In this document: piece by piece, positions 1-64,000 of the stretch
How the letters are laid out: each line of letters starts with the position of its first letter
Position numbering within the stretch: position 1 is the first letter of the stretch
IMG/VR virus record: IMGVR_UViG_3300025519_000044
Span: 1 to 64,000 of that record
Direction: 5' to 3' (one strand)
DNA: 64,000 nt
Source: a virus
Translations under genes and position numbers: made by a program
The notes under the pieces: model-generated
Databases searched by the model: none
What the model saw: the letters and a program-made list of their open reading frames with translations, nothing else
Told to the model about the DNA's origin: nothing

Positions 1-153
1 CACTTTCAACTCCTCCTCTTTTTCCTCTACATATTTCCTCATCAATTGTCGGATGACTTCACTCTTGTTTTGCATCAGTGCTTCATTTACGCGGTCGAAC
101 CGATCAAGAAGGTCCTGATCAATCCTGTATTGCCTCGTACGTTTCACTTTCAT
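1..153 (-). CDS. 5' part of RHH/CopG-like protein, truncated by window edge (copy of 48695-49087)
   Basis: Matches the 5' end of 48695..49087; ATG at 153 with GGGAGG RBS. Confidence 0.7.
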   Translation of the reverse strand, partial: MKVKRTRQYRIDQDLLDRFDRVNEALMQNKSEVIRQLMRKYVEEKEEELKV

Positions 154-190
154 ACCTCCCATAACCAAAAAGATGGACACAACATGCGCA

Positions 191-219
191 TTGACATGAT
201 AAAAGTTTGTGATTATAAT
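191..219 (+). promoter_or_regulatory. Consensus sigma-A promoter of the mini CRISPR array (copy 1)
   Basis: TTGACA(191-196)-17 bp-TATAAT(214-219); expected start site ~225-226 is the start of repeat 1. Confidence 0.9.
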
Positions 220-224
220 TAGTC

Positions 225-320
225 CATGAACCATAACACAGGGTGTATTTAAATAGTATCTTTTTAATTAATTAACCTGTGCTATTTTTTATTGAACCGT
301 AACATGAGATGTAAGGGAAG
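225..320 (+). CRISPR. Mini CRISPR array, type I-B-like repeats, one 36-nt spacer (copy 1)
   Basis: CATGAACCATAACACAGGGTGTATTTAAAT (225-254), spacer 255-290, ATTGAACCGTAACATGAGATGTAAGGGAAG (291-320); resembles the 30-nt GTTGAACnnTAACATnnGATGTATTTAAAT repeat family. Confidence 0.78.
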
Positions 321-349
321 AGGGAGCGAACATAAATCCGCTCTCTTTT

Positions 350-859
350 CTATTTTTCCGGTTTCCCGAATTTTTCCGTAAGCGCAGTTTCTGATATAAA
401 CGTATAGGCGCCGTTACTTTTAAAATGGCCATCCGGATAATCGGCGCCGTCTATCTCTTCCACCGATATGCCCCAAGTTTTTGCGGCATCCTTTGCTTCC
501 CACACCTTAATGCCAAGTGGTTTAAAAGTTTTTCGCATTTCCCGGTACATTTCGTATGCTTCCGCGCGATTCTTTCGTTTGTTATTACGTTCTGCTATTA
601 TTTCCTTTATTTTATCGGCAGCCGCCAGAAACTCATCTTCATCTACTTCCCACGTTCCAACCGTTTTATAATCTGTTTGTAGTCTAGATTCGCTGTTGTC
701 GAAAGTGGTTGACGGTAAAACCTCCCCAAGGCTGAATATGTAATCTTCCTTAACGGCATGTTCGACAATCGCAAATGCCTCGGCAGCTTTTGGTGTCCCC
801 TTTACAAGCTCCGGGTAAACAGTTTCGGAATAAGACGTTTCTTTATACACAATTTTCAT
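350..859 (-). CDS. Hypothetical protein, possible C-terminal HTH-like domain (identical to 49284-49793)
   Basis: 169 aa ORF with GGAGG RBS; duplicated. Confidence 0.75.
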   Translation of the reverse strand: MKIVYKETSYSETVYPELVKGTPKAAEAFAIVEHAVKEDYIFSLGEVLPSTTFDNSESRLQTDYKTVGTWEVDEDEFLAAADKIKEIIAERNNKRKNRAEAYEMYREMRKTFKPLGIKVWEAKDAAKTWGISVEEIDGADYPDGHFKSNGAYTFISETALTEKFGKPEK

Positions 860-878
860 TTTTGTTTCCTCCTAATTT

Positions 879-1250
879 TTATGCATTAATTTTAGCGCCT
901 TTAAATCTCCAAAACGCTTTTGTTACCGGTGTATATGTGCCACGTTCTTGTGCCACAATAACACCGTTTTGCAATTCAAGAAACCCTTGTTCTTTACGGT
1001 ATCCGGATCCGGTATAGTAATTTACGTATAAGCGTTCCTTCCCATATTTTGCCCAGTAGTTAACGGAATAGGAATCGCTCTTCATTACGGAATTGATGTA
1101 GGTTTCAACATCTTCCACCGTAATTTCTTTTGCTGCTTTTGCCTCCTTCCATGCGAGCCGGAGAGATTCTGCAAAGTATTCCTTTACCTTTCCGCCAAAT
1201 TTACGTTGTCCTGCTTTAGCAATCTCCCAAGCCCGTTTCATTACGTTCAT
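879..1250 (-). CDS. Small hypothetical phage protein (MKRAWEIAK N-terminus)
   Basis: 123 aa ORF, AAGGAG RBS, strong promoter upstream; near-identical to 49813-50184. Confidence 0.8.
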   Translation of the reverse strand: MNVMKRAWEIAKAGQRKFGGKVKEYFAESLRLAWKEAKAAKEITVEDVETYINSVMKSDSYSVNYWAKYGKERLYVNYYTGSGYRKEQGFLELQNGVIVAQERGTYTPVTKAFWRFKGAKINA

Positions 1251-1282
1251 TTCTCTTATCTCCTTTCCTTTATCTTGATTTC

Positions 1283-1311
1283 ATTGTATCATTTTGTATG
1301 TACATTGTCAA
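1283..1311 (-). promoter_or_regulatory. Strong sigma-A promoter for the leftward accessory genes
   Basis: Minus strand TTGACA-17 bp-TACAAT with extended -10 TG. Confidence 0.85.
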
Positions 1312-1489
1312 TACGTTTTTTGAATTTTTTTTTATTGGTTTTTGAAAAAAAGTGATCCAGCCAAAAAATCCCAAAAAATTTTTTCGAGGCATATAGACAA
1401 AATAGTTCAATTTTCCTATAATTTTGTTAGCAGGCGTTCCCAATTGTCCATGTATTTTGCAAAAAATACCCCCCTATATTATGCCTGCA

Positions 1490-1520
1490 AAAAAGAGCAG
1501 GCTTTCACCTGCTCTTTTTT
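1490..1520. terminator. Bidirectional intrinsic terminator
   Basis: AAAAAAGAGCAGG...CCTGCTCTTTTTT. Confidence 0.75.
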
Positions 1521-1556
1521 CTACTCAATACAGCTGGCTGGCTGTCATCTTTTGAG

Positions 1557-1848
1557 TTGTTGACGAATTGTTGACGAAATTCATCATTGTTGACCATTTT
1601 ACTCCCCATAAAATCAGATAACTAATTTTTAAAATCCACTTATACCAATGGTTTTCGATTCATTTCCATCGAGTTCCTAAATTGCCTAACACCTTCCCAA
1701 GGTGTGGGTCGCGGGTTCGAGTCCCGTCTTCCGCTTAAAGTTTAAACGCTCAAACCTCTTGATATAAAAGGGTTTGAGCGTTTTTTGCTTTTCAACAAAT
1801 TGTAGCTCACGGAAGCACAATTTATGACTTGTTGACGGATTGTTGACG
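1557..1848. mobile_element. attP-like site of phage A (tRNA-Gly core flanked by arm repeats)
   Basis: TTGTTGACS repeats at 1557, 1568, 1587 (left) and 1829, 1840 (right) around a tRNA 3' fragment, next to the integrase. Confidence 0.8.
1689..1735 (+). pseudogene. 3' portion of tRNA-Gly(CCC), the att core
   Basis: ACACCTT-CCC-AAGGTGT anticodon arm plus GGGTTCGAGTCCC T-arm and TCTTCCGCT acceptor strand; 5' half absent. Confidence 0.85.
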
Positions 1849-3054
1849 GTTTGATTCTTTTTGGCTTTTTGACCGGAAAATAGTATCCAATTTTTCAGCT
1901 GCCGACTTATCCGCAGTTCGGAGCGCGTGGCCGTAAGTATCCATCGTAATACCGATATCAGCATGCCCAAGTCTTTCTGATATAATTTTAGCATGCACAC
2001 CCTGGTTAATTAGAAGCGTAGCCGAAGTATGTCGCAGATCGTGCAGGCGGATATGCCTTACTCCAGCTTTTTTAACAAATCGGGACCACCATTTGCTTGG
2101 TGTCGTCGGATAAAGATGATGACCGTATTCGTTACAAAACAGCCATTGATGTTCTTGCTCATATGCATCGCCCATTTTTTCCTTTTCTTTTTCAAGATAC
2201 TTTACATAAAACTTTAGCTCATCCATAACGGTTTTAGGCAACGAGACAAGGCGTGCCGACTTTTTAGTTTTAGTTGACTTGATTTCGGGTTTATTATTTT
2301 CTCCCATTACAATGGTCTGGTCAATCTCAATTGTCTGCTCGTCAAAGTTTATTTTCGAGACTTCAAGCCCTAATAATTCGCCTTTCCGCAGCCCGCCGGC
2401 CAATGCGAGGGAAGTAAAGATCCGCCAATGGATCGGCTCAGATTGTACAGCTAAAAAAAGTTGTTCCACTTCTTCCTCGTCATACACATTAACTTTGTGC
2501 ATTTCCTCATCCTTATTTCGTGGCTTTTTCACACCGTCTACCGGATTGTTTTTTACCAGCTTCCATTCGTAAGCACGGCTCATGATGTTCCTTATCACCC
2601 GGTATGTATATTGTTTGACGTGGATTGAGCTTTCCCCATTTCCATCGGTGCGCTTTAGATTATTCAAAAGGTTTACGATGTGTATTGTTTTGATTTGGTC
2701 TAGCCTAAGGTCACCAAGCACCGGTTCTATATGGTTTTTAAAGTTGCTCAGATAATTATTTAAAGTGCCACCTGACAGGGCTTCTTTTGCATATTTTTTC
2801 TCCCATTCCTTTACAAACTCAGATAGTACCATTTTTTCAGGCGCAATATATTCCCCGGCTTCCACTTCAATTTTAAATTTTGTCAGTTCATCATTTAAAT
2901 ACTCATTGAGTTTTTTCTTTTTCTTTAATAACTGCGGATCATTAACATGGATTGTTTTTGTTCTTTTTAGACGTTTTCCTTTTGCACTGTAACCAATTTC
3001 AACAACCAATAGGAATGAGTTTTTTCCGCGTTTTTGTATACTTGCCATATTCAT
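1822..3054 (-). CDS. int: Tyrosine integrase (phage A)
   Basis: GLRKGE, HDLRHT, LGHADIGITMDTY catalytic motifs. Confidence 0.96.
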   Translation of the reverse strand: MNMASIQKRGKNSFLLVVEIGYSAKGKRLKRTKTIHVNDPQLLKKKKKLNEYLNDELTKFKIEVEAGEYIAPEKMVLSEFVKEWEKKYAKEALSGGTLNNYLSNFKNHIEPVLGDLRLDQIKTIHIVNLLNNLKRTDGNGESSIHVKQYTYRVIRNIMSRAYEWKLVKNNPVDGVKKPRNKDEEMHKVNVYDEEEVEQLFLAVQSEPIHWRIFTSLALAGGLRKGELLGLEVSKINFDEQTIEIDQTIVMGENNKPEIKSTKTKKSARLVSLPKTVMDELKFYVKYLEKEKEKMGDAYEQEHQWLFCNEYGHHLYPTTPSKWWSRFVKKAGVRHIRLHDLRHTSATLLINQGVHAKIISERLGHADIGITMDTYGHALRTADKSAAEKLDTIFRSKSQKESNRQQSVNKS

Positions 3055-3101
3055 TTACCTCCATTTTGTACAAAAAACTCATTGACATTGTACAGAAAAT
3101 T

Positions 3102-3116
3102 AAGTACGTATGTTCT
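3102..3116. promoter_or_regulatory. Possible LexA/SOS box upstream of int
   Basis: GTACGTATGTTC versus GAAC-N4-GTTC, one mismatch. Confidence 0.35.
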
Positions 3117-3152
3117 TCTTTAGTTCTAAAGAAAAGCCCCTCAGGGCCTTTC

Positions 3153-4373
3153 TTATCTTTCACATGCATAATTGTCGTGATCCCGGTCCATCTTTTCTTG
3201 ATAAGCAGGGTGTCCTTTTGGAACTCCATTTGGATATTTCTTTCTCAATTCGGTACAGTTTGCAAAAATTTCTGTTGCCCCGGAAGAAGCGGGAGCACTT
3301 GTAGCCGATGAACTTGAACTATTTGACGATCCAGAACTTGAAGATCCAGAACTCGTTGAATGCCTCGTTGTGCTGGAACTTGATCTACTGGAAGCTGTGC
3401 TTGTTCCTGCCGATGCCTTTGCACACCCATTGAATCCAGAATCAGTTACAAATCCACTATCTGACCATATATTGAGGTGCCTGCTTTTAGCAGCATTTTC
3501 ATCACTTTCATATTTTGAGAGATACTTGTATGGCGGGTTATAAATGTAAGCAACCCGGGCATATCCACTTTTTAGCAACTCCTCTTGGATTGACTTTCCA
3601 TTTACGAATACATATGCCAGTAGTCGGCCATACTTATCGTATTTGTCGCCATTGGTCTCAAATTCTAGGGTAAGTTTTCCACTGTTAACCAGCTGTTTGT
3701 TCTTGTTATATGCACTAACGGCATATGGCTGTACGCAAGTACCAGGTTTCTTTTCCTCTGGTGTGTCAACAAGCAAATAACGCACCGTTTCGGTTTTACC
3801 TTTGTAGTTTACCTTTATAGTATCCCCATCAACGGTTTCAACTAATGTGACAGCCTCTTGATTGGTTGGTGTTGTTTGCTTGTTGGTATTATTAGATTTT
3901 GATTGATTATTTTTGGTTTTTACAGCGGCAGTTGTGCCTGCGGCCACGGAAGCTTTATCTTTCTTTTGCTCATCCGCCTTTTTATCCTCATCTGCTTTCT
4001 TACTCTTCTCCTCTTTTTTGTCTTTATCCGCCTTCTTAGCAGTGGTTTCACTCTTTTTATTTTCTGCTTTTTTAATTTCAGACGAAGCTGTTTTTGTCTT
4101 GTTATCTTTGGTTGCTACATCTTGGTTTGGCGAACAAATTGAAAAAAGGACAGAGAAAACTATTGTTAAAATAAGGTAACCTATACCAGCAGATTTTCTT
4201 GATCTCTTCTTAGACCAAAACGCTAACTTTGGCTCAAACAAACCCGCAATCATTAAAGAAAAGCATACGCCTGACAGTAATAGGAAAAACCCGTATAAAT
4301 ATCTTCCAAGTACCAATAAGATGAGTAACACGACAATTATTCCTGCATACAACAGACTACCCTTTTTCACCAT
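3153..4373 (-). CDS. Membrane-anchored thermonuclease (SNase) with C-terminal Excalibur Ca-binding domain
   Basis: N-terminal TM helices; VDGDTI, VRYLLVDTPE, DKYGRLLAYV motifs; C-terminal NCTELR..DRDHDNYACE. Confidence 0.9.
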   Translation of the reverse strand: MVKKGSLLYAGIIVVLLILLVLGRYLYGFFLLLSGVCFSLMIAGLFEPKLAFWSKKRSRKSAGIGYLILTIVFSVLFSICSPNQDVATKDNKTKTASSEIKKAENKKSETTAKKADKDKKEEKSKKADEDKKADEQKKDKASVAAGTTAAVKTKNNQSKSNNTNKQTTPTNQEAVTLVETVDGDTIKVNYKGKTETVRYLLVDTPEEKKPGTCVQPYAVSAYNKNKQLVNSGKLTLEFETNGDKYDKYGRLLAYVFVNGKSIQEELLKSGYARVAYIYNPPYKYLSKYESDENAAKSRHLNIWSDSGFVTDSGFNGCAKASAGTSTASSRSSSSTTRHSTSSGSSSSGSSNSSSSSATSAPASSGATEIFANCTELRKKYPNGVPKGHPAYQEKMDRDHDNYACER

Positions 4374-4403
4374 TTATCCCCCTCAATCTAAAAAATTATA
4401 TAA

Positions 4404-5336
4404 TTATGAAGCTAGATCCTCTGAAAAATCATCGGATAGCTTATAATCACTGGAATTTTTATAAGCCGGCAAACCATGCATATAAGACTTCGCATTTTTA
4501 TAGATCGCTGGATTGATGTAATATCCACTTGCCACTTTGTAAAACTTATATGGGTTCAGATCGACAAGATTCCGAAAGTTCCCGTAAGAAATCGAATTCG
4601 CATCCTTTTTTGTAAAATAAGCAATAATTGCTGTTCCTGTAGTTTTGTTTCCTTTATTGTCTTCAAATGTCGTGTCACGGATAAAGGCAAATCCATTTAC
4701 ATTCGGATTATTTTTTTCTTTTTCCATGAGTCGAGTACTGTATAAAGCGAAATTCTGGAGCATGGTTTTCTCATTCGTTTCAAATTCATCTTTGAATTCG
4801 ATCACTGCAATTTTATCTTTTATATAAGCTGTTTTTACATTGTCTTTATCTGCTTTTTTAGCGGCTAATTTTAACTCGGAGCTGCTGGATGCTCCTTTCA
4901 TGGTATCTGATTCGACTGTATCCGAGCTGGAATCGGAAGAAGCTGTATTTGATTTATCATTTGTATCTTTACCAGTAAATTGATCGACAGAAGTGTCATA
5001 AGCTGTCAAAAGTCCCTGTTGCTCTTTCCTTATCAACACATAAGCGTTTGAGTTAATATCATCACTCATGTCAAATGTAAGAATTACATAAGAATCTTTT
5101 GCTAATTTATGTTTAATGCTGTAATACCACATGTTGCTATTATTAGGGTCTTTCTTCGTTGGCTTCCCTATTGCCTTAATCACTTGTTTTTTTGTCATTC
5201 CTATTTTCAAATTTTTATATTCAGTTGGCGCAATATAGTTAACATGGCGCTTAGGCGCTTGAGTTTGAGGCTTGCCGCAGCCCATTAATGATAAAATTAC
5301 AGATAATGTTATTAATGAAATAACAATTTTTCTCAT
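4404..5336 (-). CDS. Lipoprotein with SmpA/BamE-like N-terminal domain
   Basis: Lipobox LMG-C; LKIGMTKKQVIKAIGKP motif. Confidence 0.7.
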   Translation of the reverse strand: MRKIVISLITLSVILSLMGCGKPQTQAPKRHVNYIAPTEYKNLKIGMTKKQVIKAIGKPTKKDPNNSNMWYYSIKHKLAKDSYVILTFDMSDDINSNAYVLIRKEQQGLLTAYDTSVDQFTGKDTNDKSNTASSDSSSDTVESDTMKGASSSSELKLAAKKADKDNVKTAYIKDKIAVIEFKDEFETNEKTMLQNFALYSTRLMEKEKNNPNVNGFAFIRDTTFEDNKGNKTTGTAIIAYFTKKDANSISYGNFRNLVDLNPYKFYKVASGYYINPAIYKNAKSYMHGLPAYKNSSDYKLSDDFSEDLAS

Positions 5337-5373
5337 ATATATTCGCCTCGAGTTATAAGTTTTTCCAGTTGGT

Positions 5374-6000
5374 TTACAGTGAAAATTGTTCCTTGCCGTT
5401 AGCCATGATTACTAAATTCTGCTTTTTTACGTTTGGAATTCTATAAAATATTGGATCTGGTTGTAGCTCACGTAATTCATCAGAATCTGTATTGAAAATA
5501 CAAGTTTCCTGCAATAAATTTAAGCGGTTCAAAGCAAAATCAACCGTCACATTATATTCTTTCGCAAGTTCATCAGCTAAAATTTGACGATTATTATAAT
5601 GTTGAGAAACATCAGCTTTTAATATCCAGCTAACCGGCATTAATAAATTTGCAGCCAATTTGAAAGCCTGCAGTTCCGTTTTATTCAGTGAATATTCGTT
5701 CATCAGCAATTCGTTTGAATAGTGTAGATACAAATGAGAAAATTCTTCAGCAAGAATTTGTCTTTCGACAATTTCATTTTTGTATGTCCCTAATTCAATA
5801 AGGCCCCGTCGCTTATCTTTAATAGGCCAGGATCGACTGTATGGTTCCTTGATGTGATTTATTTTCATGCCATATAAATCGCATAGTGTAAATAGATCAA
5901 TTTCAGACGGATGCTTGAATTGAACATGTTTCAATATTTTCTTTGCCTCTTCTTCGTAAAAATCTTTTTTCTTCATTAAAATAAATTGTCGAAGTCTCAT
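5374..6000 (-). CDS. ImmA/IrrE-family metallopeptidase (anti-repressor)
   Basis: LAEEFSHLYLH and ELQAFKLAANLLMP motifs; adjacent to the repressor. Confidence 0.85.
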   Translation of the reverse strand: MRLRQFILMKKKDFYEEEAKKILKHVQFKHPSEIDLFTLCDLYGMKINHIKEPYSRSWPIKDKRRGLIELGTYKNEIVERQILAEEFSHLYLHYSNELLMNEYSLNKTELQAFKLAANLLMPVSWILKADVSQHYNNRQILADELAKEYNVTVDFALNRLNLLQETCIFNTDSDELRELQPDPIFYRIPNVKKQNLVIMANGKEQFSL

Positions 6001-6023
6001 TGTTCCACCTCAAATCGGATATG

Positions 6024-6428
6024 TCATTCTAAATAGTCATTATCATCCTTTAATGCTTCCTCTACATATTTCTTGTATAACTCATAAGATTTTATCAAGT
6101 GCCTTACGTTTTTTTCGGGATCTTTTTTTAAATCATGGAATAATGATGGATGTTTCAATAATTCCTTAAAAACTTCATATTCATCTTTATCCAATGTGAT
6201 TTTTTCTCCAGCAACATCAATTTCCTTGTCCTCTTCACCCAATATGTAAGCAGTCGTTACTCCAAATAAATCAGCAAACGCTTTTATTTCTTGGTCTTTC
6301 AACGGACGTTTACCGGATTCAATTCTGCTTATCACCGAATAATCTATTCCTATTCGTTTTTCAACTTCCCTCAAAGACCAGTTGTTCTGTTCCCTTAGTT
6401 TTTTAATAATCTGACCTGGTTCGGACAT
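6024..6428 (-). CDS. XRE-family CI/ImmR repressor
   Basis: HTH_3 (IKKLRE..SRIESGKR); divergent from cro. Confidence 0.9.
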   Translation of the reverse strand: MSEPGQIIKKLREQNNWSLREVEKRIGIDYSVISRIESGKRPLKDQEIKAFADLFGVTTAYILGEEDKEIDVAGEKITLDKDEYEVFKELLKHPSLFHDLKKDPEKNVRHLIKSYELYKKYVEEALKDDNDYLE

Positions 6429-6443
6429 GGTATCACCACGCTT

Positions 6444-6576
6444 TTTTCTGTTTTAGCAATAATATTTTATCATGTTTCTGTTTTAGAAACATATTTTTTG
6501 CTGAAATAACAACAAAAAATGTTGACTTTGCCAAAATAACAAATTATAATAAAGTCAAGTTGTTAATATAGCAACA
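6444..6576. promoter_or_regulatory. Phage A switch region: lytic promoter and operators
   Basis: TTGACT(6522)-17-TATAAT(6545); several imperfect GTTGCT-N5-AGCAAC palindromes, with another inside cro at ~6797. Confidence 0.75.
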
Positions 6577-6591
6577 AGAAAGGAGGACATC

Positions 6592-6834
6592 ATGCAACAG
6601 TTTAACCTTGCGTTCATTGTTAAAAGAAGGAAAGAGCTCAATCTTTCACTTCAGTATATGGCGGATGGGTTAGGATTCAGGAATGCCTCAACCTATTTAA
6701 AATACGAAAGGGGAGAATATCAGTTAAGGGCAAATCAACTGCCCATTTTAGCCAAGCTACTGCAATGCAGTGTATCAGATTTTTTTATAAAAAACGTTGC
6801 TAAATCAGCAACAAAAGCAAAGGAGGTTTGTTAA
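6592..6834 (+). CDS. Cro-like XRE regulator
   Basis: Small HTH divergent from CI; AGGAGG RBS. Confidence 0.85.
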   Translation: MQQFNLAFIVKRRKELNLSLQYMADGLGFRNASTYLKYERGEYQLRANQLPILAKLLQCSVSDFFIKNVAKSATKAKEVC

Positions 6835-7620
6835 TTGAACTCATTGCAAGTCTTCAATTTTAAACAAAATGAAGTTCGCACCATTTTAAAAGATGGCGAA
6901 CCATGGTTTGTTGCAAAAGATGTAGCAAGTATTTTGGAATTTAAAGATGCTTTTTCGATGTGCCAGCATTTAGACGATGATGAAAAGCAAAACCTTCAAT
7001 TAGAAGGTTTTAAACGGGGAGCTATTGCCATAAGCGAGTCAGGACTATATTCAGCAATACTCCGCAGCCGCAAACCTGAAGCCAAAGAATTCAAACGTTG
7101 GATTACCCATGAGGTTATCCCGTCCATCCGAAAACATGGCGCATACATGACACCAGAAACGCTCGAAAAAACAATCAGTGATCCTGACTTCCTGATCGGG
7201 CTACTTACCAATCTCAAAGAAGAAAAAGCAAAACGAGTTAAGGCCGAGCAGGAACGAAATCAATTGATCGAACAGCAAAAAGCTGACCTACCGTATACAA
7301 GTTTTGGAAAAGTCGTTTCAAACTCAACTGGTGCAATCAGTATCGGAGCATTTGCCAAAATGCTGTACGACAAGCACGGCATCAACATCGGCCGTAACAA
7401 ATTATTCGCTTGGCTACGTTCCCATGGATATCTCATCTCCGGCGGACGTGAACACAACAATCCAAAACAAACTTATTTGGAACAAGGGTTGTTTGTTGTA
7501 AAGCCAACCGTTGTCAGCCGAACAGAAGGAGACGTTGAAAAACTAACACCTCTAATCACTGGCAAGGGTCAAATCAAAATTGCCGAACTCCTGATCAAAG
7601 AATTTGAGGTGGTGGTCTAA
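6835..7620 (+). CDS. Antirepressor (BRO-N plus KilAC/ANT)
   Basis: EPWFVAKDV, FKRWITHEVIPSIRKHG, GRNKLFAWLR, ITGKGQ. Confidence 0.92.
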   Translation: MNSLQVFNFKQNEVRTILKDGEPWFVAKDVASILEFKDAFSMCQHLDDDEKQNLQLEGFKRGAIAISESGLYSAILRSRKPEAKEFKRWITHEVIPSIRKHGAYMTPETLEKTISDPDFLIGLLTNLKEEKAKRVKAEQERNQLIEQQKADLPYTSFGKVVSNSTGAISIGAFAKMLYDKHGINIGRNKLFAWLRSHGYLISGGREHNNPKQTYLEQGLFVVKPTVVSRTEGDVEKLTPLITGKGQIKIAELLIKEFEVVV

Positions 7621-7806
7621 ATGCGTAACAACACCCTAACAGTCCAAGAAGTTGCAACTTATTTAGGTGTTCACCCAGACACAATTTATACCATGGTCCG
7701 TGAAAAGCAGATCCCATTTTTCCGAGTTAGGAAACGCATCTTCTTTTCGCGTGAATCAATCGATAAATGGATTGCTGCCCAGGAAAACAGTGTTGCATCG
7801 TTCTAG
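7621..7806 (+). CDS. Excisionase-like HTH_17 protein
   Basis: LTVQEVATYLGV..IP..R pattern. Confidence 0.8.
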   Translation: MRNNTLTVQEVATYLGVHPDTIYTMVREKQIPFFRVRKRIFFSRESIDKWIAAQENSVASF

Positions 7807-7869
7807 TTTTATCTTACTGTTTTCTGATGTCCAGAATAAACAAGATCTTTGTACAGGGGGAAACTACTG

Positions 7870-8388
7870 ATGAAAGAATCTGCAAAGGTGCAAGAAGCCT
7901 TGGCGATTCTGCAACAAGAAGGACTAACACAGAAACAAATCGCACAAGACACTTACCAGTCATATGAACTGGTAAACAAGCAAACGAAAGGAACGCGTAC
8001 CATGAATAAAGATGTCGCACGTCATGCCATACAGACCTATAAAAATTATGAATTCGAGCAATCAATCCTGCACGAGTTTTCGGAAGGACTGGCAAGCCCG
8101 GTTATGGGAGGACCGTACGTTGAACGGCACCGTATGGTTCTGGAAGAAATCGCAGAAGCAGAGATAAAGGATGCACTCCGTATCATCGACGAAGTTTCCT
8201 TGGTCAAGCCTCCGAACGTATGCTCAAATGACGAACGGGAGGATGTTCGACGGATGATGCATGAGCTCATCGAGGCTCGGGTAACGATCGACAACCTGCT
8301 CATGATATTGGAACGAGATTATGGTTTTACTGTAATGGAAGAATCAAAGAAAGTACTTAGAAAACTACGAAGTGAGAGGCGAATTTGA
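7870..8388 (+). CDS. Hypothetical phage regulator (HTH-like N-terminus)
   Basis: ORF in early operon; RBS before 7870. Confidence 0.55.
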   Translation: MKESAKVQEALAILQQEGLTQKQIAQDTYQSYELVNKQTKGTRTMNKDVARHAIQTYKNYEFEQSILHEFSEGLASPVMGGPYVERHRMVLEEIAEAEIKDALRIIDEVSLVKPPNVCSNDEREDVRRMMHELIEARVTIDNLLMILERDYGFTVMEESKKVLRKLRSERRI

Positions 8389-8672
8389 TGATTACCAAAG
8401 AAGATTTTTTGCCGGTTGATTTGCCAAAAGCAATTGAGCATTACAAATGCTGTAAAACATGCCTGCATTTAGCTGAAACCGAACTGGAACTCGGGCAGCT
8501 CAACATGGCAGAAATGCGAATGATTGATTTTAACCGGTCTCTCGCAGAGCTGAAGCGATTGAAAGAACGGAAAATCCAGCAGGACCGAATCAATGCCATG
8601 ATTTGTGAATTGATCGAAAAAGGCATTGATATTCACAAAATTATATTTTTGGGTGGTCAACAAAATGGGTGA
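8385..8672 (+). CDS. Hypothetical phage protein (YqaH-like)
   Basis: Coupled ORF in skin-element-like synteny. Confidence 0.5.
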   Translation: MMITKEDFLPVDLPKAIEHYKCCKTCLHLAETELELGQLNMAEMRMIDFNRSLAELKRLKERKIQQDRINAMICELIEKGIDIHKIIFLGGQQNG

Positions 8673-8960
8673 GCTCATATTCATGGGATGGTTTGTTCCG
8701 GCCGTAATCATTGGCAGATGGCTTTTAGAGGAGTGGCTGAAATGAATATTTACGAAAAGGCTGAAATTATTCTGGAAGCATTGTCCGAATACATCAACGT
8801 CGACGATGAAGCTTTTCATGACATTTATATCAAAGCAATCGTCAATGGCTTGGTTGAAATTAGACAAAAAGAAAAGCAGTAAGAAGTTGGCGCTTCAAAC
8901 TGCCTATAACGTTCACGCATGTAATTTACTCTTTCATTGTATCACAGTGAGGTGTGTTAA

Positions 8961-9143
8961 ATGAAGAAAAAACTGACTAACTATTCAAGCGTTGATCATC
9001 ATTGGAAAAAGCTGCTAGGTTGCAAGTGCGGATGGTTCATTGAGACCACAGACGTGCTTCTCATTATCAAAGATTACAACCATAGCAGGCTAATAGATTA
9101 CAGGCAAGAAATTAAGTCGAAACTAGGCGCAATGATCGCCTAG
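8961..9143 (+). CDS. Small hypothetical protein
   Basis: GAGGTG RBS; stop codon lies inside the hammerhead. Confidence 0.55.
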   Translation: MKKKLTNYSSVDHHWKKLLGCKCGWFIETTDVLLIIKDYNHSRLIDYRQEIKSKLGAMIA

Positions 9144-9183
9144 TCCGCCGGAGATAGCCTCCCGGCGCTGATGAGACAGGCTG
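9116..9183 (+). ncRNA. Type II hammerhead ribozyme
   Basis: GTC-GAAA, stem III CTAGGCG/CGCCTAG, TC cleavage site, stem I CGCCGG/CCGGCG, CTGATGA-GAC; loop TAGCCT can pair with AGGCTG. Confidence 0.9.
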
Positions 9184-9240
9184 CGGAAAGGGGCGAATCA
9201 ATGAAAATTAAAACAGGTGATTGGCTTAAACTGAATCGTT

Positions 9241-9534
9241 TTGAAAAGCACATATTGTTGTGTTTGGCAATTCAAGCTGGAAGGAGTGAAAAGAGTGAAA
9301 CAGCCAGTGCTTAATGTGAATGGGAAACGATTCAAAATCCATTCGATTAATTGGTATAAAAATGGTGAGATTTGCCATATCTCAGTTTTCATGAACGGGG
9401 AGAGCAAAACGATTTTCAATGATGATGCTTCTATCTTCAAGTACGGAATTGTTTTCGACGGTGAAACGGAAGATTCGTATTCACAGCATTACATGCTTGA
9501 CTTAAGCCAGGAAGGAATGATTACGAATGATTAA
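9241..9534 (+). CDS. Hypothetical protein
   Basis: ORF; true start probably a downstream GTG after GGAG. Confidence 0.55.
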   Translation: MKSTYCCVWQFKLEGVKRVKQPVLNVNGKRFKIHSINWYKNGEICHISVFMNGESKTIFNDDASIFKYGIVFDGETEDSYSQHYMLDLSQEGMITND

Positions 9535-9739
9535 CACAATTGAACACCCGGATATTACCAGAGTGCGCCGATTTGGATATCTGCAAAATAATGATCCGGA
9601 GCTTTTCGGTTGCGACTACTTCGGTGATGAAATCTTTTATGGCGACGATGTGGTTGAAATTGACGGTGAACTTGTTTTACAAGACAATCTTCAAAAATTT
9701 TTGGTTGAGCTCTACGGCGCAAAGTTTTACACGGCATAA
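9527..9739 (+). CDS. YqaI-like hypothetical protein
   Basis: IEHPDI..DYFGDEIFYGD; directly before yqaJ. Confidence 0.65.
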   Translation: MINTIEHPDITRVRRFGYLQNNDPELFGCDYFGDEIFYGDDVVEIDGELVLQDNLQKFLVELYGAKFYTA

Positions 9740-9835
9740 TAAAAAACTCCCATTGCCGTGGGAGTAAGTTGCTTTAAATAAGACTACACCTTAATTCTAT
9801 CGGTCTTTGAAAATTTTATCAAGAGGTGAAGAAGC

Positions 9836-10783
9836 ATGGCAATGAATCAAAACGCTATTTCCACAAAAGAAATGAGCCGTCATGAATGGCTTCAGGCTCG
9901 CACCAAGGGGATTGGCGGTAGTGATGCCGGCATTATCCTGGGCCTGAATAAATACAAGACGCCTTTCGAACTCTGGCTTGAAAAGACTGGCCAGGTCGAT
10001 CCCCAAGAAGGCGACAGTGAAGCGATCTATTGGGGAAACCAAATGGAAAATGTCGTGGCAAAAGAGTTTGAAAAGCGAACGGATAAAAAGGTACGCCGGT
10101 CAAACTTTATGTACAGCCATCCAGATTATCCTTTTATCCGTGCCAATGTCGATAGGTTGGTAGTTGGAGAATCGGCCGTACTTGAATGCAAGACGGCCAG
10201 CGCTTACCTTGCAAAAGAGTGGGCAGGTGACGAGGTTCCAGCCTCTTACCTTGTCCAAGTCCAGCACTATCTGGGCGTTACCGGCAAGGAAAAAGGATAT
10301 ATTGCCGTGCTGATCGGAGGGAATCGGTTCGTATGGAAAGAAATCGAACGCGACGATGAACTGATCAGCATGATTTTCCAAGCTGAAAAGGATTTTTGGG
10401 AAAACAATGTGCTGGCCGGAGTTGCCCCTGAACTGGACGGAAGCAGCGCGGCTGAGAAGTATCTGGCCGAAAAATATGCCAAATCGGATCCTGATAAAGA
10501 GATCGTTCTTCCAAAAGATTTCAATGCCTATTTGGAAGAATACTTCAAAATCAAGGAAAACGAGAAGCTGATTAAAGCTGCGAAAACTGAGATTGAAAAC
10601 AAACTTAAAGCTGAGCTGAAAGAAGCGGAGATTGGCCGGGTTGGCGACTATATCGTCACTTGGAAGAAGCAGGTACAGAAACGCGTTGATTCCAAAGCAT
10701 TACGGGAAAAGTTCCCCGATATTCACCAGCAAGTTATTAAAGAAACATCATTCCGCAAACTTGCGGTTAAGGAGGAAAAATAA
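9836..10783 (+). CDS. YqaJ-like viral recombinase exonuclease
   Basis: GIGGSD, LECKT, QVQHYL motifs. Confidence 0.93.
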   Translation: MAMNQNAISTKEMSRHEWLQARTKGIGGSDAGIILGLNKYKTPFELWLEKTGQVDPQEGDSEAIYWGNQMENVVAKEFEKRTDKKVRRSNFMYSHPDYPFIRANVDRLVVGESAVLECKTASAYLAKEWAGDEVPASYLVQVQHYLGVTGKEKGYIAVLIGGNRFVWKEIERDDELISMIFQAEKDFWENNVLAGVAPELDGSSAAEKYLAEKYAKSDPDKEIVLPKDFNAYLEEYFKIKENEKLIKAAKTEIENKLKAELKEAEIGRVGDYIVTWKKQVQKRVDSKALREKFPDIHQQVIKETSFRKLAVKEEK

Positions 10784-11679
10784 TGGCAACAAATGCAGCG
10801 CTAAAAAACCAAATTGCAAGTAAACAGGAAGGAACCAAACAAGTATCTGCTCAATCGTTGGGGTTAAAAGCTTTGCTCAATACCCCAACGATGCAAAAAA
10901 AGTTTGAACAAGTTTTGGACAAGAAGGCACCACAATTTATGTCTTCTTTGCTCAACCTTTACAACGGTGATCCGAACATTCAGGCCGCCGAGCCAATGAG
11001 CATTATTTCAAGCGCCATGGTCGCAGCAAGCCTTGATCTTCCAGTTGACAAAAACCTAGGTTATGCCTGGATCGTGCCATTTTATGACAGTAAGAAAGGC
11101 CATAAGGTAGCACAGTTCCAGCTTGGTTATAAGGGGTACATTCAACTGGCATTACGGACTGGCCAATATAAAGCGATCAACGTCATCGCTGTTCATGAAG
11201 GTGAGCTCATTAAGTGGAACCGGCTGACCGAAGAAATCGAACTGGATTTAGAAGGTGCCACAAGCGAGAAGGTAATCGGATACTGCGGATATTTCAAGCT
11301 GATCAATGGCTTTGAAAAGACGGTCTACTGGACCAAGGATGAGATCGAAGCGCACAGGGTTAAGCATAACAAGATGAAGGACAAGAATGCTCTCAATAAT
11401 GTATGGAAAAGCGATTATGACGCTATGGCCATGAAAACGGTCATCCGCAACATGCTCAGTAAGTGGGGAATTTTGAGCATTGAAATGCAGACGGCCGTTA
11501 CCGAAGATGAACGGGAAACACATGATATCACGGATGAAACGAATGCGGAAGAACCTGAAATCATTGATTACCATCCAGAACCGGAGACCGAGAAAGAAGA
11601 AGCGTCGCAACAGGAGCAGGCAAAAGTTGAAGATAAGAAATCGGCTGTTGAAATGGATGAAAATGACCTTCCATTCTAA
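10783..11679 (+). CDS. recT: RecT single-strand annealing protein
   Basis: LGYAWIVPF, QFQLGYKGYIQLA, AMAMKTV motifs. Confidence 0.93.
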   Translation: MATNAALKNQIASKQEGTKQVSAQSLGLKALLNTPTMQKKFEQVLDKKAPQFMSSLLNLYNGDPNIQAAEPMSIISSAMVAASLDLPVDKNLGYAWIVPFYDSKKGHKVAQFQLGYKGYIQLALRTGQYKAINVIAVHEGELIKWNRLTEEIELDLEGATSEKVIGYCGYFKLINGFEKTVYWTKDEIEAHRVKHNKMKDKNALNNVWKSDYDAMAMKTVIRNMLSKWGILSIEMQTAVTEDERETHDITDETNAEEPEIIDYHPEPETEKEEASQQEQAKVEDKKSAVEMDENDLPF

Positions 11680-11735
11680 AAAAATCCCCCTCACCTCGAG
11701 GGGGAAACAACACAGGAAATTGAGGTGGTGAAAGC

Positions 11736-12551
11736 ATGGCCAATATATACAGAGTACAAAAGAACGGCAACTACGTCGTAATGAATAAAACATCGCTTAT
11801 GGATGAAAGGCTGAGCTGGAAAGCGAAAGGGCTGCATGCCTATATGCTTTCTTTACCCGACGATTGGAGGTTTTATGACACAGAGTTGCAAAAACATGCT
11901 AAGGACGGACGCGACTCACTTCGGACTGCGCTTAAAGAACTGCGAGATCTGGGTTATTTAAAGCGGGTGCAGCACCGTAATGAGGACGGGACATTCAACT
12001 ATGAAACACTTGTTTTTGAAGTCCCTCAAATGGATCCACCGTTACCGGGAAAACCGTTGACGGAAAATCCGCTTACGGAAAAACCGTTGACGGATTATCC
12101 GTTGACGGAAAACCCGAAACTACTAAGTAATAATGAACTAAGTATTGATGAACTAAATAATAATGGACTAAGTAATAAAGCAGCTGCTGTAAATAAGCTT
12201 CTCAATCGATTTATAGAGTTAAGGAATCACGGATTTGTGGCTACCCCTAAGGATAAAGCAGCAGCAGCTGAGATCATCCAATACGGTGTCAATGTCGATG
12301 ATGCAATCAAATGGATGGAAGAGAAATTTACGTCTTACCAGCCTAAACATCCAAAAGACTACATCAAGACGCTTGACTATTGCGCCGGATATATATTTGA
12401 CCGGTTTATCGAGAAGCAGAAAGCAGAGAGAGGTGAAGACAATGGAACAAAGATTCCAAAGTATCGCGGAGGTTATGGCCGACCTGCTGGAAAAAGCGCA
12501 GAACAGGCAATCCGAGAAGCCCAAGAAGCAAGACGAGCATGGGGCGGATGA
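11736..12551 (+). CDS. Phage replication initiator
   Basis: LSWKAKGL..LSLPDDW HTH N-terminus; internal iterons; precedes the loader. Confidence 0.85.
   Translation: MANIYRVQKNGNYVVMNKTSLMDERLSWKAKGLHAYMLSLPDDWRFYDTELQKHAKDGRDSLRTALKELRDLGYLKRVQHRNEDGTFNYETLVFEVPQMDPPLPGKPLTENPLTEKPLTDYPLTENPKLLSNNELSIDELNNNGLSNKAAAVNKLLNRFIELRNHGFVATPKDKAAAAEIIQYGVNVDDAIKWMEEKFTSYQPKHPKDYIKTLDYCAGYIFDRFIEKQKAERGEDNGTKIPKYRGGYGRPAGKSAEQAIREAQEARRAWGG
12039..12180 (+). repeat. Putative phage A origin: 5 x 15-bp iterons followed by 4 AT-rich ~15-bp repeats
   Basis: CCGTTGACGGAAAAN-like x5 (12039-12113); ACTAAGTAATAATGA-like x4 (12122-12180). Confidence 0.8.
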
Positions 12552-13341
12552 ATACGAATGCCCGATTTGTAAGGATACCGAGTTTGTCTTTTACCGAAAT
12601 GAACAAGGATATGAATTCGCCAAACCTTGCGAATGTCGGGAAAGAAAAGCATGGCGGCGGCGGTTCCGGAACTCCATGATCCCTGATGAGTTTACAAACG
12701 CCAATTTTGAAAACTATCAGCGTACGAGCCAAATCCAAGAAGACATGTATGACCTTACAAAAAGGTATTTGCAAGAATACAAGATGACGACCAATGAAAA
12801 TGGCGAAAAGGAAAAAACGGTTTCTTCCCATAATTTTGGGTTGATTGCAGTTTTTGGCGAACAGCGCATGAAAGAATTGCCATCGGTAGAGCGGGCCACC
12901 GTGAAACAGCAACATAACAATTTTGGGATTGGAAAGACTCATTTACAGATTGCACTTGCAAAACGCCTAATTAAAGACGGATTCAATGTTCTGGTGGTAT
13001 CAGATGTTAATTTCATGGATGAGCTGATTCAGGCCAGGATGATGAACGACGAGGGAGAACAGCTTAATCGTCTGCTTAATGCGGCCACAAATGCAGATGT
13101 GCTGATTTGGGACGACATCGGCAAAGTGAAATGGTCGGAAGCGAAGGAATCTCTTTACTACCAGATTATTAACGAGCGATACCGGAAGCAAAAGCCAATT
13201 GTATTTAACTCGAATGAGGACCGCGGAACCCTCGCAGAAAAGATAGGATATGCGGCCGCAAGCCGGTTGATCGGTCAATGCGGGAATTACCTGCTTGAAG
13301 CTGAGGGAACGGACTGGCGCCTCAAGAAAGGAGCAAGCTGA
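12442..13341 (+). CDS. DnaC/IstB-like ATPase (helicase loader)
   Basis: CPIC..CEC zinc motif, GIGKTHL, VLIWDDIG. Confidence 0.88.
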   Translation: MEQRFQSIAEVMADLLEKAQNRQSEKPKKQDEHGADEYECPICKDTEFVFYRNEQGYEFAKPCECRERKAWRRRFRNSMIPDEFTNANFENYQRTSQIQEDMYDLTKRYLQEYKMTTNENGEKEKTVSSHNFGLIAVFGEQRMKELPSVERATVKQQHNNFGIGKTHLQIALAKRLIKDGFNVLVVSDVNFMDELIQARMMNDEGEQLNRLLNAATNADVLIWDDIGKVKWSEAKESLYYQIINERYRKQKPIVFNSNEDRGTLAEKIGYAAASRLIGQCGNYLLEAEGTDWRLKKGAS

Positions 13342-13517
13342 TGTGTGAACTATGTAATGGTCGGCACGTTGTCTACGAGAATATGGGGTTTGGAATCATG
13401 GTAAAACCATGTCCGGCGTGCGGGCCGAAGCCGGAAGAGCAAATTAAGAAAGAGGAAATGATTTTGCAGCGACGTTTGGAAGAAGCACGGGACCAACTCA
13501 AGATGGAAAGGGTGTAA
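13341..13517 (+). CDS. Small zinc-finger protein (not in ORF track)
   Basis: MCELCNG..PCPACG, 58 aa, AAGGAG RBS. Confidence 0.65.
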   Translation: MCELCNGRHVVYENMGFGIMVKPCPACGPKPEEQIKKEEMILQRRLEEARDQLKMERV

Positions 13518-13521
13518 AAAA

Positions 13522-13680
13522 ATGAACAACGCCACAATGACCGAGTTAAAGCGGAGCCATCTACTCCGCCAACTCGAAAATAAAGGTGTAACTCAATTCA
13601 ATAATCAATCAATCTACGACTTATCTTATCACGATCTCGTGTACGCTTTGACCCTCCAAAAAGCACAAACGGGGGATTGA
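13522..13680 (+). CDS. FbpA-like small protein (not in ORF track)
   Basis: KRSHLLRQLENKGV..SIYDLSYHDL. Confidence 0.5.
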   Translation: MNNATMTELKRSHLLRQLENKGVTQFNNQSIYDLSYHDLVYALTLQKAQTGD

Positions 13681-13681
13681 T

Positions 13682-13879
13682 ATGGCAAGAAATCCAGTTA
13701 TTCAGCAGGCTTATGAGCGTGGCAAGCGTGAGGGGATCGAGATCGGCATGCAAATGGGGATCAGCAAGGCGATTGGATTTATGAAATCCGGCCTCTCCCG
13801 GGTAGAGAAAACGCCCGGGATCGGTCCCAAGACAATAGAGAAATTCAAACAGGCTTTTGGAAAGGAGTATTTTAAGTGA
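13682..13879 (+). CDS. Hypothetical protein
   Basis: ORF with HhH-like TPGIGPKT. Confidence 0.6.
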   Translation: MARNPVIQQAYERGKREGIEIGMQMGISKAIGFMKSGLSRVEKTPGIGPKTIEKFKQAFGKEYFK

Positions 13880-14313
13880 CACGAATGGAAAAGCACATCA
13901 TCCATCAGCGAATTGGCAGATTGCTAGACATGCGCTGCCGAAACTGTCCAAACAATAATTTAGATCATGCGGTGGTTTGTACTGGGTGCAATATTTATGA
14001 CCAGCTTCGGATGCTCGGTAATCAGCTTGACCATACAGCAAATAGGCAGAATACAGCCAGAAGGAAGGTGTATGACTTTAAAGGCTTGAGCATCCCAATT
14101 TATGTTTACCACCGGAATAAGGGGCTGCATGACGATGAAATTGCCCCATTAGTAGGACTGTCAGTTTGGATGTTGAAGCAATGGAAAAGACAGAATCGGC
14201 TTGAACTGGACAAACTGATTGAGCAAGGCGTGATCCCGAAATATAACAGAAGAATCAAAAAGGATGAAGCAAATGGAACGAATGACAGCGGCAGAGTATC
14301 GCAAGCGAACTAA
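13876..14313 (+). CDS. Zinc-finger/HTH hypothetical protein
   Basis: CRNC..CTGC motif. Confidence 0.6.
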   Translation: MTRMEKHIIHQRIGRLLDMRCRNCPNNNLDHAVVCTGCNIYDQLRMLGNQLDHTANRQNTARRKVYDFKGLSIPIYVYHRNKGLHDDEIAPLVGLSVWMLKQWKRQNRLELDKLIEQGVIPKYNRRIKKDEANGTNDSGRVSQAN

Positions 14314-14725
14314 GAAAACTAAATATGGCTCCAAGAAAGTTAAATTGGACGGATATGTTTTTGACAGCAAGATCGAAGCCAAATATTATGAACAACTAAA
14401 ATGGTTGCAAGCAAACAATAAAATCTTATTTTTTCGGTTACAGCCACGCTATCTTTTGCAGGAAGCTTTCGAGAAAAACGGAAAAAAATACCGCAAGATT
14501 GAGTACATCGCAGATTTCGAGATTCACCATTTGGATGGATCCATCGAGGTTGTGGATGTCAAAGGCGTACAGACAGAAGCGTTTAAGATTAAGAAAAAGC
14601 TATTCGAGCATAAATACCCCCACAAACTATCTTTAGTTACATACAGCAAGAAATGGGGCGGATGGATTGAACTTGAGGAACTGGAGAAGAAACGGAAGGT
14701 GGCGAAGAAGTTAAACGGCCGATAA
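14264..14725 (+). CDS. DUF1064-family nuclease (possible resolvase)
   Basis: KYGSKK..FDSKIEA..YIADF..VVDVKG. Confidence 0.85.
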   Translation: MKQMERMTAAEYRKRTKKTKYGSKKVKLDGYVFDSKIEAKYYEQLKWLQANNKILFFRLQPRYLLQEAFEKNGKKYRKIEYIADFEIHHLDGSIEVVDVKGVQTEAFKIKKKLFEHKYPHKLSLVTYSKKWGGWIELEELEKKRKVAKKLNGR

Positions 14726-14838
14726 GAAACCATGCTGATTGGCTTATTTTTGACCATATACCCGATTTAAATCAAAACATGACTATTTATATACAAAAAT
14801 ATTAAAGCGGCTTAGAAGCCAAAATAAACAGTTTAGGA

Positions 14839-15027
14839 GTGGCATGGATGGCAGCAACATACGTACATGATCCTGAGGACAGATACAATCTCCGAACCAG
14901 CACCGGATGGAGAGCCAAACGCCCAGGCAAGGTTACAATCTGGTATCTAACTCCGGAGCAGCTGGAGCGGGTAAGACGCGGTGAACGCACAACGGATGTG
15001 ATTGGCAGTGACAAGAAGGGTCGTTGA
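14839..15027 (+). CDS. Hypothetical protein
   Basis: ORF with AGGAG RBS. Confidence 0.5.
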   Translation: MAWMAATYVHDPEDRYNLRTSTGWRAKRPGKVTIWYLTPEQLERVRRGERTTDVIGSDKKGR

Positions 15028-15178
15028 ACATCGGGCCATATCTCATGACCGGGAAGAATTGGTAGTTATAACAGTCTATGAGGAAGGGTTGAACAAAGAA
15101 CGGATACGGAAGGAAAGTATCTTTAGCAAGAAACATGCCGTGCTGGTGAAACGTGACGGCAAATACGACTGGAAGTGA
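15002..15178 (+). CDS. Hypothetical protein (58 aa, not in ORF track)
   Basis: Open frame LAVTRRVVEH..KYDWK filling the gap. Confidence 0.45.
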   Translation: MAVTRRVVEHRAISHDREELVVITVYEEGLNKERIRKESIFSKKHAVLVKRDGKYDWK

Positions 15179-15187
15179 GGCAGAAAA

Positions 15188-15643
15188 ATGAGAGAGATTA
15201 AGTTTTTCGGAACATTCCAAAAAGAGGGAGTATCAAGAAGTTATCAATATTCTATTTTCGAATGCCCTGTTTGTGGAAAACATGTTGAAAAGATTAGAAA
15301 AGATGGATTAAAAGCAAAAACTTGTAGTCGAGAGTGTTATGGAAAATATCGTACCGGCAAACACTACGGTGCTTATAGAGATAAGGTTTTAATTAGTGGT
15401 TATTACTACATTTATAAGCCGGATCATCCCAAAGCAATTAAAAAAGGTTATGTTGCTGAACACAGATTAGTTGCAGAAGAAAAGATAGGTCGATATTTAA
15501 AAGAAAACGAGGTAGTGCATCACATAAATGAAAATAAACTTGATAATCGACCGGAAAATTTAGAAGTTATGACCGCGAGTGAACATATTAAACTTCATGC
15601 AAATAAAAGATGGAGGGGTCGAGATGGGAAATTTGCGATTTAA
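15188..15643 (+). CDS. HNH endonuclease (homing type)
   Basis: EHRLV..VHHINENKLDNRPENL; N-terminal CPVC..CSREC. Confidence 0.9.
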   Translation: MREIKFFGTFQKEGVSRSYQYSIFECPVCGKHVEKIRKDGLKAKTCSRECYGKYRTGKHYGAYRDKVLISGYYYIYKPDHPKAIKKGYVAEHRLVAEEKIGRYLKENEVVHHINENKLDNRPENLEVMTASEHIKLHANKRWRGRDGKFAI

Positions 15644-15995
15644 GTTTCGGGCATGGGATGAGGAATTAGAAAGAATGTTTTATAGCACTACTGAACAATT
15701 CGATGATTCTTTGTCATTTCGATTTAAACATTTTGAGACTGATGATCCGGTCTATATGCAATATACAGGCCTGCGTGACAAGAACGGCCGGGAGATTTAT
15801 GAAGGAGATATCGTTAAGGCTGTAAGTCAAGGTTCACATGCAGTATGCACCGTCAAATGGGGACAAGGGATAGTAGGATTCTTTCTCCACGCTCCAGGAA
15901 TATGTTGGAACTTGTCAGGTGGTGGCAAAGATTACGATCAAGAAACAGTAGAAGTTATCGGAAACATATACGAAAATCCGGAGCTAGTGAAATAA
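15624..15995 (+). CDS. YopX-family protein
   Basis: KFRAWD, MQYTGLRDKNGREIYEGDIV, EVIGNIYENPEL. Confidence 0.92.
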   Translation: MGNLRFKFRAWDEELERMFYSTTEQFDDSLSFRFKHFETDDPVYMQYTGLRDKNGREIYEGDIVKAVSQGSHAVCTVKWGQGIVGFFLHAPGICWNLSGGGKDYDQETVEVIGNIYENPELVK

Positions 15996-16052
15996 AAAAA
16001 CCGGGTTCCCCCGGCTTGGTAAAGGTTGGTTACCTATATTTTACCATAGGGG

Positions 16053-16256
16053 GTGAACCCATTGGAAGCTAATAAAAAAATTATGACAACTGAAATAGAT
16101 TTAATGGAGACGGCTGTATATATCGTCCAGGATGGGCAGGTGACCAAAGTGACCCCAAAGCCGTATGGTCAGGATATCTTGATATGGCAGAACGGCAAGG
16201 TCTTTGATATAGAACGGATCGATCGGAAGAGGCTGATTGGGCAGGATGTCATATAG
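16053..16256 (+). CDS. XtrA/YqaO-like (DUF3954-like) small protein
   Basis: EIDL..VYIVQDG..YG..WQNGKV pattern. Confidence 0.65.
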   Translation: MNPLEANKKIMTTEIDLMETAVYIVQDGQVTKVTPKPYGQDILIWQNGKVFDIERIDRKRLIGQDVI

Positions 16257-16262
16257 ATAGGG

Positions 16263-16445
16263 GTGAAACACGTGAAACCAAAAACACGACAAAAGGGCGA
16301 TAAGTATCGGCCCGTCGTTACGGTGCTTAAAGTAAAGCGAGGTCTGCCCACAAAAATTATGGTAAGCGGACAAGAGTACGCGCTTATCCACAAAAACCAG
16401 TATAGGGGAGTGAGAAAATGCGGGCTGAACGCTGCTACACATTGA
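16263..16445 (+). CDS. Small hypothetical protein shared with phage B (61820-61972)
   Basis: Near-identical peptide KGDKYRPVVTVLKVKRGLPTKIMVSGQEYALIHKNQYRG. Confidence 0.7.
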   Translation: MKHVKPKTRQKGDKYRPVVTVLKVKRGLPTKIMVSGQEYALIHKNQYRGVRKCGLNAATH

Positions 16446-16882
16446 ATGAAGAAACAGAAATCCGGGTAGGGAATTGCTTCTTTACCCGAGATGATTTGAT
16501 TTTGATGTATATCGACAGCGGCATGGATGTTTTAAGTTTAGCAAAATCATTGCGTATCGGGCGGCCGAGGATGGAGCGGATATTGGACAAATTCGACATA
16601 CCAAGAAACTGGCATGCAGAATTGACACCGCGGCATCTGCGAGTGTTGCGCTATATCAAATATTTTCAGACGCGTCACAAGCGCAGCCCAACAAACTTGG
16701 AAATCTCAAAAGCATTGAGGCTATCACCTGGTTGCACGAACTACCATCTCAAAAAATTAAAAGCACACGGGTATGTAAACTGGCCAAGGTACAGCAGTGG
16801 CACATTCAAGTTAACTGAAAAAGGGGAAAGGTGGTGCCGGAATGCCCACACATTTAATCTATTCGGCTTGGAAGAAGACTAG
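16418..16882 (+). CDS. LexA DNA-binding-domain-like regulator heading the type IV operon
   Basis: LTPRHLRVLRYI..SPTNLEIS..HLKKLKAHGYV; no peptidase domain. Confidence 0.75.
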   Translation: MRAERCYTLNEETEIRVGNCFFTRDDLILMYIDSGMDVLSLAKSLRIGRPRMERILDKFDIPRNWHAELTPRHLRVLRYIKYFQTRHKRSPTNLEISKALRLSPGCTNYHLKKLKAHGYVNWPRYSSGTFKLTEKGERWCRNAHTFNLFGLEED

Positions 16883-17765
16883 GGATGAAAATGGGGTGAT
16901 TAAGCAGAACACGAAAGACGGTAAAGGAAATGTAATCATCCGGGACATTAAATTTGTGGATCCGATTAAGGAAAAAGATATGGAAGAACACGCCGGCCAA
17001 CGCTTTCTATGTGGAGAGCCAATGACACAAGGAATGAAACTTAAGAAGGTATTTTCCAACGTGTTCACTGACTGGAACATTGCTAAGAATCCGGCCGGAA
17101 CCCATGTATGTCCGGCATGCTGTTTCTCAATTTTGACCACGAAAGAACGATACGGATTGCGGACATTTTCAAATGTGGCGAATGAAGAAAGGCTTTGGCT
17201 GCCAAACCGGGTAGAGATGCGAGAATTTCTATTGCAGCCGCCTGATCCTCCATTTGTTATAAATTTGGCTGTTTCCCAGAAAAAGCACATCGCTTTTAAG
17301 GGGGAAGTGAATTATTCCCGCGACATATTTACCGTCATGTACGAAGAAATGCCGGTGCTGATCGTTAGAAAAGAGTTTGAAAGTTTACTTGCGTTGGTTG
17401 AACATTTTCTCTATGGATTTACGAAAACGGAGATAACAACCGGAGAATACAGTCAAAAACGGATTTTGGACTTTGGTATTGATGCTTGGGAAGCCTTTGA
17501 GGAACGGGTTAAGACGTACCGGGGCAACCCTATACTTGATGTCGTCATGTTTATTGCACAGAAAATTGAAAATGAGGAGGACTTGAAATGTTTTATGGTT
17601 TCAGAACTAGGGATGAAAGTGCAGGAGCTGCCGCCTTACTTGTCTACGCCGTCTACCGCAGCCGAAACCGAAAAAGAGGGCCAAGTGGCATCGACATGTG
17701 GGGACAAATCGAACGGTTCACGAAAGTCAGCGCAAAGCGAGCAATTAGCGTTGGATCTTTTTTAG
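16842..17765 (+). CDS. csf1: Type IV large subunit Csf1 (Cas8-like)
   Basis: FLCG..FTDW..VCPAC zinc region, LLQPPDPPFVI..SQKKHI; first gene of the csf cluster. Confidence 0.8.
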   Translation: MPTHLIYSAWKKTRDENGVIKQNTKDGKGNVIIRDIKFVDPIKEKDMEEHAGQRFLCGEPMTQGMKLKKVFSNVFTDWNIAKNPAGTHVCPACCFSILTTKERYGLRTFSNVANEERLWLPNRVEMREFLLQPPDPPFVINLAVSQKKHIAFKGEVNYSRDIFTVMYEEMPVLIVRKEFESLLALVEHFLYGFTKTEITTGEYSQKRILDFGIDAWEAFEERVKTYRGNPILDVVMFIAQKIENEEDLKCFMVSELGMKVQELPPYLSTPSTAAETEKEGQVASTCGDKSNGSRKSAQSEQLALDLF

Positions 17766-18061
17766 AAGCCTTTAAACGGAAAATGGCATGCGAAACGATC
17801 AATCCTAAATGGTGTGATAGTGGCAGCAAGGTAATGACGGCCATACAAGATGAATTAGGGAACATTGTCATGACTGGGAATGAGCCTGACGGCGGGAACA
17901 GACAGTTTTTAACCGAGATTATGGAAAGCGGAAAAGACCAGGCCATCCTATATGAACTATACAAAGAAACCGCGCGGGTGATTATGTTAGTCCGGGACCG
18001 TCTAGAGAGAGAAAAACCGATTGAACACAAATTAGAAACCATTATTGAGGAGGAAAATTGA
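17588..18061 (+). CDS. Type IV-B small subunit (Cas11-like)
   Basis: 157 aa helical protein between csf1 and csf2; GAGGAGG RBS. Confidence 0.65.
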   Translation: MFYGFRTRDESAGAAALLVYAVYRSRNRKRGPSGIDMWGQIERFTKVSAKRAISVGSFLEAFKRKMACETINPKWCDSGSKVMTAIQDELGNIVMTGNEPDGGNRQFLTEIMESGKDQAILYELYKETARVIMLVRDRLEREKPIEHKLETIIEEEN

Positions 18062-18062
18062 A

Positions 18063-19019
18063 ATGAACCATTACCGTTTAGAAACCATTTACACACTGCT
18101 GCAACCTTTAAGCCATATCGGGGAAAGCGAATCAACTCAAAGCTTTCTGAATACGACTACAGTCGTCAACGATGGAAAGCCGGAGGAAGTATTTGTTTAT
18201 ACGGGAAATGCTTTGAGAGGCATGCTGCGGGACTGTGGGGCGCGTTACTTACTAAACCGGTTAGATATTCGTGTCCCGTTAAAAGCCTTCCATCTGTTGT
18301 TCAGTGGCGGCTCAATCGGTGGTGCCCAGGCGCTGGATATCGATCAGGCGAAGGTAATTCGTAAAGCCCTGCCATTTGTGTCACTGTTCGGAGGAGGCGT
18401 CGGAAATCAGATTCTGGACGGCAAATTGAAGCAGACCTTTGTTTACCCTGTATGCAAAGAAACGAACAACATTATACCAAGTTATGTTGAAAAGTCCGAC
18501 TATAGTTGGAGACATTTTACAAATGTGATTGAGTTTACCCGGAAAGATGACGAGAAGAATGTGAACCTTGCAGAGCAGTTTTTAATTGGACAAACTGAAC
18601 AGCAGTTACTCGAGGGAGAAACCACCAAAAAGAAAAAAGAAAAAGACGGCCCAGCCACACAAATGCGGTATGCAGTTGAATATTTGGCAGCTGGCACGAA
18701 ACTCTGGCACCGGTGGGATATCATTTGTGATGAGCTGGAACTCGGGGCGTTTGTTTCCTGTCTGCATGAATGGCAAAAGCAGCCTTATCTTGGAGGAAAA
18801 AACGGATCCGGATTTGGACTTGTTCAAGCAGACATGGATGTGATTATTAATGGGGAAAGAAAGAAATTCGCCGATATTAGCCCGGAAACCGTTTTCCTCG
18901 GAGAAATTGCAAAAAAAGCAAAAGAAACATATGACGCTCATCTTAAAGAAATGTACGACAATTATGTCATTGATAACAAAGAGGAGTTTACAAAGCTTTT
19001 GGCAGGCGAGGTGAAATGA
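18063..19019 (+). CDS. csf2: Type IV backbone subunit Csf2 (Cas7)
   Basis: PLSHIGE, GNALRGMLRD, LLFSGG, SLFGG, QMRY..E, G-loop LGGKNGSGFG. Confidence 0.9.
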   Translation: MNHYRLETIYTLLQPLSHIGESESTQSFLNTTTVVNDGKPEEVFVYTGNALRGMLRDCGARYLLNRLDIRVPLKAFHLLFSGGSIGGAQALDIDQAKVIRKALPFVSLFGGGVGNQILDGKLKQTFVYPVCKETNNIIPSYVEKSDYSWRHFTNVIEFTRKDDEKNVNLAEQFLIGQTEQQLLEGETTKKKKEKDGPATQMRYAVEYLAAGTKLWHRWDIICDELELGAFVSCLHEWQKQPYLGGKNGSGFGLVQADMDVIINGERKKFADISPETVFLGEIAKKAKETYDAHLKEMYDNYVIDNKEEFTKLLAGEVK

Positions 19020-19699
19020 AGAATTTGAAGATCACGGCCCGTCTTTTGGACGGGCGCGTGAACTCCAATGATGGCATTTTTAATTTGGATAGTATCTTGG
19101 CTTATGCGTGGATGCTGGAAAATCATCCGGATGACTTGCAGAATAACAATTTACGGCCTGATAACGTAATTGAACCGGATTTGCCACTGGCAAAGGATGA
19201 AGATGGCCGGTGGAAAGCATCCCTCGGATTTTACGAACAACATGCTGAAATCGTTGAGTATTGGCATAAAAAAGTAAACGACTTTGACGCGGCCTATTAT
19301 GTGGACTTCCAGGGCAAACGTGGCAAGATTAACGGTGCATCCGGTGAATATAAAGCTTATCGTATGCCACAAATAATACGGGTTGTGAGTGATATTGAAT
19401 TTTATGCCGTCGGGGATCCTGACGAAATTCGGCGCCTACTTGGATATGTAACCAATATCGGTAAGAAAGCATCACAGGGCTATGGTTATGTACGAGAATG
19501 GGCCATAGAAGAAATTGAAGACGACTATACGGATATCGGGCCATATGGAATTATGCGGACACGTCCATTTACAGGCGAGCTCCCGAACGATGGACAAGCC
19601 TATCAAATTAAGAAAGTGCGTCTAAAACCGCCCTACCATTTACACATAGACCGGGTGCCATGCATTATCCCAAACGTGAGGAGAGATCAGCTTGCTTAA
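19016..19699 (+). CDS. csf3: Type IV subunit Csf3 (Cas5)
   Basis: LDSILAYA, LPL, FYAVGD..IRRLL, G-loop IGKKASQGYG. Confidence 0.87.
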   Translation: MKNLKITARLLDGRVNSNDGIFNLDSILAYAWMLENHPDDLQNNNLRPDNVIEPDLPLAKDEDGRWKASLGFYEQHAEIVEYWHKKVNDFDAAYYVDFQGKRGKINGASGEYKAYRMPQIIRVVSDIEFYAVGDPDEIRRLLGYVTNIGKKASQGYGYVREWAIEEIEDDYTDIGPYGIMRTRPFTGELPNDGQAYQIKKVRLKPPYHLHIDRVPCIIPNVRRDQLA

Positions 19700-20408
19700 A
19701 ATAAAACTTCCTGTCCAATTTGACGACGGAAAGGCTATGTATGATGCGGTATTGGCGATCATTCATAAGCAGTCTCCTGTGCTGTCTAAAATGATTCATG
19801 ATAACTACGATTACAACCCATTTAGTGTTGAGTTACCTAATATTGTAAATGTTATAGGCTTAGAGATTGAACCATTTTTTAAAAACCTGAATGGTATCGA
19901 AATATTAAGAGAAGTGTCGTATAAGGATTTAATGAACAGAAAATATGATAATCTGACAATTATGGTACAGTTTCACAATACGACGTTTTCCCGAAAAGGT
20001 TATGACACGCCTATTCCGGATCCAAACCATATTCTTTTAAGCCTTAAAGAGCGTTGGAATCAGCTTTTTCCGGATAAAATCGATATCAAAATTCCATTTC
20101 ATGGAGAAAATACAAGGGAATATACGGTAATTAAATTCTTGAATATCCATTCGGCAGCACACAAAATAGCTGACTATCGGCCATACACCGTTTTTTATGG
20201 CAAAGTGGGATTTAAATTTTACGGAGACGAGGCATACGTTCAAAAAGCAAATATTCTTTTTCGGTTTGCTGAATTTGCGGGTGTTGGACTTAAGCGGCAA
20301 ATGGGAATGGGGGTTACAAAAATATTGGCAAAAGGGGACGTGAAAACAAATGATGACAGAAGCAGAGAAAGAAACGTACATGCTGCGTGCGACGCTGCCG
20401 GGATTTAA
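19692..20408 (+). CDS. cas6: Cas6-family crRNA endoribonuclease
   Basis: YNPFSV, FHNTTF, PIPDP..SLKERWN, C-terminal FAEFAGVGLKRQMGMG G-loop. Confidence 0.82.
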   Translation: MLKIKLPVQFDDGKAMYDAVLAIIHKQSPVLSKMIHDNYDYNPFSVELPNIVNVIGLEIEPFFKNLNGIEILREVSYKDLMNRKYDNLTIMVQFHNTTFSRKGYDTPIPDPNHILLSLKERWNQLFPDKIDIKIPFHGENTREYTVIKFLNIHSAAHKIADYRPYTVFYGKVGFKFYGDEAYVQKANILFRFAEFAGVGLKRQMGMGVTKILAKGDVKTNDDRSRERNVHAACDAAGI

Positions 20409-21126
20409 AAGAAAAGTATCAAGAAGTTTAGAAATTATTCGCGAAGCACTGGCAATAGAAGGCATTAAGTGGTCTGCATCCGTTAGTTTTGGTAAAGATA
20501 GCCTTGTAATGCTCGATTTGCTAAGTCAAGTGATGGACGAAATACCCGTTTATTTTATGGACAGTGATTATAAACTCCCAGAAATATATGAAACTATTGA
20601 AAAAGCACAAGAAAGATATAAAATAAATATTAGTAAGGCCTATTTCGCAGACAGGCGCCCGATGAAAGAAGTATGGGATCAATTCGGGATCCCGGGCATT
20701 AACCGAACTACATCCATGCAAAATAAGGCACTAAAAGTATTAAAGAAAGACGTTTCCGACAGATGGGCAAAAGAAAATGGATACAACGGTATCTTTTGGG
20801 GTATCCGCAAACAGGAGTCCAGTCAACGGAAATGGATGGTCACATCATTTGGCGTGACATTTGAGAATAAGCAAGGATTTTACCGGTGCGCCCCCCTAGC
20901 CTATTGGGATGCCAGTGACATCTGGGCGTACATCGTATCGAGAAACTTGGATTATCCAAAGCTGTATGATTACCAAAAGTATCAAACCCGTGATTGGATC
21001 AGGAATACCGGTTGGGCAACGACAGACGGGGCAGAACGCGGCCGAATCGTTTGGCTTCGTGAATTTTACCCAAACTACTACGACGAATTACGGTGGATGC
21101 TGCCGAAAATAGATGAATACATTTAA
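20350..21126 (+). CDS. cysH: CysH/PAPS-reductase-family protein (type IV-B accessory)
   Basis: SVSFGKDS PP-loop, GIRKQES..R, PLAYW..DIWAYI..YPKLYD. Confidence 0.88.
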   Translation: MMTEAEKETYMLRATLPGFKRKVSRSLEIIREALAIEGIKWSASVSFGKDSLVMLDLLSQVMDEIPVYFMDSDYKLPEIYETIEKAQERYKINISKAYFADRRPMKEVWDQFGIPGINRTTSMQNKALKVLKKDVSDRWAKENGYNGIFWGIRKQESSQRKWMVTSFGVTFENKQGFYRCAPLAYWDASDIWAYIVSRNLDYPKLYDYQKYQTRDWIRNTGWATTDGAERGRIVWLREFYPNYYDELRWMLPKIDEYI

Positions 21127-21143
21127 GTCCGAGGGAAGAACCC

Positions 21144-21190
21144 AGGACGCTGAATTTGCACGCTTTGTGCTGATTTAGCGTCCTTTTTTA
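21144..21190 (+). terminator. Terminator after cysH with a competing upstream hairpin
   Basis: AGGACGCTGAAT..ATTTAGCGTCCT followed by a T run. Confidence 0.75.
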
Positions 21191-21210
21191 TTTTTTTAGG
21201 AGGAAACCAA

Positions 21211-21399
21211 ATGGGCACATTACAAGACGAATTGAAAAAATGGGAAAAGCAGAATCCAAACAAAGGGAAAAAGCCACGAGGAAAGCCAAGAAAGTCGAAA
21301 TCAGAGCATTTAAGCGAACGTGAGATAAAAGATCTTATGGGATATTATGATCCCGTATATAAGCGAGGGAGAGGCGGAGCATGGAGAAATGGAAGATGA
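21211..21399 (+). CDS. Small basic hypothetical protein
   Basis: AGGAGG RBS; DLMG..YKRGRGGAWR motif, also seen at 63793. Confidence 0.7.
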   Translation: MGTLQDELKKWEKQNPNKGKKPRGKPRKSKSEHLSEREIKDLMGYYDPVYKRGRGGAWRNGR

Positions 21400-21857
21400 A
21401 CAAGCAAGAAATCTCACAGGCATTAAAGGATTATCATTGGATGATCAACGAAATCAAGAGACAGCGCAAAATGCTGGAGAATGAAGTGAGAAGCAACATC
21501 ACATCCCAATATGGGGAAGAATCCGCCTTACCGAATCCAAAAGGAACAAATAGTGATCCGGTTTACCGTGAAATTTTACGTCGGGAGAAGACACATCAAT
21601 GGATTAATCGGTTGCAGAAGAAAGTGCTGTTTATTCAGGAACATGTTGATTGCGTGCAAGGAGAACGCGAACGTGCCGTGCTGGAGTGCCTGCTGGACGG
21701 AATGAGCGTCATTGCCATTAGCCGACATATGGGGCTATCAGAACGGAATATTCGGGCCATCCGTGCCAATATTGTGGACACGATGTATGAAAATGCCGGA
21801 AATGCCGGAAATGCCGGAAATGCCGGTTTTGCCGGAAATGCCGAGATTGCCGGATAG
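21381..21857 (+). CDS. Late transcriptional activator (sigma70 region 4/LuxR-like HTH)
   Basis: ERAVLECLLDGMSVIAISRHMGLSER; lies before the packaging genes; start may be 21396. Confidence 0.75.
   Translation: MEKWKMNKQEISQALKDYHWMINEIKRQRKMLENEVRSNITSQYGEESALPNPKGTNSDPVYREILRREKTHQWINRLQKKVLFIQEHVDCVQGERERAVLECLLDGMSVIAISRHMGLSERNIRAIRANIVDTMYENAGNAGNAGNAGFAGNAEIAG
21791..21853 (+). repeat. 7 x 9-bp tandem repeat (AAATGCCGG consensus)
   Basis: Read directly; encodes the NAG-repeat tail. Confidence 0.9.
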
Positions 21858-22086
21858 ATGAAGTACAATAAAAAATATGTGTAAAATGGAAGGCAGGACC
21901 GGAGAGGAAAAATCCGGGGCGTGAGAAATTTCATGAAACCCATGATTCACCTTGCGGTGAACAATACCGAGTTCGGGATATGCGCTTATGCCATAAGGGT
22001 TTCAAAGCTTTGTAATTTTAGTACTTTTATATGCTCATGGCCCTTTCGAAAACTGATATACTTATCGTTATCGGAGGGGGAAATAT

Positions 22087-22347
22087 ATGAAAACATCATT
22101 ACTTATTTCGGTATATCTAGGAGTTGAACAAAATCCTTATCGGGTAATTTCCAAGAATGAACCGAATAGATCTCAGATTCAACAGCTAATAAGAAATATT
22201 TTTAAAACAATAGAGATTGACGTGGATATTGTTTACACGGGGTTTGAACAGCCGTATCGTGATAACAAAAAATACTCATTTACTGTAAATGGTATTGATT
22301 GCACTGTAACGGTTGAGAGATTGAACTATATGGAATTTGAAAAGTAA
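22087..22347 (+). CDS. Hypothetical moron-like protein
   Basis: GGAGGGG RBS; followed by terminator GCACCC-TTCG-GGGTGT and a T run. Confidence 0.65.
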   Translation: MKTSLLISVYLGVEQNPYRVISKNEPNRSQIQQLIRNIFKTIEIDVDIVYTGFEQPYRDNKKYSFTVNGIDCTVTVERLNYMEFEK

Positions 22348-22410
22348 AAGCACCCTTCGGGGTGTTTTTTTATTGCATGCTTATCCATAACATCTCGGAG
22401 GCAATAGAAA

Positions 22411-23625
22411 ATGGAAATTAAAAAAGTTGCAATCGAGCAGATTAATCCAGCTGAATATAATCCTCGGATAGACTTAAAACCAGGAGATCCTCAATATGAT
22501 AAGCTAAAAAAATCCATTGAAGAGTTTGGGTATGTGGATCCCTTAATTTGGAATAAAAGAACGGGAAATTTAGTTGGCGGCCATCAGCGCTTTAAGATTC
22601 TAAAATCGAGTGGAATAACAGAAGTTGAGGTTTCTGTCGTTGACCTCGATATTGATAGAGAAAAAGCTCTAAACTTGGCTCTAAATAAAATAAGTGGCGG
22701 GTGGGATGAATCAAAATTAACCGTGCTGCTGCAGGAATTGGATGAAAGTGATATCGGAATAGAGTTAACTGGTTTCGATGAAAGCGAATTTGAAGACTTA
22801 ATCGAATCATTAGAAAGCCAACTTCCTCTTGAAACAGAAGATGATGAATTTGACGTTGAGGAGGAGCTTCAAAATATTGAAGAACCAGAAACACGTCCGG
22901 GAGATATATGGCAATTAGGTCACCATCGTTTAATATGTGGGGACAGTACTGACATTAAAGTTATTTCTCGCTTGATGGATGGCCAACTCGCTTCAATGGT
23001 ATTCACTGATCCGCCATATAATGTGGATTATGAAGGAAAAACGGAAGATTCTTTAAAAATAATGAACGATAAAATGGACGATAAACAATTTTATCAGTTT
23101 TTATTTGATTTATATACGTCTATGTTCAGCGTTACTGAAGAAGGTGGCGCTATTTACGTTTGCCATGCAGATTCAGAAGGTCAAAACTTTAGGCGGGCAA
23201 TGGTGGAATCAGGGTGGCTTTTAAAACAGTGCATTATATGGGTAAAGAATCAAATCGTAATTGGCCGGCAAGATTATCAATGGCAGCACGAACCGATTCT
23301 TTATGGGTGGAAGCCTGGTGCTTCTCATAAATGGTATGGTGACCGAAAGCAATCTACAGTATGGTTTTTTGATAAACCCCAGCGAAACGGAGAACATCCA
23401 ACAATGAAACCCATACCACTCGTTGCAAACGCAATCCAGAATTCATCAAAGAAAGGCGATATTGTTCTTGATGTTTGTGGTGGCAGTGGAACAACAATGA
23501 TGGCTGCTGAACAGACAGAACGAATTTGCTATATGAGTGAAATGGATCCGAAATATTGTGATGTTATTAAAAATCGATACGAAAACTTAACAGGAAATAA
23601 AGCAAAATTATTGATGAGAGCATAA
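22411..23625 (+). CDS. ParB-like domain fused to N6/N4 DNA methyltransferase
   Basis: YNPR..GGHQR (ParB); DPPYN, HPTMKP, D..GGSGTT. Confidence 0.92.
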   Translation: MEIKKVAIEQINPAEYNPRIDLKPGDPQYDKLKKSIEEFGYVDPLIWNKRTGNLVGGHQRFKILKSSGITEVEVSVVDLDIDREKALNLALNKISGGWDESKLTVLLQELDESDIGIELTGFDESEFEDLIESLESQLPLETEDDEFDVEEELQNIEEPETRPGDIWQLGHHRLICGDSTDIKVISRLMDGQLASMVFTDPPYNVDYEGKTEDSLKIMNDKMDDKQFYQFLFDLYTSMFSVTEEGGAIYVCHADSEGQNFRRAMVESGWLLKQCIIWVKNQIVIGRQDYQWQHEPILYGWKPGASHKWYGDRKQSTVWFFDKPQRNGEHPTMKPIPLVANAIQNSSKKGDIVLDVCGGSGTTMMAAEQTERICYMSEMDPKYCDVIKNRYENLTGNKAKLLMRA

Positions 23626-23751
23626 AGAAAAGGGATGTTAGCGCACCCTCCTTTTATTAATTGCTGATAACCACAGCAGAGATAGTGAAACAGCTTGACT
23701 ATGATAGTCTAAAGAGCGCTATCTCGATTCCTATTTTAGTTTAGGAATGGG

Positions 23752-23982
23752 GTGCTTGCAATAAAAAACAAAAACAAGAGTTCGCAAGATGAATTGTTAC
23801 AGCATGAATTAGAAGTCTTGGCGGGCATCGCAACATCAAAAGAAAAATATAGAAAGATTGTACAGGCGGGCATCGCTCAATGGATTCGTGACTTCCAAAG
23901 TGGGAAAATTAGAGTCACTACCGTTGATGATTTGAAAAAACTAATTGAGATAGATTTGGAACTCCAAAAAGACGAGTTATAA
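23752..23982 (+). CDS. Hypothetical protein
   Basis: ORF upstream of terS. Confidence 0.6.
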   Translation: MLAIKNKNKSSQDELLQHELEVLAGIATSKEKYRKIVQAGIAQWIRDFQSGKIRVTTVDDLKKLIEIDLELQKDEL

Positions 23983-24019
23983 AAAACAACTTAATTTGTG
24001 GGGGTGGCGGTGATGTGAC

Positions 24020-24889
24020 GTGGCAAGACCTAGAGACCCGAGACGAGACGAAGCAAAAGACATATGGTTAAAGAGCGGCGGAAATCTTAAATTGGTTGAC
24101 CTTGCTAAACGGATGGGTGTCACGAGCAATACCGTACGAAAGTGGAAAGCAACAGACAAATGGGATGCTGAATTAAAAGGGAGCGCTCCTAAAACAAAAA
24201 GGAGCGCTCCTAAAAGCTCTAAAGGAAAGCGTGGCGCCCCAAAGGGAAATCAAAATGCCAAAGGAAACTCGGGTGGTGCTCCGGTTGGAAACAAAAATTC
24301 AGTAAAGACTGGAGAATATGAATCACTTATGTGGGATTTTCTTGATGATGATGAAAAGGCGTTATTTCCAGTAATTCCAACTGACACAATTTTTCAACTG
24401 GAGATGACTATCCGGGAGTTAACCATTCGGCAACGCCGCATGATGAAGCGCATCAAACGAATAGAAGATGGGCTCACTGAAAAGCAGCGAACAGTTTTAC
24501 AAGAATTAAAAGATATGAAAGATATTCATGTTGTTGAAAAAAATGGGGTCGAAGTCAATGTCCCTGTTAAAACTTCTGCTTTAGTTGTAACCAAGATTGA
24601 GGAAACAGAATTCAAAAAAATTGATGATATTTTAAGCCTTGAAGAGGCACTCACACGTGTGACAGATAAACTTTTAAAGGCGTTAAAACAGAAAAATGAA
24701 ATAGAACGTGATGAGATTGAAAAACAGCTCAAGCTAGAAAAGATGCGAGTGGAAATCACTAAAACAAAAGCTGAAATCAAGGAAATCACGAATGAAAGCA
24801 ACCCGGACGACCGGACGATCATTATCAACAACGAGGATGAAATGAGGCGGATTTTGAATGAACGCAATCAAAATAACCGACCTGATTAA
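24020..24889 (+). CDS. terS: Terminase small subunit
   Basis: MARPRDPRR HTH, GAPKGNQNA motifs; precedes terL. Confidence 0.88.
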   Translation: MARPRDPRRDEAKDIWLKSGGNLKLVDLAKRMGVTSNTVRKWKATDKWDAELKGSAPKTKRSAPKSSKGKRGAPKGNQNAKGNSGGAPVGNKNSVKTGEYESLMWDFLDDDEKALFPVIPTDTIFQLEMTIRELTIRQRRMMKRIKRIEDGLTEKQRTVLQELKDMKDIHVVEKNGVEVNVPVKTSALVVTKIEETEFKKIDDILSLEEALTRVTDKLLKALKQKNEIERDEIEKQLKLEKMRVEITKTKAEIKEITNESNPDDRTIIINNEDEMRRILNERNQNNRPD

Positions 24890-26150
24890 CCCGGTGTTTT
24901 ATGATTTCTGGTTAAACGATAAGCCGAACAGCATTTTAAAAGGCGGCCGGTCATCCATGAAATCATCAGTCATATCCCTAAAGCTTGTCATCGATTTTTT
25001 AAACGATGATCAGGGAAACGTTGTGGTGCTCCGAAAGGTTGGCAAATACTTGTCAACATCCGTTTATGAACAAATCAAATGGGCCGTATACATGCTCAAA
25101 GTGGAAAATGAGTTCTATTTTGGTAAATCACCGTTGATCATTCGACATAAACGGACAAACACGGCGTTTTATTTTTACGGTGTTGACGATCCGATGAAAA
25201 TCAAATCCGCCAAGATTGCAAAGGGATATGTCATGGCACTTTGGTTTGAGGAACTGGCCGAGTTTGCAGGCGTTGAGGATATCGATATTGTTTCCGATAC
25301 GTTCATCCGGCAGGACCTGGGCGACAAAGAGGTTAAAATCTATTACTCATACAATCCGCCCCGAAACCCGTATGAGTGGGTGAATGAATGGGTTGACAGC
25401 AAAGCCGGGGATCAGGATTATTTCATCCACCATTCAACCTATATGGATGACGAGAAAGGTTTCCTGTCGCATCAGATGATCCGGAAAATCGAACAGTACA
25501 AGGAAAATGACCTTGATTACTGGCGCTGGATGTATGCCGGTGAGATTATCGGCCTCGGCGATATGGTTTACAATATGAACCATTTCCATTGGATTGATGA
25601 GCTGCCGCAAGATGATGACCTGTTGCTGATCGATATCGCGATTGATTCCGGGTACCAGACATCTGCGACAACGTTTTGTGCATTCGGACTTACGAAACGG
25701 TTAAATGTCATTTTGCTTGACACTTATTACTATTCTCCTCAAAATCGAGTCGTTAAAAAAGCGCCGAGTGAATTCTCAACCGACTTGAAAGAGTTTGAAG
25801 TTAAGTTAGCGGAGTTTAGGAGAAACATCGACATGAGGACGATAGACAGTGCAGAGGGTGCTTTGAGAAACCAATACATGAAAGATTTTGGTGTGCGGCT
25901 GCATCCAATCGCAAAAAAGAAAAAGGTGAACATGATCGAGAACGTTCAAGACCTGCTTGCGCAAGGTCGTTTTTTTATGCTCCGAAACAATAACAATCAG
26001 ATTTTTTATGAAGAGCACAAGAAGTACCAATGGGACGCTGACACGTTGCAGAGTGATGATCCTAAAGTAATCAAGGTTGATGATCACACTTGTGATGCCT
26101 TCCAATACTACGTCAATGACAATTTGCAGAAACTGCGATTGAAATATTAA
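24858..26150 (+). CDS. terL: Terminase large subunit, PBSX family
   Basis: KGGRSSMKS, LWFEE, YNPP, DDHTCDA. Confidence 0.95.
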   Translation: MNAIKITDLINPVFYDFWLNDKPNSILKGGRSSMKSSVISLKLVIDFLNDDQGNVVVLRKVGKYLSTSVYEQIKWAVYMLKVENEFYFGKSPLIIRHKRTNTAFYFYGVDDPMKIKSAKIAKGYVMALWFEELAEFAGVEDIDIVSDTFIRQDLGDKEVKIYYSYNPPRNPYEWVNEWVDSKAGDQDYFIHHSTYMDDEKGFLSHQMIRKIEQYKENDLDYWRWMYAGEIIGLGDMVYNMNHFHWIDELPQDDDLLLIDIAIDSGYQTSATTFCAFGLTKRLNVILLDTYYYSPQNRVVKKAPSEFSTDLKEFEVKLAEFRRNIDMRTIDSAEGALRNQYMKDFGVRLHPIAKKKKVNMIENVQDLLAQGRFFMLRNNNNQIFYEEHKKYQWDADTLQSDDPKVIKVDDHTCDAFQYYVNDNLQKLRLKY

Positions 26151-26162
26151 GGCGGTGATGCC

Positions 26163-27704
26163 ATGTTTCAAAACATTCTAGCACGCCTGAAAGGAATGTT
26201 TGCAAAAATGGGCCTGATCAAAGAAATAAACAATGTAAGCCAACTGGCAGCCGTCCAGGAATCAGAGCGGCAATACAATCGAATAGAGATTTGGAAATCC
26301 CTCTATCACGGCCATTTGGCGCAATACTATGGTGTCCCGTTTCATGAGACCCATTGGACAAGTGTGGACGGTGTTAGGCATAAACGGCGCCGGGCAACGA
26401 TGGGTATGTCGAAGGTTGTCAGTCAGGAAATGGCAAAACTGGTTTTTAATGAGAAATGCGTGGTTAACATTTCGTGCGAAGGCAATGAGGCAGTTGAGGA
26501 AATGCTGCAGGATATCTTGAAACGCAGCCATTTCCACAAGCTGTTTCAGGACAAGCTCGAGACCATGTTCGCGATGGGTGGACTCGTAATCAAACCTTAT
26601 TACAAGGACGGTAGCATTCATTTTTCTTTCGTGACGGCTGACTGTTTCCTGCCTGTACAGAGTACAAATGACCACATCGAGGCGGGCGTATTTCTAAACG
26701 TAACTCGCAAAGGTAAAAAATTTTACACGCTGCTGGAATGGCATACGTGGGATGACGACGGAACGTATGTGATCACGAATGAACTGTACGAAAGCGACAC
26801 AGAAGGAGCGCTCGGCTATAAGGTGCCATTGACAATCCTCTACCCGGATATTGAGCCGGAAACACGAATTGACGGGCTTACGCATCCGTTATTCGTGTAT
26901 ATAAAGCCAAACCTGGCCAATAATTTTGATTTGGATTCTCCACTTGGCATTTCGATTTACGCTAACGCGATCGATACACTCAAAAGTCTCGATGTGGCGT
27001 TTGACAGTTTCCAGCGTGAATTTATCCTGGGAAAAAAGCGCATAATGGTTCCGCAGCAGGCCTTGCGTACCGTTGTGGACCCGGCGACAGGGCAAATGGT
27101 ACGGTATTTCGACGTTGAAGACGAGGTGTTTAAAGCTTACGCCGACACAGACAATGAGGACAAAATTCAGGACATTTCCGTTGAATTGCGTGTACAAGAA
27201 CACATTGACGCCATTAACGCACTGCTAAACATTCTAGCTTCACAGATCGGCTTTTCGGCCGGCACGTTTGCTTTTACAGGCGGCGCAAGCGTTCAAACCG
27301 CAACGCAAGTCATCAGCGAGAACAGCCAAACATTTCGAACAAAGAACTCTCATGAAACCGTTATTGAGGCTGGTCTGAAAGAACTAATTCATGTCATGGC
27401 CGAAATGTTGGTACTTTACGGCGAGTTAGACAGCATACCAGAAATCGATGTGACGGTTGACTTTGACGACTCCATTGCTGAGGACCGCATCCAGAACGCG
27501 AATTTCTACATGACACTAGTCGCAGCCGAACTCATGCCAAAGATTGAAGCCATTCAGCGCATCTTTGATTTGACCGAAGAACAGGCGCAGGAATGGCTCA
27601 AGCAAATTCAGCAAGAGAGCACCCAACAGGTGCCACAGATGATGGAAAGCTTTTTGAGCACAGCTGAAACAAGTATCCGAAACGTAAACAGGACGGGGAG
27701 ATAA
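26163..27704 (+). CDS. Portal protein (A118-like)
   Basis: SPLGISIY, QTATQVISE, VDFDDSI; follows terL. Confidence 0.92.
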   Translation: MFQNILARLKGMFAKMGLIKEINNVSQLAAVQESERQYNRIEIWKSLYHGHLAQYYGVPFHETHWTSVDGVRHKRRRATMGMSKVVSQEMAKLVFNEKCVVNISCEGNEAVEEMLQDILKRSHFHKLFQDKLETMFAMGGLVIKPYYKDGSIHFSFVTADCFLPVQSTNDHIEAGVFLNVTRKGKKFYTLLEWHTWDDDGTYVITNELYESDTEGALGYKVPLTILYPDIEPETRIDGLTHPLFVYIKPNLANNFDLDSPLGISIYANAIDTLKSLDVAFDSFQREFILGKKRIMVPQQALRTVVDPATGQMVRYFDVEDEVFKAYADTDNEDKIQDISVELRVQEHIDAINALLNILASQIGFSAGTFAFTGGASVQTATQVISENSQTFRTKNSHETVIEAGLKELIHVMAEMLVLYGELDSIPEIDVTVDFDDSIAEDRIQNANFYMTLVAAELMPKIEAIQRIFDLTEEQAQEWLKQIQQESTQQVPQMMESFLSTAETSIRNVNRTGR

Positions 27705-27707
27705 TCT

Positions 27708-28817
27708 ATGCTAACCCCAAACCAACTGGAACAGCTGGCAAAGCCCCTGATTGACATTTACGGTCAACTGGAATCAGACATCATCAAAGCCATCGTGAAG
27801 CGTCTGGAGACAAAACAGGACGTGACAAAAGACAATATACTGCAATGGCAATTTGAGAAACTGCGGCAACTTGGTGACCTGAATAAAGACGTGATAAAAC
27901 TTATTGCCATGATGTCAGGGAGAACGGAAAAGGAACTTGAAACACTCGTGAAAGAGAGCATGAAACAAAGCGTGCAGCCGATGGATGATTGGTTGAGCGG
28001 ACTGGCGGCAGACGGGAAGGTTGACCAGGCACCGCCGCTTGACCAGGACACGCGCATTTTCAATACGCTACTGACGTTTCAAAATCAAGCGAAACAAACG
28101 CTGAACTTAACAAATTCTACTATCCTAGCGAACAGCCATCAAGTTTATCGGGATATCATCTCACAGGCGACGGCAAGTGTTATGACTGGAATGAAAACAC
28201 ACCAACAGGCAGTGGCAGATACAGCGGCTAAATGGGCAGAGAAAGGCATTCCGGCACTTGTCGATAAAAAGGGGAGACAATGGTCAATTGAGGGCTATAT
28301 CCCAATGGTGATTAAGTCTGTGGCAAATAACGTGGCAAATCAAACGCAATTCGATCGTATGGACAGCTATGGCGTGGACTTAATCGAAATCAGTAGCCAT
28401 ATCGGTGCTCGCCCGGGATGTGCTCCCTATCAGGGCCGTATATTCGACCGTAACGGGAAAAGCAAAAAGTATCCATCATTGGAGAGTACAACATACGGGC
28501 AGCCGGCGGGTATATTTGGGATTAACTGCCATCATCACCCATACCCGTACATCCCCGGTGTAAGCGTGAAGCGGTACGAACCGTACCCAAAAGAGGAAAA
28601 CGACAAAGCCTATGAGCAAAGTCAGCAACAACGGAAGCTGGAACGGGATATCCGAAAAGCGAAGAACAAACTCAATGTCATGAAGAAACTTGGTAGAGAA
28701 GATGATATTGCAGCGGCCAGAAAGAAAGTACGCGAAAAGCAGGCAAACATGCGGGCGTTTATTAACGAAACCGGCATGACGCGGCGGTATGACCGGGAAC
28801 AAATTATTAAAGGATGA
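27708..28817 (+). CDS. Minor capsid (head morphogenesis) protein
   Basis: SSHIGARPGC..QG, GINCHH, RRYDRE. Confidence 0.9.
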   Translation: MLTPNQLEQLAKPLIDIYGQLESDIIKAIVKRLETKQDVTKDNILQWQFEKLRQLGDLNKDVIKLIAMMSGRTEKELETLVKESMKQSVQPMDDWLSGLAADGKVDQAPPLDQDTRIFNTLLTFQNQAKQTLNLTNSTILANSHQVYRDIISQATASVMTGMKTHQQAVADTAAKWAEKGIPALVDKKGRQWSIEGYIPMVIKSVANNVANQTQFDRMDSYGVDLIEISSHIGARPGCAPYQGRIFDRNGKSKKYPSLESTTYGQPAGIFGINCHHHPYPYIPGVSVKRYEPYPKEENDKAYEQSQQQRKLERDIRKAKNKLNVMKKLGREDDIAAARKKVREKQANMRAFINETGMTRRYDREQIIKG

Positions 28818-29097
28818 TTGGCCATGAAATACGATGTGTGCACAAAAGAAAGAAAATTTGAAGTCGATGGTGTTGCTTACGTTTACTTTGAGTACGGTGT
28901 TCGATTTGCTGACGAGCTCGGAAGAACTTTGGCTTTGGTTCCGTTAAGATTATATCATTAAGGGCGTGCAAGGCGAGTTCTACCCATGCAAGCCGGATAT
29001 TTTCGAGCAATCCTACGAGACAACCGAATAGAAGGAGGTGATCCAACATCTCGGAGCTACGCCGTTTATGTGGCATTTTAATCTAGGAGGGAATCGT

Positions 29098-29355
29098 ATG
29101 ATGAATGCACTAATTCCGGATTGTTGTGAACAATGTGAAGGAAAATACCCGGACGGAAGCTATGTCGTACCAAACAGCAATAATGTCCCGGGTAGAATAG
29201 GAAAACCGGCACAGGTTTTAGCCTGCTGCAATGGTTGCTTTTATATCCTTGATTTTGGAGACGGTAAAGGATCGTGTAAATGGTTCTGTGAAGATGAACT
29301 AGAACCTGTAAAAAATATGGGCAATTTGGTCACAATGAATAGCCAGATGAATTAA
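29098..29355 (+). CDS. Cys-rich hypothetical moron
   Basis: AGGAGG RBS; own terminator at ~29360-29381. Confidence 0.55.
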   Translation: MMNALIPDCCEQCEGKYPDGSYVVPNSNNVPGRIGKPAQVLACCNGCFYILDFGDGKGSCKWFCEDELEPVKNMGNLVTMNSQMN

Positions 29356-29405
29356 TTAAATCGCCAATAGGCGGCTTTTTTATTGCCTAGAAAGGAGCGA
29401 AATAC

Positions 29406-30068
29406 ATGTTTAACCTTTTGCGATTAGACTTGCAATTTCATGCTGCGGACACCGGAGCAGACGGCGGCAGTGCACCGGGTGATACCGGGCGAGGGGGTGA
29501 TCAACAAACACAGACGCAGCAAACCCAGCAGACACCATCGGCTCAACCACAGCAAACACAAACGCCGCCTGCACAGCCACCGCAGCCTGAGCCACCAAAA
29601 GTGGACACAAAGGAGATCCGCAACAAGGCTCAGGCAGACCTTTTGAAAAAGCTTGGCTTTGAAAATGTGGATGCCCTGCAGGAAGTGCTGACTAAGTACA
29701 AAGAGATTGAGGATTCGCAGAAGACCGAGTTTCAAAAGCAAGCTGAAAAGCTGCAGGAATTGGAAACGAATTTTTCGTCCGTCTCGGAAGAAAATGCCAC
29801 TTTGAAAGCCCAGATCAGCGCCATGAAAGCAGGGGTGAAGGCGGATGCCGTGGAGGATGTTGTCGTACTCGCCAAACAGCTTATTTCTGATGATGTGGAC
29901 ATGGATGCCGCCATAAAGCGAGTCTTGGAAAAATACCCACAATTCGGTCAGGAAGTCACGGCGCAACAGCAGCAAGAACCCCCAAAACCGCAGTTTACGC
30001 AAGGCCAGCACAATCCCAGCCCACAGCAAACTGAGCTGGAAAAGTGGCTTGCGGCATTTAAAAAATAA
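29406..30068 (+). CDS. Capsid scaffolding protein
   Basis: LDLQFHA N-terminus, coiled coil; precedes the capsid gene. Confidence 0.85.
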   Translation: MFNLLRLDLQFHAADTGADGGSAPGDTGRGGDQQTQTQQTQQTPSAQPQQTQTPPAQPPQPEPPKVDTKEIRNKAQADLLKKLGFENVDALQEVLTKYKEIEDSQKTEFQKQAEKLQELETNFSSVSEENATLKAQISAMKAGVKADAVEDVVVLAKQLISDDVDMDAAIKRVLEKYPQFGQEVTAQQQQEPPKPQFTQGQHNPSPQQTELEKWLAAFKK

Positions 30069-30090
30069 AATTTTAGGAGAGTGATAGAGA

Positions 30091-31005
30091 ATGGCATCAG
30101 TAAACTATGCCGAACTGTATTTACAGGCACTTCAACAAAGATTCGTTGATGCCCTTATGTTTAATGACCTTTACAATACGCCAAACAATGACAATATCAA
30201 ATGGATTAATGCGAAAACCGTCCAAATCCCTCATATTGTTGTTGGTGGGTATCAAGATGTTGCTCGTGATGCCGTAGGCGGTTATACTCGCCGCGCTGAC
30301 AACGCATGGGAAAGCAAGACCTTGCAACACGATCGGGAATTCCGCACGCTTGTTGACCCGACAGATATCGATGAAACAAACCTTGCTTTAAGCATCGCCA
30401 ATATTACCCGGGTTTTCAATGACGAGGAAAAAATTCCGGAACTTGACAAATACATGGCGTCAAAACTGTACACGGAATTTACCAAATATGGCGGTACTGC
30501 ATTGACGGACAACATCACGGAATCAACTGTTTTGGGCATGTATGATGAACTGATGTATGAAATGGATGAAGCTGAAGTACCGCAAAACGGACGTATTCTT
30601 TATGTGACACCAACGGTTTCAAAAGTGCTGAAAAACGCCGATAAAGTGACTCGTTTCTTGCAAGTGACGGATGCAGGTGGCGCCATTAATCGTAATGTTC
30701 GTTCACTCGATGAAGTTAAAATTGTAACGGTTCCATCGTCCCGGATGAAAACCATTTACAACTTTACGGATGGCGCAGTTGCGGACACATCGGCTGCCCA
30801 AATCAATATGATCTTGGTCCATCCGTTATCGATCATCACCCCGATGAAATATGAATTTGTGTCTTTGAGTGAACCAAGCGCCGTAACAGGCGGCAAATAC
30901 CTGTACTACGAACGCGCTTACTGGGATGTATTTGTGCTTGAACAAAAAGCACCTGGCATTAAATTTGCGATCACACAACCTACTCAACAACAGTCAGGGT
31001 CTTAA
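30091..31005 (+). CDS. Major capsid protein
   Basis: Position and size; DIDETN, IPELDKY. Confidence 0.88.
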   Translation: MASVNYAELYLQALQQRFVDALMFNDLYNTPNNDNIKWINAKTVQIPHIVVGGYQDVARDAVGGYTRRADNAWESKTLQHDREFRTLVDPTDIDETNLALSIANITRVFNDEEKIPELDKYMASKLYTEFTKYGGTALTDNITESTVLGMYDELMYEMDEAEVPQNGRILYVTPTVSKVLKNADKVTRFLQVTDAGGAINRNVRSLDEVKIVTVPSSRMKTIYNFTDGAVADTSAAQINMILVHPLSIITPMKYEFVSLSEPSAVTGGKYLYYERAYWDVFVLEQKAPGIKFAITQPTQQQSGS

Positions 31006-31053
31006 TAGAGGAGCTTTACGCTCCTCTTTATTATTGTAAGGGAGGCATAGACA

Positions 31054-31290
31054 ATGGGTGAAATTAGAGTGCGAAAAGAAAACCGCGTCCTAACCATTCC
31101 AGAAACACGCCTGCATGTTTATCTGCAAGATGGATATGACCAGATCGACGATGTCGGAAATGTCATTAAAAGGGCAACCGGTGGACGTATGGTTTCACTC
31201 GCCGAATATAATCGGCTGCTTGACCGTGTGGCGGAACTGGAAAATGAACTTGCAGCTCCAAAAGGAACCAAGCAGAAAAAGAGTGAGTGA
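31054..31290 (+). CDS. Small head-associated protein
   Basis: Synteny; GGAGG RBS. Confidence 0.6.
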   Translation: MGEIRVRKENRVLTIPETRLHVYLQDGYDQIDDVGNVIKRATGGRMVSLAEYNRLLDRVAELENELAAPKGTKQKKSE

Positions 31291-31730
31291 CGATGAAATA
31301 CATCGATCAGAATTTCTACACGAACGAATACGGCGGTACGCCAATCCAAGACGATAAATTTGAGCAGATAGCAAACGCGGCGGAACGTGCGATCGACCAA
31401 GCAACCTTTTTCCGCCTGAGCGAAAAGGATTTCGCAAAGTTCGTTCCGCGGATTCAATGGCTTGTAAAAATGGCAATATCCGCGCAGATGGAGTATTTTT
31501 ATGAACTAGGCAGCCACACGGAAGCGGGCATGCAGACGGTACAAAGTGCATCAATCGGCGGGTTTAGCTTTACGGATCCGCAGAAGGACAATAAGAAAAA
31601 CTTATTGCGGTCCGATGTTGCAATGGAATATCTTGCGCAAACAGGGCTGATGTACAACGGCGTGGACGTGCGTGAAACGTCGTTTATTCCCTTTGTGGGA
31701 CCGTTCAGGGGTGATTACTATCTTTATTAG
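31287..31730 (+). CDS. Head-tail adaptor
   Basis: AERAID, SASIGGFS, YLAQTGLMY. Confidence 0.75.
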   Translation: MTMKYIDQNFYTNEYGGTPIQDDKFEQIANAAERAIDQATFFRLSEKDFAKFVPRIQWLVKMAISAQMEYFYELGSHTEAGMQTVQSASIGGFSFTDPQKDNKKNLLRSDVAMEYLAQTGLMYNGVDVRETSFIPFVGPFRGDYYLY

Positions 31731-32085
31731 ACCGATTCCACCTATTATGATGCCGCACACCGTACAGCTACATTCTTACACAGGTAGCAGCCGATATGGT
31801 GATTCATACGCGGATCCGGTCACGATCACACATGTTCGTGTTGTGCCAAAGTCTCAGCTAAAATTCGGAGCCAACGCTGAAACAATCGACTTTATATCTA
31901 TGCTGTATATCGATGTAAACACGTCAAATCAAGTCGTGAATGGCATAGAACAGGATTTGAAAATTGTCCCGAAAGAAAAAGACAAGGTGACGTATGACGG
32001 CAAGGATTACATCATCAGTAACGCGAATGAGCTACTGGCCGGAAATGAAGTCCATCATTATGAGTGCGAACTGAACGGGATGTGA
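31672..32085 (+). CDS. Head closure/minor capsid protein
   Basis: Synteny; HHYECEL C-terminus; start uncertain. Confidence 0.7.
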   Translation: MKRRLFPLWDRSGVITIFIRPIPPIMMPHTVQLHSYTGSSRYGDSYADPVTITHVRVVPKSQLKFGANAETIDFISMLYIDVNTSNQVVNGIEQDLKIVPKEKDKVTYDGKDYIISNANELLAGNEVHHYECELNGM

Positions 32086-32444
32086 ACAGAATGATTAGCG
32101 TACAAGTCGATATCGGGAATATCCCTAAAAAAATCGATAAAGCGATAGCATACGGGCTATACGTCACAAGCGAACAAGTGCGGAAAGATTGTAATTACTA
32201 TATCCCAAAAGATCAAGGCACGTTGGAACGGTCATCTTTTCAGGCATCGGATTTGCAGCGTGGTGAAATTGTTTGGGATACGCCCTATGCGCGACGACTT
32301 TATTACCATCCAGAATACAATTTTTCTAAAGACAAAAACCCGCATGCTCGTGGCTTGTGGTTTGAAGAAGCAAAGGCAACACGTGGTAGTCAATGGAGAA
32401 CCGTTGCACAGGAAGGAGTGAAACGGGGACTTGACAGAGAATAA
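32064..32444 (+). CDS. Neck/minor capsid protein
   Basis: YIPKDQGTL, TPYARRLYY, WFEEAK. Confidence 0.8.
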   Translation: MRTERDVNRMISVQVDIGNIPKKIDKAIAYGLYVTSEQVRKDCNYYIPKDQGTLERSSFQASDLQRGEIVWDTPYARRLYYHPEYNFSKDKNPHARGLWFEEAKATRGSQWRTVAQEGVKRGLDRE

Positions 32445-32859
32445 CGCAAACGAACTCGATTTTCAGGACTGTATGATTGACGCAATTGAAGCAAATTGCA
32501 ATCTGTTTGCACCTATCGATGTTCCAATCATCAGGATCAACGAGGACGGCACAGGCAGTGGTATCGCCTTCATGTTAACACCGATTGGCGAGGAAACAAG
32601 ATACATGGATGGTGGCCGTGACAGGATGTACGCTTTTCAAATTAGTGCTCGCAGCCCTGACCAGCTACAAGTTTTAAACACATTATTCAGTATCAATAGG
32701 TTCATAGATGGGCTAAAAAGCGGAGATATCCAAAGCAAAAATGGAACATTTGAGTTTATTAATGCCGTGGTGCGAAGCGTGCCGAATTTGGTGCAGGCCG
32801 ACACTCACGGTTTTTTATATGTCTCAAATTTCGAAGCTGAACTTTTATTGAAGGAGTGA
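32431..32859 (+). CDS. Tail terminator-like protein
   Basis: Synteny before the tail tube gene. Confidence 0.7.
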   Translation: MTENNANELDFQDCMIDAIEANCNLFAPIDVPIIRINEDGTGSGIAFMLTPIGEETRYMDGGRDRMYAFQISARSPDQLQVLNTLFSINRFIDGLKSGDIQSKNGTFEFINAVVRSVPNLVQADTHGFLYVSNFEAELLLKE

Positions 32860-32864
32860 TCTAA

Positions 32865-33344
32865 ATGGCTTTTAATCTGAACTATAAGAACAAGTTCGAG
32901 ATTGATACCAAAGGCAACCTGGATCCGAACCAAATCGACGGCGCAACTTTTGAACCATTGGCCGCCGGAATTTCAAGTGTAACACCATCACCGGGTGACA
33001 CTACGGACAATACGGCCTATTACGATGGCGATGGCTTTGCCAACACAGATGTCACCGGGAAAAACTTTTCAATCGCATTCAGCGGCAACCGCGTAGAAGG
33101 GGATGCAGCCCAGGATTACGTTGCAAGCAAAGAATTCGCAATCGGCGACGACGTAAAAACATTACTTCGCTGGACCAAATCAGACGGCACAGTTTTAGTG
33201 GCGCAAATTACGATGAGCGCAATCACCACATCAGGTGGTAATGCAAACGCAAAACAAACATTTTCGTTCACGGCAAACATTAATGGCCTGCCAATAGTAA
33301 CCGCGCCAACAGGCAGCGGAACAACAGAAACGACAGGGGCTTAA
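32865..33344 (+). CDS. Major tail tube protein
   Basis: LAAGIS, YYDGDG, FSGNR..GDAAQDY; followed by a terminator. Confidence 0.85.
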   Translation: MAFNLNYKNKFEIDTKGNLDPNQIDGATFEPLAAGISSVTPSPGDTTDNTAYYDGDGFANTDVTGKNFSIAFSGNRVEGDAAQDYVASKEFAIGDDVKTLLRWTKSDGTVLVAQITMSAITTSGGNANAKQTFSFTANINGLPIVTAPTGSGTTETTGA

Positions 33345-33419
33345 TGAATAACACCATGGATGGCGATATTTCGCCATCCTATTTTTTAGCATAAAGGAGC
33401 ATAAAGGGGAGAAATAATC

Positions 33420-33848
33420 ATGATTAAAATTGACCTAAACGAAACAAAAAAAGATTTCAGAATAAAAGATAAAACATTCACCGCCAACTTTTCGGATGAC
33501 ACGTTGCGCCATTATTTCGAGATTGGCAAGGAAATAGACAAATTGGATAAGGATTTTGAAGAAAAATTTCCAGACATTGAGAATGAACGAGATTTTGGAA
33601 AAGTAGCACAGGCCGTTATTGAAGCATTGCCAGTCCGGGCGGAATCCTACCAAGAATTTTTTGATGAAACCTTTGGCGAAGGATCCGGGGCCGAAATTTA
33701 CGAGATTTGTGGAGAAAGTACGCCAAACATGAAAAAAGTATTTGATGCAGTATGGAACGAGATTTTAAAACACATGGCGGGAATTGAAACGAAAGAAGAG
33801 ACCACGGCCAAGAAATACATCAAGAATAAAAACATTCAAAGGCGATAG
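33420..33848 (+). CDS. Tail assembly chaperone
   Basis: Synteny; FGEGS..IY. Confidence 0.7.
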   Translation: MIKIDLNETKKDFRIKDKTFTANFSDDTLRHYFEIGKEIDKLDKDFEEKFPDIENERDFGKVAQAVIEALPVRAESYQEFFDETFGEGSGAEIYEICGESTPNMKKVFDAVWNEILKHMAGIETKEETTAKKYIKNKNIQRR

Positions 33849-33854
33849 ATAACC

Positions 33855-34472
33855 ATGTTGAGCCTAAAACAGCCGTTAGAAAGCGAAATAGAAATAAACG
33901 GAAAAAGATATCAACTAGATTTATCTTTTGACAATGTTTTGCGGTGGTACGATTTGATGAATGACGACGAAGTAAACGAAATTGGAAAAATAAATTTTGC
34001 ATACATGATGTTTGTCATTGATTGTCCAGACGTAGACATAGACACAAAAATTGCAACCGTAAAGGCCATTTCAGAATATATCCAAGGTGATGAAGAAACC
34101 GGAGAAAACGACGATTCAAACAATACAAAAGAGTATTTGAGCTTTGAAAAAGATGCAGATTATATCTTTGCATCATTCATGCAAGAATATGGGATTGACC
34201 TAATAGAGCAGCAGGGAAAGCTACGGTGGGAAAAATTTATTGCACTTTTTAACGGTATGAGATCCGAAACGAAAATTAATCAAATAATCGGGATCCGGGC
34301 CGCAGATTTGCCAACCGGTAACAGCCCGGCAGAAATTGCCGAGCGCAACCGACTAATTGAATTAAAAGACCTTTATGCACTAGATAAAGAAGCATCTGTA
34401 TCATTGCAGGAAAAAGCAATGGACGATATGTTTGAACGACTAGTAAAAAGCGCACAGCAAAACAAGAAATGA
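33855..34472 (+). CDS. Gp15-family tail chaperone
   Basis: LSFDNVLR, DADYIFASF.QEYGIDL, LRWEKF. Confidence 0.85.
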   Translation: MLSLKQPLESEIEINGKRYQLDLSFDNVLRWYDLMNDDEVNEIGKINFAYMMFVIDCPDVDIDTKIATVKAISEYIQGDEETGENDDSNNTKEYLSFEKDADYIFASFMQEYGIDLIEQQGKLRWEKFIALFNGMRSETKINQIIGIRAADLPTGNSPAEIAERNRLIELKDLYALDKEASVSLQEKAMDDMFERLVKSAQQNKK

Positions 34473-34490
34473 AGGGGGTGAAATAGAAAA

Positions 34491-37400
34491 ATGAGCGATG
34501 GGAAAGTTGTAATAGACGTAGTGCTAGACGATACAAAAGTAAAATCCGACGTCGACATTATAGAACGGCTGCTGCAGCATTTAGGCGAAAAGGCCGGCAA
34601 TAACATGGACAAAAATTTTGCCAGCAATGCCAAAAAAATGGTGCAAGAAGCGGAAAAGGCCAGAAGTAATCTTGAAAAAGCATTCAACGAAAAAATAGAA
34701 CAAAAAGTCGAAGTACGAGACAATGCCACCACAAAGGCAAAAAAAGTAGAAAACGACATAAAAGACGAATTCGATAAAAAAATCGAGCAAAAAATTGATG
34801 TAAAAGACGATGCCACCAAAAAAGCGGCGCAGGTGGAGCGGAACATAAAAAATAAAGCCGACAATCCATTTAATTTTAAATTGGAAATTGATAAAGACAC
34901 CATCAGTAGCATAAAAAAAGCGTTTGATACCGTGGACAAAGAAGCCGACGAAGCCGCGCAGCATGTTTCTGTTTTCAAAGGAGCATTTGCCGGTACGTTT
35001 GCTGCGAACATTGTAACCGGGGCTCTTGAACATGCAAAAGAAGGATTTAAAAGCATGATAGAAGCCGGGATTGAATACAACGCAACGCAAGATAAAATGT
35101 TGGCAACCTGGAAAACACTGACAGGAAGCGCGACGCTTGGGAAACAAATGGTAGACATGGTAAACAAATTTCAAAGACAGACCGGCTATGCAACGGAAAC
35201 ACTGGACGAAATGGAACAAAAAATTTACCACATAAAATCAAGCGCATCCGAAACAGAAACCATGACAAAGGCATTTACAACATTAGGTGATGCCATGGGC
35301 CTTTCAAACGAACGACTGCTCGGCGTAACAGAGCAATTTTCGCAAATGATGGCAACCGGAAAAGCCTACACCGGAGATTTAAACATAATGACCAACGCAT
35401 TCCCGGCATTTGGCGAAGCCCTGCAGGAAACGACTGGGAAGAGCATGGGCGAGTTGCGGAAATTGGCAAGTGAGGGCAAACTTTCGGCAAAAACAGTAGA
35501 GGATACATTAATTGAAATGTCGCACAAGTATTCAGATGCAACAGAAAATGCAAACAGTACAATCCAAGGATTGTGGAGGTCCATAGAATCAAATTGGAGC
35601 CGATTGGCCGGGAAATTTGTACAGCCAATTTTTAATCTAAAAAAGAGCGGATTCAAGGATTTAGAAGATTGGTTGGCAAGTAGCAAAGCCGATGAATTTT
35701 TCACCAATATGGGTGAAAAAGTTGCAGCAGTCGTAAGCAAATTAACAGATATGATTGAGTTTGTGAAAGATAACAAAGACATGGTACTGGGATTTGCGAA
35801 GGCATTTGGAATTTTGACGGCGGAAATTTGGACCATCAAAAAGGTGGCCAGCGTAGTCGAAGTGATAAACACATTAAGGGGCGGCCTGGGTAATTTACGC
35901 CGGGATTATGCGCTGACGGCATCAGCAGCAACGGCAATGGGCGACGCGGAAGTGGCGGCATCCGAAAAAGCAGCAGCAGCAGGGTCCGCAACAAGTAGAG
36001 CCGGAACTTCGCTGAATAAATTCCGAGGCGTTTTGAACATTGCAGGCGCAGGATTAATCGCATTCGGCGGCAAATGGGGCATGATTGCTGGCATAGCAGC
36101 CAACTTTATCCCGGAAATTTTAAAAGCAGGAAGCGGCATTCTAAAATTTGGCGGACAAGCGCTCGGGGCCGTAAAAAATATGCGCTTTTTAGCCGGGGCT
36201 TTTGGCGATACCGGCGCTGCGATATTTGGATTAAGCAACCCAATTGGATGGATCATAACGGCGATTGCAGCCGTAGGAACCGGCTTTTATTATGCCTATA
36301 AATATATAAAACCATTCCGTGAAAGCATGAATGACCTGGGCGACGATTTAAAGGGCAATTTTACCCACGCCATGAACAAGGTAAAAGAATTTTTTGCAAA
36401 CCCATTGGATTTGAAAATCAAATGGGATTCGAGCGTCAGCAAATCGGATCAGAAAGCAATCGACAGTTATACAAAGCTAGTCGATAAAGCACAAAACAAG
36501 CTAGAGGAACTGGTTATAACAGGTAAAAAGATCGGAAAGCAAGACGTTTCCGACCTGGTAAAGCCTTATGAACAAATGGCGAAGCAGATCACAAAGCATT
36601 TCGACGACGCAACAAAGAGCGCAAAGAAGAACCTTAAATATTTAGATGGTCTAAACAAAGATGAATATAACGACATTCTGAAAAAGACCACAAAAGCCAA
36701 CAATCAAAACAAAAAACAGGTTCAAAAGATCACAAACGAAATAAAAGACATATACGAAAATGCAGCCAAACACCACCGAAGCCTGACGGAAGAAGAGCAG
36801 GAAAAGGTGAACAAACTGCAAAACAAAATGAACACATATGCCGCAAAAAGCGTTTCAAAATCTGCGAAAGAGCAAACAGAAATTCTGGGCAAATTGAGAG
36901 ATCATGCCGGGAAACTTAGCGCACAACAAGCCGCAAAAATCGTCGCAAATGCCAAAAAGCAAGAAGAGCAAACAATCAAACACGCAAAAAATGAGTATAA
37001 AGAAGCAGTTGACCAGGCAGAAAAGAAATACAAAGGAACAAAAAATTGGGCTGACGAGCAGTATTATGTGAATGGATCGATTTCTAAAAAGGAATACGAA
37101 GACATAGTGAAAAACGCAAAGCGGCAAAAGGACCAAAGCATTCAGCACGCAAAAGACCAGCGTGACGCCGTAATCGCACACGCCAAAACACAGCAAAGAG
37201 AAACCGTCGACGCAGCCAAGAAACAAGCGGAAGGACACAGGGACGCAGTCGATTGGGAAACTGGAAAAGTATTAAGTAAGTATGATAAATTCCGGGCCAG
37301 CTTTGCACATGTAATAAACAGCATTACCGGCTTTTTTAATAAAATTTTCGATAAAATCGGTCTTGGAAAAATCAATATTCCACAATGGAAACCGGCCGGA

Positions 37401-38615
37401 TATGCACGTGGCACAAGCGGCACAACAAAAGACGAAATCGCATTGACCGGTGAAGAAGGATTCGAATTGGCACACAGCCCAGGAATCGGCATATATATCG
37501 TCGGTAAATCTGGTCCGGAATTGCGATATTTGCCAAAAGGAACTTCCATTTTGCCACACGGACCGTCCATGCAACTATTAAATAAAATGGGCATAAAAGG
37601 ATATGCAAGCGGAATCGGCGACTTTTTCACCGGATTATGGCACAAGGTAGAAAGCGGCGCAAAAACGGCGGTCGATACGATTTCAGATCCGGCAAAATTG
37701 ATTTCGTACATCAAAGACAAGGTGGGCCTGAGCGAATTCCAAAACAGCTATACAGGAGCAATAAAGGAACTAGCGACAGGGCTTCCTAATGAACTATTCA
37801 AGGGCATTAAAAACAAATTGAAAGATGCATTTATCGTAAATCCAAGCGGATCCGGGGTGCAGCGATGGAAACCGGCGGTTGTAAGAGCGCTGGCCATGAA
37901 CGGGCTATCTACAAGCGCTGAAATGGTAAATAAAGTTTTAAGGCAAATCGCAACGGAATCCGGCGGAAATCCGTTGGCTGTGCAGCATGGATATACAGAC
38001 ATAAACACCATTACAGGCGACCTTGCAAAAGGATTAATGCAGACGATTTCTGCAACATTTAACGCATATAAATTTCCGGGCCATTCCAACATTTTTAATG
38101 GGTTCGATAACCTACTCGCCGCATTAAACTATGCGAAGCATAGATATGGAAAAAATCTTTCTGGATTGGGCGAGGGCCACGGATATGCAGACGGAACGGA
38201 AAACTCGGTCGGCGGCCATGTATATGTAGCTGAAAAAGAGCCGGAAATCATAGAAACAAAAGATGGAAGAATTGCGATTGCAACCAGACCTACCAGTTTC
38301 GACGACTTTATGGCCGGAAGCAAAGTGACGCCAATCTCAAAATTAAAACGATATGCATCCGGAACAGTAAGTAAAATCAATGATTTTATCGGAAGCGTAG
38401 GCCAGCCAAACGTGATGATGCCGATTACAGCTTATACGCCAGCGACAACAAGTGGAACGGCAGCAAGCCAGCCACAAATTGAAATCACAATCAAGCCACA
38501 AACGATATACACGCAAGTAGACGGAAGGACCATTCAAAAGACCGTGAAAACATGGAACGATTACGATACAAAGGTACGCAATTTCGCTAAAGGGCAGACA
38601 GGGGTGAACTTATAA
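34491..38615 (+). CDS. Tape measure protein with lytic transglycosylase domain
   Basis: 1374 aa helical protein; [16 protein letters not shown] motif. Confidence 0.93.
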
Positions 38616-38616
38616 A

Positions 38617-40281
38617 ATGACAGCAACCGTACCGGAAAATGAATTCGGATTCCACTATGCCGGGGTCCATTCACGCGAATTCAATATCCGAGTAATTGAA
38701 ATCCACCGGAATGCAACTGGAACCATGACAGAGGAAACACAGGACATACCCGGCATGAGAGGTGATTTGTATCTCGGAGTAGACGAAAGAAGCAAGCCGA
38801 TCCCAGTGGACATAGAAATTGTAGCCGATTCCCATGAGCAGCGGAACGAACTGGTCCACCAAATCGCGGAATGGCTAAAACCGGTGGAAGATAATGAATT
38901 TGAATTAATATTTGATGATGAACAGGATTTTGTATATTACGCCCACGTTTCCAACATAGCAGAGATTACGCGCAGCCTATACAAAGGGCGTACAACGATA
39001 ACATTCACTTGCTCGGATCCAAAAGCATATGGCGAATATATCAGCCAGGAAATAACCGAAAACCCAGCAACAATCATGCCGGATGGCATAGACGAATGCT
39101 ATCCGATTTTTACATGCATTCCGCAAAAAGACGAAAGCATAATCGCAGTAAGCGACGAAGAAGGAAACTATGTATATATAGGTGAGGACGTAGACCCGGA
39201 CACTGGTGCAGCACCGATTGACAAAGAACCGCGAATTTTACACGACAACTGCAATACGCTTGCCAATTGGGATAATATCACCAGTAGTAATATTACATTT
39301 GAGCTGGAAAATGGTGTCGTCAGCGGATCCGCAACATCAACAGCAAACACGCTCCGAGTAAACAGTTTCGGCAGCCATGTTAGCGGTAAATGGCATGGCC
39401 CAGTTTTACAACAAATGCTAACGGAAAGCTGCCCGGATTATCGTATAAAAGTACGGATGTTAAATAACCAATATTATGCCAGGGCGCATGGAAAAATCGA
39501 AGTATATCTCTTGGATGCAAACGCGGCCCGAATTGGGAAATTAATGTTAAAAGATAACAGCAACAGCAAAACCGTATATGCCCAGGTGGAAATTGGATCA
39601 CATACCACACACCACGAAATCTATTACGGAGAAGGAACGGTCAAAAAAGGAAAAAAGGACACCAAAACGATAAAAACCAAAAACGGCACATATAAAACAA
39701 AAGTAAACGGCAAAACAAAGACCGTACAAAAATGGAAAACTATTAAATTAGACGAAGACCTGACGACTGACACTTTTACAAATTTTTTCGGATCCATTCA
39801 ATTGCAGAAAATCGGTAACAAATACAGCATCGAAATTATGAAGCTAGACATTGACACGATAAAACCATTGTGGTCAAAGCCTATTACAGCAACATGGACA
39901 GATACAAACGGCACATACAACAAAGCACTGGCCGGAGTTGCCGTATATATGGCGAAGTATGACATCACAGAAGATACGACCGACCCGGTTACAAGCTATA
40001 AAAATAATGATTTGGCATTAACCGATTTGCAAGTTTGGAACATAATTGATGGCGGAAACAGCGGCAGCACCGAACCGACGGTGATTGTACGTGCCGGTGA
40101 TGAAATCAAAATAAATTGTGAAGATCACACCGTTTATAAAAACGGTGATATTTTTATGGAAAATGTATACATTGGAAGTAATTTCCTGACGATGCAGGGT
40201 GGAATTATGAAAACATTCGCATTCAGCCCGGACATAAGAGACGCCGAATGGTACATGGAGTACAGACCGACAAAGCCATAA
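38617..40281 (+). CDS. Distal tail protein (Dit) with insertion
   Basis: Follows the tape measure; LIFDDE..TITFTCSDP. Confidence 0.82.
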   Translation: MTATVPENEFGFHYAGVHSREFNIRVIEIHRNATGTMTEETQDIPGMRGDLYLGVDERSKPIPVDIEIVADSHEQRNELVHQIAEWLKPVEDNEFELIFDDEQDFVYYAHVSNIAEITRSLYKGRTTITFTCSDPKAYGEYISQEITENPATIMPDGIDECYPIFTCIPQKDESIIAVSDEEGNYVYIGEDVDPDTGAAPIDKEPRILHDNCNTLANWDNITSSNITFELENGVVSGSATSTANTLRVNSFGSHVSGKWHGPVLQQMLTESCPDYRIKVRMLNNQYYARAHGKIEVYLLDANAARIGKLMLKDNSNSKTVYAQVEIGSHTTHHEIYYGEGTVKKGKKDTKTIKTKNGTYKTKVNGKTKTVQKWKTIKLDEDLTTDTFTNFFGSIQLQKIGNKYSIEIMKLDIDTIKPLWSKPITATWTDTNGTYNKALAGVAVYMAKYDITEDTTDPVTSYKNNDLALTDLQVWNIIDGGNSGSTEPTVIVRAGDEIKINCEDHTVYKNGDIFMENVYIGSNFLTMQGGIMKTFAFSPDIRDAEWYMEYRPTKP

Positions 40282-40304
40282 AAACAGGGGGTGAATATTA
40301 GAAA

Positions 40305-43300
40305 ATGTATACTATTTTAGATCCAGATTTGAAGGTATGCGGATTTCTAAGCCTTGACGGATCCCAAGGCTGCAAATTTTATGATGATTTAAGAACAACC
40401 ATGATTGCAGACGATCAAGGCAAAGTTTGGAACGATACCCTACAAATTTCCGTACCATATGGGCATCGAGAAACGGAATTAATGAAAAACGGCTATCATT
40501 TGGCAGTACAGGGCGATGATGGCCGTTTTTATTGCTATCGTATCTATAATTACACCGATTCAGCGGTCGGACCGGTACACGTAAAAAGCGTACAGGCCAT
40601 AAATTTGTGTATTTGGGATCTAAACCATATAACCCTATCAGATAAAACATTCACGAATATTAAAAGTACAGATGCATTTAATTTCGTATTGCGCGGAAGC
40701 GGCTGGCAAATAGGTACAGAAAATTTCGTTGGTACAGCCGACTCGCTAGAATTTACAGCAGACCAAAAAGCACAAGCCGGATTGGATAATTGTATAAATG
40801 AATATGGCGTCGAGGTAAGGGCATATGTGGAAATATACGCCGGTCAAGTAGTAAACAAAAAGATTGATATTTTACAGGAATTAGGGGTTTCTCAGGGCCG
40901 TAGATTGGAATATAGCCGTGACCTGCAAGGCATAACCAGAACCGGTGACGATTCCGAATTTTACACGCTTTTGCATGTATATGGGCCGGAAGACAGTGAC
41001 GGAAATAAAATCACAATTTCGAGCATAAACGGCGGAAAAGACTATGTGGTGGACGACGACGCAAACGATGTATATAACCACGGCGGACCATATTTAGAAG
41101 GCTATGTCGCAAGTGACAACATAAAGCAAAAACAAGCCCTTCTGGATTGGGGAAAAGAGCAGCTGCAGAAATACAATCATCCAAAATTCACATATACGGT
41201 GGATGTCGCCTATTTGGGATATTTACCGGGATTAGGCGACCACATAGAAGTGGTAGATTTTTCAATGCAACCGGAACTGACGATCGCGGCACGAGTTTTG
41301 CAACGCGATATTTCAGAAGCAAATCCACAAAATACGAAAGTAACAATCGGTGAATTTGTGGAAGTCGTTGCCGTCACACCGGCGGACATCTGGGAGCTAC
41401 AAGCAAAGGCAAGCCAAGCCCAGCAGGCCGCCGAAAAGGCTTTGCAATACAAAGTCGAAGCCTTTACGCCGGACGGTCTTGATTTTGCGACAAACACCGA
41501 ACAAAAGCGCGTTATCATCCGGGTTTACGAAGGCACGGAAAATGTGACATACAGCCTCGACAAAGCGGCATTTGTTTGGCAAAAAATAAACGCGGATGGC
41601 ACGCACGATACAGATTGGGAAGCCGCACATGTCGGAATAGGGAACATCATTACCGTCGGAATAGAAGTGGCAGGCTCAACTATCAGGTGCAGCATCGGGG
41701 ACGCCACAAGCGCGCCCGTCCTGTTTGCAGAGGAATCTGATGCAGCCTATTTTGCAACGTTACCGATGGACAATCCTAGCGATGATGTAAATACACATGT
41801 TGCCCAATATGCTCAAGTAGATGCTAAGAATGGCTATATTTATTGGTCGCAGGAGTATTTCGGTAGCAAAAAGTCATCTAATGGAGGTTGGCAATCATTC
41901 AGCATTACAAGAACCACGTTAGATGGGGAGTTCGTTGACCAAATGTGGGTGATCGGCGGCGGGCACGGATCCAACTTTGGGATTGAGCACAGCGGATCCG
42001 ATGTTTACATATGGTCGGCCATGATTAACACCAGCAAATCCACGCTAAACGGCACGACATATTGGGGCGTCGCCCGGTTTAAATACACGCCGGGGGCAAT
42101 CGTAAAATACGGCGCATCCGGGGTAAGTTTTTATTCGTTCGGCAGCACGACCTACTACCGGGTTAACTTTGATGAGAAAAACAACTACGTCCACCTGTCT
42201 AAAGGAGAAGCGACTTTTTACGTCTGCAAAACAACGGACATTAAAAACGGCGTTTTCAAACCTTTGTACACCATGGACGCAAGCGAGGCAGGATTTAACG
42301 GTTCCGACCAAACGTTTCAATCGTCATGTTTGGATTTTCCGTACGTCTATTTTTGCGCTGGCGACATGGACGGGCACGACCAGCGCGTTATGTATTGCGC
42401 AGACATCCGGAGCCGGAGCCTTGTTTACAAAATTGTTTACACGTTTGATAAGGGCACGGTTAACCAGATTGGCGCCTACAACGAGCCGGAAGCTATAAGC
42501 GTTTATTACGACACAGACGGCACAAAATGGCTGGTACAAGGATTTTCGTGGGGCAACGAGGACGCCGAGGACAGCCAACGAACAAACCAGCTGTTCCGCA
42601 TAAGAGAGACGCAAAACAACAGCGCAGGTACAGACAGCGGATCCATTGTTGCGACAAGCCCTGATGTGGTGTTTACCAACGCTACACAAGTTGCAACCGA
42701 TGCACAGGGCACAGCTACGCAGGCAGCGGCCACAGCTGCAGGAGCTGCAGAAACCGCAGGACAAGCACAGCAAACTGCCACACAAGCTGCAGATGCAGCC
42801 GGGCAAGCCCAAGCAACGGCACAGACTGCATCCCAGACGGCCACGCAGGCGGCGGCTACAGCTGCAGATGCAGCACAAGCAGCACAGACAGCAATTACGA
42901 CCGCCAACGGCAAAAACAAAGCATATTATGGTGCAACAACGCCAACCAGTCCACAATCCGGTGATATTTGGTTTGTCACCGATGCAAACGGTGAAGTAAC
43001 GGCTATCCGGCATTGGGACGACACGCAATGGGTAGACGACGTGGATAATGTCGCCGTCCAAGAAGCAATTGATGAAGCCAATCAAGCGGCGGCCAATGCG
43101 CAACAAGTAGGCGAACAGGCGCAACAAACGGCCGAACAAGCCGCCCAAACTGGGGAACAAGCTCAACAAACGGCGGAAGCGGCGCAAAATGCCGCAAATC
43201 AAGCTCAACAGGATGCAAATGTTGCTAAAACCCAAGCTCAAAGCGCTGTTGATACTGCAAATCAAGCGACACAAAGTGCGAACAACGCGAGTCAAACAGC

Positions 43301-45455
43301 GTCCGATGCGGCGACACAAGCCAGTAGCGCGTTGACACAAGCACAGAGTGCGATGGCAGAAGCGCAGAAAAAGGCGGATGCATCCAGCGTTTATACAAAA
43401 ACAGAGATTGATGATGCGCTCGAGGGTTACGCTACCACGACCACGGTCAACACGCTTACGGGGCGTGTAGACAGCGCAGAAACGGCTATTCAGCAAAACA
43501 CCGATGCAATACAGCTTAAAGCCGATAAATCGACCGTTGACACGCTCACGGGTAGGATTAGCACGGCAGAAGCAACTTTGACCGCGCAGGCTGACCAAAT
43601 TGCAGCGCGAATCACTGAAGCAGATGCAGATGCTAAGTACGCCACGCAGACGGCACTAACGGCTACTGCAAATAGTTTGACGAGCAATATTTCAGCTGTA
43701 CAAACAAATCTCGATAACTTGAAAATCGGTGGTAGAAACTATTTAAGGGGAACGGGAACGCCTAAATCCATTACTGCAACTAATGTAAATAACCAAACGT
43801 TCACACCTTACTATTTTGTAGGTAATTCTTCAGCCCCTATAATGGATAAAACTATAACTGTTTCTTTTGACTGGGAAGTCACTGGCGTCGACTCGCCTTC
43901 TGGTGTATTCAGGGTTCAGGGGAGCAATCCTTGGCCGACCATTACTGATAATGTAACTTTATCATCAACAAATAAAAAAGGACATGTTTCACAGACTAGA
44001 ACAATAACAGGTGACCCTTTCAGCGGAGTAAACTTTAGACTTGATAATGTAACTGCAGGGGCAGTTTTAACTATATCAAACATGATGATTGAACTTGGTA
44101 ATAAAGAAAGCGACTGGACACCAGCCCCCGAGGACATGGCGACTCAATCCCAAATCAGCCAGCTGTCGGATGATATTAATTTACGCGTACAAAAAAACGA
44201 TGTGATCAATCAAATTAATCTCAGTACCGAGTCTATTTTAATCGGTGGAAATAAAGTTCACATCACGGGACAGACCACCATTGACAATGCGGTTATAAAA
44301 GATGCAATGATCGATAGCATGACAGCCGACAAGCTTACGGCGGGCACGATTGACGCAAATGTGATTACGGTTAAAAACATAAACGCCAGCAATATTGTGA
44401 CGGGAACGCTAGATGCAAGCAAAGCCACCGTTACAAACATCGACGCGTCTAATATCACCACAGGCACGCTAAACGCCGAACGTATTGCCGCCGGCTCCAT
44501 AGATGCAAGCAAGCTGAACGTTATGTCCTTATCTGCACTTTCGGCAAATCTTGGAAGCGTAACAGCTGGAAATATTTCCGGTGTGAACATAAACATTGGA
44601 AATGGGAACTTTACAGTAGATACATCCGGAAACCTTGTTGCAAAATCCGCAAATATTACAGGAACGATCACTGGTTCGACTATAAACGGTAGTGAATTTA
44701 ATTCTTCAGGTGAAAATGGAGAAATCCATATTTACGATGAATTTATTGAGAGCTTCGAACAAATATCTGACATAGAAACAAGCTTAGCCATTATCAGCAG
44801 TGGAAATTTTTCACAAACATATCGAGTAAGCTCATCAATATATAAAGAATCCTCGCTTGCTCCAGGTAGCTTGATGATATATGACATCAATAGTAGCGAG
44901 ACAGATATTACCGGCGGGGAAATTACAACGGCACAAATCAATATCACATCGGGATTTACGGCATCAAATGGAGGTGGAAGTATTATTTTAAAAAACGGCG
45001 ATATTGTTGGAATAAACGCCATTTATTTAAACGATGCTGCCAATGTCGATAGTGAAGGATTGATATTTCCGTGGTCAACATCAACTAATGTATTAGATGT
45101 TACACAAGCCGATTGTTTGCGTGCATATAACGGTAGATTATTATTAAACGGAGATGTAGTCCATACTGAAAAAAGCATGATGATTGCTTGCGGAACTGTT
45201 GCTATTACGCCAAGTTCTAGCAATACTCCGACTTATAAGACAATAAGTTTTGGGAAAACATTCCCCATTGTTCCAACCGTTGTGGTCACACCTAATTCAA
45301 CGGTACCAGGAACAACCGTAACGGGTTGGGCTGTAACAGATGTAACGACAACAGGATGTAAAATATGGGTTACTCGTACAAATACAACCAATACATGGTT
45401 AAGTTGGGTTGCTGTAGCTGATAATACAAATTGGACAGCAACGGCAGTAGGCTAA
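40305..45455 (+). CDS. Tal/tail spike and receptor-binding protein
   Basis: Endopeptidase-tail-like N-terminus, beta-propeller-like GGGHGSNFGIE segment, Ala/Gln coiled coil, DWTPAPED, C-terminal lectin-like domain. Confidence 0.85.
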   Translation: MYTILDPDLKVCGFLSLDGSQGCKFYDDLRTTMIADDQGKVWNDTLQISVPYGHRETELMKNGYHLAVQGDDGRFYCYRIYNYTDSAVGPVHVKSVQAINLCIWDLNHITLSDKTFTNIKSTDAFNFVLRGSGWQIGTENFVGTADSLEFTADQKAQAGLDNCINEYGVEVRAYVEIYAGQVVNKKIDILQELGVSQGRRLEYSRDLQGITRTGDDSEFYTLLHVYGPEDSDGNKITISSINGGKDYVVDDDANDVYNHGGPYLEGYVASDNIKQKQALLDWGKEQLQKYNHPKFTYTVDVAYLGYLPGLGDHIEVVDFSMQPELTIAARVLQRDISEANPQNTKVTIGEFVEVVAVTPADIWELQAKASQAQQAAEKALQYKVEAFTPDGLDFATNTEQKRVIIRVYEGTENVTYSLDKAAFVWQKINADGTHDTDWEAAHVGIGNIITVGIEVAGSTIRCSIGDATSAPVLFAEESDAAYFATLPMDNPSDDVNTHVAQYAQVDAKNGYIYWSQEYFGSKKSSNGGWQSFSITRTTLDGEFVDQMWVIGGGHGSNFGIEHSGSDVYIWSAMINTSKSTLNGTTYWGVARFKYTPGAIVKYGASGVSFYSFGSTTYYRVNFDEKNNYVHLSKGEATFYVCKTTDIKNGVFKPLYTMDASEAGFNGSDQTFQSSCLDFPYVYFCAGDMDGHDQRVMYCADIRSRSLVYKIVYTFDKGTVNQIGAYNEPEAISVYYDTDGTKWLVQGFSWGNEDAEDSQRTNQLFRIRETQNNSAGTDSGSIVATSPDVVFTNATQVATDAQGTATQAAATAAGAAETAGQAQQTATQAADAAGQAQATAQTASQTATQAAATAADAAQAAQTAITTANGKNKAYYGATTPTSPQSGDIWFVTDANGEVTAIRHWDDTQWVDDVDNVAVQEAIDEANQAAANAQQVGEQAQQTAEQAAQTGEQAQQTAEAAQNAANQAQQDANVAKTQAQSAVDTANQATQSANNASQTASDAATQASSALTQAQSAMAEAQKKADASSVYTKTEIDDALEGYATTTTVNTLTGRVDSAETAIQQNTDAIQLKADKSTVDTLTGRISTAEATLTAQADQIAARITEADADAKYATQTALTATANSLTSNISAVQTNLDNLKIGGRNYLRGTGTPKSITATNVNNQTFTPYYFVGNSSAPIMDKTITVSFDWEVTGVDSPSGVFRVQGSNPWPTITDNVTLSSTNKKGHVSQTRTITGDPFSGVNFRLDNVTAGAVLTISNMMIELGNKESDWTPAPEDMATQSQISQLSDDINLRVQKNDVINQINLSTESILIGGNKVHITGQTTIDNAVIKDAMIDSMTADKLTAGTIDANVITVKNINASNIVTGTLDASKATVTNIDASNITTGTLNAERIAAGSIDASKLNVMSLSALSANLGSVTAGNISGVNINIGNGNFTVDTSGNLVAKSANITGTITGSTINGSEFNSSGENGEIHIYDEFIESFEQISDIETSLAIISSGNFSQTYRVSSSIYKESSLAPGSLMIYDINSSETDITGGEITTAQINITSGFTASNGGGSIILKNGDIVGINAIYLNDAANVDSEGLIFPWSTSTNVLDVTQADCLRAYNGRLLLNGDVVHTEKSMMIACGTVAITPSSSNTPTYKTISFGKTFPIVPTVVVTPNSTVPGTTVTGWAVTDVTTTGCKIWVTRTNTTNTWLSWVAVADNTNWTATAVG

Positions 45456-45472
45456 AAGAAGGATGGTTATAA

Positions 45473-45769
45473 ATGGATGTAGATAATTTTTTAGAACAGT
45501 TAAAAGAAAAATTAAAAAATGAAAATATCGTGAAAAATGTAGAGGACTTGTCTCTTGACAAGTTTTCTACATTTGAAACTGACGGAAATGGTGAAAAAGT
45601 TGAGGTATCTACACAAAGTAGCTCATATTGGACTTATTTAATACCGATCATTGAAGCACAACAACAATTGTTAGAATCGTATATCTCTCAATGTGAAAAT
45701 TTAGTTTTAAAAGTCGCAGATTTAGAAATGCAAATCGCAGATATAAAACAAAAAATGGAGGCTGCATAG
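45473..45769 (+). CDS. Hypothetical protein, possibly fiber chaperone-like
   Basis: YLIPIIEAQQQL plus coiled coil. Confidence 0.5.
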   Translation: MDVDNFLEQLKEKLKNENIVKNVEDLSLDKFSTFETDGNGEKVEVSTQSSSYWTYLIPIIEAQQQLLESYISQCENLVLKVADLEMQIADIKQKMEAA

Positions 45770-45770
45770 C

Positions 45771-46193
45771 ATGCAAGTAAAAATTGAAAATCAAAAATTA
45801 GCTCAATCTATTAATCTTTTATACAATCTATCTCTTAAAGGAAAACAATCTCGCCATCGCTCAAAATTTATTAAAGCTTTGCAAGAACGACTACAGGAGT
45901 TTGCAGCAGATGAAAAAGAATTGTTGAAGGAGCACTGTAATTTAGATGAGAACGGCAACCCAAAAACAATTGAGAATGGTACGAAGTGGGATGTTAAAGA
46001 CTTAGATGCTTTTGTTAAGGAAAAGAAAGAGTTATATGAGGAAGAGCGAGTTTTTGAAGGAGGCGATGCTCAGGAAATGCTCAAAACCGTTAAGGAGGTG
46101 TTGCTTAATTGCGATAAAGAATTTACCGGCGCAGAGGCTGAAATTTACGATTACTTGTGTGATCAGTTCGAAAAAGGAGCGGATGAAAAATGA
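45771..46193 (+). CDS. DUF1617-like protein
   Basis: LSLKGKQSRHRSK..AEIYDYLCDQF. Confidence 0.7.
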   Translation: MQVKIENQKLAQSINLLYNLSLKGKQSRHRSKFIKALQERLQEFAADEKELLKEHCNLDENGNPKTIENGTKWDVKDLDAFVKEKKELYEEERVFEGGDAQEMLKTVKEVLLNCDKEFTGAEAEIYDYLCDQFEKGADEK

Positions 46194-46465
46194 GTGTTAA
46201 AATCCAGTTTACGAATATTAATCTTGCAAAAGACAATGAGGGCAATATTACCGGCGCTACTGTCCCGGTAACAGTTACATCAGAAATCGGTGGGCAATAT
46301 TTTTCTACGTCCGGCACATACACGCTAAAGCTGGACGAGCTGACCAGTACCGGGTTTGACGCAACAAAATTTGAAAAACTATTGTCCCAAAAAACGGCGG
46401 AAAATCTGTCTGCTATGGTAAATGACCTAAACACAGATAACGCAACAGAACAAACGACATCGTAA
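46190..46465 (+). CDS. Hypothetical protein
   Basis: Coupled ORF with AAGGAG RBS. Confidence 0.6.
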   Translation: MSVKIQFTNINLAKDNEGNITGATVPVTVTSEIGGQYFSTSGTYTLKLDELTSTGFDATKFEKLLSQKTAENLSAMVNDLNTDNATEQTTS

Positions 46466-46478
46466 TGAGTTAGGGGGT

Positions 46479-46820
46479 GTGGATCCGTTGGAAGGATTGA
46501 CCATGGATGAAAGAATCGAAAATCATGAAACGCGGATTACCGCCTTAGAAAAAAATTACGCGGACTTGACCAACAAAATGCAGGCGGTAGAAACAGGTCA
46601 GCTGCGGATTGAAAAAACGTTGCTTGAAGAAGGAAAAGAACAGAAGAAGTTGATTAACGAGCAGCGAGAAGAACAGCAGGAGCTTTTAAATAGGCTGCTG
46701 GAGCACACACTGAACATAAAGCGAAATAACAGCTATAAAAAATGGGATTTAGCCCTTGCCCTATTTGGCGGTGGGGGCTTAATTTATGCCTTAATAAGCT
46801 TAGTTGAAAGATTTTTTTAA
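46479..46820 (+). CDS. XhlA-like lysis protein
   Basis: Coiled coil plus C-terminal TM; before the endolysin. Confidence 0.65.
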   Translation: MDPLEGLTMDERIENHETRITALEKNYADLTNKMQAVETGQLRIEKTLLEEGKEQKKLINEQREEQQELLNRLLEHTLNIKRNNSYKKWDLALALFGGGGLIYALISLVERFF

Positions 46821-46835
46821 CCATAAAGGGAAGGA

Positions 46836-47879
46836 GTGAACGCTATGAAAGGGTTTGACATTTACCATGGCAGCGGAAATGTCGATTTTAAAAAGGCATA
46901 TGCTGCCGGATACCGGATTGTGATGGTAAAAGCGACAGAGGGCAAGACATTTAAGGATCCAAAGTTTTCCGCAAACGTCAAAGCCGCAAAATCTGCCGGG
47001 TTTAAGGTGGGCGCCTACCATTTTGCCCGATTTACAAGCCCGGCGGTCGCCCGGCAGGAAGCGCGGTATTTTTATGGCGCCGTGAAAGGCTATCTCAAAT
47101 ACATGGATGAACCGTTGGTGCTGGATCTTGAGACCAACCATGCCGGCAGCCAGCTGGTCGCGTCCATGCAGGCGTTTTTTTCCGAGCTGAAAAAGCTTAC
47201 CGGTCATAGGCTCATGCTCTATAGCATGGGTTATTTTTATCTCTCAAATTTAAAAGGCCATCATCCCGGTATCCCGTTGTGGTACGCCCGATACGCATCC
47301 AGTCCAATCGGTGTGCACAGCTATTATCTATGGCAAAAGTCGCAGAGCGGGAAGGTGCCGGGGATCTCCGCCTATGTGGACATAAACGAGACAGGCCCGG
47401 ATTATCCGTCCACATTGCAGGCCGAGGTTAAAAAGGCGGCAGCTGCGGTTACTACTGCTAAAAAGGCGGCGTCCACAGCTAAGGAGACAACAACAAAGGC
47501 AGTGGCCAGGCCAACAACCGCGGTAAAAACGACGCCGTACTATGTAACGGCCGGCAAATTAAACATCCGTAAGAGCCCGGGCGGGGACGTTATCGGGCAG
47601 CTTAACCACGGCGACAGGGTGCAGGTGCTGGGCATTTCTGCAGGTTGGGCAAAACTCAAATCGGGCAGCAACGTGGTCTATGTATCTGCTAAGTATCTAT
47701 CAAAATCGCAAACTGCCACAAAGACGGCGCCGAAACCCGTTTACCACACGGTGGTACGGGGAGACACGGCGTCAGCCATTGCCAAAAAATACGGTGTCAC
47801 GCTTGCACAGTTGAAAAGCTGGAACAAGCTTGATAGCAAATACACAATCTATGTCGGTAAAAAAATCCGCGTAAAATAA
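46836..47879 (+). CDS. Endolysin (GH25 muramidase, SH3, LysM)
   Basis: KATEG, GAYHF, LDLE; LNIRKSP SH3; C-terminal LysM. Confidence 0.93.
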   Translation: MNAMKGFDIYHGSGNVDFKKAYAAGYRIVMVKATEGKTFKDPKFSANVKAAKSAGFKVGAYHFARFTSPAVARQEARYFYGAVKGYLKYMDEPLVLDLETNHAGSQLVASMQAFFSELKKLTGHRLMLYSMGYFYLSNLKGHHPGIPLWYARYASSPIGVHSYYLWQKSQSGKVPGISAYVDINETGPDYPSTLQAEVKKAAAAVTTAKKAASTAKETTTKAVARPTTAVKTTPYYVTAGKLNIRKSPGGDVIGQLNHGDRVQVLGISAGWAKLKSGSNVVYVSAKYLSKSQTATKTAPKPVYHTVVRGDTASAIAKKYGVTLAQLKSWNKLDSKYTIYVGKKIRVK

Positions 47880-47891
47880 GGAGGAAAAAAC

Positions 47892-48419
47892 ATGTTACAC
47901 ACTATTATTCAAGCAGTTTACGCAATCATTCTGGCAGGGATTCCGGCGGTGCTCGGTTATGCCGGAAGATACGCAAAGAAATTTTTGCAATCGAAACACT
48001 TGGAAGGCATCGCCATCCGCGCGGTAAAATATGCAGAACAGTTAATGCCGGAACCGGGGCAGGGCGGGGAAAAGTACCGGGCCGCGTCTCAATATCTGGC
48101 GAAAAAGGCATATCAGCTTTTCAAAGTTAACCTGGAGCCGGCCGATATCAGGGCGCTAATCGAGGCGGCGGTCAATGATCTCAACCAAGAACTTGCTACA
48201 TTTGCAGACGCGCCGGCGAAAGAAGCTGTGGAAGACGATGAACCGGCCGAGGAAACGGAACATGCCGGGGAAGAAACAGCATCAGCAGATGAACAGGTAC
48301 TCGGTGCAGTTGATGCAAATAATATTAGCGTAACGGCGGAAAACGTTGTTGCACAAGGAGCAAAAAAAGTCGGAGATATGACGCTGGAAGAATTGCGGGC
48401 GGCATTGGCGAATAAATAA
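47892..48419 (+). CDS. Holin (LL-H-like)
   Basis: N-terminal TM, AVKYAEQ..G.EK..IEAAV. Confidence 0.82.
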   Translation: MLHTIIQAVYAIILAGIPAVLGYAGRYAKKFLQSKHLEGIAIRAVKYAEQLMPEPGQGGEKYRAASQYLAKKAYQLFKVNLEPADIRALIEAAVNDLNQELATFADAPAKEAVEDDEPAEETEHAGEETASADEQVLGAVDANNISVTAENVVAQGAKKVGDMTLEELRAALANK

Positions 48420-48459
48420 GCCGGATCCGGCAATACTAATGATCCACCAGGACAAATCA

Positions 48460-48487
48460 AAAAAGCCCTCGCAAATGCGGGGGCTTG
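48460..48487. terminator. Hairpin terminator after the lysis genes
   Basis: AAAAAGCCCTCGC-AAAT-GCGGGGGCTT. Confidence 0.7.
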
Positions 48488-48513
48488 AAATTTAAAAAAT
48501 AACGTGATAATAT
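48485..48513 (+). promoter_or_regulatory. Sigma-A promoter of the solitary repeat unit
   Basis: TTGAAA-17 bp-TAATAT with extended -10 TG. Confidence 0.65.
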
Positions 48514-48525
48514 CTTTTTAAAGGT

Positions 48526-48624
48526 ATCGCGTCCTTTTAAAAAAAATGCGTGGATTGAAACTGTGAATTGGATATTTGAGCTAAGCCGAAACTGCCGGGG
48601 CTTATTCCTCGGCAGTTTTGCTTT
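48526..48624 (+). CRISPR. Solitary type I-C-like repeat, short unique segment and terminator hairpin
   Basis: ATCGCGTCCTTTTAAAAAAAATGCGTGGATTGAAAC (48526-48561) versus I-C GTCGC..GCGTGGATTGAAA(T/C); followed by AAACTGCCGGGG..CCTCGGCAGTTT. Confidence 0.65.
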
Positions 48625-48638
48625 ATAAATAAGGTCGT

Positions 48639-48673
48639 AAAACCCCTACGCCTTTAGGCTAGTGGTAGTTCAA
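48639..48673 (+). mobile_element. Possible IS200/IS605 end remnant
   Basis: AAACCCCTACGCCTTTAGGCTAGTGGTAGTTCA resembles GCCTTTAGGC-hairpin ends finishing in TTCA. Confidence 0.45.
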
Positions 48674-48694
48674 TTTTTAGCCAGAATTGCGTGG

Positions 48695-49087
48695 CTAAAT
48701 ATTTGTTTCCCAGGCATCCACAGTTGCTTTCATAGCTTCCATGGCATGTTTTTTTGTGGGAAAATGTTCTATGCCGGATTCCCCGTCATCGACATTGTAA
48801 GACGGAACTTCATCCGCATACGGATATTCCGGTCCCCAAGCGAAGAAGTAATTTCCATTTTCGGCCTTCCCGACGGCGTAGGCCTCGCCGTTATTTGGGA
48901 AGTTGTCACGCAATTCAACGATTTCTAATACCTCCACTTTCAACTCCTCCTCTTTTTCCTCTACATATTTCCTCATCAATTGTCGGATGACTTCACTCTT
49001 GTTTTGCATCAGTGCTTCATTTACGCGGTCGAACCGATCAAGAAGGTCCTGATCAATCCTGTATTGCCTCGTACGTTTCACTTTCAT
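48695..49087 (-). CDS. RHH/CopG-like N-terminus fused to an acidic domain
   Basis: RQYRIDQDLLDRF..NKSEVIRQLMRKYV; GGGAGG RBS. Confidence 0.7.
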   Translation of the reverse strand: MKVKRTRQYRIDQDLLDRFDRVNEALMQNKSEVIRQLMRKYVEEKEEELKVEVLEIVELRDNFPNNGEAYAVGKAENGNYFFAWGPEYPYADEVPSYNVDDGESGIEHFPTKKHAMEAMKATVDAWETNI

Positions 49088-49124
49088 ACCTCCCATAACC
49101 AAAAAGATGGACACAACATGCGCA

Positions 49125-49153
49125 TTGACATGATAAAAGTTTGTGATTATAAT
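49125..49153 (+). promoter_or_regulatory. Consensus sigma-A promoter of the mini-array (copy 2)
   Basis: TTGACA-17-TATAAT. Confidence 0.9.
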
Positions 49154-49158
49154 TAGTC

Positions 49159-49254
49159 CATGAACCATAACACAGGGTGTATTTAAATAGTATCTTTTTA
49201 ATTAATTAACCTGTGCTATTTTTTATTGAACCGTAACATGAGATGTAAGGGAAG
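49159..49254 (+). CRISPR. Mini CRISPR array, type I-B-like repeats, one 36-nt spacer (copy 2)
   Basis: Repeat 49159-49188, spacer 49189-49224, 3'-degenerate repeat 49225-49254, then terminator GAGGGAGCG..CGCTCTCTTTT. Confidence 0.78.
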
Positions 49255-49283
49255 AGGGAGCGAACATAAATCCGCTCTCTTTT

Positions 49284-49793
49284 CTATTTTTCCGGTTTCC
49301 CGAATTTTTCCGTAAGCGCAGTTTCTGATATAAACGTATAGGCGCCGTTACTTTTAAAATGGCCATCCGGATAATCGGCGCCGTCTATCTCTTCCACCGA
49401 TATGCCCCAAGTTTTTGCGGCATCCTTTGCTTCCCACACCTTAATGCCAAGTGGTTTAAAAGTTTTTCGCATTTCCCGGTACATTTCGTATGCTTCCGCG
49501 CGATTCTTTCGTTTGTTATTACGTTCTGCTATTATTTCCTTTATTTTATCGGCAGCCGCCAGAAACTCATCTTCATCTACTTCCCACGTTCCAACCGTTT
49601 TATAATCTGTTTGTAGTCTAGATTCGCTGTTGTCGAAAGTGGTTGACGGTAAAACCTCCCCAAGGCTGAATATGTAATCTTCCTTAACGGCATGTTCGAC
49701 AATCGCAAATGCCTCGGCAGCTTTTGGTGTCCCCTTTACAAGCTCCGGGTAAACAGTTTCGGAATAAGACGTTTCTTTATACACAATTTTCAT
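49284..49793 (-). CDS. Hypothetical protein, possible C-terminal HTH-like domain
   Basis: 169 aa; identical to 350-859. Confidence 0.75.
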   Translation of the reverse strand: MKIVYKETSYSETVYPELVKGTPKAAEAFAIVEHAVKEDYIFSLGEVLPSTTFDNSESRLQTDYKTVGTWEVDEDEFLAAADKIKEIIAERNNKRKNRAEAYEMYREMRKTFKPLGIKVWEAKDAAKTWGISVEEIDGADYPDGHFKSNGAYTFISETALTEKFGKPEK

Positions 49794-49812
49794 TTTTGTT
49801 TCCTCCTAATTT

Positions 49813-50184
49813 TTATGCGTTTATTTTAGCGCCTTTAAATCTCCAAAACGCTTTTGTTACCGGTGTATATGCGCCACGTTCTTGTGCCACAATAACACCG
49901 TTTTGCAATTCAAGAAACCCTTGTTCTTTACGGTATCCGGATCCTGTATAGTAATTTACGTATAAGCGTTCCTTCCCGTATTTTGCCCAGTAGTTAACGG
50001 AATAGGAATCGCTCTTCATTACGGAATTGATGTAGGTTTCAACATCTTCCACCGTAATTTCTTTTGCTTCTTTTGCCTCCTTCCATGCGAGCCGGAGAGA
50101 TTCTGCAAAGTATTCCTTTACCTTTCCGCCAAATTTACGTTGCCCTGCTTTAGCAATCTCCCAAGCCCGTTTCATAACGTTCAT
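49813..50184 (-). CDS. Small hypothetical phage protein
   Basis: 123 aa; minus-strand promoter at 50216-50244 (TTGACA-17-TACAAT). Confidence 0.8.
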   Translation of the reverse strand: MNVMKRAWEIAKAGQRKFGGKVKEYFAESLRLAWKEAKEAKEITVEDVETYINSVMKSDSYSVNYWAKYGKERLYVNYYTGSGYRKEQGFLELQNGVIVAQERGAYTPVTKAFWRFKGAKINA

Positions 50185-50487
50185 TTCTCTTATCTCCTTT
50201 CCTTATCTTGATTTCATTGTATCATTTTGTATGTACATTGTCAATACGTTTTTTGAATTTTTTTATTGGTTTTTGAAAAAAGTGATCCCGCCAAAAAATC
50301 CCAAAAAATTTTTTCGAGGCCTATAGACAAAATAAGCCAATTTTCTTATAATTTTGTTAGCAGGCGTTCCAATTGTCCATGTATTTGTAAAAAATACCCC
50401 CCTATGCCTGCACAAAAATAGAGCAGGTGGTTAGCCTGCTCCTTTTTTATTCATGAAAATCCTCCCCATAATCGAGGAGGAAAATGC

Positions 50488-51090
50488 TTATTTTAAATTG
50501 ATGTTTTCTGTTTCCGTACCAAAAGCGCCCGTTTGGACTTGTACTTTTAGATCAGAAGAATTAGCGACATCTTCGGACACATCAAAAACAACTCTGCCGC
50601 CCATTTCTGATCCTGGGTTTAGATCCTGCATGAAAAAGCTGTTATCAATAGATCCATCTTCTTTTTGGTTAGCCGACATACTTGCTTCCGCATCAGCTTC
50701 ATATGTCTTAGATCCGAGCTTTAGCTTGAAAAAGCTCGAGTCAACCGTTACGGCTTCATTCCCGTTATTCTTTACATTCAAATCTATGACTAAGAATGTA
50801 CCGTTTGCCGTTTCCTGTAATGCTGATGGGCCAACCTTTTTAGTAGTTGAGGTTTTTGTAACCTTGTACTGCATGTCACCAACTTTAACAGTGTCGCCAA
50901 TTTTATATTCTTTCTTGGATGCAGCTTTTTTAGGCGAGGAAGCAGTAGTACTCTTGCTATCTTTAGAATCTTTTGCAGAATCGTCGTTCCCTCCATTTGA
51001 ACCTATTGCCCCAGCGACAATAATTACAACAATCACCCAGAACCACCATTTCTTATAAAATGGTTTTTTAGTTTTTCCTTCTTTAGCCAC
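50488..51090 (-). CDS. DUF4352-type membrane-anchored protein
   Basis: KKPFYKKWWFW TM anchor; YKIGDTV..LNPG..VVFDV. Confidence 0.82.
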   Translation of the reverse strand: MAKEGKTKKPFYKKWWFWVIVVIIVAGAIGSNGGNDDSAKDSKDSKSTTASSPKKAASKKEYKIGDTVKVGDMQYKVTKTSTTKKVGPSALQETANGTFLVIDLNVKNNGNEAVTVDSSFFKLKLGSKTYEADAEASMSANQKEDGSIDNSFFMQDLNPGSEMGGRVVFDVSEDVANSSDLKVQVQTGAFGTETENINLK

Positions 51091-51259
51091 TCTAATTCCC
51101 CCTATATGTAATAATTTTCGGTATTATTATAACATAATTCCCTTACATAAAAACACATTATTTTTTTATTTGATAAATATCCTCAAATTTTACCACCACC
51201 ATCCACAGAAAAGAAAAACTGCAAAAGTGGCTGTCCGGGATGAATGCCCAGGTGCTCAC

Positions 51260-51505
51260 TTTTGCAGAAACAAAATGATTTTGCATTTATTTTGCATTTG
51301 GTTTTTTGCATATGCCTATAAACCCTTATATATCAGTCTTTTCCTATTATAAGTTCGAATCCCTCCTGGGACGTCATTAGGTTTTAAATAGTTGAAAATA
51401 AAATCGCTGAACCCCTTGATACGACTGCATTTGCGGTCGTTTTTTTATTGTCCAGTTTGTAAAAGAATATAAGGGTTTTAAAAATTTTTTTGCACGGATT
51501 TTGCA
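51260..51505. mobile_element. attP-like site of phage B (tRNA-Arg 3' core with TTTTGCA arm repeats)
   Basis: Core GTTCGAATCCCTCCTGGGACG (51353-51373); TTTTGCA at 51260, 51279, 51290, 51304 and 51488, 51499. Confidence 0.75.
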
Positions 51506-52629
51506 CGAAAAACATCCTCCATTGTGTCGTCTACAACTCTGGATTCCGCCTGTTCCATTTCATCCAAAATATGCGAATAAGTTTGCAAAGTTGTCACAAT
51601 ATCTTTATGTCCAAGACGGCGGGAGATATATTTAATGTTAACACCCTTATATAAGAGCATAGAAGCGTGTGTATGGCGCAAACCGTGGCATGTTATCTCC
51701 TTTATTCCTATTTTTTTGCAAAGTGTTCGTAATGTTTTATTAACGGCATTATTCGTTACTGGATGCATTTTGGTGTTTACAAATACAAGATTTTTTTCAT
51801 TGCGAAGGCCTGTCAGTAAAGCTTTTTTGTTTTGCTCCGTCTTAAGATTTTGTAACATGTCCGCGGTGCCCTTGTCTATCGTTATTGTACGCTTGGATGC
51901 ATAATTTTTTGTGTTGCTAAAGCCGTGTAAATCTTTAAAATCCCAGGTCTTATTAATCGTAATGGTGCGATTTTTAAAATCCACACAATCCCACGTAAGC
52001 CCCATAATCTCGCTAAAACGGGCACCGGTAGCTATCGCAAATAAAATGATATACCGGGAAATGTACCGTGGTTGTAAATTCTTCTTAGTTTCAACAACAA
52101 GCTTTTGCACGTCATTAAAATTCAGGTACTTCAATTCCTCTGATTTCGCATCTTTTTCCCCTTTAATAATTACCTTATATGTCGGATCCTTAAATATTAT
52201 GCCGTCCTGTATCGCTTCTTGCAGGCACGCCTTTATATAGGTATGCCGTTTTTTTACCGTTTCCCGGGTGTGTCCCTTAGCAATTTCGTTTAAAAATTTT
52301 TGGTACATTACCCTGGTAATCTCTTTAAGCTTAACGCCTGCAAAATACTTTTCGACAAGCCTTACGGACCGTTCAATGTTTCTTTCATGCTCTATGTCGT
52401 ACTTTCCTTTTTTGTATACCTCAAACCACGTCCGCATGTATTCTGAAAACAATTGATCGCCGGCTGAAATGTCCATCCCTACATGCAACTTTTTTTCCAC
52501 TTCAGCAGCAGCCAGTTCGCATTCTTTTTTCGTCCGAAAACCGCCTTTCGTTTTGGTCTTATATTTGCCGGCATCTTTGTAAGACACACGATAGCGCCAA
52601 CCATTGCCTAACTTTTGTATGCTTGCCAT
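51478..52629 (-). CDS. int: Tyrosine integrase (phage B)
   Basis: TGARFSE, HGLRHTH, LGHKDIVTTLQTY. Confidence 0.96.
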   Translation of the reverse strand: MASIQKLGNGWRYRVSYKDAGKYKTKTKGGFRTKKECELAAAEVEKKLHVGMDISAGDQLFSEYMRTWFEVYKKGKYDIEHERNIERSVRLVEKYFAGVKLKEITRVMYQKFLNEIAKGHTRETVKKRHTYIKACLQEAIQDGIIFKDPTYKVIIKGEKDAKSEELKYLNFNDVQKLVVETKKNLQPRYISRYIILFAIATGARFSEIMGLTWDCVDFKNRTITINKTWDFKDLHGFSNTKNYASKRTITIDKGTADMLQNLKTEQNKKALLTGLRNEKNLVFVNTKMHPVTNNAVNKTLRTLCKKIGIKEITCHGLRHTHASMLLYKGVNIKYISRRLGHKDIVTTLQTYSHILDEMEQAESRVVDDTMEDVFRAKSVQKNF

Positions 52630-52696
52630 TTTACCACCTTCCAGATATTAAAATAGGCGGGAGCTACCCGCCTAATAAAATGCTTGGCCAAACATT

Positions 52697-53335
52697 TTAA
52701 TACTCAATTACATTTCTTTTCAGCTTGCCTATTATTCTTACATTATAGTTTTCATCCAGCACAATTGGCGGATAGTGTGGATTTTCACTTTGCAAAATTA
52801 AAGCATTTTCAGTCTTGTATACTCTTTTTAGTAATGCCTCATCATCTACAAGGACCGCGGCAATTTCTCCATTTTCTACCTCTTCCTGCCTGCGAATCAA
52901 GAGCAAATCACCATCCATTATACGGGCATTAATCATACTATCTCCTTTCGCTCTAACATAAATGTATTCACCACCATTTAACCATTCACGTGGCGTTGCG
53001 ACGTAACCTTCTATATTTTCGTAAGCAACAACTCCGTTTCCGCAAGAAATTTTTGCAACAATAGGAAGCATGGCTATTTCAGATTTTCCTTCTGCTATGT
53101 TTTCGTTCTTATCTAAAAGCAAATCAGATTTGTTAATCTTGAAATACTCACTGATTTTTTCAAGTGCTCCAGCTCTTGGCATTTTTTTAGCATTTTCCCA
53201 GTCTGATATAGTCGATTGAGCGACACCGAGCGCTTCAGCTAATTCGCTTGTAGTTTTATCGCTTTTTTCTCTATATTGTTTAAAGTTTTCCGCGAATATT
53301 TCTTTTATGTCTTTGCTAGCCAACGTTATCATCAC
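52697..53335 (-). CDS. CI/LexA-like repressor (HTH plus S24 peptidase)
   Basis: HTH_3; ISCG cleavage site, GDSM, LLKR. Confidence 0.92.
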   Translation of the reverse strand: MMITLASKDIKEIFAENFKQYREKSDKTTSELAEALGVAQSTISDWENAKKMPRAGALEKISEYFKINKSDLLLDKNENIAEGKSEIAMLPIVAKISCGNGVVAYENIEGYVATPREWLNGGEYIYVRAKGDSMINARIMDGDLLLIRRQEEVENGEIAAVLVDDEALLKRVYKTENALILQSENPHYPPIVLDENYNVRIIGKLKRNVIEY

Positions 53336-53354
53336 CTCCCTTTATCTTCAATTA

Positions 53355-53448
53355 TATATGCTTTTTGCGATAATGCAATGCATTATGCAAAAAAAATATC
53401 GCAAAAAGAAAATTTTTTGTTGCAATATCGCAAAAAGCGATATATAAT
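53355..53448. promoter_or_regulatory. Phage B switch: lytic promoter and TATCGC-N5-GCGATA operators
   Basis: TTGCAA(53420)-17-TATAAT(53443) with a perfect palindrome in the spacer; more copies upstream and in cro (~53687). Confidence 0.8.
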
Positions 53449-53470
53449 AGAGACATAGAAAGGAGGGAAA

Positions 53471-53734
53471 ATGATGGAAAGAATTCCAACGTATTTAAAA
53501 ATGACGCTTCCTGCACTGCGCGTTAGACTTGGTCTGACACAGGAAGAGGCGGCAAAAAAGCTTGGAGTTACGCGCGAAACACTTAGAAGTTGGGAAAAGG
53601 ATCCTTCTAATATTTCTTATAAGTACATGAAGAAAATTTCTGAACTGTACTGCATCCCACTCGATTATATTTTTTTTGATAATCATATCGCTTTTAGCGA
53701 TAAAGCCAAAAGTGAATTCAAGATTGCAAATTAA
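53471..53734 (+). CDS. Cro-like regulator
   Basis: LTQEEAAKKLGV..WEK HTH. Confidence 0.88.
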   Translation: MMERIPTYLKMTLPALRVRLGLTQEEAAKKLGVTRETLRSWEKDPSNISYKYMKKISELYCIPLDYIFFDNHIAFSDKAKSEFKIAN

Positions 53735-53747
53735 GGAGGGCATTTAC

Positions 53748-54533
53748 ATGGGAGAACTTGTTTTTATCCATGACAATACACCGGTTACTGACAGCTTGAC
53801 AGTTGCTGAAGTTTTTGGAAAAAGGCATGACGCTGTTTTACGCGATATTGAAAATCAAATAACCAAGCTCCAGGAAGCAGGTGAACAAGAATTTTCACTC
53901 CACAACTTTGAGGAGTCAACTTACACCAACGAACGCGGCCGGGAGTATCGAAAATACAATCTTACTGAAGATGCGTTTACATTAGTTTCCATGGCTTACA
54001 CAACGCCGGAAGCAATGAAATTTAAAGTGCGGTTTATCAAAGAATTTAAACGGATGCGTGAGCAGATTGAATTGGCGAACCAACCTTCTTACATGGTCGC
54101 TGATCCAATTGAGCGGGCGAAGCGTTGGATTGAAGAAGAACAGGAAAGGCAGAAACTGCAAACGGACAATTTAGTGCTTACCCAGCAGGTGAACGAACTG
54201 CAGCCGAAAGCGTCATATTACGATTTAATTTTGCAGAATAAGTCATTGCTATCCATAACTAAAATCGCGAAAGATTACGGCATGAGTGGGATGGCATTGA
54301 ATAAAAAGTTACATGAACTAGGCGTCCAATATAAGCAAGGCGATATTTGGCTGCTGTATGCAAAGTACCAGGACAAAGGGTACACGCAAACAACAACGCA
54401 TGTGATCGACGCTGATAAAGCACGAGTAAGCACCAAATGGACGCAGAAAGGCAGATTGTTTATTTACGCGTTGCTGAAAAATGAAGGCATTTTGCCAATC
54501 ATCGAGCGTGACCAGGAAGGTGAGGCATCGTGA
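53748..54533 (+). CDS. Rha-family regulator fused to ANT antirepressor domain
   Basis: TDSLTVAEVFGKRHDAVLRDI; IAKDYGMS..WTQKGRLF. Confidence 0.9.
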   Translation: MGELVFIHDNTPVTDSLTVAEVFGKRHDAVLRDIENQITKLQEAGEQEFSLHNFEESTYTNERGREYRKYNLTEDAFTLVSMAYTTPEAMKFKVRFIKEFKRMREQIELANQPSYMVADPIERAKRWIEEEQERQKLQTDNLVLTQQVNELQPKASYYDLILQNKSLLSITKIAKDYGMSGMALNKKLHELGVQYKQGDIWLLYAKYQDKGYTQTTTHVIDADKARVSTKWTQKGRLFIYALLKNEGILPIIERDQEGEAS

Positions 54534-54769
54534 AACCAGAAGAAAAAGTCTGGTGGTCGATGAAGGACCTTGTAGAGCGCACCGGTCGCAGTCACGTTTG
54601 GCTGAAAGAAAAAATTTTACTCCGTCCCGAATACAAAAAGATTTTGGACTTGGAAAACGGCGGCCCGGTTTATTATCCGCAGTCGCAAGGTGACAAATGG
54701 TGTTTTCTGGCTGACAGGATGGAAGATTTTCTTCATAAATATTTTGCCCAAATATTTATGGGGAGGTGA
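54530..54769 (+). CDS. DUF771-like protein (possible excisionase)
   Basis: WWSMKDL..WLKEKIL. Confidence 0.7.
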   Translation: MKPEEKVWWSMKDLVERTGRSHVWLKEKILLRPEYKKILDLENGGPVYYPQSQGDKWCFLADRMEDFLHKYFAQIFMGR

Positions 54770-54860
54770 TCAGCATGTTAATAAAAGCAGGCGCCTGGAC
54801 GCGGCTGACAGCGAAGCAGAAATCCATTTTGCTTATGGCATATGCCCTGGAGATATTGAG

Positions 54861-55028
54861 ATGAAGCAAAACCCTTGGGTGTGGACGAAAAAAGCGCAGG
54901 ACAAAAAGTCCGACCGGATTGCCGGCGATCCCGTACCAATTGGATATCTGGCCGAAGGATATAGCGAATACTATCCGCCGGCTTCATGGGTGCATAAGGG
55001 ATATATAGAAAAAATTGAAAGGAGGTGA
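54861..55028 (+). CDS. Hypothetical protein
   Basis: MKQNPWVWT.. ORF. Confidence 0.5.
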   Translation: MKQNPWVWTKKAQDKKSDRIAGDPVPIGYLAEGYSEYYPPASWVHKGYIEKIERR

Positions 55029-55034
55029 ACGCTG

Positions 55035-55247
55035 ATGACGAACGAGCAGAAATTGGAAATCGTTAAAAAGGCGCTCGAGAAAGGCGCTACAATCAGAGTT
55101 TATTTGTACGACGACAAAACCCGTCGCGACGCGGATGAAACAATCCAGAAAATCTGCGGGTGCAAGGGGAAATACGGCCGCGGTAAAGAAACGAGCTGGA
55201 TTGAAGTGAAAGAAGAAAATTTTTACGTCACATCATTTTTTGATTAG
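55035..55247 (+). CDS. Hypothetical protein
   Basis: GGAGGTG RBS. Confidence 0.6.
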   Translation: MTNEQKLEIVKKALEKGATIRVYLYDDKTRRDADETIQKICGCKGKYGRGKETSWIEVKEENFYVTSFFD

Positions 55248-55339
55248 GAAAAGCCCCTGCTGGAACAGGAGCAAATTGGAAAGTGAACTTTGATGATAGT
55301 TTACAACAAACAAATAAATTTTGAAAGGGGAACAAACGT

Positions 55340-55900
55340 ATGAACGAACTCCAGCAAGCTGAATTGCAAGAATGGGAAGAACAGCCGGCGGAAGAACGCC
55401 AGCATTTTGAAATTACGAACATGGAAAGCCTGACCTGGGCTTTTAGGAAGCTAGCAGCGTACAAGGCAAAGGAAAATGAAATTGTAAAAATTGCACAGCA
55501 GGAACGGCAACGAATTGACGACTGGGAAGCGGAACAAAAGAAATCCATCCGGGGAGATATGGAATTTTTTGAAGGTCTGATCCAGCGGTACCACGCCAAA
55601 CAGCTGGCTGAGGATCCAAAAGCAAAAACGATATCTACGCCGTTTGGAAAGTCAAAAAGTCGGACGAGCAAACCGGCGCCGGAAAAACAGGACGAAAATA
55701 AGCTGCTTGAATATGTTGTAGAAAACGGTCTGGATGAGTTTGTAAAAAAATCGGTTAAATGGGGAGATCTGAAAAAGAATTTGAAAATAGCGGAAGTTGA
55801 TGGGAAAGCGGTTGTTGTCGATACGTCAACCGGGATGTACGTTCCAGGGGTTGCAATTAAGCCGGAACAAACATCCTTTACCATCGAGGTGAGTGAATAA
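55340..55900 (+). CDS. Mu Gam-like host-nuclease inhibitor
   Basis: WAFRKL..KTISTPFG..VKWGDLKK. Confidence 0.8.
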   Translation: MNELQQAELQEWEEQPAEERQHFEITNMESLTWAFRKLAAYKAKENEIVKIAQQERQRIDDWEAEQKKSIRGDMEFFEGLIQRYHAKQLAEDPKAKTISTPFGKSKSRTSKPAPEKQDENKLLEYVVENGLDEFVKKSVKWGDLKKNLKIAEVDGKAVVVDTSTGMYVPGVAIKPEQTSFTIEVSE

Positions 55901-56457
55901 TGGCTCAACAGCAAGGTAACAGAAAAGAAGCATTAAAAGACTATGTGGAGGTAAATGTTCGAGTAGAAAAATTTTGGGAAAAATACCCGGACGGCAGGAT
56001 TGAAACAGAAATTATTAGCTGGGAAAACGGCGTTATCGTTATGAAAGCAAGCATCTATAAAAATCTGACAGACAATATTCCAAGTGCAAACGGATTTGCT
56101 TATGAAAAGGAAGGCAGCACGTTCATAAACAAAACCTCTGCTCTTGAAAATTGTGAAACATCAGCGGTTGGGCGTGCTTTAGCATTAATGGGATTTGAAA
56201 TCAAAAAAAGTATCGCCAGCAAGGAAGAAGTGGAAAATGCAAAGTTACAACAAAATGAAATGGTGACGCCGGAACAGATTGGTGAGATAAAAACAAAAGC
56301 CCTGGAATTCGCACAGGCACGTAACCAGCCGCCGGAAAAAGTTTATGAAGCACTAAAAATTACGAGCTTTGAAGAATTGACCGGCAGGCAGGCAATGGCG
56401 GCCATTAAGAAATTGGACAAGTGGATTAAAGCAGCATCGGAGAAACAAGGAGCATAA
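55900..56457 (+). CDS. Sak/Rad52-like single-strand annealing protein
   Basis: KDYVEV..R..YPDGRI..ENCETSAVGRAL. Confidence 0.7.
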   Translation: MAQQQGNRKEALKDYVEVNVRVEKFWEKYPDGRIETEIISWENGVIVMKASIYKNLTDNIPSANGFAYEKEGSTFINKTSALENCETSAVGRALALMGFEIKKSIASKEEVENAKLQQNEMVTPEQIGEIKTKALEFAQARNQPPEKVYEALKITSFEELTGRQAMAAIKKLDKWIKAASEKQGA

Positions 56458-56470
56458 AGAGGGTGAAGAC

Positions 56471-57178
56471 ATGCATAAAAGCTATTATGCAATTATTCCA
56501 GCTGATGTAAGATACGATAAAAAATTACAGCCAAATGCAAAACTTCTTTATGGAGAAATCACAGCGCTATGTAATGAAAAGGGGTATTGCTGGGCGGGAA
56601 ATGCTTACTTCTCAGATTTATATGGTGTTAGTGATAGGACCATAAGGATGTGGATAAATTCACTTGAAGAAAGTGGATATATCAAAAGAAAAATAATTAG
56701 GAATGCAAGTAAACAAGTCGAGCAAAGAATTATTACTATCGATACAGGAAAAAATCTTCCGCACCCTCCGGAAGAAAAGTTCCTACCCTTAGGAAAAAAT
56801 CTTCCGCACCCTCCGGAAGAAAAGTTCCGGAAGAATAATACATCTATTAATAATACAAATAATATACCTTATGTTGAGATAGTCACCTATCTCAACGATG
56901 CGGCCCATAAAAATTTCCGCCCAAATACAAAAGCTACACAAAGACTTATTAAAGCAAGGTGGAATGAAGGTTTTAGGTTAAAAGATTTTCAGACTGTTAT
57001 AGACAAAAAAACAGCTGAATGGCTGCATGATACGAAAATGAATCAATATCTTAGACCAGAAACATTGTTCGGAACAAAATTTGAAAGCTATCTAAATCAA
57101 GATTATGTTACTGGCGACTCAAATACTCCTACCCGCCCGAAAGAATTTGAATACGACATCAATGCTGGTGAGGATTAA
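56471..57178 (+). CDS. Replication initiator (HTH plus conserved phage C-terminal domain)
   Basis: YYAIIPADVRYD..AKLLYGEI; YLRPETLFGTKFESYLN. Confidence 0.9.
   Translation: MHKSYYAIIPADVRYDKKLQPNAKLLYGEITALCNEKGYCWAGNAYFSDLYGVSDRTIRMWINSLEESGYIKRKIIRNASKQVEQRIITIDTGKNLPHPPEEKFLPLGKNLPHPPEEKFRKNNTSINNTNNIPYVEIVTYLNDAAHKNFRPNTKATQRLIKARWNEGFRLKDFQTVIDKKTAEWLHDTKMNQYLRPETLFGTKFESYLNQDYVTGDSNTPTRPKEFEYDINAGED
56746..56828 (+). repeat. Putative phage B origin iterons (2 x 38 bp, 45-bp period)
   Basis: AGGAAAAAATCTTCCGCACCCTCCGGAAGAAAAGTTCC twice, followed by an AT-rich tract. Confidence 0.8.
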
Positions 57179-58413
57179 TGTTAGCCGAAAAAGCACTCTT
57201 AGGAAGCTTTTTGAAAGAAAACTATCTGATTGCGGATACGACAGTTAGACCGGAACAATTTGAAGACGCTAGAAATCAACGTTTATTCAACATCATGAGG
57301 GATTTACATAAAGAAAACAAAAGCGTTGACATCATTTCTTTAACCACTCTAGCGGATCCTGAAACATTTGGCGGCGTGTCGTATCTGAATGAAATTGAAA
57401 GCTATGCTAACCCGGAAAAGTATGAGGAATATGAGCAACTTATAATCGAGTCCTGGAAAAATCGCGAGAAAACAAACATCCTAACGGTTGCCCGTGAAGA
57501 AAATTGGGAGATTGGAAAAGTAATATCCAGCCTGGATGCTATAAATGAACAGCAAATTGACGACTATACGCCGATAACGGACGCCCTTGTAAAAATGTTT
57601 GAAGCGCCCTGGCAAAAAGAGCAAGAAAAGAAGGGCGTAACAACCGGTCTTACCAGGCTTAATCAAATGACGAACGGTTTCCAAGACGGAGAGCTGACAA
57701 TTATAGCAGCCCGGCCAAGCATGGGGAAAACGGACGTAATGCTGCATTTTGCAAAGCAGGCTGGATGGTCTGGGCGTCTGCCAATTGTCTTTTCCCTCGA
57801 GATGTCGAAGGAGCTCATAACCAATAGACTGATAGCTTCTACGGGCCGTATAAACCGTCTGAAAATGAATAATCTGTCTGCCCTATCCGAAAAGCAGAAA
57901 AATGTTTGGTCAGCTGTCATCGGTAAAGTGGCAAATACAAACATCCAGATATTTGATAAGGCTGGCCAGACAATTTCGGAGATGCGGGCAAAGACCAGGA
58001 AACTAATGCATAAGTTTCCGGACCAAAAGCCGATTGTGTTTATCGATTATTTAACACTTATTCGGCCGGAACAGTTTTATGGTGGAAATGCGCACCAGCA
58101 GGTTACGGAGATATCCAGAAACCTTAAAAACATGGCCAAAGAATTTAACATTCCGGTTATCTGTTTAGCCCAGCTTTCCCGGGCAGTCGAAGCAAGAAAT
58201 AACAAACGGCCAATGATGTCCGATATCCGAGAGTCTGGGAGCGTGGAACAGGATGCTGATTTAATCATATTCTTGTATCGAGAAAAGTATTACAACAAAG
58301 AAATTAATGACGACACGCTCGAGATTATATTGTCGAAACAAAGAAATGGCCCTGTCGGCACAGTTTTAGCACGATACAACGAGTTTACGGGGGTGATCGA
58401 GGATGAAGGTTAG
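57178..58413 (+). CDS. dnaB: DnaB-family replicative helicase
   Basis: AARPSMGKT, FSLEM, IDYL, AQLSR, SGSVEQDAD, KQRNG. Confidence 0.95.
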   Translation: MLAEKALLGSFLKENYLIADTTVRPEQFEDARNQRLFNIMRDLHKENKSVDIISLTTLADPETFGGVSYLNEIESYANPEKYEEYEQLIIESWKNREKTNILTVAREENWEIGKVISSLDAINEQQIDDYTPITDALVKMFEAPWQKEQEKKGVTTGLTRLNQMTNGFQDGELTIIAARPSMGKTDVMLHFAKQAGWSGRLPIVFSLEMSKELITNRLIASTGRINRLKMNNLSALSEKQKNVWSAVIGKVANTNIQIFDKAGQTISEMRAKTRKLMHKFPDQKPIVFIDYLTLIRPEQFYGGNAHQQVTEISRNLKNMAKEFNIPVICLAQLSRAVEARNNKRPMMSDIRESGSVEQDADLIIFLYREKYYNKEINDDTLEIILSKQRNGPVGTVLARYNEFTGVIEDEG

Positions 58414-58840
58414 GGATGTATACCAGGATGCCATCCGTTACGAAGAACCATTTATGGCTCATTACATCCATTGCTTGCTGTCGGACGGAAAAATCAATTT
58501 GGATGACGACGCGAGTAAGATTTTCCGGGCAGAAATTGATCAGGAAAAATTCCGGCAGTCTTATGAAAAGAACATCTTGGGAGTTAACAAGGTGAAAATA
58601 TACTCGCTAAAGTTAAACAAAAACCAATTTGCTTTTATTTTCGCCGAAACCAAACAGGATGCCATGATGTTTTTTCGGTCCAAGTTTAACCGTGATCCGG
58701 TAAATTGTTATGAATATGATATTGATTTTGGCCTTTTGCGCGGGAAAGAATACGTGACATTCCGGAGCCTACGCAAAGAGCACAATAAATTCCCATCCCT
58801 GGCGTTTATTTATGAAAGGAATATGGCCTATGGAATTTAA
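58403..58840 (+). CDS. Hypothetical protein
   Basis: Coupled ORF. Confidence 0.6.
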   Translation: MKVRDVYQDAIRYEEPFMAHYIHCLLSDGKINLDDDASKIFRAEIDQEKFRQSYEKNILGVNKVKIYSLKLNKNQFAFIFAETKQDAMMFFRSKFNRDPVNCYEYDIDFGLLRGKEYVTFRSLRKEHNKFPSLAFIYERNMAYGI

Positions 58841-59336
58841 ATACAGGCCATATCCAAAAGAGCGACAGCTTGGGAAAAAGCCGCGGAAAGGACGCAAAAA
58901 GAAAGGCGAAACAATAAAGGGCCGGCGGGTCCCGATGGCGTCGGTGCGCGGGAAAATCACAAAGGAACAGTATAACCAGGCTTTACAAAAACACGGTGCA
59001 TTTTGTTTTGTATGCGGGACGACCGAAAACCTGGAAGCGCACCATGTACGCTTTAAATCTGCCGGCGGCCGCGGGAGATGGCGAAACATACGGTTTTTGT
59101 GCGCGGAGCATCACCGCGGGAAATACAGCCCGCACCAAAATGAGCAGCTGCGAAAAGAGTTGGAAAAACTGCACGAAAAGCTATATGGCCCATGGTTTTG
59201 GGCAGACAAATATGATCTATTCAAAGCCGGCCTGATCCCGAATACAACGGATGAAGAATTTGAAAAATTTATGGAGGGAGAAGAGAAACATGATGAACAG
59301 AACAATTTTAGTGGGAAGATTAACAGCCGATCCTGA
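58830..59336 (+). CDS. HNH endonuclease
   Basis: CFVCG..EAHHV..GG.G..N..LC..HH. Confidence 0.82.
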
Positions 59337-59712
59337 ACTTAAATATACGCAAAACGGGGTGGCAGTTGTGAATTTTACCTTGGCTGTTAACCGGCCATTT
59401 AAAAACAACGGCGAGCAACAAGCAGATTTTATAAATGTTGTCGCCTGGCGGAAAACGGCGGAAAACGTCGCAAACTATTTAAATAAGGGATCGCTTGCAG
59501 GCGTGGACGGCCGCATCCAAACGCGAAACTATGAAGGCCAGGATGGGCGACGGGTGTATGTGACGGAAGTTGTTGCCGACCAGGTTTCATTCTTAGAGCC
59601 AAAACAGCAGGAGCAAAAGAAGAAAGAACCACGGTACACGTCGGACCCGTCGGATCCATTTCAGCCCGGAAGTGAGACGATAGATATTAATGAGGAGGAT
59701 CTGCCATTCTGA
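59290..59712 (+). CDS. ssb: Single-stranded DNA-binding protein
   Basis: [24 protein letters not shown]. Confidence 0.95.
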
Positions 59713-59832
59713 TGATGGATAGGGAAATGATGTGTTTTCAAATTGAGATGTTGACTAATTACAACCGCGAGTATTTAGAAAACTTATCGGATGAAGAATT
59801 GGAAGAATTGTATCGGGAGAAGGTAGAACAGG

Positions 59833-60237
59833 TTGACAAAGTATAATGCCCGCAGGACGTCCGTAGATGGGGTAAATTTCGATTCTAAATTAGAAGCCGA
59901 CTATTTTATCATGCTGGAAGAAAAACGCCGTACAGGGCAAATACGGGCGTTTGAAAGGCAACCGGTATTTTTGCTGCAAGATAGCTTCAGGAAGAATGGC
60001 AAGACTTTCAGAAAGATAGAGTACCGGGCGGATTTTAAGATTATCCACAATGACGGGACAATTGAAATCGTGGACGTAAAAGGCTATGAAACGCCGGAAT
60101 TTAGGCTAAAACGAAAGTTATTTGAAAAGCGTTATCCATACACATTAACCGTTGTAAAGTATGTAAAAAAATACGGCGGATGGATCACAATGGATGAATA
60201 TAAAAAGAGAAAGCGAGATGAAAAACGTGGCAAGTGA
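59833..60237 (+). CDS. DUF1064-family nuclease
   Basis: Homolog of 14264-14725. Confidence 0.85.
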   Translation: MTKYNARRTSVDGVNFDSKLEADYFIMLEEKRRTGQIRAFERQPVFLLQDSFRKNGKTFRKIEYRADFKIIHNDGTIEIVDVKGYETPEFRLKRKLFEKRYPYTLTVVKYVKKYGGWITMDEYKKRKRDEKRGK

Positions 60238-60478
60238 TATCGAAATTTTAGGGCAGGAAAACGATACATTTACTTGTCCGGACTGTGGGAATAACGCATT
60301 TCATCTGAACGGAATTTTTACGAATAACGCATTTAAACATTTGAAGGTGTTAACAGTTGTTAATTGTGAAAGCTGCGGTACAAAATACGGAAATATGCAA
60401 AGCTTTGGGAAGGGATCGTACATCCTGGAGCCAGTGCGGATCCGATTTATTAATAACGATTGGACGAAGATTTTATGA
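60194..60478 (+). CDS. Zinc-ribbon hypothetical protein
   Basis: CPDCG..CESCG. Confidence 0.55.
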   Translation: MNIKRESEMKNVASDIEILGQENDTFTCPDCGNNAFHLNGIFTNNAFKHLKVLTVVNCESCGTKYGNMQSFGKGSYILEPVRIRFINNDWTKIL

Positions 60479-60885
60479 ACCGCGCTGAAAAACTTGCGCA
60501 GCTTTACAAGAAGGCGAATGCACTAAATGAGGAACTACCAAAAGAATTAATGGACAAGCTTTCCATCTACGGACAGGTGCTGGAGATCATCGGCGGTCTT
60601 CACGCCGAATCCGTGAAAGCCTGGAAACTGGCAGAAGCCAAAAGGCGGGAAACAATCGCAAGCGCCATTGTTTACGGTGCTGAACTTGATGGTGTGACGT
60701 ACAAAACAGCAAAAGAAAAGGAAGCGGCCGCGGAGGTGATCGGTGCAGAAGCAAGACGAAATGAAGCACTGGCGGAAGCAGAAGCGCAAAGATGGAGAAA
60801 TGCTATGATCGCAGTCCAAGAAACCATTCAAATACTTAAGAAAAAATACGAGCATCTTACCAATGTAGCAAAAGGAGGAATATAA
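60475..60885 (+). CDS. Hypothetical coiled-coil protein
   Basis: ORF in the operon. Confidence 0.6.
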   Translation: MNRAEKLAQLYKKANALNEELPKELMDKLSIYGQVLEIIGGLHAESVKAWKLAEAKRRETIASAIVYGAELDGVTYKTAKEKEAAAEVIGAEARRNEALAEAEAQRWRNAMIAVQETIQILKKKYEHLTNVAKGGI

Positions 60886-60889
60886 AAGG

Positions 60890-61072
60890 GTGGCATTTAA
60901 TGAAATTGAACAGCGTAAAGACGAACTGAAAGAAAAATTGCTTGCACTCGGCTATTTTAAAACGGCTGATGGTAAGCAGCTGTATGAGCTATCTTTAAGC
61001 GAATTGGAAAAAGCGTACAAAACTATAAAAAGAGGTGATGCCTTTGAACAACAAAGTAATTTTGGCAGATGA
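60890..61072 (+). CDS. FbpA-like small protein
   Basis: GYFKTADGKQLYELSLSELE. Confidence 0.65.
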   Translation: MAFNEIEQRKDELKEKLLALGYFKTADGKQLYELSLSELEKAYKTIKRGDAFEQQSNFGR

Positions 61073-61215
61073 TCGCAAGCCGTGGATGATAAAGGAAGAT
61101 AGGGAAATGGTGTGCTTGACACACTGTTCCCTTTACAAAATATGTTCTAGCCGGCACGGGATGGATTGCAAGCGAATGGGCGGAACCGAAATACCGAAAG
61201 TGAGGGCTAAATAAT

Positions 61216-61431
61216 ATGTACCCGGTAACGTTACACAGACGGACTAAAAAAGAAATACAGCAAGCTGTGGAGGACTTGCAGAAACGCGGATATGAACTGA
61301 TTTCCCCTATTACGAACACGGGCGAATGGCGGAAGGATTTTGAATACACGGCGGATGGAAAAAGAAGATTTGCCGGCGTAAAGATGGTTAACCAATGGAC
61401 AGCAAAAATGATGAAGGCGGTGAAAAAATGA
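61216..61431 (+). CDS. Hypothetical protein
   Basis: ORF with RBS. Confidence 0.55.
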   Translation: MYPVTLHRRTKKEIQQAVEDLQKRGYELISPITNTGEWRKDFEYTADGKRRFAGVKMVNQWTAKMMKAVKK

Positions 61432-61823
61432 ACGCAATCTATACATGGCGAACAATAAAAGTTTTGGAGAAAGGATATGATATGAAAATTAGCGAATTAA
61501 ACTATTTACTTAGAAGAGGAGTAGAAGAAAAGGACATTGCCAAATCATTAGACATGGATCCTAAAAGCAAGGAATTCAAAAAACTAATTTACAACGCTAG
61601 GCACATGGGCAAACACTCCGAAAAAAGCAAAGTAAATATAACAATGGAAGAATATATAAATTTGCGAAAAAAAGGATTACAAGTACGAGAAATCGCGAGA
61701 ATTAAAAATATTAAACTTAGAACCCTTCAATATTGGAAAAGTCGCCATGGCATACGGGACAAGGATTTAATTAAACAAGGCATCCTGCCGAAAACGTGCC
61801 TTACACGAGGTGCAAAAAAATGA
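61428..61823 (+). CDS. Hypothetical HTH-like protein
   Basis: KKGL..REIA..TLQYWK, similar to the C-terminal part of 13876-14313. Confidence 0.55.
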   Translation: MNAIYTWRTIKVLEKGYDMKISELNYLLRRGVEEKDIAKSLDMDPKSKEFKKLIYNARHMGKHSEKSKVNITMEEYINLRKKGLQVREIARIKNIKLRTLQYWKSRHGIRDKDLIKQGILPKTCLTRGAKK

Positions 61824-61972
61824 AGACACGCAAAAAAGGCGATAAATATCGTCCTGTCGTTACTGTGCTTAAGGTAAAGCGCGGACTGCCGACAAAAATT
61901 ATGGTAAGCGGCCAAGAGTACGCGCTTATTCACAAAAATCAGTATAGGGGAGCGAGAAAATGGCAAGGTTAG
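61820..61972 (+). CDS. Small protein shared with phage A 16263-16445 (not in ORF track)
   Basis: MKTRKKGDKYRPVVTVLKVKRGLPTKIMVSGQEYALIHKNQYRG.. Confidence 0.7.
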   Translation: MKTRKKGDKYRPVVTVLKVKRGLPTKIMVSGQEYALIHKNQYRGARKWQG

Positions 61973-62238
61973 CAAGTTCAGATATCGCAGAAAAAATAAT
62001 GATTATGATTGCTAGGAATCTAAATGCCCGTATTTCAAAAGGATGTGAAACATATGGGCAGACGCTGGATGACTGCCCGGATGATGCTTACGATTGGCAG
62101 CAAATGCTTATCGAAGAATTGCTGGACGGCCTGCAATATATGGCGAAAGAAAATGCCATACTGCGTAAAAAATTGTCGGCAGAGATAAGGGAAAATTTAA
62201 AATTAAAAAGATTGTTGAGGAGGGAAATGAAGGAATGA
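61960..62238 (+). CDS. Hypothetical protein
   Basis: KG..TYG.TL..DW....EELLD..QY. Confidence 0.65.
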   Translation: MARLASSDIAEKIMIMIARNLNARISKGCETYGQTLDDCPDDAYDWQQMLIEELLDGLQYMAKENAILRKKLSAEIRENLKLKRLLRREMKE

Positions 62239-62741
62239 GTATCAAAATTAAACGATTGCATCCGGATGCAGTGATTCCGAAATATGCACATGCTGGCGAT
62301 TCAGGCTTTGACCTTGTCGCTGTGGAAGATGTCACTATCAAGCCAGGTGAAACGGTACTCGTAAAAACAGGCCTTGCATTTGAAATACCAGCAGGATATG
62401 AATTACAGGTGCGGCCACGGTCAGGCATCACGTTAAAAACAAAATTGCGTGTGCAACTGGGCACCGTCGATGCAGGATATCGCGGAGAGGTTGGCGTGAT
62501 TGTCGATAATATTGCCGAGGATCCGTTCGAAAATGTTGTGCCATATCTCTCGCATATTGACGGGAACGATTATCGGACGGACGGCGAAATCTATCCGAAT
62601 GAAACGTACATCATCCGCAAAGGCGACAGAATTGCGCAAGGTGTTATTGCTCCGGTTGCTAAAATGGATTTCAAAGAAGTAGACAAATTAAGCGATACAG
62701 AGCGAAGTAACAAAGGCTTTGGAAGTACAGGGGTAGATTGA
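62235..62741 (+). CDS. dut: Trimeric dUTPase
   Basis: SGFDL, RPRSG, GTVDAGYRGE, RIAQ, GFGSTG. Confidence 0.96.
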   Translation: MSIKIKRLHPDAVIPKYAHAGDSGFDLVAVEDVTIKPGETVLVKTGLAFEIPAGYELQVRPRSGITLKTKLRVQLGTVDAGYRGEVGVIVDNIAEDPFENVVPYLSHIDGNDYRTDGEIYPNETYIIRKGDRIAQGVIAPVAKMDFKEVDKLSDTERSNKGFGSTGVD

Positions 62742-62819
62742 AACAAAAAAAGACCAGGCTTTCCCTAGTCCGTAAAATATTTGTTCAGCTACCTATATTT
62801 TACACTGGGAGGGCTTGGA

Positions 62820-63263
62820 ATGGTAGACCAATTATCGTTGTTGATTCCCGAAATAGATAGAGATGCCACACAAAAAAACGTCGAAAAAGCCATTGCAAAA
62901 TATAGATATTACTCACTTCAAACAGAAGATGAGTTTTTGCCAAAGATAACAGCCAGTTATTCCATGATTCCGCCGACAAACACAAATGCTTTTCACTCGT
63001 CCACAGAGGACTCAGCAATCCGTATGGCGGACTTTGAACGTGAGAGGATGGAATACATTACCCGGTTTGCGAAGGCGGTAAATAGGCTTTCTCCGCGCGA
63101 GAGAGAGGCATTTATTCTAAAGTACATGGGAGATGAAGAACTTTATGATTATGAAGTATACAACAAGCTAGGAATGGGAGAAACCTATTACTATACAAAG
63201 TTTAAGCCACGAATGTTTTATAAGTTTGCTATCGCAATGCGAATTGAAGTTTATAAAAAATAG
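62820..63263 (+). CDS. ArpU-family late transcriptional activator
   Basis: PKITASYS..HSSTED..YDYEVY..LG..E..YY. Confidence 0.88.
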   Translation: MVDQLSLLIPEIDRDATQKNVEKAIAKYRYYSLQTEDEFLPKITASYSMIPPTNTNAFHSSTEDSAIRMADFERERMEYITRFAKAVNRLSPREREAFILKYMGDEELYDYEVYNKLGMGETYYYTKFKPRMFYKFAIAMRIEVYKK

Positions 63264-63314
63264 GCGAGAAGAGTATACAGGCGGGTTTTTCATTATTTAA
63301 GGAGGGAGCGTTCT

Positions 63315-63617
63315 ATGACTAGAATATACGTTCGAGAGCATATAGGTAGGAGTGGTCTTTCAAAAAGAAATGGAGACATATTATACAAAGTAATAATGGA
63401 TCATATTAAGGAAAATCAAAAAATTGTACTCGACTTTGCCGGAGTTGACGCATTTGCTTCTTTATTCTTTAATGCCTCTATTGGAAGATTGTTGAAAGAT
63501 TATTATCTTGAAGAACTACATGAGAGGCTTGATTTTGTAAATTTGACACCTGTAGGACAGAATACTTTAAGAAGAACAATAAAAAATTCGGCAGAGTATT
63601 TCGCAAAGACAAAATAA
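63315..63617 (+). CDS. STAS-like (DUF4325) protein
   Basis: IVLDFAGV..SLFFNASIG.L. Confidence 0.75.
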   Translation: MTRIYVREHIGRSGLSKRNGDILYKVIMDHIKENQKIVLDFAGVDAFASLFFNASIGRLLKDYYLEELHERLDFVNLTPVGQNTLRRTIKNSAEYFAKTK

Positions 63618-63792
63618 AGAAAACGCGAATGATTTATAAAGAAACTGTGATGATCATTCGTCTTTTAACCTGATATTATTGTAGTATCGAAAGAATTAAA
63701 AATGCTGCGGAAACAGCATTTGGTGGTTCTGCCTCAAGCGTCTATCCATATGGATGGGCGCTTTTAATATACAAACGAGCGGTGGATGGGAT

Positions 63793-63951
63793 ATGAAACT
63801 AAATGAACGGTTATCAAACGAACAGCGTAAGAAGTTTCGTGCACATATGAGAGATAGCAAACCTCCATCAAGTATGCACGAATGGGAAGAATTAATGGGC
63901 ATACATCGGGACATATACGAACGCAGGAGGGGAGCTATTAGAAGGAAATGA
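63793..63951 (+). CDS. Small basic protein, homolog of 21211-21399
   Basis: EELMG..YERRRGAIR. Confidence 0.6.
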   Translation: MKLNERLSNEQRKKFRAHMRDSKPPSSMHEWEELMGIHRDIYERRRGAIRRK

Positions 63952-64000
63952 TGGACATTCCAAGCGCGAGAATCAGGCCAAATCTACATGGCACAAAGGA

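Follow-up and report, generated by a model that had tools for sequence, protein, structure and literature searches.

A type II hammerhead ribozyme motif lies between the regulatory genes and the recombination and replication genes of the analyzed DNA—a stretch of 64,000 nucleotides, hereafter called the window, from a 91-kb IMG/VR virus record—and its fold is conserved, with covariation, in related phages and prophages. As judged from its sequence, this motif is very probably a genuine self-cleaving hammerhead. In our overall reading, which we consider probable, a functional ribozyme would split the early mRNA of the virus into two blocks of genes. Type II hammerheads with a pseudoknot have as such been known in phages since 2011; the copy itself is new, and it would probably be detected by any Rfam-based annotation.

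The ribozyme motif and its genomic setting

An initial annotation had described a canonical type II hammerhead with a pseudoknot at this place, and every core nucleotide, the three stems, the cut site, and the pseudoknot are found where it had put them (Table 1). It had also named a search with Infernal and the Rfam hammerhead models as a check. This search matches RF02276 (Hammerhead_II) to the plus strand with 39.4 bits and, hence, above the gathering score of 37. The match has an E-value of 1.7e-4 when the whole window is scanned on both strands against all 4227 families of Rfam 15 (cmscan), and of 5.7e-8 in a single-family search of the 91-kb record. Apart from this copy, cmscan of the window against Rfam 15 gave no match, and the single-family model search found no second RF02276 copy in the record. 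The margin over the threshold is just 2.4 bits, owing to the length of loop III and to one insert that the model assigns to stem II.

The conserved catalytic core is complete, comprising the CUGAUGA segment, the GAA of the second segment (9119–9121), and C17 in the H17 position (9145). Perreault et al. (2011; PMC3088659) require the closing pairs A15.1–U16.1, N10.1–N11.1, and N1.1–N2.1 as a rule for rejecting candidates, and all three are present here as A9122–U9144, G9175–C9118, and C9146–G9167, respectively. The topology is that of type II: loops close stems I and III, while stem II is open to the flanks, in agreement with the structure line of the Rfam family. Stem III is built from the strands CUAGGCG (9123–9129) and CGCCUAG (9137–9143), to which A9122–U9144 adds the eighth pair, and the G-U-C triplet before the predicted cut occupies 9143–9145. 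Under the hammerhead numbering, the C17 side would take the 2′,3′-cyclic phosphate and the C1.1 side the 5′-OH. Loop I pairs over at least 4 bp with the nucleotides 3′ of stem II—this pseudoknot, UAGCCU/AGGCUG, consists of five Watson–Crick pairs and one G–U pair.

The minimum-free-energy fold of 9110–9205, computed without the pseudoknot, is an alternative structure and not the hammerhead, and has a z-score of −1.1; the centroid fold of the same segment shows stems III and I. Thermodynamic stability is thus no useful detector for this ribozyme. One might take this unremarkable z-score, together with the narrow margin of the Rfam score, as signs of a chance resemblance or of a dead relic that lacks ribozyme activity. 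Such an explanation is hardly credible in view of the E-value for the record, the intactness of every core position, the independent copies with compensatory changes in relatives, and a 6-bp pseudoknot geometry of the kind shown to support fast cleavage (PMC3088659).

The gene map around the motif, drawn from Pfam annotation and a promoter scan, is the classic layout of a temperate phage. Several small ORFs without assignment sit on the plus strand between the antirepressor and the 60-aa ORF that leads into the ribozyme. The ribozyme itself lies 2.6 kb downstream of a near-consensus promoter and on the same strand as the operon, and no strong terminator is predicted between this promoter (6522–6550) and the ribozyme. 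The Shine–Dalgarno sequence of the following 37-aa ORF begins 2 nt past the pseudoknot. After this ORF come a 79-aa ORF, YqaI, the YqaJ exonuclease (9836–10783), and RecT (10783–11679), and beyond RecT an IstB/DnaC-like loader, DUF1064, HNH, and YopX, all on the plus strand. It is therefore reasonable to assign the ribozyme to the early lytic (rightward) transcript, as the initial annotation had done: the divergent cI-like repressor and cro, the promoter, the plus-strand genes, and the lack of a predicted strong terminator before the ribozyme all fit this placement. Its description of a ribozyme between regulatory and recombination/replication genes is likewise a fair account of the map, and other phage lineages also bear hammerheads just upstream of yqaJ-recT.

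The host is Heyndrickxia coagulans, and the virus of the window is a temperate siphophage or prophage. A contig of H. coagulans DSM 1 carries a match to a hammerhead pattern built from the window copy, and the prophage of this strain is 98% identical to the window over 8700–9560 (860 bases compared). Among the matches listed under strict filters, RF02276 occurs in only one of the 44 species representatives of the host's family, namely, H. coagulans; the element travels with the phage lineage and is not a feature of the host.

Table 1 Features of the ribozyme locus and of the preceding operon in window coordinates
Feature	Position	Strand	Basis
M78 peptidase	5374–6000	−	Pfam
cI-like HTH repressor	6024–6428	−	Pfam
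Likely early rightward promoter TTGACT-17-TATAAT, upstream of cro	6522–6550	+	Consensus scan, 11/12 matches; activity predicted
cro	6592–6834	+	Gene map
Bro-N/KilAC antirepressor	6835–7620	+	Pfam
Conserved 60-aa ORF; last 9 codons (KSKLGAMIA) and stop inside the 5′ half of the ribozyme	8961–9143	+	Translation
Type II hammerhead ribozyme, complete Rfam match	9115–9185	+	RF02276
Stem II, 5′ strand GUC (partner GAC 9175–9177); open stem that defines type II	9116–9118	+	Sequence
Core G12 A13 A14 A15.1 (GAAA)	9119–9122	+	Sequence, Rfam alignment
Stem III hairpin, 8 bp (9122–9129/9137–9144), 7-nt loop 9130–9136	9122–9144	+	Sequence
Alternative-pairing segment (loop III and 3′ strand of stem III), partner SD-to-AUG 9191–9203; weak lead	9130–9141	+	Minimum-free-energy fold
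Predicted cleavage site, C17 = 9145/C1.1 = 9146	9145–9146	+	Hammerhead numbering on the sequence
Stem I hairpin, 6 bp, CGCCGG 9146–9151/CCGGCG 9162–9167, 10-nt loop	9146–9167	+	Sequence
Pseudoknot strand UAGCCU in loop I (partner 9178–9183)	9155–9160	+	Sequence; family covariation
Core C3 U4 G5 A6 U7 G8 A9 (CUGAUGA)	9168–9174	+	Sequence, Rfam alignment
Stem II, 3′ strand GAC 9175–9177, followed by pseudoknot tail AGGCUG 9178–9183	9175–9183	+	Sequence; family covariation
Shine–Dalgarno sequence GGAAAGGGG (9185–9193) and ATG (9201–9203) of the 37-aa ORF	9185–9203	+	Sequence
37-aa ORF directly 3′ of the ribozyme	9201–9314	+	Translation

Related copies in phages and prophages

A BLAST search of 8600–9900 against 50,697 phage records returned Anoxybacillus phage A403 alone, and this phage over 9143–9182 alone. 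The hammerhead of A403 (MG969427, complement of 30294–30360; 39.7 bits with RF02276) lies in an unannotated gap and occupies the corresponding place in the operon: the repressor, cro, the antirepressor, and small ORFs precede it, the replication genes follow, and a Shine–Dalgarno sequence and a start codon occur within 18 nt downstream. In stem I, the core, stem II, and the pseudoknot loop, it hardly differs from the window copy. Stem III, on the contrary, has a wholly different sequence and is yet paired (CCGGGA/UCCCGG), and the tail AGGCUA gives six Watson–Crick pairs in the pseudoknot, where the window has five and a G–U. A403 also differs in that no annotated or long ORF runs over the ribozyme and that the flanking genes bear no DNA similarity to the window.

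Closer to the window, seven IMG/VR prophages encode the 60-aa ORF, and H. coagulans-type prophages in which this upstream protein is just 67 to 72% identical still keep the ribozyme. The relatives L134–L137 show a compensatory change in stem I (G9147–C9166 to A–U) and three substitutions that all fall in loop III, while the sixth pseudoknot position varies. This substitution pattern is the one expected from selection on the RNA fold. In the same relatives, the 37-aa ORF (9201–9314) is 94.6% conserved, with neighboring genes at 67 to 83% identity. For L135, whose hammerhead reaches 42.7 bits with RF02276, homology to the window stops exactly after the pseudoknot tail, at the start of a 250-nt insertion. 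This insertion contains a GGTTCGATTCC-like T-arm; neither ARAGORN nor Rfam at E ≤ 1 finds a tRNA in it, and BLAST against phages returns no match.

On a broader level, a scan of IMG/VR for a pattern limited to the core, stem II, and the beginning of the tail yielded over 120 loci, of which some contain as many as four copies. Of the 126 unique matches, 105 have both stems with at least four contiguous pairs under a shortest-match parser and form the structure set; the remainder are mostly apparent misassignments by this parser, with a few plain chance matches. Among the 105 copies, the stem positions each show several pair types and pairing lies far above permuted controls; the middle pair of stem II, for instance, is U–A in 39, C–G in 36, and G–C in 25 of them. 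A 6-bp stem I with a 10-nt loop, as in the window, is a common class. Pairing between loop I and the tail amounts to 4.86 contiguous pairs as opposed to 3.63 ± 0.085 with permuted tails (z ∼14). The catalytic core—part of the pattern itself—is invariant in every copy.

These data also bear on the possibility that the element acts at the level of DNA, as a linker or passenger at a module boundary that aids mosaic exchange, with RNA cleavage being incidental or lost. The hammerhead is indeed the sole DNA similarity between the window and A403, and the break of homology in L135 directly after the pseudoknot tail would suit such a role. Nevertheless, a similarity of ∼40 nt is short for homologous exchange, and the compensatory change in stem I, the free loop III, and the covarying pseudoknot point to selection on the RNA fold, as does the invariant core. 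We regard a role mainly at the DNA level, or as a passenger, as very unlikely.

A Shine–Dalgarno sequence with a start codon (frame of at least 35 codons) follows 5 to 30 nt after the core in 96 of 125 copies (77%), compared with 11% at random positions of the same loci. Upstream, counted from the C of CGAAA, a stop codon (frame of at least 45 codons) starts between −7 and −2 in 75 of 125 (60%) against 3.7% in the control, and 57 of the 125 unique copies combine the abutting stop with the Shine–Dalgarno sequence and start. The commonest stops are TAA or TGA at −5 and TAG at −4, which share nucleotides with the ribozyme, namely, its conserved A(−3) and G(−2), and lie as near as the core sequence permits; 54 of 122 upstream stops start at one of these two positions.

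The genes directly downstream are small (median ∼86 aa) and mostly without a Pfam family. A Pfam tally of 88 such genes gave 11 families with one or two proteins each—among them DUF932, ArdC, GemA, SSB, and HTH—and no dominant function, in agreement with the report by Perreault et al. that the identities of the flanking genes are not constant (PMC3088659). A hammerhead 240 to 650 nt upstream of yqaJ-recT is found in the window clade, in two Brevibacillus borstelensis prophages (L124 and L130), and in L029; the YqaJ proteins of the latter three are just 38 to 49% identical to that of the window.

Overlap with the 60-aa ORF and competing structures

The window copy has one unusual trait, and only this one: the first half of the ribozyme also encodes the end of a protein. 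The stem III hairpin doubles as the codons for residues 54 to 60 and the TAG stop of the 60-aa ORF. Counted from the C of CGAAA, this stop begins at +23, within the 3′ strand of stem III. As the initial annotation had it, the cut position falls 2 nt past the stop, with TAG at 9141–9143 and C17 at 9145.

The ORF looks real because it has a good Shine–Dalgarno sequence (GAGGTG, 6 nt upstream of its ATG), a conserved length and C terminus, and several synonymous differences. Its homologues at 95% and 67% identity all have 60 aa and all end in KSKLG-x-M-(I/L)-A; the synonymous DNA differences relative to L134–L137 were read by eye off the alignment. The variable residues 57 and 59 correspond exactly to the codons that fall in loop III. 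A TAA at 9113–9115, at the usual −5 position, was considered as an ancestral stop that had been bypassed by a frameshift. It is out of frame and reads TCA in L134–L137, within the conserved codons ATC AAG, and the candidate was rejected; nothing, hence, points to a recent frameshift as the origin of the overlap.

Within the H. coagulans clade, the overlap is kept; it does not accompany the ribozyme everywhere. A403 and L112 lack it, the closest preceding frames of 45 codons or more ending 165 nt short of the cleavage site, and so do ∼95% of 122 phage copies; in the other ∼5%, a stop codon falls at some point within the ribozyme.

A ribosome on the last codons of the 60-aa ORF has to melt stem II, the core, and stem III, and translation and folding of the ribozyme therefore compete. 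From this, one can envisage, extending an idea of the initial annotation, a ribozyme that is gated by translation: ribosomes on the ORF would open stems II and III and the GAAA core, and the RNA would be cut only when the ORF is unread. If the cut came first, ribosomes would instead terminate 2 nt from a hairpinned 3′ end, which would couple cleavage to upstream expression. The position of the last nine codons and the stop inside the ribozyme speaks for such gating, as do the conservation of the ORF, a C terminus that is alike in all relatives, and the confinement of the variable residues to loop III. Also, with 54 of 122 stops at −5 or −4, a terminating ribosome—considering the general size of its footprint—would, in most phage type II hammerheads, sit over the 5′ portion. 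On the other side, the deep overlap is specific to the clade, and the ribozymes of A403 and L112 are closely similar without an overlapping ORF. With a stop inside the ribozyme in just ∼5% of copies, and with abutting stops also expected from simple genome compaction, we consider gating unlikely as the general explanation, and plausible as a trait specific to the H. coagulans clade.

A second competition is suggested by the minimum-free-energy fold of 9110–9205, which contains exactly a pairing of 9130–9141 with 9191–9203. Formation of stem III, followed by the irreversible cut, would then free the Shine–Dalgarno sequence, whereas in the misfolded state, both the ribozyme and translation of the 37-aa ORF would be blocked. 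In the window, the duplex has −13.4 kcal/mol, a value matched by 3.2% of shuffles; in L134 and L136, it has −17.0 kcal/mol, matched by at most 0.2%, and substitutions on both sides (A9135C, A9197G, and C9199A) create nine contiguous pairs in these two. The Brevibacillus copy L124 reaches −17.2, with 2.8% of shuffles as good. This pairing is nevertheless not significant in A403, L112, L029, and L135, in the last of which the 250-nt insertion separates the ribozyme from the Shine–Dalgarno sequence. Over the whole family, the effect is marginal (−6.07 versus −5.78 ± 0.16; z ∼−1.9), and G+C-rich stem strands readily pair with a purine-rich Shine–Dalgarno sequence by chance. Pairing of stem I with the Shine–Dalgarno sequence gave no signal across the phage family. 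Taken as a whole, unmasking of the ribosome-binding site by the ribozyme appears improbable.

Combining both competitions, upstream ribosome traffic in the H. coagulans clade could select between the ribozyme (cut, with an open ribosome-binding site) and the masked form (uncut and closed), and translation termination might license cleavage in most phage type II hammerheads. We deem such a three-way switch a rather remote prospect.

Proposed intercistronic processing and its meaning for phage gene expression

Our preferred reading remains a functional ribozyme in the early mRNA, and for its role we lean, with some caution, toward constitutive intercistronic mRNA processing. The early polycistronic transcript would fold the type II hammerhead and cut its own backbone between C9145 and C9146. 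The upstream product would then carry cro, the antirepressor, and several small ORFs. It would end in stem III, an 8-bp hairpin followed by one overhanging nucleotide with a 2′,3′-cyclic phosphate, and should resist 3′ exonucleases. The downstream product would carry the 37-aa ORF, yqaI, yqaJ-recT, the replication genes, and later modules. It would start flush with the stem I hairpin, bearing its 5′-OH ∼40 nt before the next Shine–Dalgarno sequence; the 5′-OH nucleotide C9146 would be paired with G9167, which should hinder the entry of 5′ exonucleases. In Bacillus mRNA decay, terminal hairpins stabilize transcripts, with 5′-terminal hairpins and ribosome-binding sites acting as stabilizers, which the start of the downstream product would resemble. 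Since both pieces would be capped by hairpins, each block of genes could be translated and degraded independently of the other, and the ribozyme would act as a natural intercistronic insulator or processing site. The tight packing of stop codon, ribozyme, and Shine–Dalgarno sequence could, on the other hand, be mere compaction of the phage genome.

Two known systems illustrate what such a cut may lead to. The glmS ribozyme of Bacillus is metabolite-dependent, and its 5′-OH product is degraded via RNase J1, so that the downstream mRNA is destabilized. It resembles the window copy in that self-cleavage inside a Bacillota mRNA gives a 5′-OH product—predicted in the case of the window—but has an unrelated fold, and as a precedent it runs opposite to the proposed stabilization of the downstream piece. 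RiboJ, on the other hand, is reportedly an engineered insulator derived from the sTRSV hammerhead and placed in the 5′ UTR before the ribosome-binding site. The likeness is one of analogy only: a hammerhead just upstream of a ribosome-binding site cuts off the RNA context that precedes it, and the product begins with a hairpin. RiboJ is engineered, has another topology, and is used in 5′ UTRs, while the window copy lies between natural cistrons, and no family relationship exists between the two.

The biochemistry of the class is compatible with processing of this type. Type II hammerheads with a pseudoknot are fast at physiological Mg2+, with rates above 1 per minute at 0.5 mM, and disruption of the pseudoknot slows cleavage 20-fold to >100-fold (PMC3088659). 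They cluster in prophages and have been proposed to process long phage transcripts (PMC3088659), and cleavage in vivo has been observed by cyPhyRNA-seq for three type II copies close to phage genes in Desulfovibrio vulgaris (PMC8782182). Nevertheless, reviews call the role of the thousands of phage and bacterial hammerheads elusive and mention the processing of polycistronic RNA as a suggestion only (PMC6765202, 2019; PMC13725137, 2026).

For relatives of the analyzed stretch, RNA libraries are available from 16 runs. Contigs from the four runs examined, which derive from ∼93%-identical prophages, bridge 9145/9146 without interruption, one of them at a word depth of ∼4850. As contigs cannot show RNA ends and carry-over of DNA is possible, these bridging contigs neither support nor contradict cleavage; they show only the presence of uncleaved RNA or of contaminating DNA. 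That the ribozyme cuts in vivo, that a single long transcript runs through it, and that stability and translation change as a consequence, we infer from the motif and its position.

Among known ribozymes, the copies of RF02276 described by Perreault et al. (2011; PMC3088659) are the match: the core is identical, the 6-bp pseudoknot between loop I and the tail follows directly after stem II, and the context is that of prophages, between small genes. The window copy differs in stem III, which is longer (8 bp) and has a loop of 7 nt where 4 nt are the norm, and in its 5′ half, which is the coding end of the 60-aa ORF, whereas most copies start at or after the upstream stop. The prophage clusters of that study (its Fig. 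3) and the D. vulgaris copies belong to this class, too, lie near phage genes, and have likewise been proposed to cut long phage transcripts into shorter mRNAs. The record of the window holds a single hammerhead as opposed to the arrays of these clusters, and it is known from sequence alone, while the D. vulgaris copies are active in vivo. The supplementary files of Perreault et al. mention a Bacillus cereus copy, and none from coagulans, Anoxybacillus, or Brevibacillus. The “PK hammerhead” known from a crystal structure (PMC11300833) was considered as the closest relative and rejected, as the pseudoknot replaces helix II there.

The window copy adds no new principle and is rather a convenient test case. 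It resides in a prophage of a cultivable and industrially used host, and since it is the sole hammerhead in the record, no other copy can confound its effects. It also marks a clear functional boundary between regulation on one side and recombination and replication on the other, and the rare coding overlap permits a direct test of the interaction between translation and cleavage. For the phage family as a whole, the layout—60% of copies in contact with an upstream stop and 77% with a ribosome-binding site next to them—argues for a role of these ribozymes that is tied to gene-by-gene expression.

Hammerheads at recombination modules and in arrays

Type II hammerheads are found 240–400 nt upstream of yqaJ-recT modules, an arrangement that recurs in unrelated Bacillota prophages (table). 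Brevibacillus borstelensis carries it in two prophages; their ribozymes share one stem III sequence, and a single base distinguishes their loop I sequences. In some uncultured phages, represented by the IMG/VR contigs L037, L100, L020 and L022, three to five type II hammerheads lie within a few kilobases, and each copy is followed by a Shine–Dalgarno (SD) sequence and a start codon; these multicopy sets are of the same kind as the hammerhead arrays described in 2011.

Features of the early operon and of related loci
Feature	Location	Context
Hammerhead upstream of yqaJ-recT	L124:10-73	B. borstelensis NRRL NRS 818
Hammerhead upstream of yqaJ-recT	L130:6657-6720	B. borstelensis NRRL NRS 818
Hammerhead upstream of yqaJ-recT	L029:12549-12614	
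Insertion of ~250 nt	L135:3226-3475	IMGVR_UViG_2630968647_000001
Structured segment with tRNA-like T-arm (GGTTCGATTCCGAC)		L135 insertion
Hairpin, then U-rich tail		L135 insertion
ORF of 27-aa hydrophobic peptide, strong SD		L135 insertion, after the hairpin and U-rich tail
ORF of 26-aa hydrophobic peptide (MIEILAYWGLLFVASGLMIVWYSIEK)	L002:3836-3916	Anoxybacillus phage A403 (MG969427), upstream of its hammerhead
G+C-rich hairpin	window 9746-9765	between yqaI and yqaJ

Sequences next to the ribozyme

Within the window, loop III together with the 3' strand of stem III (9130-9141) is complementary to the region from the SD sequence to the AUG of the next gene (9191-9203), with which it could form a duplex of 11 pairs and two bulges. 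In L134 and L136, two diverged prophages of the Heyndrickxia coagulans type, this pairing is kept in a shifted register by substitutions on both sides. It is possible that the pairing represents an alternative fold, which would mask the ribosome-binding site of the next gene.

A third such prophage, L135, is collinear with the window apart from an insertion that starts exactly 3' of the hammerhead's pseudoknot tail; no match to this insertion was returned by ARAGORN, Rfam or phage BLAST. The small hydrophobic peptide encoded there resembles that of phage A403, in whose record both the peptide ORF and the hammerhead are unannotated.

Downstream hairpin and operon expression

The hairpin between yqaI and yqaJ bears a good T-tail when read on the minus strand; read on the plus strand, it resembles a weak terminator at most, or may alternatively serve as an RNA-stability element within the early operon. 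In X6, an RNA-seq library of a ~93%-identical relative, a 4,026-nt contig equivalent to window positions ~6845-10870 covers the early operon and spans the hammerhead site. Its word depth of ~4850 is suggestive of strong expression, or of induction of the phage, under the condition of that library.

Follow-up and report, generated by a model that had tools for sequence, protein, structure and literature searches.

We found that the genome of a temperate phage from the Heyndrickxia (Bacillus) coagulans group includes, between its replication and late genes, a complete type IV-B CRISPR effector operon that also encodes a Cas6. Our preferred reading, to which we give a probability of roughly one third, is that the operon forms an intact effector module under purifying selection that loads Cas6-cut repeat RNA of the host, for counter-defence or for conflict with rivals. 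The operon lies at 16418-21126 of the window (the whole stretch of viral DNA analysed, 64,000 nucleotides) and encodes a winged-HTH protein, Csf1, Cas11, Csf2, Csf3, Cas6 and a CysH-like PP-loop enzyme. The ORF map places the seven ORFs on one strand with overlapping or abutting ends, confirming the coordinates, strand and tight coupling given in the initial annotation. The phage context is likewise borne out by an integrase, RecE/RecT, a DnaC-like loader and a Holliday-junction resolvase upstream, and by terminase, portal and endolysin genes downstream.

Csf1, Cas11, Csf2 and Csf3 each match a type IV profile, with E values from 1e-36 to 1e-67. The Cas7 backbone subunit gene csf2 (18063..19019, + strand, 318 aa) matched Csf2_0_IV at 8.3e-67 and phrog_22746 at 1e-53, and the best solved relative of its product is the IV-B Csf2 of 7JHY (3e-13). 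These matches show that the initial annotation named the genes correctly and was right to assign subtype IV-B. The start of csf2 is most likely the ATG at 18063 rather than the TTG at 18045, from which the ORF is open; Csf2 relatives begin MNHYR or MKHYR. The Cas5 subunit gene csf3 (19016..19699, + strand, 227 aa) matched Csf3_0_IV at 8.6e-42 and TIGR03116 at 1.5e-20. The last gene (20350..21126, + strand, 258 aa) encodes a CysH-like PP-loop enzyme of the CasCysH type (PAPS_reduct, 1.5e-28) with an SFGKDS motif; across 12 aligned csf-linked homologues, S-x-G-K-D-S is invariant and the C-terminal Cys is absent. The statement that cas1, a nuclease, DinG and an adjacent array are missing also held. 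There was no cas1 in the 91-kb record, and the ORF map and profile scans gave no DinG/RecD or other helicase, no HD-nuclease ORF and no adaptation gene inside the operon. Whole-record repeat scans detected no repeat-spacer array anywhere in the record, and the 10 phage records or loci from relatives were likewise free of arrays.

The large subunit gene csf1 (16842..17765, + strand, 307 aa) matched Csf1_0_IV at 5.3e-36 over residues 44-243 and TIGR03114 at 2e-17. Its product has no HD domain, contains a Cys-rich zinc-ribbon region and matches the zinc-finger region of Cas10IVc only marginally (E 0.67). The profile match stops before a low-complexity tail of about 60 aa, which ends in the sliding-clamp-binding-type motif QLALDLF (codons at 17742..17762, + strand). 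This C-terminus reads Q[LI]x L[DE]LF in every clade member shown, and QLSLF, QLGLF or QLVLF in other lineages. Docking of Csf1 residues 297-307 on the host DnaN gave a model score of 0.72 (best of three controls, 0.00). In the benchmark, 51 of 78 solved complexes attained this level, as did 2 of 108 mismatched pairs, and the pass may stem from mere likeness, clamp-peptide complexes having already been solved. The docking runs shared at least 46% of contacts with a partner pLDDT of at least 43, and the modelled tail contacts DnaN residues 159-184, 250-255 and 332-381. These models support a predicted binding of the Csf1 tail to DnaN. The small subunit gene cas11 (17588..18061, + strand, 157 aa) matched Cas11_2_IV at 1.1e-37 over profile positions 1-160 of 161. 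It shares 178 nt with the csf1 tail, read in a different frame. GAGGAGG stands 7 nt ahead of its ATG at 17588, and both frames are open across the overlap in all relatives. Both the clamp-binding-type end of Csf1 and this overlap are new here.

The product of 19692..20408 (+ strand, 238 aa) proved to have a Cas6 fold. It belongs to the PF10040 class (6e-13, exceeding the Pfam cut-off), and its AF2 model (pLDDT 82) retrieved in Foldseek the Cas6 proteins of T. thermophilus and S. thermophilus and the IV-A Cas6 6NJY, with E values from 5e-11 to 6e-9 and TM scores of 0.59-0.67 (4C98, 5.3e-11; 6FJW, TM 0.67; 6NJY, 5.6e-9). The double ferredoxin/RRM fold is accompanied by the C-terminal glycine-rich loop GVGLKRQMGMG. 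K14, H36 and the GxGxKxxMGxG loop are invariant in 15 family members and also in distant phage loci, while Y41 is nearly invariant and varies in more distant members. H36 is the putative catalytic His; T. thermophilus Cas6A uses H37 (title of entry 4C97). The dN/dS values of cas6 range from 0.04 to 0.12, with csf2 in the same range, and cas6 is thus under purifying selection. This selection, the invariant His and at least one loss of the gene (it is missing from two clade members, L010 and L012, which keep the rest of the operon) are also new here. The lack of an array, adaptation genes and a nuclease would suit a decaying, functionless relic of a CRISPR system, yet all six genes are intact in at least nine diverged relatives, distant phage lineages show the same architecture, and the low dN/dS of cas6 and csf2 makes decay most improbable.

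The survey of cas6 across IV-B loci that had been proposed found csf3-cas6-cysH at 9 of the roughly 42 IV-B loci in IMG/VR phages, an order that recurs in several phage lineages. Subtype IV-B had been said to be generally described as lacking cas6, but Pinilla-Redondo et al. (2020, NAR 48:2000, PMC7038947) already record 12 IV-B loci with Cas6, counted there and not analysed. The novelty of the gene combination had thus been overstated. The locus has every other hallmark of IV-B and is a Cas6-bearing variant of it, the same rare and documented exception. The same study reports IV-B on Firmicutes prophages as well.

The nearest known system is the IV-B Csf complex of Mycobacterium sp. JS623 (7JHY), which supplies the closest solved Csf2; its five gene families recur in the phage operon in unchanged order. 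As in IV-B generally, the phage locus is borne by a mobile element, lacks an array, adaptation module, helicase and nuclease, and encodes a CysH-like protein with a PP-loop and without the C-terminal catalytic Cys. It differs from the JS623 locus in having cas6 between csf3 and cysH, in being carried by a phage and not by a plasmid, in the long clamp-binding-type tail of Csf1 and in the out-of-frame overlap of cas11 with csf1. The type IV-C1 system of Thermococcus onnurineus (PMC13676074) also has Cas11 in its effector, and its cas6 lies in the locus without yielding a stable subunit, the crRNAs coming from host arrays elsewhere; in contrast to the phage locus, a Cas10-like HD nuclease replaces Csf1, there is no CysH, and the system is chromosomal and serves host defence. 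The IV-B locus of Fuxivirus (PMC10848311) is virus-borne and has CysH, but the virus is archaeal, its locus adjoins a mini-array and reports on it mention no Cas6; there a host spacer targets the viral cas7, and a counter-defence role was proposed. Type IV-A (Csf5/Cas6, DinG, array) shares homologous Csf1, Csf2 and Csf3, makes its guide with a Cas6-family nuclease, and contributes 6NJY to the closest folds of the phage Cas6, whereas the phage locus has neither DinG nor an array and has Cas11 and CysH.

Type I-C CRISPR systems work without Cas6. Each of three lysogen hosts has Cas8c and large I-C arrays; two of these hosts possess no Cas6 other than that of the prophage, and the third has its own. 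Two host I-C arrays yielded 39 spacer-protospacer matches to these phages, and a TTC PAM accompanies 34 of the matches. Two fall in the operon itself, both on the minus strand and with a TTC PAM: spacer 27 of Weizmannia acidilactici in csf2 (18563..18596, 34/34) and a spacer of H. coagulans DSM 1 in csf1 (16952..16985, 32/34). W. acidilactici carries a csf-cas6 prophage against which its own array holds four spacers, three of them perfect and flanked by TTC, the fourth with one mismatch. Judged by ORF lengths, the cas3-cas5-cas8c-cas7-cas4-cas1-cas2 operon of this host is seemingly intact, so that the prophage must block I-C interference in some way; the protection could come from a conventional Acr protein encoded in another part of the prophage. 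The I-C hosts, the targeting through TTC-PAM spacers, including csf1 and csf2, and the self-targeting lysogen are further new observations.

The initial annotation had concluded that Cas6 implies a defined repeat RNA, derived from the host or from distant CRISPR-like RNAs of the phage. The first part is a reasonable inference, consistent with the selection on cas6, the invariant His, the host arrays and a viral IV-B-family locus (L151) in which cas6 adjoins a 4-repeat array. Since the phages lack arrays and their hosts have large I-C arrays and mostly no Cas6, the main substrate would be host pre-crRNA, with the solitary repeats of the phage as an occasional extra. Array-less type IV-C complexes that take their crRNAs from host arrays (PMC13676074) speak for such loading, as does the I-C targeting of these phages, that of the W. 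acidilactici prophage included. Other observations speak against it: L010 and L012 manage without cas6, one lysogen host has its own Cas6, an Acr protein could shield the self-targeting lysogen, some of the host crRNAs are directed at the phage itself, and CysH chemistry has no tie to RNA capture. Cellular relatives of the phage Cas6 adjoin arrays whose repeats, where the end could be read, form a short hairpin followed by ATTGAAAC. The unpaired nucleotides 3′ of the hairpin number 8 in these repeats versus 11 in the I-C repeat, a further point against loading of host RNA, and the I-C repeat is therefore no more than a candidate substrate of the phage Cas6.

The second part of that conclusion, a substrate of the phage's own, fared poorly. 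The only CRISPR-like element returned by the repeat scans of the record was a degenerate two-repeat unit 28 kb from the operon. Two candidate Cas6 substrates were considered, a promoter-driven, degenerate I-B-like mini-array (49125..49283, + strand; identical copy at 191-349) and a solitary type I-C-like repeat unit (48485..48624, + strand), which agrees with the host I-C repeat at its 3′ end and could serve as substrate or as decoy. One or both could give one or two dedicated Csf guides for inter-phage competition or gene silencing. Both have promoters and terminators, and the mini-array repeat belongs to a genuine family that forms an I-B array of 94 copies in a Bacillaceae genome. Its R1 folds into a 4-bp hairpin followed by the 8-nt handle AUUUAAAU, the architecture of the repeats beside the cellular Cas6 relatives. 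We nevertheless regard this explanation as unlikely. Both elements are confined to this record and one relative, G002, and the complete cas6-positive proviruses G001 and G004 have neither; being absent from most cas6-positive relatives, the mini-array is probably not the main Cas6 substrate. The solitary repeat also recurs in a second phage of the record, which an earlier note describes as lacking the csf operon, and the record holds a single Csf2 match. No similarity was detected between the phage Cas6 and the Cas6b beside the natural I-B array, and searches of the phage database and of related phages gave no target for the mini-array spacer. Equally unlikely is that the substrate is a single-copy hairpin of some phage transcript, perhaps in or near the operon itself, which Cas6 would cut to give one non-CRISPR RNA for complex assembly. 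This would fit the absence of arrays from these phages and the constant embedding of cas6 in the operon, and non-CRISPR RNA partners are allowed by the IV-B literature (PMC8175902); but crude searches found no non-coding segment or k-mer common to divergent cas6-positive loci.

Loading of host RNA, the reading that we prefer, would proceed in several steps. Cas6 would cut a hairpin-bearing repeat RNA of the infected cell, the cut RNA would become the assembly site of Csf3, Csf2, Cas11 and Csf1, the Csf1 tail would tether the complex to DNA through the clamp, and CasCysH would act through ATP-dependent adenylation on the nucleic acid held by the complex. Delivery of CysH to targets, as proposed earlier, is purely hypothetical. 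Overall, the module would serve to counter host I-C immunity, by crRNA capture or target masking, or to compete with rival elements.

A competing explanation, which we consider possible at somewhat lower odds, dispenses with specific guides. The Csf filament would form on heterogeneous RNA with Cas6 as a general RNA-end-binding or capping subunit, and the clamp-tethered platform would recruit CasCysH to DNA under replication, where the enzyme could modify DNA or nucleotides, counter restriction or control replication. The JS623 complex, the only IV-B complex solved, is described as holding heterogeneous RNA and ignoring co-expressed crRNAs (Zhou et al. 2021, via PMC8175902), a result that counts for this explanation and against loading of host RNA. 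The Csf1 tail is also in its favour, as are the position of the operon between replication/recombination genes and a ParB-methyltransferase gene, the retention of the other genes in cas6-less relatives, the PAPS-reductase fold that the CysH-like enzyme shares with DndC and BrxP, and the lack of an array or conserved non-coding element near any of the cas6-positive loci. However, a putative catalytic His and a G-loop that stay invariant under strong purifying selection are hard to square with a mere cap, and the related locus L151 pairs cas6 with a real array. Known Cas6 enzymes, moreover, are sequence- and structure-specific.

Loading of host RNA also admits a narrower and more doubtful form, an RNA-level counter-CRISPR machine. 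Host I-C pre-crRNA would be cut and its guides taken over by the Csf complex which, held on DNA by the clamp, would withhold them from Cascade or occupy the matching phage protospacers, while CasCysH would mark the bound nucleic acid. If true, this would be the first defined function and guide source for type IV-B. The phage setting of the Cas6-bearing module offers several ways to test type IV-B function.

The first gene of the operon (16418..16882, + strand) encodes a winged-HTH protein (LexA_DNA_bind, 1.4e-7) and overlaps the start of csf1 by 41 nt. Its wHTH resembles the one found in Csa3/CARF regulators (PADLOC, 2.9e-7), and the protein is probably a local regulator; the gene is present in most close relatives, with other genes in its place in L009, L011 and L039. 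Downstream of the operon, a hairpin with 8-bp arms and a long loop precedes a T run (21144..21198, + strand). It was omitted by a simple terminator scan because its loop exceeds 8 nt; judging from the sequence, the transcription unit probably ends there.

Seven ORFs lie on one strand between positions 16418 and 21126, with ends that abut or overlap in the ORF map, and every one of them gave a profile match in the order first proposed from the sequence: a LexA-like HTH, csf1, cas11, csf2, csf3, cas6 and cysH. General profile libraries returned a LexA-type wHTH for the first ORF (1.4e-7), PF10040 above its cut-off for the cas6 product (6e-13), and PAPS_reduct for the CysH-like product (1.5e-28). 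The TIGR models of Csf1, Csf2 and Csf3 were matched at 1e-17 to 1e-21, under their equivalog cut-offs. These libraries lend partial support; at the level of sequence profiles, the decisive matches for type IV identity are those to the CRISPRCasTyper-derived PADLOC models (Csf1_0_IV 5.3e-36, Csf2_0_IV 8.3e-67, Csf3_0_IV 8.6e-42). The nearest solved structure to Csf2 is a chain of 7JHY, the type IV-B complex of Mycobacterium sp. JS623 (3e-13), followed by a type IV-C Cas7. A PP-loop, SFGKDS, is present in the CysH-like protein and the C-terminal Cys is lacking, as PMC8175902 describes for CasCysH. In agreement with the initial annotation, no cas1 was found in the 91,358-bp IMG/VR record, of which the window forms the first 64 kb, repeat scans of the record gave no repeat-spacer array, and neither a helicase nor a nuclease is encoded in the operon. 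Its placement within a phage genome also agrees with the PHROG matches, which are to replication and recombination genes upstream (RecE, RecT, a DnaC-like loader, a resolvase, HNH) and to late genes downstream (terminase, portal, endolysin); the phage carrying the operon encodes an integrase. A search of the operon DNA against a phage collection gave zero matches. We regard it as secure that this temperate phage carries a type IV-B module that includes Cas6. Downstream, the 3′ end of a GerE/sigma-like late-regulator gene (21381-21857) contains a 9-nt unit (AAATGCCGG) repeated in tandem about seven times (21791-21854).

The cas11 gene is a 157-aa ORF (17588-18061) that matches Cas11_2_IV at 1.1e-37 across profile positions 1-160 of 161. 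Its ATG at 17588, with GAGGAGG ahead of it, is located within csf1, and the final 178 nt of csf1 (17588-17765) are shared with cas11 in a different frame. All relatives examined keep both frames open. Over this stretch the cas11 frame fits the first third of the Cas11 profile, and the csf1 frame terminates in a motif of the clamp-binding type. Because this motif sits in the part of csf1 that overlaps cas11, the overlap looks like a genuine dual-coding stretch. As cas11 is read in the −1 frame with respect to csf1, a Csf1-Cas11 fusion produced by frameshift is conceivable. A 92-aa ORF starting at 17783, after the csf1 stop, was rejected as cas11 because the 157-aa ORF fits the Cas11 profile end to end; for the shorter ORF, a PDB profile search, hhalign against the Skermania phage small subunit, Atlas, VIA-align and an AF2 model (pLDDT 61) were uninformative. 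The start of csf2 is most likely the ATG at 18063.

Csf1 ends in QLALDLF, and all clade members shown end in Q[LI]xL[DE]LF. Independent lineages have the termini QLSLF, QLGLF or QLVLF, and the motif is absent from Csf1 proteins without a long tail. The complex predicted between the last 50 residues of Csf1 and the DnaN of W. acidilactici scored 0.72, the best of three controls 0.00; among solved complexes 51 of 78 attain this mark, among mismatched pairs 2 of 108. At least 46% of the contacts agree between runs, with a partner pLDDT of at least 43, and the modelled contacts join Csf1 297-307 to DnaN 159-184, 250-255 and 332-381. The model supports binding of the Csf1 tail to DnaN, although the pass may simply reflect likeness to solved clamp-peptide complexes. 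No paper linking Csf1 to the sliding clamp was found among the open-access papers searched.

The assignment of 19692-20408 to Cas6 was borne out by structure prediction as well as by PF10040: the AF2 model (pLDDT 82, from a 15-sequence family alignment) matches Thermus Cas6B and Cas6A, S. thermophilus Cas6 (TM 0.67) and the type IV-A Cas6 6NJY. Residues K14 and H36 and the glycine-rich loop are invariant, and the closest Cas6, from Heyndrickxia coagulans, is 92% identical. That the module is a relic is unlikely, because in unsaturated comparisons the dN/dS of cas6 is 0.04-0.12, similar to that of csf2, and these selection data rule against it.

Copies of the operon are present in prophages of H. 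coagulans DSM 1, Weizmannia acidilactici PP-18 and Pullulanibacillus camelliae, and in eight more related viral contigs. Nine of the 11 loci of this clade carry cas6, two of them with an extra gene separating csf3 and cas6 (locus L009, 11745-12458, 237 aa; locus L011, 11615-12172, 185 aa) that belongs to no Pfam family. At the two cas6-less loci, csf3 adjoins a divergent CysH-like gene (28-33% identity). Divergent CysH-like genes are located at 12303-13073 of L006/L003 (relative G002), 11604-12392 of L012 and 1936-2724 of L010. At least three types of this 3′ gene exist, 26-35% identical to one another and with invariant residues common to all; because the types are swapped between close relatives, the operon end appears to be a recombination hotspot. 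The Csf2 tree, in which three canonical IV-B loci of other Bacillota, none with cas6, form the outgroup, shows the clade as monophyletic (100/100) and one cas6-less member as sister to a cas6-bearing one (100/100). Therefore, cas6 was lost at least once.

A profile built from diverse Csf2 proteins found 53 viral loci in IMG/VR, most of them with the order csf1-cas11-csf2-csf3-cysH. The survey of cas6 across IV-B loci that the initial annotation proposed gave positives among these: csf3-cas6-cysH occurs at 9 of the approximately 42 loci having at least 2 kb beyond csf3. Two distant lineages are included (Csf2 46-48% identical), and their Cas6 also belongs to PF10040, so that, among phage IV-B loci, the Cas6-bearing form recurs as a minority variant. 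It is less novel than had been implied; PMC7038947 already counts 12 IV-B loci with Cas6 and notes IV-B on Firmicutes prophages. A further set of csf1, cas11, csf2 and csf3 genes (PADLOC 1e-15 to 1e-36) lies at about 32609-36242 of the record of Skermania phage SPI1 (KR011061), an isolated actinophage annotated with hypothetical proteins only, and is followed by an unassigned 239-aa gene.

The phage DNA carries two promoter-driven candidate substrates of Cas6: a two-repeat mini-array (49125-49283, duplicated at 191-349) and a solitary I-C-like repeat (48485-48624), the latter found also at about 86950-86982 of the record and at about 6282 of relative G002. The mini-array repeat family is genuine, with 94 copies in a Bacillaceae genome beside a cas6b-cas8b-cas7-cas5-cas3-cas4-cas1 operon. 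No similarity was seen between that Cas6b and the phage Cas6, both elements are restricted to this record and one relative and are absent from two complete cas6-bearing proviruses, and a target search with the mini-array spacer gave chance-level matches only. These data speak against the mini-array as the main substrate, and processing of the phage's own distant CRISPR-like RNAs, one of the sources first suggested, becomes a less likely explanation. The 3′ end of the solitary repeat (GCGTGGATTGAAAC) agrees with the host type I-C repeat, and each of the two phages in the record has the element, as does one relative, regardless of the csf operon; it more likely works via the host Cascade than via Csf. 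Relaxed scans of 10 related phage records and the 53 viral loci found no array or mini-array near cas6-bearing IV-B loci except at L151, a high-GC viral locus of the same Csf2 profile family where cas6 adjoins a 4-repeat array. Cleavage of a single-copy phage hairpin is also less likely as the role of Cas6; intergenic BLAST and k-mer enrichment over seven cas6-bearing lineages revealed no conserved non-coding RNA. In Bacilli, cellular genes distantly related to the phage cas6 adjoin arrays, the repeats of which, where the end was read, form a short hairpin followed immediately by ATTGAAAC.

Each of the three lysogen genomes encodes a Cas8c that scores above the cut-off and has large I-C arrays. 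In the host I-C repeat, a 7-bp hairpin (−13 kcal/mol) precedes 11 nt ending in ATTGAAAT. Processing in type I-C systems is normally done by Cas5, and the prophage Cas6 is the sole Cas6 in two of the three lysogen hosts; two of three cas6-less IV-B hosts have a Cas6 of their own, and two of three cas6-bearing hosts have none, numbers too small to serve as evidence. The 181 spacers extracted from the arrays of two lysogen hosts gave 39 strong matches to these phages, 34 of them with the I-C PAM TTC, including a perfect match in csf2 (18563-18596) and a 32/34 match in csf1 (16952-16985). W. acidilactici PP-18 targets its own csf-cas6 prophage (L039) at 13865-13898, 15526-15560, 15770-15803 and 17820-17855 with four I-C spacers from the arrays in L096: three match perfectly, the fourth has one mismatch, and every match is flanked by TTC. 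Its I-C operon is seemingly intact, judged by the lengths of its ORFs, so an inhibitor of I-C interference should be encoded on the prophage. Such self-targeting implies that the resident prophage blocks interference, the candidate agents being its csf operon and a conventional anti-CRISPR protein.

We favour, at a probability of about one in three, a mechanism in which Cas6 would process repeat RNA supplied by the cell, chiefly host I-C pre-crRNA, and counter-defence or conflict between elements would be the task of a clamp-tethered Csf complex with CasCysH. The main rival, a tentative reading of low confidence, is a non-guided, clamp-tethered platform for a CasCysH that modifies DNA or nucleotides; it would fit the heterogeneous RNA that PMC8175902 reports for the solved IV-B complex. 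As late as 2026, PMC13676074 describes the role of type IV-B complexes, and how they are built in full, as unclear; this phage group is tractable, non-pathogenic material for asking what they do. Direct experiments could be permitted by Cas6, which should mark the true RNA partner, by natural sister phages with and without cas6, by phages targeted by the type I-C arrays of their hosts, by a lysogen tolerating perfect self-targeting spacers, and by the replication clamp indicated by the Csf1 tail.

In RNA libraries of three studies, relatives of the operon are represented by contigs at 85-99% identity, one of which, 3.1 kb long, spans csf2 to cysH. As evidence of expression they are weak: neither transcription nor strand nor transcript ends can be read from contigs, and DNA may have been carried over. 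A promoter scan found sites no more numerous than chance.

The record looks like two joined phage genomes. A direct repeat of about 1-1.4 kb (1-1400 and 48935-50330, 99.7% identical over the first 1 kb) flanks the first phage and contains the mini-array and two small leftward genes; the second phage starts at about 51.5 kb and has its own integrase-like gene. The second phage also has, inside one of its ORFs, a pair of perfect direct repeats of 38 nt (56746-56828) that lie 45 nt apart and each contain a 7-bp palindrome; they look iteron-like rather than CRISPR-like.

Follow-up and report, generated by a model that had tools for sequence, protein, structure and literature searches.

The stretch of DNA analysed here (the window) is taken from an IMG/VR virus record of 91 kb, of which it covers the first 64 kb; its carrier is a temperate phage of the Weizmannia (Bacillus coagulans) group. 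We assign the phage family to Weizmannia because of its holin gene and because a related prophage (L007) sits in the genome of W. acidilactici (G001). Behind an endolysin gene and a Holin_LLH gene, and ahead of a leftward cargo operon, lies a short unit on the plus strand (48485-48624) made up of a promoter, one type I-C-like repeat whose last 11 nt form a handle, a short tail resembling a guide, and a terminator; the surroundings hold no I-C cas genes. All coordinates are collected in Table 1.

Among GenBank phages, blastn yields no match to positions 46800-50200. Three related prophages (L004, L005 and L007) carry the same holin gene with the unit absent after it, and we therefore regard the unit as cargo. 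A second copy follows a second lysis module beyond the window (G000 C1, about 86930-87050; L002 1436-1586), so that the 91-kb record seems to hold two related phage genomes. In isolate RNA libraries from two studies, contigs run from 48468 or 48535 to beyond 50200 at a high mean depth, and in the same libraries the lysis genes are without cover or about 100-fold lower. This cover is not counted as expression of the unit, since neither strand nor ends nor local depth can be read from the contigs and the leftward operon could explain it.

Table 1. Features of the unit and its surroundings (positions in the window)
Feature	Position	Strand	Basis	Details
Type IV-B-like module	16418-21126	+		
Endolysin gene	46836-47879			
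Holin_LLH gene	47892-48419		Pfam	
Terminator hairpin of the holin gene	48463-48486	+	Inverted repeat	Left border of the unit
Sigma-70-type promoter	48485-48513	+	Consensus scan	TTGAAA 48485-48490, 17-nt spacer, TAATAT 48508-48513; extended -10 TG 48505-48506
Predicted RNA start	near 48520	+		
Repeat-like element (psiR)	48524-48561	+	Rfam CRISPR-DR9	38 nt, A/U-rich loop; CGCGT 48528-48532 pairs with ATGCG 48546-48550
5' handle	48551-48561	+	3' end of repeat element	11 nt, TGGATTGAAAC
Guide (psiS)	48562-48577	+	Conserved; matches host regulator guide and G043 cas3 site	16 nt, TGTGAATTGGATATTT
Intrinsic terminator	48583-48624	+	Fold	Stem 48587-48599 with 48607-48619, T-rich tail
Leftward cargo operon	48695-50184	-		
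I-B-like mini-array	49125-49260	+		

The sequence-only reading of this region had described a promoter, a stem, a repeat-like 3' end, a unique tail and a hairpin; each of these is recovered in the same place, the one correction being the length of the repeat-like element (38 nt instead of 36 nt). The Rfam model CRISPR-DR9 aligns to the element over the model's full length of 37 positions, with 22.2 bits against a gathering score of 45. All CRISPR-DR matches in the region are sub-threshold, and further Rfam matches (leader, sRNA, miRNA) were set aside as noise. We do not attribute the resemblance to chance, because the whole unit is conserved in six further copies and has a homologue beside host type I-C cas genes (see below).

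The repeat stem counts 5 bp, of which one is a G.U pair. In six of the seven copies the stem is weak, with 5 bp (-3.4 to -4.5 kcal/mol) where the array repeats have 7 GC-rich pairs, which makes recognition by Cas5c uncertain. Cleavage by Cas5d/Cas5c leaves an 11-nt handle, and the cut is here predicted between 48550 and 48551. The 14-mer GCGTGGATTGAAAC has a single exact occurrence in the 64-kb window. The unique tail begins at 48562. The terminator hairpin (48587-48619) has 13-14 bp, is followed by TTTTGCTTT and begins about 25 nt past the handle. No second repeat is found downstream, and the unit is thus not a CRISPR mini-array.

Conservation among phages

Besides the copy in the same record, five further copies were found in IMG/VR phage contigs (L006, L003, L024, L027 and L028). 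The -35 box, TG and -10 box of the promoter are kept in six phage copies, the exception being L027, which has TTGACA-17-TATTAT in the same place. The stem is maintained throughout: the G.U pair is replaced by A-U in L006, L003, L024 and L028, a short loop gives L024 a canonical 32-nt repeat, and L027 carries a wholly different 7-bp stem (CACGCCC with GGGCGTG) with the same 16-nt guide and the same 11-nt spacing. Without exception among the phage copies, exactly 11 nt separate the end of the hairpin from the guide. Pair-preserving changes are also seen between the terminators of the two phage types. The stretch from handle to terminator hairpin measures about 18-27 nt in the phage copies versus about 43 nt in the host. 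Guide positions 1-16 are identical across the phage copies except for positions 6 and 12, giving five distinct guide variants. One more candidate (L026) was rejected as a false pattern match to a ribosome-binding site plus start codon.

A homologous regulator at the second type I-C locus of the host

A DNA search of the bacterial family with the phage unit returned one solitary site each in G041, G042 and G043, covering the repeat end and the tail. These genomes belong to the same genus as W. acidilactici G001 and make up three of its five species representatives; a pattern search across 401 sampled genomes of the order found the element in these three only. In all of them GTGCGTGGATTGAAAY closes the solitary repeat; TRTGAATTRGAARTTT comes next, and then a terminator. 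The G043 unit precedes the second I-C locus (cas3, cas5c, cas8c and cas7, all four genes scoring above the NCBIfam cut-offs) by about 200 nt. Its hairpin is short, and behind it come the handle, the guide TGTGAATTGGAAATTTA and a terminator like that of the phage. The terminators of the phage and of the G041 regulator have AAACTGCCGGG...CTCGG..GTTT in common (alignment A1), and the 3' end TGCGTGGATTGAAA is common to the phage repeat, the host regulator and the second-locus array repeat.

The target is found close by. Between the TATAAT box and the start of cas3, the opposite strand of G043 carries TTC plus the same 17 nt (L017 8849-8867), and equivalent pairs of guide and target are present in G042 and G041. 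Guide and target co-vary between the species at positions 2, 9 and 13, and the G042 guide differs from its own target by a single mismatch (position 12). The sequence-only reading had proposed to look in host cas promoters for the unique segment beside a TTC PAM; such a match exists at the I-C cas3 promoter of the host genus. The element of G041-G043 is a host Cas-regulating RNA of the CreR kind.

Upstream of the host regulator repeat we observed a conserved leader of about 100 nt and an apparent degenerate repeat (L014 1380-1500, L015 1380-1500 and, on the minus strand, L016 1640-1545), so that the host gene may be a decayed two-repeat mini-array. Of this host layout, only the second repeat with its guide and terminator is copied in the phage. 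A solitary GTGGATTGAAA in contig C6 of G001 was dismissed as chance, since it falls inside a coding region.

Pairing of the phage guides with the cas3 site

Leaving out positions 6 and 12, each phage guide is complementary to the G043 site throughout positions 1-16 (16-18 effective pairs). With the guide of the G043 regulator itself, 15 of 16 positions are shared (14 of 16 for the second-copy type), the differences being restricted to positions 6 or 12. In type I effector complexes each sixth base is flipped out and stays unpaired. These flipped-out sixth positions were also used in the analysis by Shmakov et al. (PMC10120712). For three substitution events all to fall on 2 of 16 positions, the chance is roughly (2/16)^3 = 0.002.

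In the five genomes of the genus, the G043 cas3 site is the sole match to the guide when one mismatch is allowed. Against the sites of G041 and G042 the phage guides show seed mismatches, at position 9 or at positions 2 and 13; exact pairing is seen with the target of one species representative only (G043). No self-target of the guide was found in the phage record. A search of IMG/VR for phage targets gave 11 matches to TTC plus guide, which is at chance level; none extends past nt 16, and the contigs concerned are unrelated (29-49% G+C).

Host type I-C arrays and their spacers

Cas8c is present in all five species representatives of the genus and two I-C loci in three of them (G041, G042 and G043), in line with the sequence-only reading. 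The I-C repeats end in GCGTGGATTGAAAT (array repeats in TGGATTGAAAT), and the arrays are large. The array repeat of the first locus reads GTCGCTCCCTACNTGGGGGCGTGGATTGAAAT and that of the second, as seen in G041, GTCGCACTCCATGTGAGTGCGTGGATTGAAAT. The second locus has no adjoining adaptation genes.

In four genomes of the genus, 44 of 335 I-C array spacers (about 13%) match the phage record with at most 4 mismatches, and a TTC PAM accompanies 30 of the 44 matched protospacers. All 44 are located in arrays with the first-locus repeat; in the second-locus array of G041, none of the 19 spacers matches the phage record. One protospacer can be followed directly: window positions 48217-48251 occur as a spacer between I-C repeats in an 86-nt contig of an isolate RNA library (run X16), with the TTC PAM at 48252-48254 on the reverse complement, and nearly the same spacer is present in G042.

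The first I-C locus has a CreR-like RNA of its own (L043 7425-7635 in G043, L046 6620-6820 and L045 7285-7500), encoded between cas3 and cas5c on the opposite strand. The guide of this RNA, ATATATTATATGATTT, faces a TTC-flanked target that immediately precedes the cas5c -35 box; positions 6 and 12 are the sole mismatches, and guide and target again co-vary between species. In G001 (L044 2440-3062) the gap between cas3 and cas5c is about 400 nt longer. A phage mimic of this first-locus regulator was found neither in the phage record nor in the related loci or IMG/VR.

Other CRISPR-like elements of the phage

The window holds a second CRISPR-like RNA, in which a perfect TTGACA-17-TATAAT promoter precedes an I-B-like repeat (Rfam CRISPR-DR3, 33 bits; 8-nt ATTTAAAT end), a spacer of some 36 nt and a second, degenerate repeat. 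The sequence-only reading had inferred mimicry of crRNAs of two different subtypes, which is not established. The I-B-like mini-array proves real, but no I-B-like arrays of this repeat class were found in the five genomes of the host genus, and among 44 genomes of the family only G025 has one. Nor did a search for a host homologue of the mini-array give anything significant in G001 and G041-G043.

Between the two CRISPR-like RNAs runs the leftward cargo operon, encoding a 130-aa protein with an N-terminal RHH domain (Pfam RHH_1), a 169-aa protein and a 123-aa Phage_Gp111-domain protein. Its layout resembles an acr-aca locus; no Acr family was matched. Further upstream, a type IV-B-like module comprises, in this order, a LexA-like regulator, Csf1, a 157-aa ORF, Csf2, Csf3, Cas6 and a CysH-like protein. 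Csf1 (64 bits), Csf2 (77 bits) and Csf3 (74 bits) reach E-values of 1e-17 to 1e-21 but score below the curated cut-offs, and Cas6 (Pfam, 49.8 bits) exceeds its cut-off. No array is found beside the module, and the phage Cas6 is a candidate partner of the I-B-like mini-array.

Proposed mechanism and alternative explanations

Given the host counterpart, the cas3 target, the co-variation of guide and target and the conservation of the pairing positions, we read the unit as a viral mimic of CreR. It is, in our judgement, probably a phage-borne copy of the host type I-C CreR, in other words a Cracr (Cas-repressing RNA anti-CRISPR), and most likely such an RNA would make the host CRISPR machinery switch itself off. 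Of the two options offered by the sequence-only reading (an RNA anti-CRISPR or a regulatory crRNA mimic), the regulatory form is the one supported, the host itself encoding a homologous regulator, and the evidence favours a Cracr over a pure decoy (Racr).

From the sequence we infer processing, loading into Cascade, repression of cas and relief of interference, which might proceed as follows. Transcription of the RNA would begin near 48520, in the post-lysis cargo region, at a promoter of its own, and host Cas5c would cut at the base of the short hairpin before 48551 to release the 11-nt handle. Cas7 and Cas8c would then assemble on the handle and the 16-nt guide. Because the terminator hairpin closes the RNA only about 25 nt after the handle, the resulting complex is probably shorter than normal Cascade. 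It would recognise the TTC PAM and pair over 16-18 bp just downstream of the start of the second operon (cas3-cas5c-cas8c-cas7), at positions +4 to +22 of the cas3 transcript region. As 16-18 paired bases would allow binding and not Cas3 cleavage, the complex would act as a roadblock to cas transcription. The phage RNA would also compete with crRNAs for Cas proteins.

The locus that would be silenced is the second one and the anti-phage spacers are found in first-locus arrays, so that repression alone may not protect the phage unless crRNAs are shared. Such sharing is plausible, since both loci have the same 11-nt handle. There is a small chance that the adaptation-less second I-C effector locus, which the phage RNA would silence, consumes crRNAs from the first-locus arrays.

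Competition for Cas proteins, which is to be expected in any case, could also be the whole story: a solitary repeat may act as a pure decoy of the Racr type that soaks up Cas5c and Cas7 in aberrant complexes, leaving the tail without a guiding role. A solitary repeat with its own promoter on a phage is indeed what the tested RacrIC1 looks like. A decoy, though, needs no guide, whereas the tail is kept at exactly the pairing positions (varying only at 6 and 12) and equals the guide of a host regulator with a PAM-flanked cas3 target; we consider this explanation unlikely. The partner might instead be the phage's own type IV-B-like effector, given that the phage encodes Csf1-, Csf2- and Csf3-like proteins, Cas6 and a CysH-like protein with no array beside them. 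That the unit is simply a guide for this effector appears very improbable: its repeat, guide and terminator are homologous to those of the host type I-C regulator, its handle has 11 nt as in I-C, and the I-B-like mini-array with its 8-nt ATTTAAAT end is the better fit to a Cas6 substrate. We give a small chance, somewhat better than that of a dedicated type IV guide, to a combined arrangement in which the type IV-B-like module loads the CreR mimic, the I-B-like mini-array or both, instead of or together with host Cascade. If true, the phage would possess a CRISPR-interference device complete in itself, with which it silences host cas3.

Some viral mini-arrays are directed against other viruses (PMC10120712), and the unit could accordingly be thought of as a one-spacer array that excludes superinfecting, competing phages through host Cascade. 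Yet a second repeat is lacking, conservation covers just 16 nt, the record contains no self-target and the 11 IMG/VR matches look like chance; this possibility we rate lower still than that of a type IV guide. Lowest of all, and hardly credible, is the view that the resemblance is fortuitous, or that the convergent transcripts here enclose some unrelated small RNA or a terminator region. The Rfam score below the gathering threshold and the position between a rightward and a leftward operon would agree with it, but seven copies are conserved, an identical guide stands behind a different promoter and stem in L027, and the host homologue at cas3 has a co-varying target.

Relation to known systems

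Cracr RNAs have been described as viral mimics of host CreR (Liu et al., bioRxiv 10.1101/2024.10.29.618823). These authors searched IMG/VR, define Cracrs by a place outside cas loci and at least 9 PAM-proximal matches to a CreR/CreA spacer, and list type I-C and Bacillota candidates; they report shorter spacers for the viral forms, which the short stretch from handle to hairpin in our phage copies parallels, and experimental tests for V-A, I-E and I-F only, I-C being predicted (bioRxiv 10.1101/2024.10.29.618823). Our unit is virus-encoded, lies outside a CRISPR-cas locus and shows repeat likeness, at least 9 PAM-proximal matches and a PAM-flanked cas3 site. Like the Cracrs, it appears as a crRNA-like RNA copied from a host CreR, with a degenerate repeat and a position among phage cargo genes, and its compact spacer holds a short guide that is partly complementary to a PAM-flanked cas-promoter site. 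It differs in being a single repeat closed by a terminator rather than a repeat-spacer-repeat, and in its target, the second of two I-C loci of the host genus.

Demonstrated CreR RNAs belong to I-B, I-E and V-A; for I-C they are predicted (bioRxiv 10.1101/2023.03.10.532045; bioRxiv 10.1101/2024.10.29.618823). The G041-G043 element, with its degenerate repeat beside cas and its PAM-flanked match in a cas promoter, fits both the host CreR (bioRxiv 10.1101/2023.03.10.532045) and the regulatory mini-arrays of Shmakov et al. (PMC10120712), whose viral regulatory mini-arrays are related in concept to the phage unit. Unlike a host CreR, the phage copy is located outside any cas locus; it carries a promoter of its own, its body is shortened, and it would serve the phage instead of host autoregulation. 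As to Racrs, inhibition of interference was shown for the type I-C RacrIC1 (Camara-Wilpert et al., Nature 2023, PMC10651486). The unit shares with them the solitary repeat on a phage and the promoter of its own (here within 250 bp), but Racrs are decoys that need no guide, whereas the phage unit has a conserved guide with a host target.

Conclusions

The phage trick itself has been described only recently, and the unit is a clean new example of it, not a new principle. As type I-C Cracrs have not yet been tested, it offers a ready candidate. Its compact single-repeat design, with a terminator in the place of the 3' repeat, may help in the design of minimal I-C guides. The hosts are industrial and probiotic lactic-acid bacilli, for which phage resistance matters, and their arms race with this phage is documented by the roughly 13% of sampled host spacers that match the phage record. 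If the second locus did consume crRNAs made from the arrays of the first, the two host I-C loci would be seen to divide their labour. Overall, the unit represents a well-resolved natural type I-C example of a phage that would turn host CRISPR autoregulation against the host.

Follow-up and report, generated by a model that had tools for sequence, protein, structure and literature searches.

The window analysed here comprises the first 64 kb of a 91,358-bp IMG/VR virus record. Self-comparison of the record revealed two related temperate siphophages in tandem, with a 1.5-kb island common to both; the 91-kb record represents two tandem phages, a cointegrate or an assembly join. Regions of the shared island were found at window positions 1-1606 and 48935-50453 and at record positions 88007-91358, the last 126 bases of the record being identical to 1481-1606. 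The sequence of positions 1-884 is identical to that of 48935-49818, and, as the two tandem phages have the island in common, the mini-array described below is present twice in the window. The island is located after the lysin and holin genes (46836-48419) and ahead of the next integrase, and its leftward genes encode a ribbon-helix-helix fusion protein, a 169-aa protein and a Gp111-like protein. The mini-array is placed within this post-lysis island of a temperate siphophage, outside any CRISPR-cas locus. The only cas genes of the record are those of a type IV operon 28 kb away. Features of the window and of the related host locus are summarized in Table 1.

Table 1. Features distinguished in the 64-kb window and at host locus L033
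Feature	Coordinates	Strand	Details
Second, identical copy of the mini-array	191..358	+	Promoter 191-219, R1 225-254, spacer 255-290, R2 291-320, terminator
Type II hammerhead ribozyme	9115-9185		Early region of the phage; 39.4 bits against an Rfam gathering score of 37
Type IV-B-like operon	16418-21126		LexA-like HTH regulator, Csf1, Cas11, Csf2, Csf3, Cas6, CysH-like protein
Solitary type I-C-like repeat unit	48485..48625	+	Own promoter, repeat end TGGATTGAAAC, 21-nt tail, terminator
Ribbon-helix-helix (CopG-like) repressor fused to an acidic C-terminal domain	48695..49090	-	Divergent from the mini-array promoter
Sigma-A type consensus promoter	49125..49153	+	TTGACA 49125-49130, 17-nt gap, TATAAT 49148-49153; predicted start near 49160
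Repeat-like element 1 (psi-R1)	49159..49188	+	30 nt, 3' end ATTTAAAT; CRISPR-DR3 match
Spacer portion (psi-S)	49189..49224	+	36 nt; putative guide for the host cas6b promoter site
Repeat-like element 2 (psi-R2)	49225..49254	+	First 23 nt conserved, hairpin ACAT/ATGT; CRISPR-DR3 match
Intrinsic terminator	49250..49292	+	13-bp stem (49250-49262 with 49273-49285), 10-nt loop, U-rich tail
Divergent host mini-array	L033, 13278-13365		Degenerate repeat 13278-13307, 28-nt spacer 13308-13335, repeat 13336-13365 with a degenerate 3' end
Candidate target	L033, 13211 to 13176	- (cas6b strand)	Preceded by PAM TCA; covers the -35 of TTTACA-17-TAAAAT

The mini-array (49125-49292, plus strand) starts with a promoter that matches the consensus at 12 of 12 hexamer positions and is the sole perfect site within 48000-50500. 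The first repeat-like element, psi-R1, begins six bases past the TATAAT box and carries a hairpin (ACAC/GTGT) as well as an 8-nt 5' handle, ATTTAAAT; on the basis of established I-B biology, the predicted Cas6b cut is placed between 49180 and 49181. Comparison with the Rfam CRISPR-DR3 family (RF01316) gave 33.3 bits for psi-R1 over the full model and 24.7 bits for psi-R2 over model positions 8-30, both scores being under the gathering score of 41 bits. The two matches have the same orientation and lie 66 nt apart, and the 23 model positions matched by psi-R2 are its first 23 nt. The degenerate, G-rich 3' end of psi-R2 forms part of the terminator stem, as its 5' arm; a simple scan overlooked this terminator because of its 10-nt loop. 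Folding of the whole unit gave -31.4 kcal/mol (z = -2.7). The 4-bp repeat hairpins are thermodynamically weak and do not stand out, which is also true of the host repeat, so the two-sided stem change between the elements (ACAC/GTGT versus ACAT/ATGT) is soft evidence only. The promoter scan, the Rfam comparison and the fold thus confirmed every detail given in the preliminary description, i.e. promoter, 30-nt repeat, 36-nt spacer, second repeat kept over approximately 23 nt and terminator, and its definition of the locus as a promoter-driven, self-contained, I-B-like mini-array with one spacer is upheld.

The unit differs from canonical type I-B arrays in that its repeats score below 41 bits, no adaptation genes accompany it and its one spacer is near-invariant across five phage records. 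It also differs from RNA anti-CRISPRs of the Racr kind, which consist of a single repeat and no spacer, since it has two repeat-like elements 36 nt apart. An ordinary small array was observed in an unrelated IMG/VR phage (L047, 5430-5650): it is a genuine array of the DR3 type, with four repeats and three different spacers; the DR3-type repeat family is therefore also carried by phages in this form.

The 169-aa protein of the island shows 94% identity to an NCBI protein of Heyndrickxia coagulans, and this similarity identifies Heyndrickxia (Bacillus) coagulans as the host of the phage. BLAST comparison of a 2.1-kb island segment with phage and plasmid collections revealed no relatives, and scans of genome contigs with the exact R1 pattern and with the 169-aa protein gave no match. 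A comparative study of H. coagulans described type I-B, type I-C and prophage-borne type IV systems in this species (PMC8954581). The I-B repeat of strain 2-6 ends with GTATTTAAAT (PMC8954581, Table 4) and is matched by psi-R1 at 23 of 30 positions, an alignment with a host array that agrees with the I-B-like character proposed earlier.

When metagenomes were scanned with the H. coagulans I-B repeat, 15 contigs (L026-L040) with genuine arrays were recovered. These contain 692 spacers, 395 of them unique; the most frequent length among the 692 is 36 nt, as in the phage spacer. Approximately 45 distinct host spacers, several of them perfect, lie within 4 mismatches of the phage record, so the H. 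coagulans-type I-B system targets these phages. The 5' flank of the matched sites is TCA in 23 of 45 cases, with TTA, TCG or TCT in most others, and this preference indicates that TCA is the PAM of the host I-B system. Two host spacers match the island itself (48451-48485 and 48552-48586), and at least eight host I-B spacers match the csf region (16418-21126).

Comparison of the phage spacer with all 15 contigs gave two matches, both in a 160-nt region upstream of cas6b on L033, a metagenome contig with a complete locus (cas6b-cas8b-cas7-cas5-cas3-cas4-cas1-cas2-array). A divergent mini-array and a candidate target site are found there. The phage unit and the host mini-array align end to end: the first repeat-like element of each contains the unusual CCATAAC, and the second is degenerate at the same 3' end. 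Spacer positions 1-22 are identical except for 6, 12 and 18. From established structures, every sixth base is known to be flipped out in type I complexes and stays unpaired. By our calculation, three differences among 22 positions would fall exactly on 6, 12 and 18 with a chance of approximately 1 in 1,540, and none of 300 shuffles gave a phage/host spacer match of such quality. That the differences are confined to every sixth base is evidence, at the sequence level, of selection on the guide for pairing in the manner of Cascade. With the host regulator spacer, the phage spacer shares at least 9 PAM-proximal bases, the number by which Cas-regulating RNAs of viral origin (Cracrs) are recognized (bioRxiv 10.1101/2024.10.29.618823).

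TTTACA-17-TAAAAT is the best promoter candidate upstream of L033 cas6b, and the candidate target overlaps it. Within positions 1-12 of the target, in register, 10 of 10 pairing positions match both guides, after which complementarity decays. One target base is missing opposite flipped position 12; when this is allowed for, the phage guide pairs at 20 of 20 positions (through position 23) and the host guide at 19 of 20. The missing base may be a deliberate register break, which allows 20-nt recognition and blocks the licensing of Cas3. There is no room for a toxin gene (creT) between the target and cas6b in L033, and the host element is consequently of the CreR type and not CreTA. Both the target and the host mini-array come from one host I-B locus, that of metagenome contig L033, whose assignment to H. 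coagulans is indirect.

Several observations count against a regulatory reading of this match. The in-register complementarity amounts to only 11 nt plus the PAM and its seed is T-rich; in approximately 3% of shuffles, a T-rich seed of 11 nt next to a PAM occurs at some point within 10 kb. Seed position 3 is a C in one related phage (G004) and in the strains behind three RNA runs, and this base would mismatch the L033 target. Finally, conservation of the array among phages is not much above that of the downstream gene, which differs by approximately 3%.

The mini-array was found in five phage records (G000, G001, G002, G003 and G004). Its spacer is identical in three other phages and carries a single change, T3C, in a fourth (G004), so the comparison of spacers among related phages proposed in the preliminary description found them near-invariant. 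The four other phages keep both promoter hexamers intact but differ in the intervening bases. Conservation of the hexamers, R1 and spacer extends to phages whose upstream flank is only 81% identical.

Transcription of the island was followed in stranded RNA-seq of a cultured strain carrying the T3C spacer variant, the strand convention being fixed by the leftward genes at 49780-50220. Plus-strand RNA rises from approximately 59 (bin ending at 49187) to 292 (49188-49261), a fivefold increase, and to 466 (next bin). The start of this plus-strand transcript coincides with, or lies close to, the start predicted for the mini-array. The end of the lysis genes and the attachment region are nearly silent in the same run; the island is expressed while most of the prophage is silent. 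Read-through of the terminator is substantial in these long-fragment libraries, which see long molecules and could not show a processed species of approximately 66 nt. Minus-strand RNA resumes just left of the array.

The anatomy of the unit, its homology to a host regulator, the PAM-flanked target at a promoter and the CRISPR pressure on these phages together fit a published kind of element, and we read the unit as an I-B Cracr. It is probably (we put the chance at roughly three in four) a phage crRNA-like regulatory RNA directed against the host I-B system, i.e. a viral copy of a CreR-type Cas-regulating mini-array. The preliminary description had considered repression of host I-B through Cascade loading, and had remarked that the spacer looks like promoter DNA. 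The first proposal, although still putative, gains support, as the spacer matches a PAM-flanked site at the cas6b promoter and the unit copies a host regulatory mini-array; the second holds, since the matched site lies over the -35 of the candidate cas6b promoter.

The function of a Cracr in this setting can be outlined as follows. The consensus promoter would drive strong transcription from the first repeat, including in lysogens. Host Cas6b would cut both repeat-like elements and leave an RNA composed of the 8-nt handle ATTTAAAT, the 36-nt guide and a 3' hairpin. This RNA would be taken up by host Cascade, in competition with genuine crRNAs, and the guide would direct the complex to its TCA-flanked target, which overlaps the cas6b operon promoter at the -35. 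We propose that, because complementarity at this site is only partial, Cas3 would not be licensed and the outcome would be repression instead of cleavage. Cas6b processing, Cascade loading and repression of cas are each predicted steps. Lower cas expression would then protect the phage or prophage, which many host spacers target.

Repeat mimicry driven from a strong promoter would also suit a pure decoy, similar to a Racr, in which the RNA merely soaks up Cas6b and Cascade subunits and the spacer sequence is irrelevant. The Cracr mechanism as published also involves competition for Cas proteins (10.1101/2024.10.29.618823), and next to the mini-array lies a Racr-type unit with a solitary I-C-like repeat. 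A sequence-independent decoy, however, would not need a spacer that is invariant or nearly so among phages, nor a copy of a host spacer that differs only at positions 6, 12 and 18, and a Racr consists of one solitary repeat, lacking both spacer and second repeat (PMC10651486). We consider a pure decoy unlikely.

The I-C-like unit itself lies approximately 600 nt upstream of the mini-array and matches Rfam CRISPR-DR9 weakly (22.2 bits, E 0.011). Plus-strand RNA starts at this unit in the stranded RNA-seq, and it adjoins the mini-array in G002, G003 and G004 as well. A second copy was observed at the end of the second phage (record 86906-87045), without a mini-array. The unit likely specifies a separate, companion counter-defence RNA, either a Racr or an I-C Cracr. 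Since I-B and I-C systems both occur in H. coagulans, the island may be a counter-defence cassette of RNAs directed at two subtypes. The ribbon-helix-helix fusion protein encoded between the two units possibly serves as the regulator of the island, as a candidate anti-CRISPR-associated (Aca-like) protein.

Viral mini-arrays classically act in conflicts between viruses, and the 36-nt length of the spacer is canonical, which would be in keeping with a guide that steers host I-B interference to a competing phage or plasmid. No such competitor was recovered. The spacer has no protospacer in the window, with up to 3 mismatches allowed, or in the whole record; an 11-nt match at 48511-48521 was judged to be due to chance. 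Searches of 2.9 million IMG/VR contigs, both exact and with every sixth base free, returned array copies or chance matches only, and contigs L041-L046, from the IMG/VR spacer search, had no flanking repeats at the match. There was likewise no protospacer in 50,697 phage records and 72,556 plasmids, where all matches had E values of at least 1. The comparison of the spacer with host cas promoters and with phages or plasmids, as proposed in the preliminary description, thus gave a PAM-flanked site at the host cas6b promoter, but none in the phage and plasmid collections. The spacer is moreover fixed across the phages instead of variable, which argues against an adaptive or inter-viral spacer. 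We consider a role in conflict between viruses very unlikely.

The homology of the unit to host DNA is clear and its conservation only modestly above that of its flanks, as would be expected if a fragment of host CRISPR-cas DNA had been acquired by recombination and persisted as a functionless relic. A relic would hardly have gained a perfect promoter exactly at the repeat or a terminator built from a degenerate repeat end. In addition, the R1 hairpin is kept through a two-sided change, and the unit is transcribed and retained in five phage records. We regard this explanation, too, as highly improbable.

The preliminary description had linked the mini-array to the type IV (Csf) module of the phage, an operon which is unusual in having its own Cas6. 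This link failed on co-occurrence. Array and csf2 occur together in G000 and G002, while the array without csf2 is found in G001 (88% complete) and in G003 and G004 (rated complete), i.e. in three of the five array phages; csf2 without a DR3-like element is found in G005, G010 and G011, which are complete, and in four fragments. No CRISPR array was found within 10 kb of csf at any of the csf loci examined in five relatives or near the csf module of the window. The array and csf are distributed independently, and the type IV connection is thus unsupported. That the unit supplies a guide RNA to the phage's own Csf complex, processed by the phage Cas6, is scarcely credible: the phage does encode Csf1, Cas11, Csf2, Csf3, Cas6 and a CysH-like protein with no array nearby, and two phages combine both elements, but the others separate them, the array sits in the post-lysis island far from the operon, no similarity could be detected between the phage Cas6 and host Cas6b, and the unit shares homology with a regulatory element of the host I-B locus. 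It is also very doubtful that in G000 and G002 the Csf complex additionally loads the mini-array RNA and sits on the host cas6b promoter independently of host Cascade; if true, such loading would assign type IV-B a specific function, the silencing of host CRISPR from a phage.

Shmakov et al. reported I-B host mini-arrays that lie upstream of cas6 and have their target in the interval between, together with phage copies in which the 5' part of the spacer is the same (bioRxiv 10.1101/2023.03.03.530964). Such I-B copies are known from the Clostridium perfringens phages c-st and phiSM101 and from a Fusobacterium phage (bioRxiv 10.1101/2023.03.03.530964). The arrangement found here resembles that of these copies in the host mini-array upstream of cas6, the PAM-flanked target between mini-array and cas6, the phage spacer whose 5' part, including the seed, is as in the host, and the repeats of the same family, ending with ATTTAAAT. 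It differs from them in its Bacillaceae host (H. coagulans), in a phage spacer that is 8 nt longer than the host's instead of 3 nt shorter, in host and phage spacers that differ only at every sixth base, in a target that lacks one base at flipped position 12, and in the solitary I-C-like repeat RNA alongside.

According to Liu et al., viral Cracr RNAs compete for Cas proteins and make Cas proteins silence their own promoter (bioRxiv 10.1101/2024.10.29.618823). The phage unit is likewise virus-encoded, located outside cas loci and a mimic of a host CreR/CreA element, with which it has 9 or more PAM-proximal bases in common, and Cas proteins are again predicted to repress their own promoter. The published experimental cases belong to types V-A, I-E and I-F, with I-B candidates in Bacillota by prediction only (bioRxiv 10.1101/2024.10.29.618823), whereas the unit described here is of the I-B type. 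Autorepression by host CreR was described by Liu, Li and colleagues, and CreR and CreA are the Cas-regulating RNAs of hosts (bioRxiv 10.1101/2023.03.10.532045). The L033 element conforms to these in its degenerate repeat, short spacer and repeat, with partial complementarity to the cas promoter; the element in the window, by contrast, is on a phage and has a consensus promoter and a full-length 36-nt spacer. With Racr, the solitary-repeat RNA anti-CRISPR (Camara-Wilpert et al., Nature 2023, PMC10651486), the unit has in common promoter-driven repeat mimicry by a phage and clustering with other counter-defence elements; it is distinguished by a conserved spacer, a second repeat and a defined candidate DNA target.

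The mini-array offers a clean, testable I-B example of phages turning the self-regulation of host CRISPR against the host, in which guide, PAM, promoter target and host spacers are defined. H. coagulans, an industrial species and a probiotic, is difficult to engineer, and prophage RNAs of this kind could explain silent CRISPR systems in lysogenic production strains.
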